A stretch of DNA of 62,188 bases, filler included, from Sphacelaria rigidula (GCA_964200075.2; 9 parts of 9 records of this genome joined end to end with filler, not necessarily neighbours in it); one strand, 5' to 3'. Counted from the first letter of the whole stretch, positions 1 to 62,188 are shown. Notes: a model not told the origin generated them from the letters alone. Translations and numbers: made by a program.

Positions 1-61
1 TAAAGCGAATGATCAAAGCTACTCTCAATCGTATCATCTACTCTTAATCTCACGAAAACAC
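1..61 (+). repeat. Interspersed repeat at contig edge; reverse complement at the end of contig 3 (20603-20663)
   Basis: TAAAGCGAATGATCAAAGCTACTCTCAATCGTATCATCTACTC matches the reverse complement of the contig-3 end, and both contigs break at the same base. Confidence 0.9.
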
Positions 62-104
62 TCTTATGTGCGTAATGTTACTCAGTGAGATAATGAAAAA
101 AATC

Positions 105-595
105 CGCAACATCTGGGCGAACTGCAGGTAAGGCAATCGCCGAAATATTCACCTGCAAACCCTGCTCCAGTGCACTGTAAGTTCGTATCGCTAGAAGCAC
201 ACTACCATAATCATCTTGCCGACTGTCAGACTGTCAGGACGTGTGATCCGCTAGCATTGCTGGTGTCTGTACGGGGATACTGCCCCCTTGTTGGGACGTG
301 GGGGAGGGTCCTTGGCAGCACGCAGTGGTCGCGTCAAGCAGCTGCGCGCTGGGCGTTCTCACTCAAGACTTCGATTTGGATAACGATACTGGGTAGGCAG
401 CAGCACCTGCTGTGTGTCCAGGTGCCCCTTGGAGCAAGATGCGTTTGGTTTCTGTTTGACAAGGTTTTCCCCAAAAAACGAATTCGATAAGGGTTTTAGA
501 GTTGAGTATTGTAGCAAAAAACGAGTCGCAAAAAAACGGTTAGTCGATCTTTTTCCCGGAGCAGAAACCAAATTCACGGAGTGAAATTGGAAAAA
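105..595 (+). repeat. Unclassified interspersed repeat; second copy at ~8911-9520
   Basis: Collinear shared blocks: GCAGGTAAGGCAATCG, CTGCTCCAGTGCACTGTA, ACTCAAGACTTCGATTTGGA, GTGAAATTGGAA. Confidence 0.8.
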
Positions 596-2032
596 TCACG
601 ACGGGTCAATACCCCTTACTCGCATCCAAGTAATAATCGGATAAACAGTTTTGGAATACGTGTCATTATGCCCGACGTATCATCACAACCTGCTGAGTGT
701 ATGTTAATGATAGGAATGCTCCATTGATTGATATCGTCACTCTCCTTCTCAATGTTCAACTAAACGCATCGTTCTGTATCAATACTCGTACAGCCGACAA
801 CTCTGAATGTAGACGTTCCGCAAGGTTATCCGTGTAAACTCCTATTTGACCACTTGGGTGGGTTATCCATTGAAGCGGCATCAATATTGTACACTTGACT
901 CTCAGAACGACAGTTTTTCATCCAATAATGTACGCCATGAAAGCTCACCCTAAATCTGGCGAAGATGTTATATGTATCATACTACTGAGCAGTACATGCG
1001 GAGCTCCTCGGGATGTCAAGTAAGGATGAAAACGGTGATAACGCCATGTTTGCTTAAATGATATAGCGCGTTGACTTGTGCTCGGCAGGTGCAAGATCTT
1101 CAAATAAAACGGAAAATGACTATTCTGGTACAATTCGAAGCCAAACAAACAGCCGTTCTTGGCTCAAACGCATGATAATTCGGGTCATTCTAACAAATAC
1201 GCCCGCCGTAGCTCAGATTAGGCCACGGCGTTCAATTCATCTTGATCTTACGATCAAGTGACCTCGTTCAAAAGCCTTGGGGTCGTCCCTTTATCGGTTG
1301 AAAACGTTGGAGCGGAGGAAATCATTGCGTTTTCTTCGTCGAACCAGCTTACATGCACCCCAAGCATTTGACAGGCCGATACTACGGTCCAGTATTGAGC
1401 AACCCCCAGTAAGATTCACTTAGACGGTCTCATTTCCGACTCACAGAAAAGGAAATGCAAAACGGCGAAAGGCCGGGAGAACCCCACGCTACCGCGCAGA
1501 ACGGGAGCTCTCTATACCCAAGGGTAAAACAAAAACACGTCACGACACCATGCTGTGTGCAACATCAACCTTCCCGTACGTACTGCGTAGCCTTATCCTC
1601 AAAATGCAGTAATGACGACAAATATGAGCGCGTAAAATTACGAAATAAACTTCAAATCTGAGGGGAGCCACAGCTTCCCGCACGAAACTTACCCTCCAAA
1701 ATCTGCATAATATACCGCCTAGATTTCGAGAAGAAAACAGCCAGAGAGTGTCACGGCGTGCGACGGAGCGTACTGTAGGTGGCAGTGCATGTCTCCGGTT
1801 TATGATGCACCACGTACACCCTTCAAAAATACCCCGGGGGGTGATTTTTCGACTATTTTTTGGCAACATGCCTGTATCTACATTGGGGTGCGCAATTCAG
1901 AACCCCCCTGAATACCACCCAAGGATGGCGAGTTTGGGGGTTTGACCCGGAGGTCGTGTACAGTGTAACCTACGGTAGTTAGGCCCCCTCCCTGGGCGTA
2001 ACTGCTCCGTCTCAGTCGAGAATGCACATCAC

Positions 2033-4015
2033 CGTTTTACTGGCTGAGGCAAGCAAAACGTGCAAAATACTGCCACCCGCAGCCCCCTTCCCCGTCTTTT
2101 CCGTTGGATTCTGGTCATCATTGTCGATCACACAGGCATCGATCGCAATTTGTCCATCCTTGAGTATACAGCGATTTATACACAAGGAGGATGGCCAAAT
2201 TTTTGGTCGGAAATCCGAGAATCCACAAGTCGCACGTCGAACCCTCGGCTCCCGCTCCACGTGTTGGTAGTTTAATTCGGCGCTCGATACCGAAGGTGAA
2301 CCTCAATCCGCAAACCCCCCTCCTTTTCCCGCTCACAATCCCTCCCTGCCCCTCGCGACCCCGCAAAAAGTACAGAGTGCTCGAGCTGCTAAATTACCTC
2401 GACCAAGGTAGAGGATGCGCACACAGAAAGACATCTACTAGTATTTATTCTGCCGTGACTGACAAGCCCTTAATCTCTCTCTCGAACAGACCTTTGTAAA
2501 CGAGTCTACTGTACTCGCGTTCTTCTTCCGTATCTTCAACATGGCATCGGGAACGTCCAGCCCACGAAAATTGGGCGGAAAGCGATGGAGTAAGGGAGGG
2601 AGAGAAGAAGCAGAGCTGTAATTTTGTCTGATGAAACAGCTTGGTTCAACTTTCGCCCAAAACTCCGTGGCCTCAACATGCCGGAATATCAATTGTTTAA
2701 AGTGTGGTCTAGAGCAACGCGCAGGTGATCAAACAACCGCACCCGCGACGCCCCGTAAACTACAGAAAAAAAGTAAAACAAAAATGGACCACACTTGCAT
2801 GAAGTCACACATCTCATTCTCGCTCCCCAACAAACATATCCCAATATCTAGGTTTCACAGTGTGGCCGGTAGATGCGCATGAAGCGCTTTCCTGTCGAGA
2901 CTGGACCTCTCACTCAAGTAAAAATAGGCAGGACACGTACAGTACCGTACCATATACCACTGTATATTTACTCTGCGGCCCTACACACGCCGTTCGGGGT
3001 CTGAAATTGCGGCTGCGCAACGGAGAAACATGTAGAGCTCTACAGTTCATCGTAAATAACTCTCTAAAACTACCAAAACCGGAGGCTGCCATGCCACAGG
3101 ACTGCAAACGGCATGCAGCTTCCTCAGAAATGTAGTCATGATGAGCTGGAGTATTACTGCACATGTGCGTACACTCGACAGCCGTGTTTGACTATTAAAA
3201 TGCTCACCAAAATACTCGCTGGCAAGAACTAAACTAACTCAACTCTGCCGTAGCGTTGGCAGCCATGATACTCGCGAAGGTGGTCCTTGTCCTGCGGAGA
3301 CACATGGCACATCAACGCCCACACCGTGCCAGTACAATGCGCACAGGCGACGTCGAAAAAACGAAACACGGCACAGGGAGAGGAAAAGAGACCAATCAGG
3401 TACAGGAACGCACGTGGGCCATCGAATACATGGCGACAGGAGAAAAAACGCCATAAAAACTTGGCTGGAACCTTACAAGAGCGCGAGTGTGCGATCCACG
3501 CGAGTTTGCTACTCATGTCTGGTGTGTCGCAACCGCGGTTCAGCATCACTATCGCATGCATATTTTCTCCTGCTCCATGCTCGCCTGCGCCCTTTTCCGC
3601 GTGGGTTCTGGCGATTATTTCCCCCCTTCATATCAAGTCCAAGAAGGATCCTAAACAACGTCCAAGGGAAACAACCCTGGAAATCATGGATTACGGCATA
3701 CTCAAGGGACAGCAGTCGCGCACGCTCTATGGGACTTGCGGCTGAGGAGGAGGAACACAAATGCTGTTGCATGCTTTGGGCGTATTTTGCAAAACGGATA
3801 CCCGTCACACACACACACACGCACACACGCACACAAACATGTACTGCTAATGCGGTGCAATTACGGAATACCTCGAGTACCGAAAATAGGGAGAAGGGGG
3901 GGGGGGGGGGGTGTGGGAGTTAGATATTATTATGNNNNNNNNNNCAACAAAAACACCCGCCGCCAAGAGCGCACAGGTGGAGAGGGGGTGTACAGGGAGA
4001 GGGGGGGGGGGGGGG

Positions 4016-4059
<44 letters not shown>

Positions 4060-5897
4060 TTTCTTTCAATCGTGTACTTGCGTGATATGGCGACCTGACG
4101 CGGTAGCAACTTCGTAAAAGTGTCATCTAGTAGAGGCACCATTCCCGGTTCCTGGAGTTCCGTACCCCCGATGCCCTGCACAACACCCATGAGGGGTTTC
4201 CACGGTGACTCAGTCCCCCCATGAGGATCGCTCTCTATGCTGAGTAACCTACATGTGTGTGTGTGGTCTACTTACTGTACTCAACTTGCCGCTGTAGAAT
4301 ATTGCTGAAGTGGATATTCAAGTGTTTTGTGCCCACGTGCCTCAAGTGGAGAACATGATCATTTTGAAGACAGGAATCAACGATTGCATACCATGGGGAG
4401 CCCACATTCTCTATGAAACTGGCGGAACAACACCCATGGGTTTACCTGTGCAATTACCCACGTTTCCATCATTTCAGACAGTTAGCAAATGGTGCTTTTC
4501 TGTTGTCCCTAAAGGAAAACACCCGTAACCATAGGCTCGATCGTAAGTGCACCAACGCAGTCTCCTTCACAAAAGACTGGCTCACGTGGAGGTATACCGT
4601 AAAACACAGTACATATCGCCCCCGGGTGGCACCAATTTTGTTCTGTTTTGTCTTGCAGTACGGTACAGTAGACATCGGCACGGTGCAATATATAGCCGAA
4701 AATCCATGTGCCGGGGGGGAGGGGGAAGCATACTGATTTGTTGCTTGCCTTGATCGTTTGATCGTTGACCACGCATCCCTTTCTAGTGGGAGTGGCGGGG
4801 GGGGGGGAGGGGGTCGAGAGGGTGTTACGTAAAACGAACGGGCGATGAAGAATAACGTGTTCTTGGGTCAGCATGGGAGACTTGAGCAATGCGAGGAAAG
4901 CAAGCGGAGAGTGAAGCAGCAGCATGGTGTGCACGCGCATACGCGATGTGCGGCACGTGAATACGTCGCATAGGAGCTACATACACCGTAGAGCATAACG
5001 TTCCGTTTTTCATATCATTCTAGCCCCTGAGGGTACTCGAGAGAGTGGTACCGGACGCACTGCATCTTCCCTCACTTTGTGTTTAGCTTGTAGCCTGAAT
5101 AACACACGTTTTCATGCACCGCCAGGGCCTCAGTAAGAAGGCAAGCATCAACAAACGCATATTGGGCGAGCCAGATCTCTCAGTGACATCGGGCTTACGA
5201 TAGTTGCAGGTTGCTGAAATTCCGTCCAGAAACCGATCATCGTTCATGTAGCAGGACCACTAGGGGGGGGACAAGATGTTCCGCACTCCTGCATCCAGAC
5301 CACAGTCAAGGCATACACCATGGACGATGAACCTTCAAAAAATACAGGGAGTATGTCAATGATCATGCTAAAGGGGGTATGCATATCATGTCTTACGATT
5401 GCAGAGAAAACTTACTAGACGAAAACATAGAATCTCGAACGAGTGTCTGTATACGCGTTGCGTTGTGCTCAGGGACCAATAATTTTCGATTTTCAGGTGA
5501 TCATTGACGATACTCAAGAGAACATCACTTCAGGAGGAGGAGGGGAGGGGAGGGGGGGCAGCAGGAATGCACTCAAGGAGACGATCGATTGAATCACGCA
5601 CCGTGACACAAACTTCAAGCACGTGGAATAGATCATTTTGAGAGCTGAGTGAGTATTTGCTGCTAAAAAAAAGTGATGATACCAAAATTTATTCATGAGT
5701 GCGTGTGTGATGGCGTAGGGCATATTATTCGCACTATCTTACGGCGGCTCTGCTGTCATACCTAGTATGCTCCTCCCGCCGTCGCTCATTGTCTTGACTG
5801 TCCAACTCCTTGAACTTCCACCTCAGGTATCTCCTAAAATCTCTCCGGCAGAACAACGTTATCGTGCTCCCAATATCGGAAGAGTCTCCCGCTGCCT
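2033..5897 (-). CDS. Multi-exon gene of unknown function (partial); best exons 5897-5762, 5527-5416, 5259-5199, 4880-4829, 4248-4095, plus weaker candidates down to 2158-2033
   Basis: Pyrimidine-tract/AG acceptors and GTATGA, GTAAGT, GTAAGC, GTAACA donors. Five consecutive exons join in phase without stops (AAGDSSDIGSTITLFCRRDFRRYLRWKFKELDSQDNERRREEHTSDVLLSIVNDHLKIENYWSLSTTQRVYRHSFEILCFRLWSCYMNDDRFLDG...). No domain recognised; downstream joins unresolved. Confidence 0.5.
4713..4813 (-). mobile_element. Short poly(C)-flanked repeat (probable non-LTR retroposon 3' end)
   Basis: Reverse complement AAAGGGATGCGTGGTCAACGATCAAACGATCAAGGCAAGCAACAAATCAGTATGCTT lies between C-runs; same family as 13937-14086. 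Confidence 0.7.
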
Positions 5898-6129
5898 CTG
5901 CCGTAAAAAAAAAAAAAGTGCAGCCGAAAACAAAGAAGGCAACAAGTGTAACGGCAGCAACAACAGCAACAGTTCGATTGTTCCGCGGACCAATTTGATT
6001 TCAACCTTGGACATGCTACATGTAATGCACAGTAGCACTCAATGGTAAATGTGACAAATGCACACAGTGTAAAAAGATGTATGTACCGTATACGAGTTGG
6101 GCCAGCCTAGAAGCGGATTCGCAGTTTGC

Positions 6130-6397
6130 AGGCGAATGCGCAATTTTTTACTCGGAGGTTGGACAGTGAAAGTTGGTATGAACAATCAACAGGGCATGAA
6201 AAAAAGCTGTGTGCGGGGTCCCAAACTTTTTTTGTGATTTAACGGCATTTCACTAGAACCTTAAAACTGATTATTGTCATTGACCCATGAAGAAAAAAAA
6301 ACTTTGAGAACCCGCGCACAGCTTTTTCTATGCCCTGTTGATTGTCCGTACCAAATTTCACTGTCCAACTTCAAGCAAAGAAATTGCGGAATCGCCT
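6130..6397. repeat. Imperfect inverted repeat (foldback/MITE-like), ~105-bp arms
   Basis: GTTGGACAGTGAAAGTTGGTATGAACAATCAACAGGGCAT pairs with ATGCCCTGTTGATTGTCCGTACCAAATTTCACTGTCCAAC. Confidence 0.75.
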
Positions 6398-6821
6398 CGT
6401 AAAGAACGGGCCGGCGGAAATTCGGAGCAGTATTTTGAAGGCCGTTAACCGGACCACGTTTGGTATTCGTGTGTTGAAACTTTGTGCGGGACCTCGCTAA
6501 GTCATGAACCATGAAAAATGGATCAGGTTGGTTTTGATTTGTTTTTTTCGCCGATTTAGGGCGTTTTAGTATGGTAAAAAACATTTTTTTACGCGAAACG
6601 CCCGAACCTCTCCCCCTCAAAATAAAGTCCCATTTCTCTTTTTATTCAGCATACCTCTGTCGTTCTCCATGCTAAGTTTCAAATCACAATTCTACAAGTT
6701 GAGCTAACAAATTGAGGTAAGGCCCGAAAGCAATCTTCGTTTCTTTTCAAAACTCCCCTGAGGCCGCTTCCTATAATGGACAAAAATAAAACCCCGGAAA
6801 GATGTATTTTTGGAGCTTTTA

Positions 6822-6921
6822 NNNNNNNNNNNNNNNNNNNNNNNNNNNNNNNNNNNNNNNNNNNNTTAATTAATTAANNNNNNNNNNNNNNNNNNNNNNN
6901 NNNNNNNNNNNNNNNNNNNNN
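6822..6921. other. Artificial contig linker (N44-TTAATTAATTAA-N44); identical linkers at 13743-13842, 20664-20763, 27585-27684, 34506-34605, 41427-41526, 48348-48447, 55269-55368
   Basis: The same 100-nt spacer, with stops in all six frames, recurs every 6921 nt. Contigs between linkers are 6821 bp (last 6820), as expected for size-sorted concatenation. Confidence 0.98.
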
Positions 6922-6982
6922 AAACAGAAACCTCCTGTGTTGACCTCCCTCCTGCGTGACCCCGGCTGATGCGCCCACGTAT

Positions 6983-7903
6983 GAACGTTATGGTGTGGTG
7001 AGTGGGGATATAGGGATCCCTCTTTTCTCGAGAAGATACGAGTCCATACTGCCGTGGAGAGCGATCATGTCGTGGGTACACAGAATTCGACTCTACGGTC
7101 GACGAGGGAAAGGGACTGCTGAACCCCTCTCGAACCAAACAAATATAGACGCACCAGGATACGGCGTCAACACTTCTTATCCGCTTGTCAAACCCCGTGC
7201 GAAGCGCAGCTTCGCAAGCACAGACACTTGAGCAGCACAAGGTCGCACCTGTACTGCCTCCATTCGTCACCGTCGAGGCCGAGATACGTCTCCGCCGTCC
7301 GCGGACGTTGCGACCAGAAGCGCCCGTACGTTCACTGTTTGTCGACAGTCGACACACGGGGAGTAGTTCGGATCAATCAGATCACATACTTCAACACCCC
7401 CTCCCATCTCAGCCGACGGGTGGCGGCGGGAAGGGGCGGTAACCTGGCCGGTTGAACCACATATCGACATGGAACGTTTTGGCGTGGTGAGTGGGGATAT
7501 AGGGACGCCCCTTTTCTCGAGGATATACAAGTCCATACTGAAGTGGAGAGCGATCATGTCGTGGGTACACAGAATTCGACTCTACGGTCGACGAGGGAAA
7601 GGGACTGCTGGACCCCTCTCGAACCAAACAAATATAGACGCACCAGGATACGGCGTCAACACTTCTTATCCGCTTGTCAAACCCCGTGCGAAGCGCAGCT
7701 CTGCAAGCACAGACACTTCAGCAGTACAAGGTCGCCCCTGTACTGTCTCCATTCGTCACCGTGGAAGCCGAGATACGTCTCCGCCGCCCGCGGACGTTGC
7801 GACCAGAAGCGCCCGGATGTTCACCGTTTGTCGACAGTAGACACACGGGGAGTAGTTCGAGTCAATCAGATCCCGTACTTTAACACCCCCTCCCATCTCA
7901 GCC
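6983..7903 (+). repeat. Tandem duplication, period 489 bp; each unit carries the ~79-nt core of the tRNA-derived SINE
   Basis: Units start at 6983 and 7472 and are nearly identical; cores at 7054-7132 and 7543-7621 match SINE positions 25158-25236. Confidence 0.9.
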
Positions 7904-8759
7904 TCAGACGGCGTCGGCATGCACAAGCGCAGACAAAGAAGAAAGCAGCAATGAAGCTGAATTTTTTGGAGTGGTGTTAAAGTGATTCGGAGAGCCGGTT
8001 GCTACGTGTGATGCCTCCAACCTCCAAAATTGCCTCGTTCGAAGTTGCGACAGTCAAGTCTGAGAAGTTGAATCAAGACCAGCCGTGGTCGAAAGGGGTC
8101 GAGGTGGGCTGTTCTGGGGACCGCTCACAGACAGAAGCGAAACACAACGCCATGAGCACCGATGAAGCTGAAACTTGTTGAGGGCGTCTTGATTGATAAA
8201 AGAGCAATGGGATGGGTTTTCGCGCAGCGCGGCTTCGAATTCATTCGGGGGAAAAAGGCTCGTGACTCTGGCCTTTGTTGTGCGAGCGGACGGACAGGGA
8301 CGACGCTTTTTGAACTTCGGTCCAGTAGAACCTTTTTCGGCCTAGGGCCTCAGAGGAATTGCAACACAGGGGTTACCCTTTGGGTGTGGAGCCGATACTG
8401 TGTACCAACCGCGGTATGACGCCTGCGGCGGTACTGCCTGCTCACTGCACAGCGGCAGGGTTCAGGGTGACAATGCACATCGCAAACGTTGCATCCTTTG
8501 TCTATCCCTGTCCTGTATTGATTTCGCGTTGCCCTATGCAAATAGCTACATCATCAGTGCAGTCATTGTATCGCAGCCAAGGTGTACGCAGGATATAAAG
8601 TCGCCACGCGCTTTATTGCTACGTCACATTCCGTAATGCTGTCCGTGTTGCAGCTACAGCGTGCGTTTGCCCCAGGTGGCGCACGCAGGAGTGGAAGGCC
8701 GCCTCCGCCGCGATAATGGCTGCCTGTATCTTGGGTGAAGCTGTATGGTAACACAGCCG

Positions 8760-8835
8760 CGGCTGGTGCGCCCACACATACCGAAAGGTGGAGACGGGCG
8801 TCCAGAATAGATGGGACGACAACACACACAGCACA
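8760..8835 (+). mobile_element. 3' end of the tRNA-derived SINE
   Basis: GGCTGGTGCGCCCACACATACCGAAAGGTGGAGACGGGCGTCCAGAATAGATGGGACGACAACACACAC matches 25336-25405. Confidence 0.85.
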
Positions 8836-9934
8836 CTCGACGTCGCGCAGTACACCTTCCACGTCGTGTCCGTACTGTCTGTTGGGTATATTTTCCATAT
8901 ATCATGTAGGGGCAACATCCGGGCGAATAGCAGGTAAGGCAATCGTCGAAGTATCCACCTGCGAGCTCTGCTCCAGTGCACTGTATGCTGATTCACCTGC
9001 AGGCTCTGCTCTAGTGCACTGTAAGTTGATATTGCTACAAGGACACAATCATAACCACCTTGCTGGCTGCCAGACTGTCACAGACTGTCGGGACGTAGGA
9101 TCCGGTCATTGCTACTGTCAGGTACGTTTTCGAGCATGATACTCGATGTGGATCATCCTTGTACATGAGCACCGAACGCTGGGGGTTCTTACTCAAGACT
9201 TCGATTTGGACGATGATACTAGGTGGGCAGCGGCAACTGCTGTTGTCCAGGTCCCCTTTGGAGCAGGATGCTTTGGGTGTCCGTTTGACGAAGTTATCCC
9301 AAAAACCCGAAATCGATAGGGGTTTAAAAGTGGGAAAATCTAGCAACAAAACTATCGCAAGAATCTAATCGCAAGAATCCTGACGCAAAAAAACTATCGC
9401 AAGAATCCGATCGCTAGAATTAAGTCGCAGAAATCCTGACGCAAAAACGGAGTCGCAAAACACCTGTGAGTCGAATTTTCACCCGCAGCAGGAAACAACT
9501 TCACTTTGTGAAATTGGAACAGCCTGGATTCGTTTATGAGGTTCAACATTTGGGTAAGGTTGAAGTCACCTAGAAATTTTATCTGTTGTGTCCGAAAGGC
9601 TCGGGATTCGCAACCGGTGTCGACCATGTAACCCTAACCCAGAAGTTTCTGCACGGCAGCGAAAGCATGATCATGAACAGTCCAACAGAGGAACCGCCGT
9701 CATTGTGCGGCATCTTTCGAGCAGGACCTGCGTCTGAGCGCTACGGAACACGTAACAAATCATGCTGAAAGCATACTTTTTTGGTCTAGATATCGAGTTT
9801 CCGAGCGCCTGTTCTTGAGTATCTGAGAGAGACTTCATACTGTTGCGCCGGCGACGACCGCCGTCAGGGAAACGATCCAATGCGGCGACAGACACCAGCG
9901 ATCTTTGAAACGCAGCATCATTCAGCAGTCTGCT

Positions 9935-10949
9935 GAGATATACCAGCATACCAGCGTACAGCATCACTATAGTACAGTCGCCAGTTGGATAAACTGGATG
10001 CCCCACAATAAAGCTGCAGACACGTACAACGGGGGTAAGGGTCAGTCCCACGCTTGGGGTTGTTCTGCAAGTGGTGCCCATGCGAAGTGTTTCATTCAGT
10101 CTGAGCCAGCTATCACGCCTTGTATGGCCACTTCCGCCGTGGCTGTGTTGAGAACCGGTTTTGCGGTGGGGATGTCGAATACTACTGTAGTGCAACGCGC
10201 TTGCAAAATCCGAGCCGTTTTGTTCAAATTTAGAGCCCGCATCAGCTGTAGTTTAAATATCCCTCGTGACGGTCCCAAACGGGGACTGATCCAGCGACGG
10301 AAAGAGCTGGCACCCTCTCCCTCAGATAGGATATGTGACAACCTCAAGGTTAGGACTAGACCCCACGGGGAGTCCTGAAATAAGCATGGTTTTGTTGGAA
10401 AGCACTCGTTCATTGTAACTGGTATAAAGCGTTCAAGCAAGGAAATTTCGACTTTGAACAGGGAAAGATGTACTACGAAACCCCTGGATACTATTCAACA
10501 TGTTTCATTCCGAGCGATGTTCCCCAAACACCCCTACAGTTGTCACAAATCCTATCTGAGGGAGAGGGTGCCAAAACTTTCCGTCGCTGGATCAGATCCC
10601 GTTTGGAATCGTCAGGAGGGATATTCCAACTACAGCTGATGCGGGTTCTAAATTCAAATAAAACGGCTCGGATTTTGCAAGCGCGTTGCACTACAACAGT
10701 ATTGTTCGACAGCCCCACCGCGAAACCGGTTCTCAACACAGCCACGGCGGAAGTGGTCATACAAGGCGTGATAGCTGGCTCAGATTGGATGGAGCACCTC
10801 GCATGGGCACTACTGGCGAAACAATCCCATGCGTGGAACTAACCCTTACCCTCGTTGTGGGTGTGTGCAGCTGTATTGTGGGGCATCCATTTTTTCCAAC
10901 TGGCTACTTTACTGTAGTGTTGCTGTACTTCGGTACGCTGGTATATCTC
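9935..10949. repeat. Long inverted repeat: arms 9935-10342 and 10539-10949, 196-bp spacer
   Basis: Arms are reverse complements throughout; the ORF track gives the same peptides on opposite strands (e.g. TSAVAVLRTGFAVG). Confidence 0.9.
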
Positions 10950-11443
10950 GCCCGTGTACCCGCAAGGATAGACCCTTGTAAAATCACACCATCACTGTAC
11001 TACAAGTGCCGTTGCCTGCTGTCTACTGTGCGGACACACTATGTACAGCGGACAACAGACAACTGTGTACAGACAGCGTGGTGTCTTGTACAACAGCAGT
11101 GCAACAATAATATGATGTGGCGGTATTCTCTATTCTCGATGGCAAGCAGCTGATGCATACTGTAAACAGTCCGTGTTCAGGTTCTAGAGAGTTATAATAA
11201 CACTGTAGGACTTCCGTGTTGTGTTCAGTGTAGTACGCCGTACTGCTTTTATATTCTGTAGGACTTCTGTAGTTCAACAATAGGGATTAAAGTATAGGGG
11301 GGGTCACGTTTTGGGCAGGTTTTTTTAGATTGGTTCTTAAAACGTTCTGATCGTTTCTGAAAATACATTCTAAAACAAACGAAACATTCTTCTGTCATAG
11401 AACTCCAATGCCGAACCTGAAATGGCCTGGAACAACAACACTT

Positions 11444-11865
11444 AACAGAGGATTCTATAAAATGAGGTTCATCAATGAAATGGGGTTCGAGCTCAAAACA
11501 GTACTTTCTCCACGCTGTCAGCGATGATGCCCAATGACTTTCTTGTCGGCCTAATGCCCCTCGATCGCGTAGATACTTCTTCAGCGCACTTTATCGACTC
11601 TTTCAGCTTACAGCGCTGTCCGAAACCGCCATTTCTGCATATTTGTTTTTTTTTGGGGGGGGTGATATCCGGGAAAACAGCAGTTTCGGTCAGCGCTGTA
11701 AGCTCACAGAGTCGGGAAAACGCGCTGAAACAGTATCTACGCGATCGAGGGGCATTAGGCCGACAAAAACGTCATCGGGCATCATCGCTGAAAGTGTGGA
11801 GAAAGTACTGTTTGGGGCTCGAACCTCATTTCATCGATGAACCTCATTTCATAGAATCCTCTGTT
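11444..11865. mobile_element. Foldback MITE, AACAG...CTGTT ends, 4-bp TSD ACTT
   Basis: Arms of ~195 bp (AACAGAGGATTCTAT.../...ATAGAATCCTCTGTT); ACTT at 11440-11443 and 11866-11869. Confidence 0.9.
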
Positions 11866-12626
11866 ACTTTTGAAAATTCGAATACGGAAAGTGTCTGGTC
11901 CACAGCTCCCAAGAAGGAAAATCAGTTGAAAGTAGACCGCTGATGTTGTGCTTCAAAATTAGAAATGGTATTTTTTTCGCGAAAACAAAGTACCTGCAGT
12001 GGGCCGAACCTTCCCCCCTGCACAAACTTTCACAGACCTGTGGCCCAAAATAGGGTGTACTCTGCGTTTGAGGAACCTGCACCATGGAAGGTGCACCTCC
12101 TCCCCGCTGTGTTTTCGTTCTCTGCCTGTCTCCGTCTCTCCCTCAGTCTGTGTGTCTCACCTTACAACCACAGACTCAGCGTACACACCGACACAGTGCA
12201 GCAGTGGCTTGGAAATATGTGCTGATTCCTCGTGTTTTTTTTATTTTGCGCCACCAACGAAGAGGTTTGAGAGCACGTGGAATTTGTCGGATGCCATGCG
12301 AGAAGAAGCACAACCTGGACGACCAGTCCTCTCTAGTTTGCACTTGCTCTTCGCGCCGCTGTGCTCAGGTTGGCCGATGCGGCACGTCCGCCACCACCCC
12401 GAACTCAGGAGTTGCCAGAGGTGAAAGTAGCGACCAAGAATAGGTTGGGCCAACGGATCTGCAAGTGCGGCGGACCTGAAAACGGTGACACGTTGACGGG
12501 AAAAGACATCGCTCAGCACACGGGCCGACTACAACAAAGGCAAGATTGGTGGTGTCCTTGCTTTGTTCGGTATGTTGACTTGGTTGCCACTCAATATACT
12601 TTGTATTCTGTTTGTGCAGGGGGTCT

Positions 12627-13621
12627 TCAAGTCGCGTAAGCATATGCACAAAATGTTGCGTATTGCTGCTCCAGAGTTGTTTCATCTGTCGGGTACGACG
12701 CTCGACTCTGACCTGATGCCGCGATACACCGTGCCATTGTAGCCGCTGATTCCACTGTCTCCCCTTCCGTCACATGCAATATTAGGTCGCTGGTTCCAGG
12801 AACGGGGCATTTGGGGATGAGACGGGGTTGTGACTCCGGCCGGGGTAACAGGTGCGGAGAAACTCTGGTGCATGCTATGCCTTTTCCGAGTTCCGCGATC
12901 GAAAATGAGGATGCACGTCGACGGGCACATTTTGAAGGACGAGGTGCGTCAGTTCTGATGATTCGGCCGGGAGGCGTCCTGAGCGTACTTCGTACCATCG
13001 AAGGAGAGGAGTCGGAATCAACATTGATTGTCGCGTCGTTCGCCTTGCCCGAACCGCTTAACTGCCCGTTTCTGTCGCATTTCCAAGGTACAGGTCGTAG
13101 TTCAAGTAGGTCAGAAGTTTGGCCATGGTGTTTGTTGAATGTGAGAGTGTCCATACATGCTGCATGCAATTTATCCGCCCTGTATCCTCTCTCTTCTCCC
13201 ATCGCAGACCCTACAGGCGAGCACTCCATTATGCGGCGTCTGCGCCGGATGCCGGACCACAATCAACGATCCACCCGGCAAGGCTGCGCCGCTCATGCAC
13301 TCGACCTGTCCATATGCTCCTCGTAGGGACCCACGTCATGAGGCTGTTGCCCCTTCTCTGAAACGTGCGAGGGCGATATCGGATACCTAACCGTGCACCA
13401 ACATAGTCGTGAAGTGCATTCTCTGCTCTCAGAATACGTACATATGGATATATGGGATGGCCGATCACATCGCTAGATGCCACAACGGAGATACACTCGT
13501 TGTGGATGGCACGGAATGAGGCAAGAAGTTCGATCAGGCCACTACTATAGCGGAGAGCGAGAAGGCCAAGGTACTGAACCAGTTCCGAGGCGGGAAGCCT
13601 CACGTCCCTCATGACGACCAC
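12627..13621 (-). pseudogene. Two overlapping intronless ORFs (130 and 211 aa), possibly a frameshifted transposon- or virus-derived coding remnant
   Basis: About 1 kb of near-continuous minus-strand open frame in an otherwise short-exon genome; no motif recognised. Confidence 0.25.
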
Positions 13622-13936
13622 GTTTTCCCCTCGGACACACGTTGGAGCGTGCCGGGAAACGGCTCCACGGGACTCGGTGTGCCGGGCGCCCGGCCCTCAG
13701 GGATGAAGAGAGGAGGAGGAGGAGAAGAAGGGGGGGAGATCGNNNNNNNNNNNNNNNNNNNNNNNNNNNNNNNNNNNNNNNNNNNNTTAATTAATTAANN
13801 NNNNNNNNNNNNNNNNNNNNNNNNNNNNNNNNNNNNNNNNNNCTTCCGATTTAGCGGTTGGGGGGGGGGTTGGTGGGTTTTTCGAAGTTTTTCCTGGGGT
13901 TTACGGGAAGCTTCTTTCCCCCCCCCCCCCCCCCCG

Positions 13937-14086
13937 CCCCTCCGTCTTGAAAGGGATGCGTGGTCAATGATCAAACGACTAAGGCAACCAACAAATGAGT
14001 ATACCCCCCCCCCTCCGTCTCGAAAGGGATGCGTGGTCAATGGTCAAACGACTAAGGCAACCAACAAATGAGTACGCTCCCCCCCC
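13937..14086 (+). mobile_element. Two tandem 73-bp copies of the poly(C)-flanked repeat
   Basis: TCCGTCTYGAAAGGGATGCGTGGTCAATGRTCAAACGACTAAGGCAACCAACAAATGAGTA followed by a C-run, twice. Confidence 0.8.
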
Positions 14087-14529
14087 TGCCCCCCGGAGGA
14101 GCAGGACAAGTACGAGTTGACACGCATATAAGTAGCGTGTGTAAAACTGCAGCTAGGAGGTTATACCCGAACCCGTGTAGCCCAAGCGGGAGCTCGCGGG
14201 GTTGAGACTTGAGGACAGGGAGCCGACCTCGGTTGCCTTTTACTTTCTGAATAGCTAGGCAAGGAAGTAAACCCAACCCACCCACTCCAGTACGTATTAG
14301 CCCAGGTTGAAGCTACAATCTTCCGTTGCATTGGTCACAAGGAAAACTCGAAAGCAACTCTTTTCAGCTACTACCCGCCCTACTGGCGGCTGTCTACGTC
14401 TACAGTACGTGGTCATCCTCCTGTATCTGGCAGCACTGTCGAATACCAAGCCATCGGAACGATTGGCCTTGGGCGTGCATAGTATTGAAAATCCGTGCAT
14501 ACCTTGAACACTGCTTGCGACGATCGCAG

Positions 14530-17500
14530 GACGTCCAAGAGCCTTTGATGCAAGCGAGTGACGGCATGGTCGACAACAACAACAGCGCTAACACTTCAAA
14601 TGCGCCCGGCGGCACCCAATCCACGGAGTCCGGGGCCAACCCCTCCGCGGGACCCAACACAGCAGCGCTGCCGAATCCGTGGGCGCCCGCAGGGTAAGCA
14701 GACAGGAGAAGATACACCTCTCTTATGTATGATATATATGTATAACTCTCACTTCTAACCCATCTCTCCCCCGGTACATGCACTACATTTTGGGATGGTG
14801 GATTGGATCAGCACTACTCCTGCACCGATTCGACTGACGTCTACGAAATCAGCGAAATGGGCAATTTTTGCTATTCCACGTCCTAACGCTTTTCCAGCGA
14901 TCGGAATTCAGATACTCCTTATGAGAAGAAAAAAAAATCAAACTAGACGCATGTAGTGGAAATCGAATCCGTGTTTTCCCTGCACTAATAGTGTCGGTTG
15001 CACGGTCTTTGTTTGAAGCACTGAGGCCCGCCGGCGTATCCATGCGTAGATACGTATTGCTGGCAACCTGCTGCTTCTGCTAGTGAACAAACTGGCCCAT
15101 AATAATAAATGGATTGCTGCGTGGAGTGTGAAAATTCTGAAAAATTGAACACGTGTCACTCATCCATTTTGCGAATTTGTCACCTACGTTGTTTTCAAAA
15201 CCGCTGTGGCCAAGAGCCACGATTTATTTGCTTCCAGTCCTGCACGAACCATCCGGTCAACCCTTCAAGGGTTGGACAAGAAATGATTCGTCGGGAAATT
15301 ACTTGGTTTCAGTATAATTGATTCGACTCGTACGAATCAATCCCTAGGCTTTGTTTTCAGCGATGAAACCCAGGTACACGCGGCCCAGACAGGTGGAATG
15401 GGGCAAAAGTTGCGTGGATACCCCTTGGATCAGCGGCCAACGTTTTTTTCCCTTCCGGGCAATCAGGCCGAAGAAATCGTGGATTCGGTGATTTGTAGTC
15501 GTGATGGTTCGTCCTAACCGTGCAACCTTTTCGGCTGGCCTGTAAAGTTATGCAGAACTCCCTCCGTTGCATCGCTTTCTGCCATCTCCCGGATCTTGGT
15601 ACTATTTCCCCGACCAGGGCACCCGCGGCGGCACCCGCAGCTAATCCCGCTACCCTCGGCATGGCGGGTCTAGGAGGAGCTAACGCAAGCAACCCATGGG
15701 CGGGGTTGGGCGGTGCGGGTGCTGGTGCTGGAGCGGGTACGGGTGCCGGTGCCGGTTTCCCTGGGATGGGTGGCATGCCTGGCATGCCTGGTATGCCTGG
15801 GTTTGGGGGCATGGGTGGACAAATGAACCCCGCGATGATGTCGGAGATGATGAACAACCCCATGGTTCAGCAGGTGAGAGAGGGCTTTGTCGTCTCATTA
15901 CGGGTGTTGACGTTGTTGATGTTGTTGTTGCTGACCTGATGCGTTGTTGATGTTTTTTTTTTTTTCTCAGTCGTCACAATCTATAACCCGTCACCTCCCT
16001 TGGGACAACAGGGAATCATATACTCTTGAGAAAAAAACAGAACTAGAAGACGCCTCTAGCGGGAACTGAAGCCGCGTTTTTTCTGACCTAATGATGTCAC
16101 TTGTAGCATTAGTCATTGGACGGACAGGTAACCGCGGTGCGGCGGCGAGTGCTGCTGACGCATAAAATGGTGATGTGCATGTGTTTTGTCCCATTTCCGT
16201 CTTGAATGTGGAAACATTTGTTGTACCTCGTCAGAGGAACATATTTGTGATTTTTTGGCTTTTTTTGTTCGTTCACCTTTTCGCTGTCCGCTTAATGCGC
16301 CTGCTGTGCTTCTTTTGCATGGAGCAGATGGTCAGCCAAATGGCCGACAATCCAGCGCTTATGGAGTCTATGATAGCGCAAAACCCTGCCCTACAGCAGG
16401 CGATACAGGTGCGTGTATTTGTGTGTATTTGCTGCCTCTGTCGAAGCTTGGAATAGTTGTAGTGGAGAAGATGCAATCGTTGTTCAGGCTACGTGAACAG
16501 CAGCGATTTCTGTTATCGTAGACCGCGTGCTTGCTACATATGCGGCAGTACACATGCACAACTGTCAGGTTCGCGGGCTCGCGTTGATAATTGCGGAGTA
16601 GCTGAAGCGGTCCAACGTCGTATCCACACTAGTGGTGTTTCGTTGTCGTGTCTCTCCCTTCACAGTGATCACGAGTACCTGACAGCAGGCTAATGTGTTC
16701 CTTGCGAGGGTTTGTTGAATAGGGTAAATACCCGGGTATGTACTCTGCTGAATTTTGTGTTCCGATTGTCCGATCTCCATAATCTACCCAAAATTTGGGT
16801 AAAAGGAGGTACGATCGCAATACTCCACCCGATTTCTGGGTATTGTCGAGTACGATCTCAATACTCTAGCCAAGTTTTGTGTACTTGAAATACGTTTTTT
16901 AAGTATACTTGAGTGTAGGAGATACCCTACTCAAACACATCCTTGGTTCGCTGTATTCTTGCCTTGTTGGGTTGTGTGCAGGCGAACCCCGCGATGCGCC
17001 AACAGCTGCCTCAAATGATGCGTCAGATGGCTGACCCACAGAACATGCAGGCCATTGCCCAGATGCAGTCGGCCATGCAGCAGCTACAGCGAGCGGGAAT
17101 CATTCCACCAGGAGGTATGCCTGGAATGCCAGGGACCGGCGGTACTGCTGGAGGCGCGTCAGACGGAACTGGTGGCGGATTGGGACCCGGATTGGCCGGA
17201 TTGGCGAACTTCGGCAACCTTAACCTTGGAGGGGGTGAGTTTGTCGTCCGGCGGGCTGTCCATTAATGTGTGTAATCGAGACGAGAGCGACATATGTGAC
17301 CGTGTGTTGGGGCTTGCCGGGGCGGTTGTTTGTATTGGGTTGTATTTTCCCTCCGCATGCCGTGTGAGGGGTCTGCAGATGTAATGTAATGAAGAACATT
17401 GCGCGGCGAACAATGAAGCCGTTTATTCGCTACATTTCGCTCCCGAGCTGGGCTTGGTTGGACACCTGCACTGGAACAAACACTGCACGGCAATTCCATG

Positions 17501-18058
17501 GAATGTTTCGACCCATCGGCTCGCCCTTCACAACGTTGAGCACCTCACGAATAGCTGAACATTTAAGAAACTACAGACGCCCTTCCCTTGAACCCGCCGT
17601 GCCTATTTATCTGAAAGCCTGTGCGTTTTCTTCTCTATGCTTGGCAATCCCAACCATGCTTCCTGGCTTTTGACTCCCCCCCCCCCCCCCCCCCTCCTCC
17701 TCCCGTCCTCCGGCCCCGCCCCCCGATCACAGCACCTTCAGGAAACCAATCAGCGGCAGCCAGAGGCCTGGACTTCTCTGCGTTGTTGGGTGGATCACCG
17801 CCGAGCAACCCGTGGGCGCCAGCACCTCCTTCGACCGGAACCCCCACGCCGTCAACAAGCGGTACCCCAAACCCTGCGCCGACACAAACGCCTGTCGCCC
17901 CAGTAGCCGTAGCAAATCCCGAAGAAACGTACGCGGCACAACTCACCCAAATGAATGATATGGGCTTTACAGACCGAGCGGCGTGCGTACGCGCGCTCGT
18001 GGCGTCTCAGGGTAACGTTAACGCTGCCGTGGAGCGCATGCTTGGCGGGGGTGTTTGA
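14530..18058 (+). CDS. UBQLN: Ubiquilin/Dsk2 (STI1 repeats + C-terminal UBA), 5'-partial; exons 14530-14693, 15618-15873, 16328-16408, 16982-17234, 17733-18058
   Basis: All introns are GT-AG with consistent phases (2,0,0,1). LPNPW motifs, STI1-like M/Q/NP repeats ([25 protein letters not shown]), and UBA sequence [38 protein letters not shown] followed by TGA. Confidence 0.95.
15266..15522. mobile_element. hAT-type MITE (257 bp) in a ubiquilin intron
   Basis: Ends CAAGGGTTGGAC...GTCCTAACCGTG; 8-bp TSD CAACCCTT/CAACCTTT; second copy at 19837-20092. Confidence 0.85.
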
Positions 18059-19748
18059 ATTATATTAATTAACCTCGTGATCTGTGAGCGTTTGTATTTT
18101 CTCGGGGGGCGGGGGGGTGGGGGGGAAGGGGTTGCACGAGGGAGCCGGGCATCTTGTCGTATCATAGTGCGCTGTGTTTTTTTAACTCTGTTTAGTGTAG
18201 TGCTCGACCGTTTTTCTCGTGTCGGTTGTTGCCCAGTCCTTTTGTTCGTATGCCTCTGGTCTGGGGGAGTAACGATTGGGCACACGTGAGGCTGTGTCCA
18301 AAGGAAGTGGCGGGAAAGATGCCGGGAGCAGTCAGAGCAATAATTGCGTCGACGTTTTCAGCAGCTGTTTATCGTCGCTAATGGCGGAAGAAGGAACGGA
18401 GAAACGCCAACTGGTGGTGTGTGTGTGTGTTTTTTTTTCTTGTTCTTGAGCCGGGATTTGCCGATCATCGCGGCCACAGACGAACATGTGTGTTGCGGAG
18501 GAGTTTTTTTTGTGCATTTTTGTTATTTTGTAGCACCTGGCTAACAGGCCCATCGCCGGGCGGTCCCCGTTTTCAAGCCATCGAAGAGACGAAATCCTCG
18601 AATGCTGTTCCCCTCGTCTTGCGCCCACCTACCCACGCGTGCGCCTTGTGTTCACTGGGGTAGTTTGATTATCTTGATATTCGTGGCGCGCCCCCCCCAG
18701 GTGTATGCTCTTGTTAGTGTTGAGCGTCGCTCACCTTGTCTATACAGTTGACGTGTTTGTTCGGGTGAGGAGGGTGAGGGAACGTGGGTTAGATACAGCG
18801 AGATATTCGGAATGCGCCCACTTTCGGAATACGTGAACCAGATATCGCCAATGAGATGGTGATATGATGATGAATACCTTGATATATCATGGGAGTAACG
18901 CTTGTCGTGTATGGAAGTTGAACTCTTCCAGTACGTGGGAGATGAAAATGTACTCTAAGTGTCTGCGATATAAACGTATTTTGGGGGTTCGCCGTGCTAG
19001 ACCTCTCAGTTTGAAAGGGAAAGCGCTAGTTGGAGACGGCATTACGATATTTGCCTCTTTCTTCCTTCCCCCCCCCCCAGTTCACCGTCGGGGTATTTGT
19101 ACGATGTGCACGCCGGGTTCGTGTTCCTTTTAGCTTGTGTATCGTGTGTTGGGTGTTGCTCGTGAAATGAGAATGGGTAAGGGAGGATTATATTTCAGAC
19201 GGATGAGGGGATTTATTGAAACGCCTTTGTTTGCGGAATCGAATCTGGGCACCTTTTCTCTTTCCCAGATGGATGAACTTGATGATCATGATGAAGCGCA
19301 AAAGAGGGCTAACGGTAAGTCATTATCATGGGATGTGCTGTTGATTGTAAAATGACCGTGGGACCGTGGCATACTTACATCCATCGAAGGGTTCCAGAAG
19401 CATTGGCGGCATGTATCGATGCGTTGCACTGAACTGGGTCGATCAAAAATATTCGGCTGACTATACCATAGTAATGCATGCCGCTGCGCCCCGGTTTCCA
19501 ATTGCTGGACCAACATGGACAGGATTAGGCCGTGTCTTACCGAGTCCAAAAGCAGCATGTTGACTGCACACCACCCAGGCGCGGCAGCTATATCATCCAG
19601 TATAGCGGCAGAGCATGGATGACCAGACGGATTAGTGTGCACGTTCACACCTATATGCCTTAATCGGGCCGATTCGGAAAACTCGAGCAAGTTGCTGTAT
19701 GATGTGTCTGTGTACTGCATACGGTTGGCCCACCTCATACACGCCCAT

Positions 19749-20153
19749 AACACGGGATTTCAATAATTGGGGATGGATTTTCATTTAGGGATGGGAACCC
19801 GGAGAATCAAAATCTTCGTATACTCACCAAATCTTCCAAGGGTCGGACAAATAAAAATTCGTCTTGAAATTACTTGGTTTCAGTATCGTGAGTCGACTCG
19901 TGACGAATCAATCCATAGGCTTTATTTCAGCGTTGCAACCCAGGTACATGCAGCCCAGACACGTGGAATGACGCAAAAGTTGCACGGATACCCCTTGGAC
20001 CAGGGACTAACTTTTTCCTCCCTTTTGGGCAATCAGGCGCAAGAAATCGTGAATTTGGTGATTTTGAGTCGTGATGACTTGTCTTAATCGTTAAATCTTC
20101 GAAATATGGTTCCATTTCTTAACTTGCTGGTAGCTTTTGACAACTACTACACG
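19749..20153 (+). mobile_element. Degenerate left part of the AACAGCCG MITE family, interrupted by a hAT MITE
   Basis: Matches 45863-46010 (GGATGAGAACCCG...AAAATCTTCGTAT...CACCAAATCTTCGAAATATGGTTCCATTTC) once 19837-20100 is removed. Confidence 0.75.
19837..20092. mobile_element. hAT-type MITE (256 bp), perfect 8-bp TSD AAATCTTC
   Basis: Collinear with 15266-15522; TSD at 19829-19836 and 20093-20100; the empty site is visible in the host family copy at ~45941-45960. Confidence 0.9.
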
Positions 20154-20325
20154 CTAGGCCTTAGCTCCGTAAGCTCGTTTTTTCTTTTGATCAAGCTCCA
20201 TGTTTTTCTAATAGGCTTTCCCTCCTTGTTTTACGCCCCATTTTAAGATTTTTCTTTACATATACCGTACAATCTGCAACGGGCCCCATGGCACAACGAA
20301 GTACTACTACTGTTGAGTGACGCTA

Positions 20326-20561
20326 CGGTAGGGGTGCACAAATATTTTCTGACGTTGGAATTATTAGGAGCCCTCCATCTCATGCAAAAACACGACCTAT
20401 GGAAAAATATGAAAGTACGCCACGATTACAACTGCAATGTGCTGGGGATATCCCGAATGAATTTGCAAACGGGGTTGCCCTGACCCATATTTTTGTGCAT
20501 GTAGAATCAATTAGAGCCCCCGAACTAGACATAATTTCGCGAAAAAAGTGCACCCCTACCG
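20326..20561. mobile_element. TA-flanked MITE (Tc1/mariner-like)
   Basis: TIR CGGTAGGGGTGCAC...GTGCACCCCTACCG with TA on both sides; related ends at ~45176-45192 and ~45605-45619. Confidence 0.75.
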
Positions 20562-20763
20562 TAGCATTGCTCTGTTGTAAGAAATCTTGATCATATTCAT
20601 CAGTGTTTTCGCGAGATTGAGAGTAGATGATACGATTGAGAGTGGCTTTGATCATTCGCTTTANNNNNNNNNNNNNNNNNNNNNNNNNNNNNNNNNNNNN
20701 NNNNNNNTTAATTAATTAANNNNNNNNNNNNNNNNNNNNNNNNNNNNNNNNNNNNNNNNNNNN

Positions 20764-20838
20764 CGTCCCGGCTTTGTAGGGATGCGAAGTCAATGGTCTG
20801 ATGACTGTGGCATGCATGATCATGAGTACACCCCCCCC
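20764..20838 (+). mobile_element. Second subfamily of the poly(C)-tailed repeat; another copy at 48285-48347 (-)
   Basis: AGGGATGCGAAGTCAATGGTCTGATGACTGTGGCATGCATGATCATGAGTACA followed by C8. Confidence 0.65.
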
Positions 20839-21193
20839 AGCCGCGGGAGGGGGGTTTGGTATTGATTGGCAATAACGCTGTGCATAACAAGCTAGGCAAC
20901 CAGGTTACCGATTTCTTTGGCGCGCTTGCGTTTTTTGTTTCTTGCGGTAACCATGATGGCGTGATGGTGGTCGAGCTAGATCATATTGTGCGGGGTGGGA
21001 AAACCTCGATTCCGCTCAAAGGGTATATCAATCTACGAGTGTTCTAATCCGGCGTTCTTTGTTATAAGTAATACTCTTTTTTTGTCCTCCTTTGCTTCGT
21101 TCCCCTTGCATTCTGCGTTTCTGATTTCATTCCACTTCGTGCTGCTGCGATGGCTTGTGTTCTCTACTTTTTTTTGTCGCCTCTGGTCGTCAG

Positions 21194-21339
21194 TGTTTCG
21201 AGGGTATGAAGGCCTACAAGGACGCCGCGGGCAACGTTCGCCTGTTCCGGCCGGATCTCAACATTCAGCGTCTCAACAAATCGCTGGCCAGGCTACATTT
21301 TCCTACTGTCGATGAGGCGGCCCTCACTTCACTACTCAG
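21194..21339 (+). CDS. BCAT: Internal exon of a branched-chain amino-acid aminotransferase (class IV PLP enzyme)
   Basis: CAG/GTGAGA boundaries after a long pyrimidine tract; [37 protein letters not shown] is the canonical FEGxKA...LFRP..N..R...S..R BCAT/IlvE motif. Confidence 0.93.
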
Positions 21340-22078
21340 GTGAGACACAACACTCCAAAGTAGATATTGTAGATACCTGCTTACAGTGCGGTGCGTCGAA
21401 AAACAAGAAAGAGAAGAAGATCATATCTCCCGCCAAGCGAGGAAAGAACGAAGGATAATGACCGATCGTACTGCGAATTATAGCATGTCGCTGATCGATA
21501 CCCCGCACCCACCCACCAACCCCCTCCCCGTCCTTACTTTACCCTTTTTTGTCGTCATTTAACGACATGAAGAATCGTGCAAAGCATTTAGCGTTGCATG
21601 AAGTTGTTTGCCAGGCTGGGTGTCTTCGTGGTAGATGAGGTGACCCTCCTGACTGAATGCCTCAGGGGAAGGGAGACGAAGCGTGTCGAGAAAAAAGTAC
21701 AGTTGAAAACAACGCTCTTTTTCTCTCTATCGAAGGGGAAGAAAAGGAGCAGAAAACCGAAGGATGAAGGATCGTACCTACCGTACAGGACAATGCCTCT
21801 CGATTTCCCCTTAGAGGATAAGCGGTTCCCCCCCTACACACACACGCACACATGTGCACACGTTTCAAGTATTTTCAAGAAGTTTGTCGACATGACCTAT
21901 CCGAAGATGCACATGACTATATACCTCTATTGCATCTTACACTCCAAACCTGAAGTGCCTACATTTGTGTAACATGTTCGTGTGGTTCTACATGCTCATG
22001 ATGATGGAATCTTGCACAGCCCGAACCCTTGGTTAGACGCCAAACAGATGTACATTTTTGGGGGGTAGGGGAGGATTC

Positions 22079-23373
22079 CACACGTCGGGACGATCACCTC
22101 CCTGTAGCTCGAGCTAGCTTTTTTTTGGCGTAGCTCCTTCCTGAGCTGTGGGAGCTTTATGGGCTACCCACAGTTGACCTGGGTGAGCTGTGAAAGCTAC
22201 GTGACCTACGCATGTTTACCCTATGTGAGCTGCCAACCTGTACCTCATCGGCTCATATTCGCCCTGGGTGAGCTATGAGAGCTACACGAGCCACGAGTAC
22301 GCATGTTGCCCTGGATGAGCTGTGAGAGCTACATGAGCTACGCATGTTTGCCCTGGATGAGCTAGGAGAGCTTACTGTTATACGTGTGCTATGCACAGTT
22401 GCCCTGGATGAGCTACCGGACGTCAGCAACAGTAACGAAGTAGCAACTTTTGACATCGCAGGAGGCGACCCCCCTGCCGCCGCCATGGTATCACCCTTCG
22501 CTTTGTCATGTTGAGTGAAATTGAAAGGCTCGATGCGCGCAAGGCGTTGCCTTTGGCACGACTATGCACTATTGCCAATCTCGTGTGTATGTTCAGCTAG
22601 AAGACGGCGTGAATGATGCGTAGTCTACTCGTGCTCCACAGCAGCAATGCTGTACTGTCGAACCCTCACCACCATCAATGTGGGTGACACGGTGCAACAT
22701 CTTTGTCGTGCGCCTTGTCTCTTTTTTGTTTGGAAGTACCGTTGTGCCGTATGTATTGTACCGCTGTGCCGTACCAGAGTGTGGTGTACCGTGGTGTTCC
22801 GCATCGCACCATACTTGAATGTAATGCACTGTACTCTATACTGAAATGCACAGCACTTTCAAAATTGGTAGTTTTTCAGGCAAGCCTTACTAGCTAGGGT
22901 CTAGGGTGTCTACCGAAAACATCTGTGGGGAAAACGGGGTGGAAAAGAAAACTCCAATTCGTTACGTTGACGTCATTCTGTTCTTATCGTGGCTTCAATT
23001 ATTGTTTACAATTCTTCACGCGCGACTGGAGGGCAAAGATGGAAACGCTCCACACTTCGGACAGATCAGCTCCCTGTAGTTCGAGCGAACTCTTTTTCAG
23101 CGTAGCTTCATGCTGAGCTATGGGGACTATATGAGCTAGGCATGTTTGCCCTGGGTGAGCTACGAGAGCTACATGAGCTACGCATGTTTGCCCTGGATGT
23201 ACTATGAGAGCTGCGTGAGCTACACATGTTTGTTCAAGGGGAGCTACCAACCCGTAGCTCATTAGCGCACGTTCACCCGGGGCGAACTATTGGGCATAGC
23301 TTACATGTAGATTTTTTACTACGAGCGAGCTACAGCCCGCAGTTGAGCTAGCTCACAAGCTGTCGGATGTGTG
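22079..23373. mobile_element. Non-autonomous hAT-like element (1295 bp) with GAGCT-rich subrepeats and a second internal left end at 23051
   Basis: CACAC...GTGTG ends; perfect 8-bp TSD GAGGATTC (22071-22078, 23374-23381); arrays of GAGCTACGCATGTTTGCCCTGGRTGAGCT at ~22180-22415 and ~23130-23250. Confidence 0.8.
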
Positions 23374-24829
23374 GAGGATTCGGAAATCTTTTTTTCTCGT
23401 GAAGAAACACGTCCGCGTAGAAGAAGGCGGTTGCCACGCATGTATAGAGAATCATTGTTATTTGTTCACAAGCCACCACCAGCATCATATTGGCGTCTCA
23501 GGAGGGTGGGCAATATAACGGTGGTGGCACCAGCAGTGCATTATTTGGTCATCCATGCACGACGAGCACGTCAGAACACACACACACAGCGGAATGATGC
23601 ACCAAGTCTCTTTAATGAACAAACAAAATCCTGCTGCAAGCCTATCCACGAGGCGCTCAGTTCTGCGTTCCTGTCGCTAGCCGTCCATGTACGTTTAGTG
23701 CCTGTCCATTCGACGCCTACAAAAACCATCGCTCACAGAAATTTCGCAGGACCTGACCTTAAGCAAGCAAAAATTAGGAACAGACAACACGGGATCGATC
23801 CACGCGGAACATCAAGTCCTAGGTTTGGGTACTGAACCAGTACGTACAGCCAGTTCCTGAGGACTGGCAAACGGGCAGTCAGTTCTGCCAGTACATACAC
23901 AACTCACGTACGTCCCACACTACGCCTCAAGAACCTGTGGAAACCCATCCAAATTACGCCGCCACGCCGTCTCAAAGGGGGGAACACACACCACACAAAG
24001 CACACGCAGCACACAGCAGGAGATCATTAGAGCGATGCAAAGGTTCTTCACGTCTGGCAGTCCACCGGCAGCAGACCCCGGCGGTGGTGGTACCGCGGGG
24101 CCTCCTGCGTCAGCAGCTGCATGTTTGTGTGAGAGGCTGTCCTATGATCAATAATCAAGGGTGCTCACGCCTTGTGCCTTCAAGGGCTACTACAGACCTG
24201 CTATCTGCATTTTTTCTTCGCAAGTCTGAAGTACTCTGTACTTGTTTATACTGTAGACACATCATACACTCCAGTTGCAACAAATCATGTGTAAGCCTCA
24301 CCACGATGCTGGAGATGATGAATATCGCAACATTTGTGGCACACTTATTATTTTCTATCTTTACATTTTCCTTGAGTTGAAAACAAAGAATTTGGGCGCT
24401 GTACCAGACGTTGTATCCCGAAATAGTGCCTCTTAGGTTGGTCAAAACCCACTCAGTTTTTAGGCTCTAGTGAAGCCAAATCGCGTAAAAAACCGCCTCC
24501 AGTGGGGCGCCTCTCCCTCACCAGCCGGGGGGGGGGGGCGGTGGTCGCGGCTGCACCGCAACTACGCGGCTTCGCCGCGCCACTTGTGTACAGATCGGAT
24601 CCAGTATACCGGATCGTGGCTGGCCGCACCAGTGCCCAACCCTGTCAAATCCTGTTTTTTTTCTCTTGCTCTCCTTTTTCATTGCATTTATCACGCTTTT
24701 ATAACTGTGCCCATGAGGAATCTGTACACGTGACAGCTCACATATTCAATGACCAGCTAGGGCGGGTCCAAGTCTCGACAGATCCTGTTTTTTGAGGTTG
24801 GACCTGTTCTCCGCTATTGACAGTGTGAC

Positions 24830-25005
24830 TAGCAAAAACAACTTGGACGGAAGTCGATGCGATGCGGGAGTCATGATTCAATCCGCGGTTTCGACGTGTG
24901 GGGGCATGCACCGGGGGAGAGATGGGTTGAGCCCTTAAGACGGTGGACTTCTCTCGAGGAAGGGGAAGGGTTGGAAGTGATGTGGGGAGAAATCACATAC
25001 GCACA
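24830..25005 (+). repeat. Unclassified interspersed repeat; copies at ~33963-34170 (+) and ~14720-14782 (-)
   Basis: Shared TGCGGGAGT...CAATCCGCGG...TG(T/C)ACCGGGGGAGAGAT(G/T)GGTT...GGACT...GGGTTGGA. Confidence 0.65.
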
Positions 25006-25053
25006 CTGCACACGTTCCCACACCGTTTTCTGTACGTGTTTGCCCTTTTGTGC

Positions 25054-25408
25054 GCCGGTCGCCCCGGTGGCTCAGTTGGAAACCTCGAAACTTTCTGACA
25101 GTTGGGTCGCGGGTTTGAATCTCGGAGCGATCTGGGATTTTTTTCTCATGCCCAACAGTGGAGAGCGACTATGTCGTGGGTACGCAAAATTCGACTTGAC
25201 GGTCGACGAGGGAAAGGGACTGCTAAACCCCTCTCGCAATAAAAATCAAAGGCAATCACCGCAGAAGGAAGGTGGTGTACCAGAACAAACCAAAAAAGAG
25301 AAACTCATGTGTTGACCTTTCTCATGTGTGACCCTGGCTGGTGCGCCCACATATACCGAAAGGTGTAGACTGGCGTCCAGAATAGATGGGACGGCAATAC
25401 ACACAAAA
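25054..25408 (+). mobile_element. tRNA-derived SINE (~355 bp)
   Basis: Pol III A box TGGCTCAGTTGG (25068-25079), B-box-like GGTTTGAATC (25112-25121), conserved body and CA-rich tail; full copy at 55471-55823 (-). Confidence 0.88.
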
Positions 25409-25451
25409 CGTATTGACGTACGGTACCAACAATTTCTCCGATCTGACGGGT

Positions 25452-25545
25452 TTGCTTCGCCTTTGCTTCGCCTTTGCGTTTCGTTGCGTTGCGTTGCGTT
25501 GTGTTGCATTGCTTTGCTCCGCTTTGCTTCGTTTTGTTCTGCTCT
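25452..25545. repeat. Degenerate (TTGCG/TTGCT)n microsatellite
   Basis: Pentamer periodicity visible directly in the sequence. Confidence 0.7.
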
Positions 25546-28177
25546 TTGATGTTGAGTTCACTTTCCTGGAGGACTAACAGTGTCGAAAGCGGGATAATGA
25601 ATCTTCTGTTGCAGACATTTTTTGCGATAACTTCTACTATCTCGGATAGTATCCACGGTGAACACATGTACTTGATTTGCTCTTCTTTTTTCGCCACACT
25701 TTTATTTTATGAAACGTCCTGTACCGTACCGCGACGCGTGTTTTGGCCGTTCTTGCTGTTTGGACAACACTCCTTGATTGTTGCAGCAAGCTGGTGTTGG
25801 AAGACGAGGATTGGGTACCAGAGGGTGACGGATATTCGCTCTACATTCGCCCAACTGCCGTCAGCACATTCGTGAGTTTACACACACTACACAGCTCTTA
25901 CGGTAGCTAGCGGTAGTGTGGGAGCGTACCCTACCTGCAGTGCATCAAATAACAAGACTTTTTTTGTGTTCCCAAGTATTCATGTAGTATGCACATGGTG
26001 AACCGTGGCGATCTTCGGCTGCAGATAAAAGACGATCATGAAAAAAAAAATTGAAAAAATGGGTAGGGACATCTCTTCGACCCTCGTTTCTGCACATTCG
26101 CTCTCACTGTACTTGTACCCCCTGCCCCCCCCCCCTAAAGAAAAAACGTGAGGTGAATGACCGCACTTTACGAGAAACAAATCTAGACTTTTTTTTGCAA
26201 CTAATGCACGTTTGTTTCGGTGGCGTGATTGCCGCGATTTACGCGACGATCGAAGTTAGAGGTATTCGTAAATATTCCAAATCTCGGCGCATGAATCGGT
26301 ACTGTTGACGAAAATATCGAGGTTCAGGGGGCATTCATAAATTTTATCCAAATTTCAAATTTCGGTGGCGTGATCCCTACAATTTTTCGAGTAAGTCGAT
26401 GGTTGACTTTCGTAACTCTTGCGACCGCGGCTCGATTCTTCGCGGATCGCTTACTAATAGTGACGGCAATGAATGAATAGAAACAATCAAATTGAATTTC
26501 ACGTATCTCGGGCGGTGCGATTGCCGCAGTCGACGAGACATTCGACGTGAAATATCGCGGTGAATTGCGCAAATTTCGGCGGCGTGATAGCCGCAATGTT
26601 CGAGGAAATCGAGTGGGATTTTTTGGTAAAATTTGAACATATCTTGGCAACGCGATCGCTGACGTTTGACGAGAAAAATCGAGATTGCTCTTTTGTTGTC
26701 GCGTCCGAAAGGGGGATAATGAGCAAGAAAAATAATTCGAATACATGTAGTAGTTGAACTTGGAACGGAATATTTTCGATTGGAAGCGATTTTTTCAGGC
26801 ATTTCGGTTACTACGACTCGTCATGCTTTCTATTTGGTCCCAAACTTTGGGAATCGAGATACATGAGTACCCCATACGAGTTTCGAGAAAATAATTATAG
26901 TCTACGAGTAATTTTGAACGAGATACGGCTTCACCGGTCTTTGGGGGTCCTACGAGTGTACAGCCCCCGGTTCTCGCTCTTTGATATTTTCGCTCGACCG
27001 AACCGATCCGGATCATCATCATGAACAATTATGTGCCTTCTGTTATATTACATTCTTCATATTCATTGTGCTGAAGCCGAAAAAGCGTGTTTTTGGTCTA
27101 TTTGCCGTCAATAACGCCCCCTCGATAAACGGGGTTTTACTCCATATCGTTCCGACAATCCAAATTTTCGGAATGTGTCCCGAGCACGACGCTGCTTTTG
27201 TCCGACGCCCACCAACCCTCGAACTCCCGACTGAAGGTGACGAATTGTGTGCGAAAAAATCCCGACTGAGTGGACACTACATTCAAAGTTGTGCAACTGT
27301 AACGCGTTCAGTGTCCGACTACAGAGATTTCATGCTCTTGATGATTGCAAGAACGTCACAGCATCTGAGCGTTTGGCATACTTGAACTTCCTGGGAGACG
27401 ACTACGGCTAGTTCGCATCAAAATTAAATGAAAAAATGTGTTTCGTGTGTGTGTGTGTGTGTGTATTTTGGTGTACTCCGTAAGATAAATTTGGGCATAT
27501 TTCATGCGTTCGTTTCGATTGTATGATACCCTGTTTTGTTGTGCGCCCCCCCCCCTCCGCCTCCTCTTTGCATTTGTTTATGCTNNNNNNNNNNNNNNNN
27601 NNNNNNNNNNNNNNNNNNNNNNNNNNNNTTAATTAATTAANNNNNNNNNNNNNNNNNNNNNNNNNNNNNNNNNNNNNNNNNNNNACCCACCCCCCCACTC
27701 CCCACCCCCCACTCCCTCCAGGGGATGCCAAACAAGAGAACACCCGCCCCAATCTGCGTATACCGCAGTCGCCCACGAGCGCGATACCAAAACCTCCTCC
27801 GCTGTTTTCGCGAGTTTTCCCCACGACATCTTCCCCCCCGAGCTCCACTTACGACAACATCACAACGCTGGATTTATCCCACTGTGTTGTCGCTGATGTT
27901 GTTGCCGATATTGTCTTGACAATATAAACTATTGCGGCGTCTAGGCAGTACTTGCGCGCCCGATGGAATAGTAAAAGTAGTGTTGGAAAGTCTTGCACAT
28001 GAGACGTCGTCAGCATAAACACGGTTTTTCTGCATACATCGAACATCGACCAATGACCAATCCCCGAAAATAACACTCCGTCTCCGATGACGAGCGACCA
28101 CTGATCAACGTGCTGAAGCAGGAACCGCCTGCCGCCCCCCCCCCGGGGCAAAGTGTGGCTGACCCCACACTATAACT

Positions 28178-28513
28178 TTACCCATCCAACACGTTGTGCA
28201 CATGTGCAGAAGGAGCCCTGATAACCATGCCTCTCCTCTGTAACACGACGATATCATCCTCGTCTGAATCAGAATCAGGCTCGAATCCGACAACCGTCAT
28301 GAGCTTGCCGTTCAATTCCGGATCCTCCACTCCACGCAAGCGCACGATCGAATCGATAGAGTATTCGCCGTCCACCCCACTCACCCCTTCTGCTACTGTC
28401 TTGACCCGCCTAGCTCCACCCTTGCTGTTTCCTTCGTCACTGTCGCTGCTGCTTCTGTATCTAGGAGGCGGCGGTTGACGTCGTGATGGTACCTCTCCAT
28501 GTACGGCGCAGTG
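28178..28513 (-). CDS. Candidate exon with a VRLRGVEDPELNGKLMTVVGF motif; possibly a downstream exon of the ZZ-like gene
   Basis: Open frame with coding-like composition; resembles the V.l.GL...pelNG..g.V..f beta-rich motif common in algal proteins; 5' boundary uncertain. Confidence 0.4.
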   Translation of the reverse strand, partial: HCAVHGEVPSRRQPPPPRYRSSSDSDEGNSKGGARRVKTVAEGVSGVDGEYSIDSIVRLRGVEDPELNGKLMTVVGFEPDSDSDEDDIVVLQRRGMVIRAPSAHVHNVLDG

Positions 28514-30365
28514 CTTCATGGATATTTGCAAATAAAAGATACAGAGTTGGGGATGGGATTGCGTGCCCAGCTTAGAAAATGGCAATTAGTCCTATGATCC
28601 CACGATCGAGAATAAGATGCACATTGCAACACCCCTTTTGCACAGACCTCTTTTCGGAACAATATCTCCGGCGGACCTCCGATGCTGGTAGCCCTCACGG
28701 GGCGACACTATTTGACGCTTTTTGAATGCAAAGCCAAGAACAGTACAGCTTTCTTCAAGGCATCCTATTATTTCAAGCTGGTCGAGTATTTATGTACGCT
28801 GCACGACTTCCACGTGTTGTATTTCGACTCAGAGACTCTTCATAGAATTCCCGGGTCCCTGCAACTCTCAACGTTTAATTCTGAGTCGGACATTGTCAGA
28901 AGGCAAACATATGGATGTAATTGTGTGTAAAAGTGCAATCTATGTTTTCTCGTCGGCCGTTCCGATATTCTCGCTCGATGTGGTCCGCACCAGTGCTCCG
29001 TTAGGTGTTCCTAGGTAAACAGTTGGGAACATTTTTAGTCAAGATCCAGTACTCACTAATGTGGTGGAGTTTGATGAGTGTTGATGAGCTGCAAGATGGG
29101 AGCGCATCTAGGGCTGTGCGGCAACGCTCGTCTCATCTGATGATGAGAACATCCAGGACAGAGATCCCGTGAAATACTGTGGATACCCCCAACAGATAAA
29201 TAATACCGATGGGTCAGTCATGATGCCCATTAAATGCGCGAATTGGGCACCTCAGTAAAATACGGATCAAAACAAGGAATGCACAGAGAACGGGTAACAA
29301 GGGAAGGAACTGACTTCAGGCCAGTCTATGTGCTACCCGTTAAGGCCACCAGCTATGACATGATATGACAAACGCGCAATTTCTGCTCTTGGTACTGTTC
29401 AGACGACAAATGATTTCCTTTGTCGACACGACAAACATCGACCGAAGTTTCCGACAACGACGGGCACTCTTGCCTGTTCCTCGATGATGACCAGTGATTT
29501 CCATGACCCCAGTGACATCATAGCGCAGTCACGGCTGCTTTTGTCAACAAATGTTTATCCTGGATCACGATACGCAGCGCGTCTCAGCAGTCTTAGTGTT
29601 CACCTCTCGAGAGGGGGAAATGTTGTCAATGATATCGGTTGCTCATGCATTTGTTTTTCAATCGATGCTGATCTCACTATCGGTCCTCCCGCTCTCAACT
29701 TGAAGCACTGCCATTGTGTTGCTGGACGAGATATTGACAAGTATCACTCATCAGTGGACAGCGCCGTAGCAAACAGGGATGTAGGGTAGGGGAACTGTCC
29801 CGCTGTCATCAGTTTGATTGTGTGGTTTGGTAGGGTGGGGAGCAGTGGCGAATTTGGTACACTGCTTGGGTTCGTGGGTTAGTCACCACTTGCAACGTGC
29901 TTTGCGTTAAGAAAAGAAAACCGAACATCAGAGTACACTGAACGAGCACAGCATGTTCGTAAAGTGCTGCCGTCGATCTTCGCAGCCTAAAGCGAAATGT
30001 TTTGAAGCAGGGGTGACGCCGACGACGACTGCCGTAGCCCCTGAATTGCTGGATAGATTACCAGAAAACAGTACTTGCATGCGTGTGGCTTCAGCAAGGC
30101 GCTAGACTGTAGCTATCAGGTCTGCGATCGGTCTCATTGTGCGTGTGGTTGCGCTTCGCAGGCACAACGTGGAGACACCAGTGTTCCTTTCGGGTTTATG
30201 ACATTCGCCCCACAACTCCAACACACAAATTCTTGACGCCTCATCCGTTGATCCTGAATAAGTAGTACCCTTTCCGTTACTCTGACCTAGCAGTCCATAG
30301 CCAGCCAACGTGCTGCACAACTTGTATCGTATTCAAAGCTGAGCAGCTCGTTTGTTCTGTCATAC

Positions 30366-30366
<1 letters not shown>

Positions 30367-30396
<30 letters not shown>

Positions 30397-30450
30397 CGCA
30401 CTTTAACTGACCCCCCAGGGGTCCACCCGTGGTCTCATGATAGACGTACC
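30367..30450 (-). mobile_element. 84-bp 5'-truncated retroposon with (AATC)n tail and TSD CATACT; second copy 34432-34505
   Basis: (GATT)7 followed by GTCGCACTTTAACTGACCCCCCAGGGGTCCACCCGTGGTCTCATGATAGACG; CATACT at 30361-30366 and 30451-30456. Confidence 0.8.
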
Positions 30451-31395
30451 CATACTATAGAGTTTAATATTACATATGTCGTCCCCCGTCCATAACGTGC
30501 ACGTTCGAAATCTGATTCCTGGTCACTATCGTGGGTTTTAAGTGCCTGTTCTGAAAAAAAAAGTATGTCGCCCTGCGTCCATAAAGTGTTCGAAATTTGA
30601 TTCTTGATCACTATCGTGGGTGAACAAAGTACCAACATTAATCAAATTTCTCGCGAGACATTTCCAGCTGCCGTGAAACATCTTGGGGTATATGCACCGA
30701 CTGAAGAAAAAATGACGTCTGTCCTCTTCATACATACGTGCGACCCAAGTTTGTAGTATGCGTATCACAGATAAAATGTCACAACACGCCCATCAAGATC
30801 GGGAAACACGAATGTCACGGTGGCAGCCCTTGCGACAGTGTCCGGAGCCATCTAACCCTAAATAGCCCAATCTTCCTGCACATGTATGTCGAATCTTGGG
30901 GTACTCAACGGTATCACAACTTCGCGTGCCGCTTATCAAGAGTCCAATACTTTACGAAAAGCGGGCACACGCAGAGGCAAAACTCGCGCGACCCTCCTGT
31001 TGCGTACAGCAGGCACTAAAAAATACCAAGAGCCAAGGCAAGGCCGGAGTACCCATCGGCACCGGTACCATCGGAACAGCCGTCAGCATAAGATGCACCT
31101 CCCTCGCCGGTCTACGTAGCCTTTTACCGTAGGGTACATACAAACGTGTCCTTCATCGGAAATTAACTTGGAAGAAAATACTGCACGTTGAGCCAGGTGC
31201 TGTGTCCGTTTTTAATTTCTTGTGACATATATACTCTTGCACTATTTTCATACATGCAGATTGCTATCATGACTCTTCTCGTATCTTGAATTCATCGCGA
31301 GATAGTTGCACCAACTGAATTGGAACACGAATCATTTCGGGCGTGCATGCGTATCACGCGCCGGTTGTGGATGGAACAAACTTGGGCTTGCTCAC

Positions 31396-32678
31396 TTGAT
31401 CGTAGGGCGGGGGTGGCGGCGGCCTGCTACTAAGGCAGTTGTTGCAGACGTCGACGTCGCACGCATGGCATCTCATCATTCGATCACCCAACCTCGGCGA
31501 CGCCAGGCACCAGTCGCACCTAAAAAATGAGTCGCCCGACGATAGAAAGAGAGGGGGCAGGTATGGTATCATGAAGAAAAGAAGAAAAATGATTAAAAGA
31601 AGAAAAAAGAAAGGAAAAAGAAAAAAGAAAAAAGAAAAAAGAAAAAAACGAGGAGCCCCGATTGATATTCTCCAACCTTCGATCTCCCTGACCTATTCCC
31701 TGTATCTCGAATTTTACCGTGGCACCACCCTCTTCTAGCACCGGAATCAATAACGTTTTTTTCGGCACTGGCAGCCGGGGACAGCAGCAGAGACCAACAG
31801 CAGTCCTTCGAATCATGCGACTCGAACTCGGGACGGCTTACTGGGCTTGCTCTCGCGTAATAAATGACGTTTGCCTGTCCTGTGTGAAAGAAAAAAAAGA
31901 ACAAAAGGTTCGTTCGCCCTTCCCTCAGGGGCCGCGTCACTCTCCTTTACTCAGGCGCATCGTCACCCTCGTCATTGTCGTCGACGTTCCTGCTGCTGAT
32001 AGGGCCGTCATCCCACCCGACACTGTAGTAGCGCACCGGAGGCTTCATGCTATGTACGGTGGGCATGGAATTGCTTAAGCTACCCACCGCCCGTATGTAT
32101 CGTTTGAAATGCACCCGTGGCGTGAACCAACAACTTTCGGCGGTAAACGAGAAACATTTTCGGTTAAGCTGGATTGTCGGACACGCTTGCACGGTACCCG
32201 AAAATGGTATTCTGTGGGTGGCCTTACGCGACAACTAAGTTGTAGTACTCGTGGGAGTTCCATCCACAGTTCGTGTTCATCTGGCGCTGCCCAGGTCCCA
32301 CGCAGGGAATGTTTTCCACCTTTCGACCCCGGGTCTAAATAGAAACAATAAATATGCTAATTTCACAGTAATAACGAAGAAAAGAAGGCACACGCGGATC
32401 TTCCTGGCTGTTGGGTCGCTTTGACGAAAAAGAGATGAATTTAGCTCCTTTAAAACCCCGTCACGAGGAACGCAGCGGGCTTGGGGCGGGGAGCAAAACG
32501 TATACCGAACACATCAAGAATATAACGCTCGACTCACCGGTGGGAGAGATCGGCGTAGCTCATGATGTGCAAGGCCCGCATCTCATGGTTGCCGTCGCAG
32601 GAATATGTTCGGCCTCTCAACAGCACTCTTCGGTGGTCTCTCCACATGCAGGGCACGCACACGTCCACGGAGCAGATT
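31396..32678 (-). CDS. Cys-rich ZZ-type zinc-finger-like protein (partial); exons 32678-32538, 32049-31951, 31519-31396
   Basis: AG acceptors and GTGAGT/GTAAAG/GTGAGC donors with matching phase-2 joins. Spliced peptide ICSVDVCVPC...CDGNHEM...ECDWCLASPRLGDRMMRCHACDVDVCNNCL contains a CxxC...CxxCDxDxCxxC unit and the tail of a preceding one. Confidence 0.8.
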
Positions 32679-35542
32679 CTGTCCCGCAGGGTTTGTTCAT
32701 CCATCAAGTGCCAACAAGAAAATGAACAAACAAAACGAACGAAAGAAATGAAGAAGGGGGGGCTTGTTGTCAACAACGCTTAGCGCGTGGCATACCATAG
32801 ACAAGACAGGAGGAAAAAACACGGCGTACATCATGAGGCACTCCATTCGTGACGGGTCTCTTTTGCGCACAACGCTCACGTGTCCATGGCATAAACGTTG
32901 AATCGCTTACATGGACCGTTCGTCCGGTAAAGGGTAGAGAGAGTAGTATCGAGAATAATAGATAATAAAGGGAAAAAACAAACGTGTGTTGAGCACAGTC
33001 AGACAAATGCACTTATACGACATCGTGTGGATTCAACATACATTTTAATTTTCACACATTCGTCCACCACCCAACCCGCAGAAAAATGCATAATGCATCT
33101 CTCATTAATAAACAGACACGATTCAGCCCCACTGGAAGCTCGACCTATTGAGATCTCGCGCAGAGGGCCAACAGGCATTCGTACGCGTCATGCGCGCCGG
33201 ATTCTCTGGCCCTCCGCGTTCGTCTGTTTCATGTAATTTTTGCATCATCGATCAGGAATATCGTTTCCTCAAATCTTTGCATCTCCCACAAGCATACCCT
33301 CGAACTTTCGAAAAAATCGCAACAACATAGGACCGCTATTGATGGTGACCGGCAGAATCATTATCGACCGTCCGAACGGCGAAGCTTCGGAAGCAGACAT
33401 TATACTCGGCACATGTGCCCTGGGTAACTAATATACGATGCTGTGACAGCCAGCGTTTTGTTGCCAGCGTCGCGAAATTATTCGGCCCCTGTCTTTTCTT
33501 GTTCGGACATAAGATGTATGGAAACACGAACGGTATTTGATTCGTTTGCGGCGTTTACTCGCGCAAAGTGCTAGCTTGCGATGCATATACGCCATGCTCC
33601 AGTAGTCACTTGCGGGACAGCCGACCCCAGTGCGGCGGGAAAAACGCGGGTTCGATTCTTGCCAGATGTATCTACACTACAGTAGTTCTTACCCTGGCCA
33701 ATAGATTCCATTGTCAAAACGTGTACTGCGTTTAGTATCGACGATTGCTTCTATTACAATAGACAATAGATTCTGTACGCAATACATATTTGATAAAAAT
33801 AAAAATAAAAATAAAAATAAAATAAAACAAAAAATAATAATAATAGTAATAAATAAACAAAAATATTTTTTGTCATTATCCAGTGTGTGCAGTAGTTTGG
33901 CTTTTTCGTAACAAGTACCAGTGTCTGATTTCCGTCATCGAGAGCGACAGGACATACGTCAGTAGCAAAACTAACATATTTGGCTGAGTTCGATAGACGA
34001 GAGTTGACGCGGTGCGGGAGTGCCGATAGTCATAATCCAATCCGCGGGATCAAAATGCAAGGTGTGTACCGGGGGAGAGATTGGTTGATCTCTTCAGACC
34101 ACGGACTCATCCCGAGAAAGGGGAGGGGTTGGACGTAAGGCTCAATATATAGATGTATAAACACATGTATAACGGACACAGTGAATGTATTTGCACTTAT
34201 TGGGCTTTGATTTCAGCTCTTCTTACGCAACATATTTGGGAGAAAAACTTGGTGTTTTCATCAGTTCATTTCCCTCTTCTCTTGAGCATACTTACCTGAA
34301 GCAATGGAGATGAGGGGAGGGCAGAAGCCAGGATACAAACTTCACGCTCGTGATTTGTCCTGTGGATTTCGGACCCTTCTTCGGCACTGCCAGTTTCTTT
34401 GTCCGTGTTAACAGCCTTTATAGTCAGCTAGTTGATTGATTGATTGATTGATTGTCGCACTTTAACTGACGTCCCAGGGGTCCAGCCGTGGTCTCATGAT
34501 AGACGNNNNNNNNNNNNNNNNNNNNNNNNNNNNNNNNNNNNNNNNNNNNTTAATTAATTAANNNNNNNNNNNNNNNNNNNNNNNNNNNNNNNNNNNNNNN
34601 NNNNNCACACTTATGAGCCTCTTTTTTCGTGCAACCAAATACCTCCCCCCCCTATCGTAGGATGACTCCGAAATATCTTTAGATACGATAGGCACTGCCG
34701 CTCCGACCGTTCATCGGAGAACACACACTTCGAAGCCACACACTCAAGCACCCCCCAACTGCTCAAGTGCCCGGCTAACCACCCTACCGAGTTTCGCAAA
34801 AACTACGGTACCCGGTTCCCTTTTATTTGATGAGCGTAATTATTCCTTGAAGGGTCGCAACCGCGAAGAACCCATGATTTCCGTCGCTCAGCCGGTTGGA
34901 ATAGAACCCCAAGTGACAGCGACTCAGGTGGTGGGTCAAGAGCGTGACCTAGGCTCGACTGTCCAAGAACTCATTTCAATAGCTCCTGGGGCCGCCGATG
35001 CTTTCGTGCACTATGTGCGTCAACCTAGGCGGACTCCTCCAGATGATCATGTAAATAACCCCAATGTAGCAAGCGCACGTGAACTCCAAGGAAGAGATTG
35101 CGTTTGGGCTCAGACAGATGAAAACCGTAGAGTGAAAAAGGCCGGTACTCCCCAGATTTTGAACAGATCGTTACTGCTCCGTGACCACCCCTTGTGCACT
35201 GCGTTAGAACCCATTTCCTATGAAGCGTTGTCTGTAGGGACAGAGACTTCACCGACTCATGGACGTTTGCGTCCTAGTCATGAAGGCACCTCAATCGTGT
35301 GTTCGTCACCAGGCAAACAAAGTGTTACGCAAGACGACTCGTCTCCTAACTCGCCCACGTTGGCCCCTCTAATAGACGCCGAGTTGAACAAAACAGCTCT
35401 ACCAACCCCGCGTCCTGACGAATCGTCTCCAAAATATCCCATGTTGGCCCCAACTAGTGATGGTATTGAGTTGATTGGCGATCAAACTCAACACCGCGCC
35501 CCGATGAATCGTCCCCTGTTCCAACCAAGCTGGATCCTGTAA

Positions 35543-36490
35543 TTGATCCCGCTTTGCACAATGACGATTCGTCCCCTCTGTTGGCCAATAAGGGTGAAAC
35601 ACCACGCACAGATCAGTTGTCGGGCCCAACCACGACAACTGCCCTTCTCCGGCATCGCCCCTCCGTTGCAGCATATGAGATTCAACCCTCGACTGATGAG
35701 ACAAATATTCCAGGCACACACTGACACTCCATGCACGCACCATCCTTCTGACCGAAAGCTTGTCCCACAGGATCATCAACGGGCGTATTTTAGCACCTTC
35801 GTTCAAAATGCAAAGCAGGATGTGTCAGATGTCATACCCGAATTCGGGCTCGATCTCGTCAGTGGTACTGCAACTATGTATGATGCTTCTTTTACGACCA
35901 AGATAGGTTTACATGGTGGAGCGCGTGCAAACTGTCATTTGATAGCTCTTGCACTACCTGACTCTGGTTCACTTCAAATGTTCATTACAGTCAGCTTCTG
36001 GCAACAGATGATCAACGCGGGCGTGGCGGACGAGCATTGTCTGTCTACCGTGCACCCTCGTGTGTTTGGTGGCTTTGGTTCCTCCACATCTCTTACGGTC
36101 AATCAATCGGTGAGACTAAGTGTACAATTCTACCAGGATACTACTCCCACTGCTCGGTTGTCCGTCGAGGCACCAATTGGGCCCGACGGTTTCGTGTCTT
36201 TTGACGTTTTGTTGGGTCGACATAGTTGGCTTCGTTTTTCCACAGACACGTACACGACGGACACACCTGTCCCGAACCGTGCAGTCACAGGCAAACTGTC
36301 ACTGGGCCACTTCGACACTGATTCGGGAGCTCATGCTTACGAGGATGACCCCACGCAAACAGGTAATGCTTTCCGTCTCTACTATGTTGGTGAACCGGTA
36401 ATCTCGCTTTCTCGTAAACCCCAACTTATCCAAGTGAACCTCGTGAGACGCAATGGATCGCCCGCCCTCACAGGACATCATTTGGTCTAA
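35543..36490 (+). pseudogene. Gypsy aspartic protease region
   Basis: LALPDSGS (D-S-G) and FDVLLGRHSW motifs; same frame as the RT, separated by a single TAA. Confidence 0.75.
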
Positions 36491-38587
36491 TTGCTCAAAC
36501 CTGACCAAGCACAGGTTGGTCCGTTTGAACAGACCGAAGTCTTCGTCCACGAAGGTAGGCAGGCCATTTACCTCACGTCCCCTGCATCTTTCGATATACT
36601 CAACGGTCAGTTGTTGGGTTATGCTCAAGCGCCTCTCATACGAACCGCTCTGTCAGATGTGTGCCCCCCTGCGGACAACAACTGGTCGACGGGCCCCCCG
36701 AAATCCACGGGCCCCCCTCCGCTACACATGCCTGACCCCATGGTGGTGACAAATCCACCAGATGCGCCTGATCCTCAACCCCGAACTGCATTACTGGAAA
36801 TATTTTCTTCAGAACAACGAGCCAGTTTTCAAACGTTGTGGGATGACATTCCCCCTAACTTACGGCATATTGTTTTTGATATATCTGGCGATGGTTGGAC
36901 ACCCACTGTAATCGATAGATTGGGATCCATCTTGATTAGATACTCTGAACGGTTTTCTACTGTACCCTTGGATTTAGGTCGATGTACCACGACACCGTTC
37001 AAGATCAAGATTTATGATGGCGCTCCGCCTATCGTTATACTTCCGTACCGTACGAACCCCCTTGTAGCGGATAAGATCCAGGTAATTCTCGATGGTTACT
37101 TATCCGCTGGTTTAATTCGGCACTCGACGTCTCCGTGGGCCTCGCCTCTAGTAGTTGTCCGTAAGAAGAATGGCAAAATCAGACTGACGGTCAATTATCG
37201 AAAATTGAACGCTGTCAACAACATCGCCCGGCTGCCACTTCCACGGATTGATGAAAATATTGACTCTCTTGGCGGGGGTAAAGTGTTTTCGAACTTTGAC
37301 ATGCAGTCCGGCTACCACCACTTAATGATGGATCCAAATTCCATTGAACTGACGGCGTTTTGCTCACCATCAGGTTTGTACAAGTGGCTGGTTACACCAC
37401 AAGGTGCCGCCGGAGCTCCAGGTGCGTTTCAACGTGTAATGTTCCGTGTAACTGATGGATTGCCCAAATGTCACATGTACCTTGACGATGCGGTGTGCCA
37501 CGACTCCACACTGGCCGAACACGTCGAACAGTTGGCATCATCCTTCAATCGGCTTGAACAACACAACTTGAAACTCGCACCCCCCAAATCCCGCATTAGC
37601 GTCACGAAGATTGAGTTTTTGGGTCATTGCATCACCCCCGAAGGTCTTAGCCCAAATCTCGACATTTCTCAAGTGCGTTCCTTGTTGGGAGGTCTAAGCT
37701 GCTACAGACGGTACTTGCCAAACCTTGCCCAAGAGCTAAAACTCACCACCACCCTCCTCGAGAAAGGGGTGGATTTTGTGTTTACATTGGAAATGGAAAA
37801 AAACATCCGCCGTCTCCTTGACACCCTTTCGCGCCCGTCGATTCTCGTCTTCCCCGACTGGTCGGCCGCGGAGCAGGATTCTCGCCCTTTACGGCTCCAC
37901 ACAGATTCTTCCAAAATCGGGTTTGGCTGCACATTAGAGCAGGAGCAAGTCGATGCAACTGTTCGTCGCATTGTCTATCTGAGTCGCACCACTTTTCCGA
38001 ATGAACAGAACTGGTCTGTCACGGAACAAGAGGCCGGCGCTTTTGTTTGGGGCGTACGACGTCTGCGTCAGTATTTGTATGACATCCCGTTTGTGATTTA
38101 TACCGACCATAAGCCTTTGGAAAGCCTTGCCAAAATGGCGGAACACAACGCTAGGGTCCAACGCTGGTTCGAAACTCTGTCGTCTTACAACTTTCAACTG
38201 AAGTATCGCACAGGTCCCCAGAACGCAAACGCCGGCTTCCTGTCGCGCTTGCCCACACCAGCTCAACCTATCGATGAATCCCCTATAGGACGTATGACCG
38301 ATTCCACCGAAGACACTGTATATTTCATAAGCAGGAATGGACATAGAGGTCTCTACACACCACTTTCACTGAGAGAAACGCCGGCTTTAGGCATGGGTGG
38401 GCTGACGACCACAGCCCACGCATCGGTTCTAGGCAGCTTGCAACCTCAATCATTGTACACGGTTTGGAATAAACTGTCTACGAATACTGTTGGCTATCAT
38501 CATTTTCGGTCAACTGGCCAGCGCATGGTTTTCGCAGCAGGTGAAGAACCGCCCTTTGCTGATTCCGTCTTACCAGTTCAAATTTGA
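36491..38587 (+). pseudogene. pol: Gypsy reverse transcriptase + RNase H
   Basis: SPWASPLVVVRKKNGKIRLTVNYRKLN, FDMQSGYH, PQGAAGAPGAFQR, YLDD, FLGH; RNase H motifs LHTDSS, EQEAGA, YTDHKPL. Confidence 0.95.
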
Positions 38588-39256
38588 CATTTGATTTCGA
38601 GTAGGACTCGTGGACGGCGGGCCGCCGAAACGGCCACCAAATTAGCCGTATCCGGTCCTGACCTTCCCCTCCCTGCCCCCACCCAGGTCCCCGATAGTTT
38701 TCTTGCGCCCCCGCAGCCTCCGCGACGCAAGGCCCCAAGAAAATCGACCCCGACCGTGCCACCCCTGCCAACCATAGCCGAAACCACGACTGTGCCCTCC
38801 TCCAGTGGTGATGATATTGCAAACACCACCACAACACCCTCCACGCTAATCGACGCAGGAGTAGACGTTAACGTTCCGTCTGAGAGTACACCAACTGGTA
38901 GGCTCACCCTCAATTCCGAAATCACCGCTTCGTGCCAACCCCACCCCGAACCGATCCAATACGAAGTAGACGCTTCAATAGATGGTGTATTCAAGGAACG
39001 TTTGACTCTCTTCTCCCACGCCGATTGGGCCCGGGAACAACAGGCAGAACCTGCTTGTAAACCAGCTTTCCATTATCTATCTAAAGGTTGTCCATGTCCA
39101 TTCTCAGAAGCCGAATTTCTTTTGCCAGTCGGGAATCTTAAAGCGCCCACACAGAATGAAGTTACGAAATTTTCAAGGAAAGGTATGCTACCCACGGATG
39201 ATGATGGCATAGTTCTGTTGGTTCGCCGGCCCACAGCAGCCTTCCCCACGGGGTAG

Positions 39257-41426
39257 CCTACAAGTCGACATGCCCGCTCGCTAGATGATGTACCCATCCG
39301 CATCTATGTCCCGATGCTACTGCGCCCATGGGTTCTACACGAATTTCCTTAACAGGCATCGACTAATTTAAGCGCCATTAGGACCTCCCACATGTTGGAA
39401 CGTTTTTATTGGTCGATTTGTATGGATCAGTGTTGTCGTTGGTGGGTGAGGCGTTGTCGTTTGTGTCAGGCGCGAAAAACTTCTCGTCAAACAGTTCGTT
39501 GGCCGATTGTTTCCATGCCACTCCCGAACGGGCCTGGTGAAGTAGTGCCGTGGGACTATTTTGGTCCTTTGCCCTCAATGATAGTGGTAATAAGTATATT
39601 TTGTTGTTTACGGATAGATTCAGTCGACATGCGGTGATGCACGCCGTCCCCCCCAGTAGCTATACCGCGGAATGTACTGCCAACATTCTTGTCTACATGT
39701 ACATCCCACTGTGGGGTGTGCCCAAACGCTTACTGTCTGACAACGGCCCGCATTTTTCAGGCAAACTTTCAGCCGCTGTCAGGATTTTTTGGGTGCCCAT
39801 CGCATTTTTACTAGTTCATATCACCCTTTTATCAATGGTGGAACAGAACGAGTGAACCATACCATGGCGCAGATGCTTGCTGCTGTAGCAAATGAGAGAC
39901 AGATGGACTGGGATATGCACCTGCCCCTTGTCCAAATGAACTACAACAATTCAGTAAATGCCGCTACGGGATTGTCGCCGAATGAAATTCATATTGGACC
40001 CGTGCTTAGGTTACCTTTAACGGTATTCGAACGCAAAAATACAGGCGGACATCAGAGTCTAGATCGTCATGTTGTAGAGTATCATTTGTCGGATAGCAAC
40101 GTCTTACATATAAAGTGGTACGAGACCAGAACCAAATCAATTTGGCCAAGGTGGCCAGAGCGAATTCGATGTTAGATGATGTGGTACATACCCGCCCGGT
40201 GTGGAAGGTGGGCCAATGGGCATGGGTGTATAACGATGTGAAGACCATCAATCAAGGGGCTAGCTCGAAATCATCATCTTTGGATAAAGTGTTGAAGGCG
40301 AAACTATCCTGGAATTGGACTGGTCCTTGGGAAAGTTTAGCTGTTGGTCCAAGCGCTACCTCACCCGACAAGAGTCCGGTGGGAGCGAACATTTTGTATT
40401 GAGATTTTCCCACGGATGAACCTGGTTTAAAACCGAAAACTCGCGTCTCGATGCTAGGATGCAAACCGTGTATCTTCCCTCATGACTCCTCTGACATGCC
40501 CAAACACCTGCCGCTAGGGCTAAGCTAGTATGTGTTGATCAAGTTTGCGATCAGAACTCCGCCGTATCATATGACGGTGGAGGATGCGGACGCACCCCTG
40601 GAACGCGTTGCGGTAGAAAGGATTTCGGGTCATCAACTGGTTCGCGGTCGTGGAGGTGAAGTAGCGGTATTGTATCAAACACATTGGAAGGGTATCACGC
40701 GTGTTACATGGGAGCGTGAAGTTGATTTGCGTCATTTTCGTCGGGAAATATTGCTGTACTGGGTAGGAGATACCGTCCAGCACCGCCCGTTGAATAAGAT
40801 ATATCGGTCGATGCGCGAGGGAGCTGCCGCGACACGTTCTACGATAGCCCCCCCCAAAACCAGCTAAAAGTGGCACGACAAAAATTGCCATGCAGCGCCT
40901 GATGTTCGGGTTCAGGCTGCATGAAACGCCTCATATTGGCAACATTGGCTAGAACGAACTCGAGCGTGGGAATTCCCAGCTGTTCGGCTTTTCCCAATTC
41001 GATTTAAGTGAAGATTTTGCCTCCCAAAACCATGCACGTTTTTGAGGGGCGCTATCGTAGAAAGTGTCCCACTCGGGAACTGGCACGTGAACACTCAGCG
41101 CGATTTGTTGTGACAGGCTATAGCCTTCTTTCACGTTCACAACACATCAAGTGTTTTCACGGAAAACGATTGCTGAAAGGGACGTACTTTTGGTGTGAGA
41201 TCTTGGATTCACTGAGGTGGTTGGGTAAACATAACTCGGTCGATCCTGCGTATGACCACTCCTGCTTTATCCGTTTCCTCAATGACCCGTGCCCCCTTAA
41301 GATTCGCTTGGATGATGCGTACTACACCGAGGAGCCGACCGCTCGGAGGGGATCCTGGTGCCTCCAACGACACGACCAAGGCGAACTCGAAACAGCCGTT
41401 CTACGGAACACGGACACCGCTTGGGA
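39257..41426 (+). pseudogene. Gypsy integrase (frameshifted) with GPY/F-like motif, chromodomain-like module and a further C-terminal domain
   Basis: CRLCQARK, WDYFGPL, TDRFSR, LLSDNGPHF, GGTERVNHT, WNWTGPW, VERISGH...YQTHWKGITRVTWERE. Confidence 0.88.
40831..41068. mobile_element. 238-bp MITE inserted in the integrase tail; GACAC...GTGTC ends, 4-bp TSD CCGC/CCAC
   Basis: TIR GACACGTTCTACGATAGC / GCTATCGTAGAAAGTGTC; removing element + 4 bp (242 nt) restores an in-frame MREGAA-TRELARE join. Confidence 0.85.
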
Positions 41427-41981
41427 NNNNNNNNNNNNNNNNNNNNNNNNNNNNNNNNNNNNNNNNNNNNTTAATTAATTAANNNNNNNNNNNNNNNNNN
41501 NNNNNNNNNNNNNNNNNNNNNNNNNNATACGCACGAAAGACCCAGGGAGCCTCGTGACGATATCCCCTATATCTGTTGTAGAAAAGCTCAGATCGCCCTC
41601 AAACTTGGCAGTTCCGTAGATATTGATGCTCGAAAAGGAAAACTTGTGATATTGGCAATATTTCAAAGTTTCTCCGTTCTGTACCGGCTTCCGGGGGTCC
41701 CGGTATGAAGACCTCCGGAGGCTGGTACAGAATGCCGGGACCCCGGAAAACCGGCACTGTGATTTTTGTTTGGTTTTTTTTGCGAACGATTTGCCGCCGC
41801 ATAACCCAAGGAAGGACCTCACAAAGTTTCGTCGCAAAAATCGGTCAACTGATGCTTGGATTTTCATGTTCACGTCAAAGAAGGCCCAAGCACGCTGTTT
41901 TTGCTCTAAAATCAAATAGTTTGCGGTTTCACCGCGGCACGGCAAAGTTCATCGCACAAAAGCGAAATACCTCACGCTATT

Positions 41982-42237
41982 TTAAGGAGGTAGACCCTCA
42001 AATTCTGCACAACTGTGCCATGGGTCATCACGCAAATTTTAATGAACCAGGTTGTTTTCAGTTTTATTTTTTTACCGTTTTACGGGGGTCCGATTGGATC
42101 GATGTTTCCCCGAAAAAAATGGTACCCCGAAAAACTGTGAAAAAAGTCCGGAAGTTAAAAAAAAAACTCAACCTTCGAAAGTTGTGTAATACCCCATAGA
42201 ACATCTGTGCAAAATTTCAGGGTCTGACTCCTTGAAG
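41982..42237. repeat. Imperfect inverted repeat (~60-bp arms) within MITE-like sequence
   Basis: AAGGAGGTAGACCCTCAAATTCTGCACA pairs with TGTGCAAAATTTCAGGGTCTGACTCCTT. Confidence 0.65.
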
Positions 42238-42966
42238 CCGCGTAAGGTTTTGCCGATGAGTGTTTTTTGGATGATAAGCGTGAACCAGCTCGTATAGTCT
42301 CCTAGTTTTTGGTACCATGCATGTGTCATCGATACGTATTTGGGGAAGCATGATAACTTTTTTCGTGGTCGTTTTTTTTTTTTTTCTTCGGGCACTGATG
42401 CTTCATCTGAGCTTTTTTTCTGTGAGGTTGTATATGCGTTTGCGGATATCCGTACAGTATGATGATGAGAAAATGGACACGTGTCGAAAAAATAGTGGAA
42501 GGATTGCACATGGATCGAGCCCAACCGGCCCAAATGAGCCTTCACGCCCTGCATACGTACATACAGTAGCACAATTTACCTTCAAAACGCAGGAGGCAGA
42601 ACAATTTGGGTTAGTAAACCGAGTCGTGTTGTGAGTTTTATAGTGATCACAAGCACAACAGCATCAAGTTTCCCTAAGATTGTACGCAGTGAACTGTTCT
42701 GAGAGGATAGTACTGTAGTGAAGTCCCGTTTTTTTTGTCGCCTTTCAAACCTCTCAAGGACGAGAGAAGGTCATATCTTGAACCGGCATCAATTTCACTT
42801 GAAAAAAAAATGGGCGTGATCTAGAAGGACTACCCTCGCGGTCCAAGGGCTAAGTGGTGGCGAGAATGTCTTGGGTTACGGAATATTGTGTATGGTCACC
42901 CGAGGTGATGCGGGAAAAAAAATGGCACATTTTTCGGTGAACGAGGGCCTTCGATGCTGCGACAGG

Positions 42967-43473
42967 GAGATTCGCTTTGAAGACCGATTCTAATGGGAGA
43001 GACGTTCAAAAATCCTGCTGAAAGCTACCCCTTGAGTCCTTCTCCGCCGTTTTACGCCCTAAAAGAGGGCTAAGCGGATGTTGACACCTTGGAATGACTT
43101 GCTCTACTCGCTGAGATCGTTCCAGGGCAACTTGGTGTTTCCTGCTGGCCGCAGTTTTATTTTCGGCCAAACTTGCGTCTTCAATAACAGACGATCCGGT
43201 GATCAAAATACTGGCAGCTTCCCCCTGTTTATTTTTTTTTATTTCATCACTTGACCGTTTGTTTTTGAGGATGCAAGTGCGGCCAAAAATAAAACTCCGG
43301 CCAGCGGGAAACTCAAAGTTGCCCGGGAGCGGTCTCAACGAGCAGAGAAGCCATTGCAAGGCGTCAACATCCGCCTAGCTCTCTTTTCGTTCGGGCGCAA
43401 AACGATGGAGAAGGGTCCAAAGCGCAGGAATTTTGAACGGCTCCCACAAGAGTAGGTCTAACCGAGAGATCTC
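42967..43473. mobile_element. Old foldback element (~240-bp arms); termini not resolved
   Basis: GCGGATGTTGACACCTTG...GGGCAACTT...GCTGGCCG pairs with CGGCCAGC...AAGTTGCCC...CAAGGCGTCAACATCCGC. Confidence 0.75.
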
Positions 43474-44861
43474 GATGAGATTTTCTCATGAAACATCCTT
43501 CGACAGTGTGGCTGCCCTAATTTAGGAGGAATCATGGAGGCCGGGTCTTGCTTTTTCACCCCGGGTGGTATCCTCCGTGAAGTACGGGTAGACTCGCCGC
43601 TTGGCGTCCAGTTCGTCGATATTGTTCAGCAGCCTGCAGGCAGATAGATGTATGTGTGTGTGTATTTGTGCGGCGATGCCATAAGCTGCCCGTAGCGGGC
43701 TTGTGTCTTTTTGACCGATTCAGCGTAGTTTGGGCAGCTCCGCAGCTCACCGTGGGTGGTCTGTTCGACACTCACAGACAACACATCGTTTACCACGGTC
43801 CCCTCTCCCCTTCTCCAGCAAGCGTGTTGTTATAGCCAACCCCCTTCACCCTTCCCTCAAAGCTTTATTTCGTTCGACTCGACTTGGTTTCATTTGGTTC
43901 ATCCGACGGATTGATGGTCTAGCGCACGCGTACTGGTCTGCTGGAGACCCATGCTGTACGTGGTCGGAATATGAACGTGTACGCGCTAGGTGGTTGGGTG
44001 ACAACAGGTCGAAATTACTCGCTGAATGGAGATGGAAGTCGAAAACAAGGGAGTGATACGACTCGTAGCATGGACGGAAAGAAGAAGAACGAAGAGAAAA
44101 TGGAAGGAGTAACGTGACGTGCAGTGGACACCAGACGCAGAACTAGCGCCGGTGCCGTGGGACCACCCCGACACGCCCGTGCCAGGATTATGTTTAAGAA
44201 GAGGATACAAATTGCGGGGCCGTGGGAGGCAGATCGCGTCTCGGCTGTCTGGAGAGTTGTGCACTGATTGGCAGGAACTCACAGCCGCCAAGTTGGGGAA
44301 AATGAGACACACGACACCGACAACAATACAGCAAGCTCAAACAGGAAATAGTAGAAGACAAGCACACCCTGGACAATAGATTGCAGTGTCAAGAAGTGTA
44401 CTGGGTACAGAATTGGCTATTGCGTCTATTGCAGTAGACAATGGATTCCATTCTGTTCGCAGTACATTTTATGACAAAAGCAATATACTGTCATAATCCA
44501 GGGTGTGAAGACAAGAAAAAGACATCTATCTATCTGAAAAGTATGATATTTGTGGGATGGTCAAGCGAACAGATTAGCAGCAAGTGTGTGGAATCGTGCG
44601 CGAGATATACACTTTATATATATTCGTGTGTTGTATGCGTATCAGCGCCCACGAGGTGGTATCATTTGCTGATTGCAATTAGGGTTTCGGTTGAGGTCAG
44701 CGTTTTGGAGTGAGTGTACACACACTCCTCCAGTGTTCCTTACAGTGCTTCGTTTGTGTTTCCCATTTTGTGTCTCTCCCCGGCTGATCACCATTTTCAC
44801 GTATTCTGGTATTCCTCGGTTACCGTGCTTCTGATAATATTCGAGAGCTTCGAAACTTTAT

Positions 44862-45020
44862 TTTTTTAATTTCAGAGTGCAAATATCTCAGGATCAGAGT
44901 GTAACGAAAAACTACACCCTCCTTCGTCAAATGTGGTATCCCCTTACATTTTTTTTAATGAGGTGTTTTTTTTTCTGCACTCTGATCCTGAGATGTATGC
45001 ATTCTGAAATTAAAGAAAAA
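44862..45020. repeat. Short inverted repeat
   Basis: TTTAATTTCAGAGTGCAAATATCTCAGGATCAGAGTG pairs with CACTCTGATCCTGAGATGTATGCATTCTGAAATTAAA. Confidence 0.75.
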
Positions 45021-45862
45021 AATAACGTTTTCCGAAATTCTCTGTTGTGTCGAGTGGTTCTACGACAGGGGAGGGTCCACTTTTTTTTCTGAGGCTCTGC
45101 ACTATCGGAGCGTCTGGATGACAAACATCTGGGCCTTGTTATAGTGTGCAGTCTCAGAACACTTTTGGACTAAAATGTGCACCCCCACCGTAAAATGTAG
45201 AATACCTCTGTCTGTTTATCAGACGTAGCTGCCGCGGCAGCAGAGTGATAGCGGTCGGCCGTCCTCATTTTTTATAATCTTGTAGGTACAACGGTGTTGG
45301 GCAGCTATGATAAGTAGTAAGCAGTACACACATGCCCCACGTACACGTGGTGATACTTTTTTTTTTTAGTCACGATTTCACACGTACCCTCGCCTTCCTC
45401 GGGGCGAGTCTGTGGTCTCAAGGGATCAATCAGCCCATCTTATAATCCGGTGCACACACCTTACATTTTGGTACGAGTGGTTTTAAACGGGAGGGGTGGA
45501 CAATCGTTTCCTGAGGTTCTGCACGTTCGGAGTCTCTCTCGAGACGACAAATATGTGGGCGTTAGTCAGTGTGCAGCCTCAGAAAAAATTCGGGAGTGGC
45601 AAATGTGCACCCCAACCGTGGAATCACTCGTACTGTATCGCGAATTGGAACATGACCATCAGCACTCCCGCCTCACGTCGACCCTCGCCGAACAAACAAA
45701 CTCTCTTCGCCACTCATGTTCTCACGTTTTCAATCGCAAATTTCCAGAATATCATGAAATTTCTCGGAAGAATATCCAGATTCGTTTTGCCGGGATTCCC
45801 ACTTGCATTCTTGCTACCTAAGTGGGGTCAGTGGGGGCGCGACGGAAGACATGAAGGAATTA

Positions 45863-46304
45863 AACAGCCGATCATTGAAACTGAGGATGGAACTTTTCGT
45901 TGAGGATGAGAACCCGCAAAATTAAAAATCTTCGTATCCACACCAAATCTTCGAAATATGGTTCCATTTCTTCACCTGCCGGTAGCTATTGACAACCGCC
46001 ACACGCCCTACAAATTTGGATTTCGATAACCGAAATGCTGGGGTCCTGGATGATGAAACAATTTTGGGAAATTCGGGTTATTCGATCGGATCGCCGAAAT
46101 TCCCCGAAACTGATTTTTCACCTAGGACCCCAACATTTCGGTTATCGAAATCCAAATTTGAATGACGTGTAGTAGTTGTCAACGGCTACCAGTAGGTGAA
46201 GGAATGGAACCATATTTCGAAGATTTGTTGTGGGTAAGATGTTAATCCTCCGGGTTCTCATCCTCAATGAAATGCTCCATCCTCAATTTCGATGATCGGC
46301 TGTT
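45863..46304. mobile_element. 442-bp foldback MITE, AACAGCCG...CGGCTGTT ends, 4-bp TSD ATTA
   Basis: Long TIRs; ATTA at 45859-45862 and 46305-46308; second copy at 50815-51478. Confidence 0.9.
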
Positions 46305-48447
46305 ATTAGTGTAGGGGCAGTAGCTTACGCCCGGAATCTTACGCCCTATTTCTTTCCGAAACCGAAGACTTTAGCCTAGGTGTCCTGCTTCTTGTCGTAA
46401 GGCCGCTGCTGTATGCCTCTGCATTGACCCGTTCTGCCCTCCTCCCCGGCTGCTGTCCTCTGTTTGTAATCCTGAAAACCCTGAACCTCAGATCGCACCT
46501 GTTCGGGCTCGTGAAAAGAGATCATCGGCACACCTTCGCGCCTGGTGATTTGGAGAAAACTGGGACCCAAACAGCGTTTATGCTGCGGTCGATTCGAGCC
46601 CTCACGAAGGGTGAGTGGGCCTTGGTCATTTTCCTGTCAGCCCGAAATGTAGGCCCATGGTCGTTTGTTTATTGATATCTGTTTGCGGTAAGTCTGTGTG
46701 TGTTTGAGGTTCCATCAAATTTGCACCTGCGAGATATATGTTTGGTCAGGGAGTGAATGAGCTACGCCAGGCACAGAATATTTGTTGCGGCTCAGATAAA
46801 ATTGCGGCTTTGGCGTGTGTGCTTGATCAGTCGATGCTTTGCTGACCAGGGCGGAAGACTAAGATAGAAATCACGTATCCTGAAGATGATTGCGGAAATC
46901 GGATGATCCTTCTGTACCTGCACACATGATGCATACATGCGTTATCTCCGACAAAAACATTGTCGTGTGATGGGTCTATTTCTTACTCATATAGTATATA
47001 TTAGCCGAAACCACTTGACTTTAGACTACAAGGCCCTAATTACTTGGTTTTCGACAACCCCGACTCGAATGAGTTTGGGTATGATCCACATAATCACTCG
47101 GATTCAGTATGAACATTATTTATCACTTGGATTTATTATCGATGCTATTAATCACTTGGTTACAGTGTATATATCCCACGGATACTGTTATACATATACA
47201 TATATAATTATATCAGCACACATGTTCAGCGACCGGCCGCATCCCTCTTAATAACGTCATAATATAAAATCCTCACAGGTGGTTGCACAGGCTGGCGCTG
47301 GAGGTGATGGCAGTAGACCTAAAGAAATGTACGTAAACAATAGTTGGTACTCGATTTTACTTGATTTCAGACTGAAGAAAGTTCTGAGAAAATTTATGAT
47401 TTGGGGCAGATGAGCAGTGGTGAGCAGTAGACCCACCTCGTCCAGAACGTGTTTTGGTCCAAAATCGGCTCAGAGGCGTCGTTTTAAGCTTTGGCAACGC
47501 ACCCGTAGCCTACAAGACACTTCGCACCCCCCTTGGTCGGGGTTAGGATTAGAGTCAGCGTTAGGGTGGCGTCATCTCCATAGTAGCAACCGTTGTTCAC
47601 GCCCATTTCTTTAGGTCCCCTCGGTGATCGAGCCGACCAAACAGACATGTCGGTATCATGCGCACAAAAATGATGTTGAGTGTTGAAAGGTACCGCTCAA
47701 GGAGCAGACAGTCTTGCGAACAAAACAATCTGTAGAGTAAGCAGTTCAGTAACTGCGTTGTAGTGAAGACTGGAAGAGATCGGGGGTCAGTCCCTGAATC
47801 TGGCGCGGCGCGATGGTATCTCGACTCTTTCCGACGTCCTGATGCGCTATCTACGACATGAGTTTTTGCCATCGTACCCACAACGTGAGGCTTCTCTTTT
47901 TTCTGTGCTAAGCCGCCGTAGATCTGTGCACACGCATCGTAGACCTCGCGCCGCACACCATGCTTGGACGCATTGACAGCGAACGTATGGCTACATGCCC
48001 CTTTTTCTCAACAGCCCCCGGTGGTCATTCTAGCATACCAAGACTAGGCTTGGCACGCGTTCTAGGTTCGAATCCTGATGATGCTAAAACTCTCATCAGG
48101 TTTGTGCCGTGCGAGATACGTGGCAGTGGTGAGTTGGTAGTGGAGTTCCGTGAGCGTGGGCAGGTGGAAAGATTACCTGGGTGGTGGTTCACAGCTCGAT
48201 CGTGAAATGCAAGGCAAGAAGTGGAGGAGAGATTGGTGGATTCCCTGACACTGCGGATTCGTCCCCGAAAAGAGGTCGGGAGAGGTGGGGGGAACGGGGG
48301 GTGGGGGGGTGTACGCATGATCATGCGTGCCATAGTCATCAGACCCTNNNNNNNNNNNNNNNNNNNNNNNNNNNNNNNNNNNNNNNNNNNNTTAATTAAT
48401 TAANNNNNNNNNNNNNNNNNNNNNNNNNNNNNNNNNNNNNNNNNNNN

Positions 48448-48516
48448 AACCCTAACCACAGGGGTGTTCAAATTCCGATGCGGTCCTCTAAGCACGCGGT
48501 CCTCTCACGCATTACA
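48448..48516 (+). mobile_element. Telomeric-repeat MITE, copy A (truncated by contig start)
   Basis: AACCCTAACC...GCGGTCCTCTAAGCACGCGGTCCTCTCACGCATTACA. Confidence 0.9.
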
Positions 48517-49138
48517 AAGGCGAAGACCTCATTGTTGGGGTTCACCATAGTATCAGATAGTGCTTTCGTGACAACAGCTTGGCTTGGGAATTTTGTGATC
48601 TTCTTGCTGGATATCGTATGCAATGGGTAAGGATGGGGAGTAGGAGTAGTGAACTACGATGAACCACCTATTTCGCGCGCACGTATGACTCCTCGACTCA
48701 GGTTGTGCCCAATCCTCTTCGAGCGACTGCCACTGCCGACAGCAACAACCATGGGTGGCCATGCATAGAAGGGGACGCTTGGATGCCACCTTATACGAAC
48801 GAGTGAGGGCACGGCCGGTACTCGCCTCGATCACGAAGCGAGTTGATGTTCCCATGATGATTATCCTTTCACCAGTATCTTATCGTAGAGTGCGTCGTGA
48901 CAGACTTCAAGCACATAGATATGACGGAAATTACCACCGTAAATTTCGCGCCCAACCTTCGTTTACGACAGGTGTTGCACTAAGACGGGGCGCCAACATG
49001 ATGTGTCGACGGTTGTGGGCTCGTTCGCCAGTGAGAATGCCGATCCATAGAGTACGGTAGCGACAGGAGTGTCGACGTGGTGAGCTCTGAAATAAATGAA
49101 ACCGCGTGATGTTCGGCACGTAATCCCAAATTTCCCAG

Positions 49139-52100
49139 ATGGCTTGTTGAGAACGAGAACGACATATGTGACGGCGTGCGAGGGACAAAGCTAGGCCAGC
49201 CCTTGGATATTGACTACGATGCTCTCAAGGGAGATGCCGCAGCCAGCATCGTGGATTGGGTGCCTCCGGTCTACGTGTATCGCGCAGGTGAGGCATTGAT
49301 GGCATCGGCATTCAGAAATATGACTCTACATCGGAGCAATCGCACTACCGACTTAGAGCACCTATGGGCGAGCAGTGATCGATGGTTGTTGATCCAGTGC
49401 GGTTGACGAAGTCGTGACTACATCTCGGCTAATTTATGCATGCCAAGTAAGTTGTATTTCACGCACATATGTGGAGTACTTCTTGTAAATTGCAACGTCG
49501 CCTGCTGCTAGCATATGCATGCATTGCTCAAAGCGCCCAGAGAGAGGATGAAAAAGTTATAGTTGACTGTACTCCCCGTTGGCGGCATGTAGGGCTTTCA
49601 TGGGGCTCGAAGTATAGGCGTCAAGGTGCTCGCGATAGATTATCATGCTTCCTTGGATACGTCACTTGCGTACTCTGACATTACTCATGCTATTTCACAA
49701 CACTACGGTTACTTGACGATCATACATCTTGACGGCAGACAATATACACATATCTCACAGCGTTGACTTGTGGATGTTGGAATATAACAGATACTATTGA
49801 TGAGGAGTACCCAGAGATGTGCGCGAGTACGCAATCCTCCATATCAGCAGTATACTTCTACCGGGGCAGCCACCTCCCAGAGCGCTATGGAAATAGACTC
49901 TTTGTCGGCGACTACTCCAAGGTGAGAAAGCGTATTCGACGGAGCGATGTGACCCCCTCAACGGAGTATGGTACTGGACGGTTTGAGTGGTGGCCGAGAC
50001 TGGCCAGGTGTGATATCACTGAAGTGGTGCAGGGCGTGAGGTATCCCTCTGGCGGTGAGGTACAAGAGGGGTTACCGAGACCTGAAAATATCAATTCACT
50101 CATATATACAGCGCAGGATTCAACCGAAGAGTGGTGCCATCGAAGGGATAAACTCAATAATTCCCAAGTATAGTTGCTAGGAGCCCTCTATCTCATCATC
50201 GAAAAACAAGTAATTATGAAACATTTAGGAGCACGCCGCAATCAATATCCCAATCGGCGATGGATGTCGCGAATGAATTTTGAAACGAGCATGATCTGAC
50301 ACATGTCCTTGAGTAGCTGCAAACTTTTGGAGCCACATGATGAGGAACATCCGGGCCCAAACGTGCAACCCCTACCGTGGCATGACTCAAAATATAAGAC
50401 GACGCCTTCACGGCGAATATATGCCACGGCAGGCGTGGCACCTTTGAACCCAGATTTTTCTCAGTGAGGGGCTCCTGAAGTCCGGAGCTACCTGAGAATC
50501 TGGATCAGGACTGTAATGCGTGAGAGGACCGCGTGCTTAGAGGACCGCATCGGAATTTGAACAATCCTATGGTTAGGGTTAGGGTTAGGGTTAGGGTTAG
50601 TGTTGGGGTTAGGGTCAGGGGCGTGGTACCTGCAGGGACTGATCCGATTTGTTTTGAAAAGCGTCAATCCTGAGGTGTTTTGAACTACGGCGCGGTCCTC
50701 TAAGCTCGCGGTCCTCTCACGCATTACAAGGACGTTCCCGTTTGAAACTCATTCAAGGTATTCTAGCCCATTTAGATGCTAGTCGTGGCGTGCTCTCACT
50801 TTAGAAGTCGTTTGAACAGCCGATCATCGAAGTTGAGGATGGAGCTTTTCGTTAACGATGAGATCCCGGAGGATTAAAATCTTTGTATCCGCACCGAATC
50901 TTCGAAACGTGGTTTGATTTCTGCTCCTACTGGTAGCTGTTGCCAACTGCTACACGTCCTACAAATTTGGATTTCGATAACCCGAATGTTGGGGTCTTCG
51001 ATGCAGAAAAAATGTTTGGGATTTAGGTAATCCGATCGGATCGCCGAAATTCCCCGAACAGGGTTTTTCACGTACAGCTCCAATATTTTGGTTATCGAAG
51101 TCCAAATTTGTATAACGTATTGTACTTCTTGTCAATAGCTACCAGTGGGTGAACGAATGGGACCACATTTCGTTTGAAGATTTGGTGTGGATACGAAGGT
51201 TTAAATCCTCCGGGTTCTCATCCTCAATGAACAGCTCCGTCCTCAATATCGATGGGCGGCTGTGTAATGCGTGAGAGGACCGCGTGCTTAGAGAACCGCA
51301 TCGGAATTTGAACATCCCCATGGTTTTAGGGTTAGGGTCAAGGTTAGTATTAGGGTTATGGTCAGGGACGTGGTACCAGCAGGGACTTGCCCGATTGGTT
51401 TCGAAAATCGTCGATCCTGAGGTGTTTTGAACCACGGGTCCTCTAAGCACGCGGTCCTCTCACGTATTACAGGCTATTCTTCTTTTTATGGACACTATGG
51501 TGTGATTTCCTGCCGTGGCATGACCCAGCTAGGACCAAAACGATGGGTCAATGAGAATCATTTTGATCGTGTTGGTGTTATTTGCATCCAGGGGTTTGCC
51601 GAGATATCCGCCGGCTTAATATCGCTTGACTGTGCGTCGAAAAATATGTGCTACCTTTGGACAGGATTGTGTGTGGTATTTCGACACTGACGAAGACACA
51701 GGAGCTGTGGAATGGAGCTCCCCTCATGTCCTGTTCGAAAGCCGAGCAGTCGTAGACTTCAGCACCGATCCCAAGACTGGTGAGGACGGTCAAGAGTTAA
51801 AAGGTTGTCCATCTCACTTGTAATCAAGGGAATAGGCGACCATTGAAAAATTGAAAAACACTCCGATTTTGAAGATAAACCCGTGTGACGCGTGAGACGA
51901 CCGCGTGCTTAGCGGACCGCGCCGTAGTTCAAAACACCTCAGGATCGACGTTTTTCAAAACCAATCGAGTCAGTCCCTGGAGTTACCACCCCCCTGACTA
52001 TAATCCTAATCCTAACCCTAACCCTAACCCTAACCTTAACTATAGGGATGTTCAAATTCCGGTGCGGTCCTCTAAGCACGCGGTCCTCTCACGCATTACC

Positions 52101-54537
52101 CCCGTCTACTTTGATGGGCGGAAAATATAGTATGTTGTCGACTTGTCGAATTATTGCAGGATGTACTTCTACCACTGAATGAACTCAATATTTTCCGCGT
52201 GGTGGAGTGCGTCACTGAACTGCTGGAAGTCAGACAGAATGAATCCCTTCATGTATTGAACAATGACCGGTGACACGGCTGAGTTTGGGTCTGCCTATAA
52301 GCCACCCCATACACCACTCAACACCTCATAAAAGGGGTGCTCAGGAAGATTACCTTTGTCACCTATTACTATCGAGCTGTTTATTTGTGTGGCTGTTTGT
52401 GGTGATGGTGGGTCCAATAGCTCTGTAGTAGATCACCAATAACCGGAGTAGGGTGACTTGGAGATGTGCCATATATATATATATATATATATATGTATAT
52501 TGCTTCGGCTGTCAATTTGCGTCTCGTAAAGCCGTGTATCGTGCGAGTAGGGTACAGTGGTTACGTAGAGGGTAGAACAACATCATAGACTTCTTTGGTG
52601 GCCACCGATTAACAGTGACACCTGTCGACGTCTCGCTCACTAGCGACGGTTACTCAATAAGATGAGGTAGAAACGACCGAGAGAAAAATGGACATCGACT
52701 GAAAGAATTCAAGTATACCTAAGACTACAAGTTCATAACTTGATGACTAGTTGAATCCTTTGATTGGTCATGGGTACCAACTGTAATGCGTGAGAGGATC
52801 GCGTGCTCAGAGGACCGCGCCGTATTTCCAAATACCTCAGGATCGACGTATTTCGAAACCAATCGAGTTAGTCCCTGCAGGTACCACGCCCCTGACACTA
52901 ACTCCAACACTAACCCTAACCCTAACCCTAACCCTAACCATACTGGTGTTCAAATTCCGGTGCGGTCCTCTAAGCACGCGGTCCTCTCACGCATTACACC
53001 ATCAACAGTAGTTTTTTTTCGCGGTCCTTGAGGTCAACGGAAAACACACCGCGGAATGATGGACAGAGAAGGAGAACCTATTACACAGCGATTGAACGAA
53101 AATGAGCGAATGGTTGGGATTTTTCATCAAAACGAGTCCAACTTTCAGGACCAAAAGTACACGATTCGTCGTTCTCTCGCCCCATGTCATTTAGACCCAT
53201 CCAGCAAGCGATGGCTAATGAGGGTTGCTTGCAAAACACGAAACTATATCACTTGGGAGGAAACGATAGCTGTACGACTCTATGATCAAGAAAAATCAAA
53301 TGGTATATTCAGGTCAGGACAGTGGCAAAACGTGTTGACCGGAAATCCACTCCCTACTAAATCTATGCTATTTCCACACCTCCGTGCCTCAAGCAGTGAG
53401 GACTGTACTGCTTGACAGGACCGGGTGCTTAGAGGACCGCATCGGAATTTGAATACCCCTGTGGCTAGGGTTAGGATTAGGGTTAGTGTTGGGGTTAGGG
53501 TCAGGGGCGTGGTACCTGCAGGGACTGGCCCGATTGGTTTTGAAAAACGTCGATCCTGAGGTATTTTGAAGTACGGCGCGGTCCTCTAAGCACGCGGTCC
53601 TCTCATGCATTGCAGGGATAATCCATCACAATATTTGTTTTACAGATCGCAAACCTTTACAACGCTAGAGAGCGAAGATACTCATGCATGGGTTTAGTAT
53701 TGGCCGACTAGACTCTGGTCCTACTTATTATTGTTGCTTAGCGCAGTACTGCTACAGGAGAGGAGAACGAGCATTTCCCATTCCATGTCTTTCGTAAGCA
53801 TGTTGTGTCGCTTCCATCCCTGCTGACCTTGTCGGTGCGAATTCCCCCGTGCTCCTCAGGTATCTTGTACGCAGTGGACGCAAAATTCCACATTTTAATC
53901 AAGATATCCGCCGTGGGAGGTACGGTAGGGCCATCTGGACCGAACGTTGTTCTCGAGGCCGACCTTTCCTCTGGGCCGGTGAGAATAACGACAACTCCAT
54001 GTTGCATGCTTGAGACGCACCAAAGATCGCAGTATCGTGCTCAGAGAACCTCTGCATAAACACCCAGTTTTACGGGGCATTCTTGAGACACGCCACTCGT
54101 CTCTGTAAGTGAGATGGTAGATAGTACTTCACCATATATTCAATTGTTGATGGTATTCGCCACGCATTATGAGTATCAAATACCAACCGTTCGTTCGAAG
54201 CGCGAATATATGGACTCGCTCCCTGGATAATAGTCGCTCATTCTTTCGCGTACAGGACAGGTATGACCCTTCGTATCGTCATCATGGGCAGCAGACGAAA
54301 CTCACTGCGGTTTTGTTTTTTCTACGGAATGACGTCAACTTGCAGGTCCCCCTCAAGGTTACTCTGAGTGCGGGGTCCTCCAATCCGAGCGGCATAGTTT
54401 CCTTGAAATGGGACTGCGACGGAGACGGGGTATTCGAGGCAGAGAGTAAATGGACACCTGCGGCAGGAAGAGCACACATTTGCACCTTCGGGGAGAGCGG
54501 GGTTTTCGATGCCAGCGTACAAGCCATCAGCGCAGAG
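49139..54537 (+). CDS. Glucose/sorbosone (PQQ-dependent sugar) dehydrogenase-like beta-propeller + PKD domain, partial; exons 49139-49287, 49791-49921, 51665-51779, 53860-53978, 54346-54537
   Basis: All introns are GT-AG with consistent phases (1,0,1,0). PPVYVY...SSISAVYFYRGSHLPERYGNRLFVGDYSK and VDFSTDPKTGILYAVD match the GSDH C-terminal blades; SGPVPLKVTLSAGSS...WDCDGDG...TFGESGVFDASV matches a PKD fold. Confidence 0.85.
50512..50728 (-). mobile_element. Telomeric-repeat MITE, copy B (217 bp), TSD AGGAC/AGGAC
   Basis: 37-bp TIR TGTAATGCGTGAGAGGACCGCGTGCTTAGAGGACCGC; internal (TTAGGG)n. Confidence 0.95.
50815..51478. mobile_element. AACAGCCG foldback MITE with its right TIR interrupted by telomeric MITE copy C
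   Basis: Collinear with 45863-46304; terminal GGCTG duplicated as GGCTA after the insert and followed by the final TT. Confidence 0.85.
51263..51471 (-). mobile_element. Telomeric-repeat MITE, copy C (209 bp), TSD GGCTG/GGCTA
   Basis: Same TIRs with small deletions; degenerate TTAGGG tract. Confidence 0.92.
51884..52100 (+). mobile_element. Telomeric-repeat MITE, copy D (217 bp)
   Basis: TGTGACGCGTGAG...CGCATTACC; (CCCTAA)n; flanks ACCCG/CCCGT, so TSD length is ambiguous (4 or 5 bp). Confidence 0.92.
52782..52998 (+). mobile_element. Telomeric-repeat MITE, copy E (217 bp), TSD CCAAC/CCATC
   Basis: TGTAATGCG...CGCATTACA; (CCCTAA)n. Confidence 0.95.
53404..53614 (-). mobile_element. Telomeric-repeat MITE, copy F (211 bp, one hexamer shorter), flanks AGGAC/GGGAT
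   Basis: TGTACTGC...GCATTGCA; TTAGGG-like tract. Confidence 0.92.
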
Positions 54538-54837
54538 GTATACGACGGAAGGATATTCGTGTTTCGTTGTCTTAGTGTCATTTTCCCATACGAGCTACGA
54601 TTCCAATAGCGCATCATTTTGCGTGTAGTGGCGTCGTTGGTGTGAAAGTACGCCAGCGAGTGTTTCCCCATCTGTTGGGTGAGCAATATATGATTGTTCT
54701 GTCTCGTTTTTGCGCGATCGGTGATTGAGAGCCTCTGTCAAAAGTGCGTTTGGAGACACCCGAGACTAGTCGCATGGCCTTGGGTCCTGTACGGTCCCTT
54801 TCTGAAGACTCGGGAGGAACTTCCCACGGGGAGAAGA

Positions 54838-54868
<31 letters not shown>

Positions 54869-55368
54869 CGGCGCCGTTCTTGAGCCTGATATTCCTGTTA
54901 TTGTATCGTGTTTTATGCTCCTGTCTTCATCTCTTTCACTTTGGTATATACTCGATATTTTGTTTGATCGGGCGGTTCCCTTCACCGACCGTACGTCAGG
55001 TGTATTTCATCGTGACCACCGCTGGATTCGTACCAGATCGGTGCGTGTATGATAAAACAATCAATGTTCTGGAGCGATCTATGTATCACCCGCATTGGGA
55101 AAGCGAGCCGATCTAACACTCGTTGATACACTGATCAAATGCTGTCCATGTTTCACAGGTGACACTTTCTACGATCCCCCCCCCCCAAAAAAAAAAAAAA
55201 AAAAGCATGGGGCGGGGGGGGGAAAGGGGCGGGGGAAGGGGAAGGGGGAAAGGGGGGGGGGCGAAGGANNNNNNNNNNNNNNNNNNNNNNNNNNNNNNNN
55301 NNNNNNNNNNNNTTAATTAATTAANNNNNNNNNNNNNNNNNNNNNNNNNNNNNNNNNNNNNNNNNNNN

Positions 55369-55444
55369 GCTCCGGGAATCGAACCCCACAACTCAGCCAT
55401 GAGAAGGTTATGAGGTGACCAACTGAGCCACTGGAGCGACCGGC
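55369..55444 (-). mobile_element. tRNA-like SINE head (contig edge)
   Basis: Reverse complement GCCGGTCGCTCCAGTGGCTCAGTTGG...GGTTCGATTCCCGGAGC contains A and B boxes; same 5' leader as the SINE. Confidence 0.75.
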
Positions 55445-55470
55445 CTGTAGTACTAGTTGTATTGAACAGC

Positions 55471-55823
55471 TGTGTGTTTGTTGTCGTCCGATCTATTCTG
55501 GACGCCAGTCTACACCTGTCGGTATATATGGGCGCACCAGCCGTGGTCACACAGGAGGAAGGTCAACACAGTAGCTTTTTATTTTTTGTTTGTTTAGGTC
55601 TCCACCTTTCGTCTGCGGTGCTTGCCTTTATTTCCACCGTGAGAGAGGTTCAGCAGTCCCTTTCCCTCGTCGATCGTCAAGTCGAATTTTATATACCCAC
55701 GACATGGTCATTCTCCACTGTTGGGCATGGTGTGAGAAAAAATCCCATATCGCTCCGACATTTGAACCCGCGACCCAACCGTCAGAAGGTTTCGAGGTTA
55801 CCAACTGAGCCACCGGAGCGACC
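55471..55823 (-). mobile_element. tRNA-derived SINE, full copy
   Basis: Reverse complement of 25054-25408 throughout. Confidence 0.88.
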
Positions 55824-56681
55824 AAGTGACAGCTAGCTGAGTTGATCGGGAAAGCATGGGACATGTGTCATATCATGGCAAAGGATGGATATCTCGATAC
55901 ACACGAACGTGCACCAAAAATCATTCAGTGAGCAGATATCCGCTGGAGGAATACCTATGCTCCATCATGAGTACAACTCCCGGATCGTAATGTTGCTGTT
56001 CAATATTAGTGAGGAGGGCAAGTCTTACTGGGGTGATCATAATTACGGGTCTGAGCGACAGGAAGTGCGAAGTACCGAAAACACGAAATTTTCCTTGGCA
56101 GTACGCCAGGATACTGCCACCCTACTTTGCTGCTGGAGGGCGATATGTCTTTGGCAAACTTGATTCGTTGGCGATGCATTGCTTCACGGAGGACCTTCGT
56201 ATCTGGAATCAATCGCCGTACTTGTTCCAGAGAGCCGCTCCTCTGCGCCTTTAGCGTCGTGCATCGTGCCCTGAGCTACGCACCATCTGCCCTGCCAGAT
56301 GTGTGCCATCTCCCTGTCATGACTGGCAGCTGGGATGCTGTGCGAGCTTTAGACCGGGCTTACACCGAGGTATGCATGGTATGGATGAGTGCTAAAGCCT
56401 GGTTGTTGTTATGGTGCAATTGAGTGGTCTTTTTCTGTGTTTATGTTGGTAGCGATTGGGCGCGAGGGTGTATCATGCAGATGGATCCTCTACACTACAC
56501 CAGGGCAATGAAATGTACTATCGACCTGGGGTGTGGACGCCGGCGTGTTGAGCCCCTTCAACTAGTGGTGCGGATAGTACAGAGTAGTGTAAATCAAGCT
56601 ATGCATTGCGAGAAACGACACCATGATGCAGTGTGATGTATACTAGATGCCATATACGAGATTTCGCTGCACAATCCTCAC

Positions 56682-58424
56682 CTCCACGGGCCGACACCGG
56701 TTTACCCGCAAGACCGCATTTCGGAACAGCATCACCGGCTGACAACCCCGCGGATGACTGGGAAACGGATGGAGAGTGGCAGGTATAGGAAACATACCGA
56801 ATCAATATACCCACAAGAGTGTCGTTTTGGAGGGTTTAGTATGGGCGCAGAAGATGCTAAGGCGAATTAAAACAGAGGATTTCACGTGCGTCGCGTTCAC
56901 GTACGTCCGGTTCATGGTGCCAATGTGCTCAGGTGCAGCTGCGGGGATTTGTGTCAAGGCTTGCCCTCCTCGGAAAAACCCTTCCAAAACACAGCACGAA
57001 AAACAGTAGTGCTTGTGACTGGCTGCAAGATTGTAACTAACTGAGAAGTTTCTTTTTGGGCCTCAGACACTTCGATAGCAGGGATGTACATCACTACCGG
57101 TTTGATTGGGTGATTTGATGTCATTGCGCACTTTAACCCTTTTGGGACTGAAGCTCAATGACAAGGGGTTCATCATGTATTTGTAAAACAATACAAGAAT
57201 CGAACGGGGCCGCCTATCGGCGGCCTCGTCCTCCACGATAGGGGTGGAAAGGAAGTAATTTAATTTGGGAGATGGTGAAGGCAACGACTACTACCAAGAG
57301 GTTGAGCCAAAGATTGGATGTCTGTATCGGTTATGAAACTATGTTATATGTGATGGGTAGAAGATGGAAGATCCGGCAAGGGCGTAATGTTTGACCCGTT
57401 TGTTCGTGCATTTTTTCACCCCTTCAAACGCAACACTGTTAGAGGTGCTAATCGGGGTCAAAAACGTGTCCGGGCTGTTCGAGGAAATCACAACAACCAC
57501 GGACAAAAATTCCCCTTTTCCTTTCATGTCTTGGGATGCTCCGCCCAACTACACTTGACTTTACAATCGAATCTCTTGACGGGTTGATCGCGCGCGCAGT
57601 CAACACCCTCCCTGTTCACACCCTAAATCCTGCTGCTGACCATCCGCACGCAGCCCATGGCGAGCTCCTTATCCTCCATCTTTGGAGGCCCACACCCTAA
57701 ACCTGAAAAAAACATATAATCTGAAAATAATTTCCGGCTTACTGATTCTGCGGGACGTGCCCTGAAATGAAGCCTGCAGTGCAGTGCATTGGGGTTGTGC
57801 GCACCCAACGCAACAACCGGCGCTCGAATCGCGCACGTGACCGTGGAGAACCACCTGGATTAAACCTATCCCTCGATGTAGTATGTCCTGAGCAACGCAA
57901 CGTGCCCAATAAATTCAAGTGAAAAATTATCACAGCCAGAAGGGGCTCGGGGGGAAACGTCGGGGAGCAGATCTGAATCGGTCGCGGAGTAACTTTACCT
58001 CAGTGCGTACGCATGTGCAAAGATGATACCCTCAGACATTTTTTGCTGAGAAAAGCCCCGCCGCATGTGTACACAGCCACATAAGGAACCCAAGGTAAAA
58101 AGCATTGCGTGTACTGGAGTAGACAACATCATGGTGACCGAATTGTGCTCTCTTCGTCTGTGGTGTTGATTGTATCGGTACCGCCATGTTCGCCGTACCG
58201 CGGTACAGCAGCCTCCGTCCGCTGCGACTTGAGTTTGTACATTGGGAATACACCAACAAATGTCTCCCACCCTACACTCAACCCAGGGTCGGGCATATTT
58301 CGTGCTGGCATACTTTTCACTTGAAAAATGGTTACCAAACCCAAATGATCTAAACGGGTGTCGGAAAGTTCAACTTTAGAGCCGGTCATGTGTGGGAAGA
58401 GGCGACCGTCCCCAGAGATTTTGA
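56682..58424 (-). CDS. Candidate spliced gene of unknown function; exons 58424-58182, 57702-57641, 56757-56682
   Basis: Pyrimidine-rich AG acceptors (TTTTTTTCAG, TTTCCCAG), GT donors, in-phase stop-free joins; no domain recognised. Confidence 0.35.
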
Positions 58425-60483
58425 CTTGAAGAAATGAACACAAGACATCATCCTGGGTATCAAGCATCACTTTTTGAGGGGGCGGCAAGAGGTGACGATC
58501 TCCAAAGGAGTACTCCGATACTCGACGATACCCACAGAAGAAGGGAGGAATGCGGCGGGGGGCACAGAGAAGATAACATTGTGCTGTACTGCGCTGTGCT
58601 GTACTGATTGTACTTTGCCGTACGGTGCACTTCGGCGTTGTCTATTTATACAGAGAGCAGCCATCGCATGATGGGTCAGTTGTGTTGGTTATGGGCGAAC
58701 TATTTACTTCAAAAATGAATCCCTTCCGCAGTCGAAGGACTTCATTTGCAACTGAAGGCAGGAAGGGATGACGGTGTCGGAGAATTTCGTGTCATCTGAT
58801 CCCATAGACGAACGGAACGAACGCAACGGGTGGGAGAGAGAAGACAACACTTTACTGTAATGAAAAGCATTGCACTGCTGCACTTCACTGTGCGTTTTCG
58901 ATTGGCTTTGTCTCGACCTATACAGAGGGGCACCCCCAGGGCGGGTCATCTGTGTTGCATTGTCACAGTTTTGACGTGAAAATAAATGATGAACAGACCG
59001 TACCGGCGATGCAATGCAGCAGGGACGTGTGCGTGTCATGGGTGCAGATGGCCTTCTGCGCTTCTTTTCCCAACCGACCGGGCGGCCCATTCGCTTCTTC
59101 GCCAATCGACTGGGTGGATCATTCCCATCTCATCGGCTTGGGCGATTTTCCGTCAGGAAGATCCCGGACACTGTGTGCCAAAATTTCCTATATATTCAGG
59201 CCCCGATTAGCATGTCTAACAGTGACGCTCTTTTTGAGTTCTGGTGTCTCCTGTGTTCATCCAGTATGCGTGTAAATAATCAAATTTCCGTTTTTCAAAA
59301 TGAAAGTGACAGAGCCACCATCAGAACTCCGCGTATTGCCTGATACGCGCATACTTTGAGGCACTGACAGCTTGGGTCGAAGGTGGAATCTCGCCTTCGT
59401 CGAAGGTGAACGGTGATGAGAAATATTGCACTATCTCATGAAGCCTTAAAAAATGAAAAATGAGGCAGGGTGACGTGGAGCTGAAGGGGTTGGTGAAGTG
59501 TACTGTTTTCAGAATCGGGTGAATTTCCCCGCTTCGTTTCCGAGGTTAGAGGTAATCTTACTTACCCATAATAAACAAGTCTGGGAGCGACCTGCGCAAT
59601 CAGGGCGAGGCGAAATTTATCGACCACATCCGAACGACCAGTGGCGGAGACTGTCGCCGGGAGTGATGTCACTGCCAAGTTGGTGTGTGTGCCCTGTCCC
59701 TGGCCCACAAAAAAGCCTTCGAAGCAAAGAAAAGTTCAAGTGTTCAGGGCTCGGATTCCCGATTTTTCATTTTTTGCTCGCATTTTATATAGGCCCGACC
59801 TCCACTCCCCCGATTGCTTCTTGGGTCACCATCCTGTTGTAAAACCTAGTCGATTACACTAACACGTGGTGCTCGGGGGAAAATTCGGGAGTAAGTGTAA
59901 CCTACTATTAATATATATATGTAGTCATGTTCACAAGGCGACTGAATCTAGCAACCCTGTGGGACGAGAGACGGAGCTGGAGGCATGAGTTCTGCGTATC
60001 CCTCTGTCGGAGCGGTACAAGCGGCGGTGAGGTCGTATGTAATCGATGGGAACTAACAAGCTGTGTCTAGGCAGCTGATCTCCGTCGCGGAGAAGTGCCC
60101 AGAACATGTGAGCGAGTATGCAGCAGCAGCTACTGCTGCATTCGAAGAGGCGTACTGTACTGTATCTGCGGCGCAACGCCCATGCCGTTCGAAGAGACTT
60201 TACCACTTGCAACAAGGAGGGAAATCGCGGCCCACCCTGACCACAAGGGGCTGTGACAAGGTGATTAAGACCGTATCCAAGGCCACAATTGGCGGGCGGC
60301 GGTTGCCACATCCTGCTGAAAGCTCTCCACAGCGATTCATACTGCTTGATACATCTGTACATTACCTGATGCGCACAACACCCGAACTATAATACAGACA
60401 ACTTGTACCTGCACCTGAAAATAGATTGAATGAAACTTTCGGCCTTCCTCTAACCCTGCGGTTATATACATCCGTGAATTTTT

Positions 60484-61405
60484 CAGGGATGTGCATTACC
60501 GGTTACCGGTAATTATCGGTAATGAGGTGGGGGGGTAGGTAACATGGTATTTCTCGGGTACTCTTCCGGGTTTTCAGTGACGGTGCCCCCGCATACCCCC
60601 TTGTCACCACCAGGGGGCCCCTGCCAAAGTGAAGGGTTGGAGCGTAGTGGAATCTGCGGTTTGTGTATCGGTACGAATCGTTACATAGTGCAACGGATCA
60701 AGCTGCCGGATGACAGCGAAGCTGGAACCGGATTCAGCGTAGTCGGGAAAATGAGTGGCACCATGTACTAAGAGGAATAAGAAGGGCACATGCATGAGGA
60801 CGTAGTAAAAACAACAGTACAGTACAGTACAGCCTTCATTCAGCAATATCTTCAAGCAGCGCAGCAGGCGATTTCGTTTGCCATCCCTCCCACCCAGCGG
60901 GGGAAGTAGAACCGTGGTAACCACGGAGGATAGCGGAATGCGTTTCTTGCAGTTATACGCGAACGAGTGTCAGATATTTTATGGGCGTGCGGTGCACAAG
61001 GGGCACCAAAATGTAAAAATGCTATTCAAGATGGAGACGATATACCGTCTCTATCTTTAGTTCGGGATTAGTAGCATTTCGCACCCTTTCCTTGCATATG
61101 CTTGCCGAGGAAAATTTGACAAAATTGTCCCAGATTCACAAGGGGAGCAAATTCGAAAATTCCACACAGCACACAGCACACCAGCACACAGAGCACACGG
61201 CAAATAGCACTCGACAACCACGTTTTTACATTTTCACGCCGAGAAACGCGCAGAACATAGCAACACAGCGAGACACGGAACCCCCGGGGATGCGGCACTT
61301 TCGTCCCATCGCGGTAGCGGTAATTACCGGTAGGTAACACCAAAACTTGATTTGAGATAATTACCGGTAGGTAACATGGAACATCCGGGGTAATGCACAT
61401 CCCTG
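60484..61405. mobile_element. Non-autonomous hAT element (922 bp)
   Basis: Perfect 17-bp TIR CAGGGATGTGCATTACC; TSD GAATTTTT/GGATTTTT; subterminal TTACCGGT repeats at both ends. Confidence 0.9.
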
Positions 61406-62188
61406 GGATTTTTTAGCAACATGAAGCCACTGTGTCATGCATATGCAGGACACGTCATGAGGGCTCTTTACCAGATGATCGCAAAAAACTGTTGACACGA
61501 ATAGTGAGGTGCCGACAACAGACGTCGGCGTGCTTATTCAACCATATGATTGTGAAACTATTGGTTGACCGTCTTTTCGGATCTTGTGATCGATGCTGTT
61601 GGCAACAGGCTGATTATTGTGCAGGCACGACGGTACCACGATGGGGAGTCCATTGAGTCGGTTCAGAACCAAAACGAAGATAAACTATAGCGACGACTTT
61701 GATAGTGCAGTACACCGCACCGTGGCAGGCTCCCTGCATTCGCCAGTGCGGCTCCGCCTATGCTGCTCTGCTTGGTATGTCTTGCACACGCACAAAACGC
61801 CATGCATACGCACCAGGTTTTTTACCGCGACCATGAAGCAAACGCAGTTTGAAAACACCACTCAGGCCGTACATGATTTGGGACGTGAGATACCACCCTG
61901 GTAACGGTCAGCGAATTAGGAATGTGCAGCGAGATGCAAATGTAAATTTCTCTCGACGCGGGACCCATATGTTGGCAGTCGCACCCTAGACGTCGATGCA
62001 CTGACGCAATTTGAAGCATATGTCCGCACGGTCGATTGACTAGTAATGCACAGTACAGTACCGCTACAACAGCCGTACGCAAGCACCTATCACCTTCACA
62101 TCACCCCTTTTGTTGAGGACCGACGCCCGGATGGGTAGGGTGACTCGTGTACAGAGTCGAGCTAGGGGACATTGTAGGAGGTTTGGTC

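What the first reader, a model, noticed from the sequence alone, without database searches (positions are those of the whole stretch)
48448..53614. Six telomere-repeat-carrying TG...CA elements packed into the introns of one gene
Seen: a 209-217-bp element with 37-bp TIRs (each containing GAGGACCGC twice), TGT...ACA ends and an off-centre (CCCTAA)n tract, in six copies and both orientations within 5.2 kb. I saw none in the other eight contigs. Flanks: AGGAC/AGGAC, GGCTG/GGCTA, CCAAC/CCATC, AGGAC/GGGAT and one ambiguous. Known: TG...CA ends with 4-5-bp TSDs are the signature of retroviral-type integrases; among TIR elements, Ginger2/TDD fits. Inference: a possibly undescribed non-autonomous integrase-mobilised family that hops locally or has a regional preference, and seeds interstitial telomeric repeats (potential telomere-protein binding sites or G-quadruplexes). 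Distinct flanks argue for independent insertions rather than segmental duplication.
Basis: partly seen in the sequence, partly recalled or inferred. Interest (0 to 1): 0.75.

Follow-up and report, generated by a model that had tools for sequence, protein, structure and literature searches.

The report
Telomere-repeat mini-transposon that clusters with kin
A small, high-copy jumping DNA element in a seaweed genome carries a short telomere-like tract, appears to have been moved by a previously uncharacterised integrase-type enzyme, and lands unusually often next to its own relatives, which explains the six copies packed into one gene.

Summary
In detail: five complete 209-217-bp copies and one end cut by the contig start, with 37-bp TIRs, TG...CA ends and a degenerate TTAGGG tract. 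At least five lie inside one gene whose paralog has short, empty introns. The element is a MITE with about 1,600 or more copies. Of 108 copies, 47 have exact 5-bp and 23 exact 4-bp target duplications. The same termini cap a 1.1-kb sister family and broken large elements with 0.7-1.2-kb TIRs. One of these holds the only found copy of an intron-split CxxC-D,D(35)E integrase without reverse transcriptase. Its homologs, one from Nemacystus, form their own clade. It works like Ginger but fails defining tests of both Ginger1 and Ginger2. Clustering is real and genome-wide (17 pairs within 3 kb, 0.63 expected), but neighbours are not sister copies. MITEs are about 30-fold enriched beside sister and large elements and absent around 30 LTR integrases, which favours landing near kin or shared kb-scale hotspots over local hopping. 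The tract sits at the junction of two TIR-derived arms, is not extra-conserved, and supplies 24 of 43 examined interstitial telomeric tracts.

The parts
48448..48516 (+). MITE copy 1, right end only (tail of tract + TIR), cut by contig start
   Evidence: strand = strand reading CCCTAA
50512..50728 (-). MITE copy 2, 217 bp, exact 5-bp TSD AGGAC
50568..50620 (+). Degenerate (TTAGGG)n tract of copy 2, between the two TIR-derived arms
50816..51264 (.). Unrelated ~445-bp palindromic repeat B (ACAGCCGATC...GATCGGCTGT); copy 3 is inserted at its last base
51263..51471 (-). MITE copy 3, 209 bp, 5-bp TSD with one mismatch
51884..52100 (+). MITE copy 4, 217 bp, exact 4-bp TSD CCCG, mutated ends
52782..52998 (+). 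MITE copy 5, 217 bp, 5-bp TSD with one mismatch
53404..53614 (-). MITE copy 6, 211 bp, no clean TSD
48693..48803 (+). Host gene exon (segment matched to paralog)
   Evidence: E 1.5e-12
49139..49287 (+). Host gene exon, AG/GT boundaries
   Evidence: (E 1e-23)
49790..49921 (+). Host gene exon (matched part, GT donor at 49922)
   Evidence: (E 6e-18)
51665..51805 (+). Host gene exon (AG acceptor; matched part)
   Evidence: (E 3e-21)
53860..53981 (+). Host gene exon (matched part)
   Evidence: (E 4e-10)
54343..54540 (+). Host gene exon encoding a PKD domain
   Evidence: E 3e-19; paralog exon PF00801 E 1.2e-5, above cut-off; window exon E 0.06

Best explanation
The element is a MITE: a non-coding, internally deleted derivative of a cut-and-paste DNA transposon family whose transposase is a retroviral-type (CxxC, D,D(35)E) integrase. 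SHOWN: TIRs, mixed 5-bp/4-bp TSDs, a weak palindromic target (purine three bases outside the duplication), about 1,600 or more copies about 6.5% diverged, and identical termini on larger elements, one of which carries the integrase gene. INFERRED (about 85%): that integrase bound the repeated GGACCGC motif of the TIRs in trans, excised the MITE and inserted it with a 5- or 4-bp staggered cut; the only copy found is broken, so the family is probably dead in this genome. INFERRED (about 60%): the TTAGGG tract arose once, as filler added at the deletion break that joined a ~57-bp arm to a ~115-bp arm of the parental TIR; it has since been a passenger that changes length in 6-bp steps. INFERRED (about 50%): clusters form because incoming transposase-DNA complexes preferentially capture targets within a few kb of DNA that already carries family ends. 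A first intronic insertion would then draw more over time, which is how this gene got six.
For: TSDs: 47 exact 5-bp and 23 exact 4-bp of 108 copies, against 0.15% and 0.46% for shuffled flanks; purine at -3 in 84 of 94 and 39 of 46 strand-symmetrised sites. Partner: C10636:59-8414 has ~720-bp TIRs whose outer 37 bp differ from the MITE TIR at 2 and 0 positions. C1162 shares that arm (94-97%); the integrase lies just inside it, split by a 244-bp phase-0 GT-AG intron, with no RT or RNase H hit among the ORFs scanned. It was the only such integrase found in the genome. A homolog passes the rve cut-off (P0004). The tail of the Nemacystus homolog matches C13501, another contig with the same TIR arm (E 1e-8). 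Clustering: 17 pairs within 3 kb v 0.63 expected, maximum 5 in 5,000 simulations; enrichment falls from ~30x under 1 kb to ~5x beyond 5 kb. MITE cores: 13 in 62 kb around 19 sister elements and 9 in 46 kb of 5 of 5 large-element contigs, v 0 in 90 kb around 30 LTR integrases and 1 in 145 kb of 20 systematically chosen contigs. Three copies sit inside another copy's tract and one inside a large TIR arm. Tract boundaries coincide with the end of TIR homology on both sides; lengths peak at 205, 211 and 217 bp.
Against: No intact autonomous copy was found. C10636 has no TSD and no integrase; C1162 lacks its left end, has a stop codon and a MITE insertion in the integrase gene; cargo order differs between copies. 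Most anchors are solitary: 34 of 40 in the second batch show no other TIR end within about 3 kb, so any attraction is weak per event. Same-contig copies share slightly more derived variants than chance (1.54 v 1.18, p 0.034), which suggests some true local hops. Sequence alone cannot separate attraction to kin from pre-existing kb-scale hotspots. Sister loci were the top 40 of 56 search candidates, and the query shares a 13-nt word with the MITE, so mild selection bias is possible. 38 of 108 copies have no exact TSD (22 one mismatch, 16 none). No empty site was seen among the joints listed (290 joints not shown).
Confidence: 0.7

Rival explanations
1. Same element and enzyme, but clusters reflect kb-scale hotspots set by the host (chromatin state or a tethering host protein) that all family members share, with no role for resident copies.
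For: Explains equally well the mix of old and young subfamilies in one cluster and the co-location with sister families. Clusters stop within about 5-10 kb, with empty remainders of the same contigs.
Against: Four nested insertions fall directly in family sequence. Enrichment is highest under 1 kb. The close paralog of the host gene has no copy.
Confidence: 0.35
2. Clusters arise mainly by local hopping: a copy reinserts near its donor, which is restored by gap repair.
For: Enrichment decays with distance. Small excess of shared derived variants in same-contig pairs (p 0.034). Hops made during a burst of identical copies would leave no signature.
Against: Same-contig distances are no lower than between contigs (0.154 v 0.152; permutation p 0.25); nearest relative on own contig 0 of 51. 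Clusters mix a ~14% diverged and a ~5% diverged subfamily. Cannot explain MITEs gathering at 1.1-kb and large relatives.
Confidence: 0.12
3. The elements are solo LTRs or TRIM ends of a retrotransposon.
For: TG...CA ends and 4-5-bp TSDs. The genome holds many copia and gypsy integrases.
Against: 37-55-bp TIRs. 0 of 24 same-orientation pairs share an outer TSD; no primer-site or polypurine enrichment beside 128 copies. No TIR near 30 LTR integrases. The partner integrase has an intron.
Confidence: 0.03
4. The telomeric tract is functional: it binds a telomere-repeat protein or folds a G-quadruplex that helps mobilisation, targeting or tolerance.
For: The tract-bearing family is far more numerous than the tract-less sister (2,210 v 56 search candidates). 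A four-run G-quadruplex pattern is met by 34 of 128 copies with loops up to 7 and 86 of 128 with loops up to 12. A second, unrelated repeat in this genome also carries such a tract.
Against: No extra conservation; fixed degenerate units. Tract-less relatives attract MITEs as targets. Small size alone can explain high copy number.
Confidence: 0.15

Closest known systems
Ginger2/TDD DNA transposons (Bao, Kapitonov, Jurka 2010, PMC2836005; parts 1-3 of 5 read)
   Same: TGTNR termini, TIRs, integrase-type DDE transposase without RT, no GPY/F triad by eye, 4-bp (animals) or 5-bp (TDD-4/5) TSD, short non-autonomous derivatives (Ginger2-1N1_NV, 252 bp).
   Different: One family makes both 5- and 4-bp TSDs; target is not AT-rich RTATAY; partner TIRs are 0.7-1.2 kb v 45-297 bp; the integrase does not join the two stand-alone Ginger2-like rows of my trees; brown algal host.
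Ginger1 DNA transposons (same paper)
   Same: Introns in the transposase gene; a cysteine-protease-like tail in a homolog and a weak Ulp1 hit in one copy; CCGG/CCGT/ACGG over-represented among 4-bp TSDs (6 of 23, p 2e-7).
   Different: Most exact TSDs are 5 bp and only 6 of 70 are the Ginger1 motifs; no GPY/F triad; much longer TIRs.
DNA5-N1_Ec32 of Ectocarpus (PMC12477816, supplement file 1, row 139)
   Same: Non-autonomous, TG...CA ends, 5-bp TSD, labelled 'possible Ginger?' in a brown alga.
   Different: TGTTG ends, 9-bp TIR, 502 bp; no telomeric tract or autonomous partner is noted; its sequence was not among the text I could search.
Self-inserting plant MITEs Castaway and Gaijin (review PMC5172404, passages)
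   Same: MITE multimers from independent insertions with a preference for own family.
   Different: Described as nested multimers; here the excess extends over several kb and to larger relatives; different transposon group (recalled).
Short interstitial telomeric sequences inserted at double-strand breaks (PMC7215372, abstract)
   Same: A short TTAGGG tract at a junction, consistent with break repair.
   Different: Here one such event appears to have been captured in a transposon and copied over a thousand times.

Membership tests
MITE (non-autonomous TIR element) | Short, non-coding, TIRs, TSD, high copy, uniform size | tested here: met
MITE (non-autonomous TIR element) | Shares termini with a transposase-coding element | tested here: met
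   0 mismatches in 37 bp with the C1162 end; integrase inside
Ginger2/TDD | TGTNR termini | tested here: met
   TGTAA
Ginger2/TDD | 4-bp or 5-bp TSD | tested here: met
   both occur: 47 and 23 of 108
Ginger2/TDD | AT-rich RTATAY target preference | tested here: not met
   4-bp TSDs have a CG core in 27 of 46 symmetrised sites
Ginger2/TDD | H2C2 zinc finger plus DDE core | tested here: inconclusive
   CxxC and D,D(35)E seen; Pfam rve hit, Integrase_H2C2 not hit; histidines not confirmed
Ginger2/TDD | Transposase groups with Ginger2 in a tree | tested here: inconclusive
   own clade 100/99 and 96/94, deep branches open; no labelled Ginger sequence available
Ginger1 | 4-bp TSD, CCGG or CCGT/ACGG in 99% | tested here: not met
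   6 of 70 exact TSDs
Ginger1 | GPY/F motif | tested here: not met
   SH3-like segment after the core lacks the triad, read by eye
Ginger1 | YPYY motif | tested here: inconclusive
   an F-P-F-F pattern upstream of the finger by eye; the paper's figure is not visible
Ginger1 | OTU or Ulp1 C-terminal protease | tested here: inconclusive
   Ulp1 E 0.064 in C13501; protease-like tail of P0017 has no Pfam protease hit
IS3EU/GingerRoot | 6-bp TSD, mostly TA..TA ends | tested here: not met
   no copy in the 6-bp class of 108; definition from passages of PMC10045372
IS481EU | No HHCC; TSD 4, ~15 or ~25 bp | tested here: not met
   CxxC present, main TSD 5 bp; long TSDs not tested; only weak (65/90) grouping with IS481-like rows
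Polinton/Maverick | Integrase without zinc finger; DNA polymerase B gene (latter recalled) | tested here: inconclusive
   CxxC present; no polymerase hit in the ORFs scanned, but all large copies are partial
Solo LTR / TRIM | Direct-repeat pairs with outer TSD, primer site and polypurine tract | tested here: not met
   0 of 24 pairs; no enrichment
Repbase/Dfam entry | Identity to a catalogued family | not testable with these tools
   libraries not held; Rfam gave no hit

The most novel reading that the evidence does not exclude
A third, brown-algal lineage of integrase-type DNA transposons beside Ginger1 and Ginger2. It has kilobase TIRs, a deubiquitinase-like tail and two stagger lengths, and its transpososome homes to DNA that already carries its own ends, the opposite of target immunity. 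Its MITE captured a telomeric tract and became the largest single source of interstitial telomeric repeats in the genome.
Probability: 0.3. Interest if true: 0.75.

Novelty: new variant of a known kind. Interest (0 to 1): 0.52.

Why it matters
Integrase-type cut-and-paste transposons bear on the origin of LTR retrotransposon and retroviral integrases. The curated Ectocarpus library lists only one 'possible Ginger?' MITE and, in the parts I searched, no autonomous Ginger; this supplies a candidate enzyme lineage for brown algae. If kin-directed targeting is real, it gives a testable case of self-attraction in a DDE integrase and a route by which single introns inflate: the intervals holding copies 2-3 and 4-6 are about 1.7 and 2.0 kb here v about 0.2 and 0.5 kb in the paralog. 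It also shows that many interstitial telomeric tracts in a genome can descend from one captured event, a caution for telomere calling in algal assemblies.

Tried and rejected
Top 30 rve loci of the genome (150 of 1,683 candidates scored): those whose translations I saw were copia or gypsy (the output was cut), and none carried a MITE core. Idea that 4-bp TSDs are 5-bp TSDs that lost an A at the junction: 12 of 14 fitted by eye in the first sample but 13 of 23 in the larger one (p 0.15); rejected. TSD length tied to a MITE subfamily: best column p 0.005 of 211 tested, not significant after correction. Segmental duplication: distinct flanks, no shared variants among window copies. Three word-index protein searches found nothing (cargo ORF, integrase half, one host exon). 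TIR pattern in viral contigs: 0. Integrase profile in metagenomes: only distant IS481-like hits. AlphaFold model of P0004: mean pLDDT 50, includes translated intron, not used. No RNA holder listed; run X8 gave no cover on the exons: no verdict on expression. Host gene as a glucose/sorbosone dehydrogenase: motifs recalled from memory only; Pfam and PDB gave no hit. Summed contig depth was not used as copy number. Earlier scan findings: three look-ups, nothing. Eight of the first 51 telomeric tracts were not examined.

Full report
Setting. The window is nine 6.8-kb contigs joined by N spacers. The finding lies in contig C17920 of a 244-Mb, 27,214-contig assembly. The host looks like a brown alga: intron-rich genes, holders labelled algae metagenome, and the one close integrase homolog with a name is from Nemacystus decipiens. 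That TTAGGG is the brown algal telomere repeat is recalled, not taken from a call.

Observation. Five whole copies and one contig-cut end are present at the stated places, none in the other eight contigs. Six + strand segments between and around them match, in order, a paralog on C10684; its PKD exon passes the Pfam cut-off. The paralog has much shorter introns and no copy. Contigs from a second study bridge the listed junctions and differ by scattered SNPs; no empty site is listed. The insertions therefore predate the split of those samples.

Family size and age. One exact 25-nt TIR end occurs 1,481 times. Given one exact end, the other is exact 46% of the time, giving about 1,600 elements as a lower bound. 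One core in 145 kb of 20 systematically chosen contigs (6.9 per Mb) agrees; the 95% upper bound is about 28 per Mb. 128 short copies differ from their majority sequence by a median 6.5%, with an older (~14%) and a younger (~5%) subfamily.

Target sites. Of 128 short copies, 108 keep TG...CA ends. Of these 47 have exact 5-bp and 23 exact 4-bp duplications, 22 have one mismatch and 16 none; shuffled flanks give 0.15% and 0.46%. Both classes prefer a purine three bases outside the duplication. The 4-bp class is enriched for CCGG/CCGT/ACGG (6 of 23, p 2e-7). TSD length does not track a subfamily. A solo-LTR origin fails its tests.

The partner. A neighbouring variant end led to a 1.1-kb sister family (19 contigs fetched) and five contigs with large elements. 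C10636:59-8414 has ~720-bp TIRs ending in the MITE terminus, with GGACCGC repeated along the arms. It has no TSD and no transposase hit. C1162 shares internal sequence (97%) and a 1.2-kb arm whose last 37 bp equal the MITE TIR. Inside the arm lies a gene with CxxC, D, D(35)E and an SH3-like segment, split by a 244-bp phase-0 GT-AG intron, with a stop codon and a MITE insertion. Three searches found no second copy. Among 1.84 billion representatives, 11 proteins score E <= 1e-10. They form a clade apart from copia, gypsy, IS481-like and two stand-alone Ginger2-like integrases (100/99 on 97 columns; 96/94 on 252 columns with six partial rows); deep branches are open and no labelled Ginger was available. 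The protease-like tail of the Nemacystus protein matches C13501, which carries the same TIR arm (E 1e-8), an independent tie between gene and ends. Against: all large copies are broken, differently arranged, and none is complete.

Clustering. Among the 81 elements defined by the first 100 exact ends (contigs 1-1385, about 28.7 Mb by interpolated lengths), 17 pairs lie within 3 kb against 0.63 expected, and six contigs hold three or more against 0.05. Yet most copies are solitary. Neighbours are not sisters: nearest relative on the same contig 0 of 51, distances not lower (p 0.25), shared derived variants only slightly raised (p 0.034). Old and young copies sit side by side. MITE cores reach about 200 per Mb around sister and large elements (9 of 19 and 5 of 5 contigs), v 0 in 90 kb around LTR integrases; five lie within the mapped sister spans and most others within 1 kb. 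Four copies are nested in family sequence. I read this as repeated landing near kin. Shared host hotspots remain a close rival, and local hopping a minor contributor. Self-insertion preference is known for rice MITEs (PMC5172404, passages).

The tract. Read inward, the right arm follows the parental TIR for about 57 bp and then turns into the G-rich repeat. The left arm follows it, more loosely, to about 115 bp, ending in a CCCCGACCAAACC-like stretch. Large and sister termini have no tract. Its degenerate units are shared across copies, lengths peak at 6-bp steps, and conservation equals the rest of the interior. A single capture at the founding deletion break fits, in line with break-associated insertion of telomeric repeats in mammals (PMC7215372, abstract only); this is inference. 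An 18-nt telomeric motif occurs 2,153 times. The first 100 hits form 51 tracts: 24 are in this MITE, 19 elsewhere (about nine in a second repeat family, judged by eye), 8 not examined.

Comparison. It works like Ginger (PMC2836005, parts 1-3 of 5 read) but fails the Ginger2 target rule and the Ginger1 TSD and GPY/F rules, so I do not file it under either. IS3EU/GingerRoot and IS481EU are excluded by TSD length (PMC10045372, passages). The Ectocarpus survey (PMC12477816: passages, section 5 part 2, supplement file 1 part 3, and word searches of five supplement files) names Ginger once, for an unclassified 502-bp MITE; its sequence library was not among the searchable text. The 60-genome brown algal preprint has no 'ginger' in its main text; its supplements are closed and may bear on this. 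Ten literature searches showed no description of this family or of a telomere-tract MITE in brown algae; I saw listings only for most hits. Repbase, Dfam and most subscription journals were not searchable.

Verdict. A real, ordinary-looking MITE cluster that opens onto an apparently undescribed Ginger-like lineage with mixed TSDs, a captured telomeric tract and kin-biased insertion. New variant of a known kind; interest 0.52.

Noticed in passing
L289, L293, L297, L298, L301, L303-L305, L144:581, L015:2984; a likely copy at window ~47520-47570 (by eye; the BLAST did not pick it up): A second, unrelated repeat family with a GC-rich motif followed by a (TTAGGG)n tract; about nine of the 19 non-MITE tracts. 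Ends not mapped.
   Followed up: partly
window 50816-51264 and ~45865-46304: A ~440-448-bp palindromic repeat with ACAGCCGATC...GATCGGCTGT ends and A/T-rich flanks; five full copies seen in fetched loci; very deep in contig data.
   Followed up: partly
L087-L110, e.g. L105:1446-2552: 1.1-kb sister MITE family with long, largely palindromic arms and the same termini, no telomeric tract; 4-bp TSD in 2 and near-5-bp in 2 of 9 copies.
   Followed up: yes
L111:457-493 and 7960-7996: The large element's TIR contains an inverted second copy of the 37-bp terminus about 435-455 bp inside, so each arm ends in a MITE-like unit.
   Followed up: partly
L111:2830-4952 (-), L120:494-2517 (-): Cargo ORFs on the opposite strand shared by three large copies (82-97% DNA identity), no Pfam or database match.
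   Followed up: partly
L112:161-391, 1650-2846, 5553-5954: Cysteine-protease-like pieces (USP-type boxes by eye; weak Ulp1 hit) inside a large copy.
   Followed up: partly
L039:2187-2397: A MITE inserted, with a 5-bp TSD, in the integrase frame of a gypsy element.
   Followed up: no
L123:1030-1959: A 310-aa ORF with DDE-like motifs resembling a Sola-type transposase by eye; no Pfam hit.
   Followed up: no
L294 (C79:14464-14518): Head-to-head telomeric repeats (TTAGGG run meeting a CCCTAA run) at an internal site.
   Followed up: no
genome-wide: Exact TIR ends are denser on smaller contigs (6.4 per Mb) than on the 1,385 largest (3.5 per Mb).
   Followed up: no
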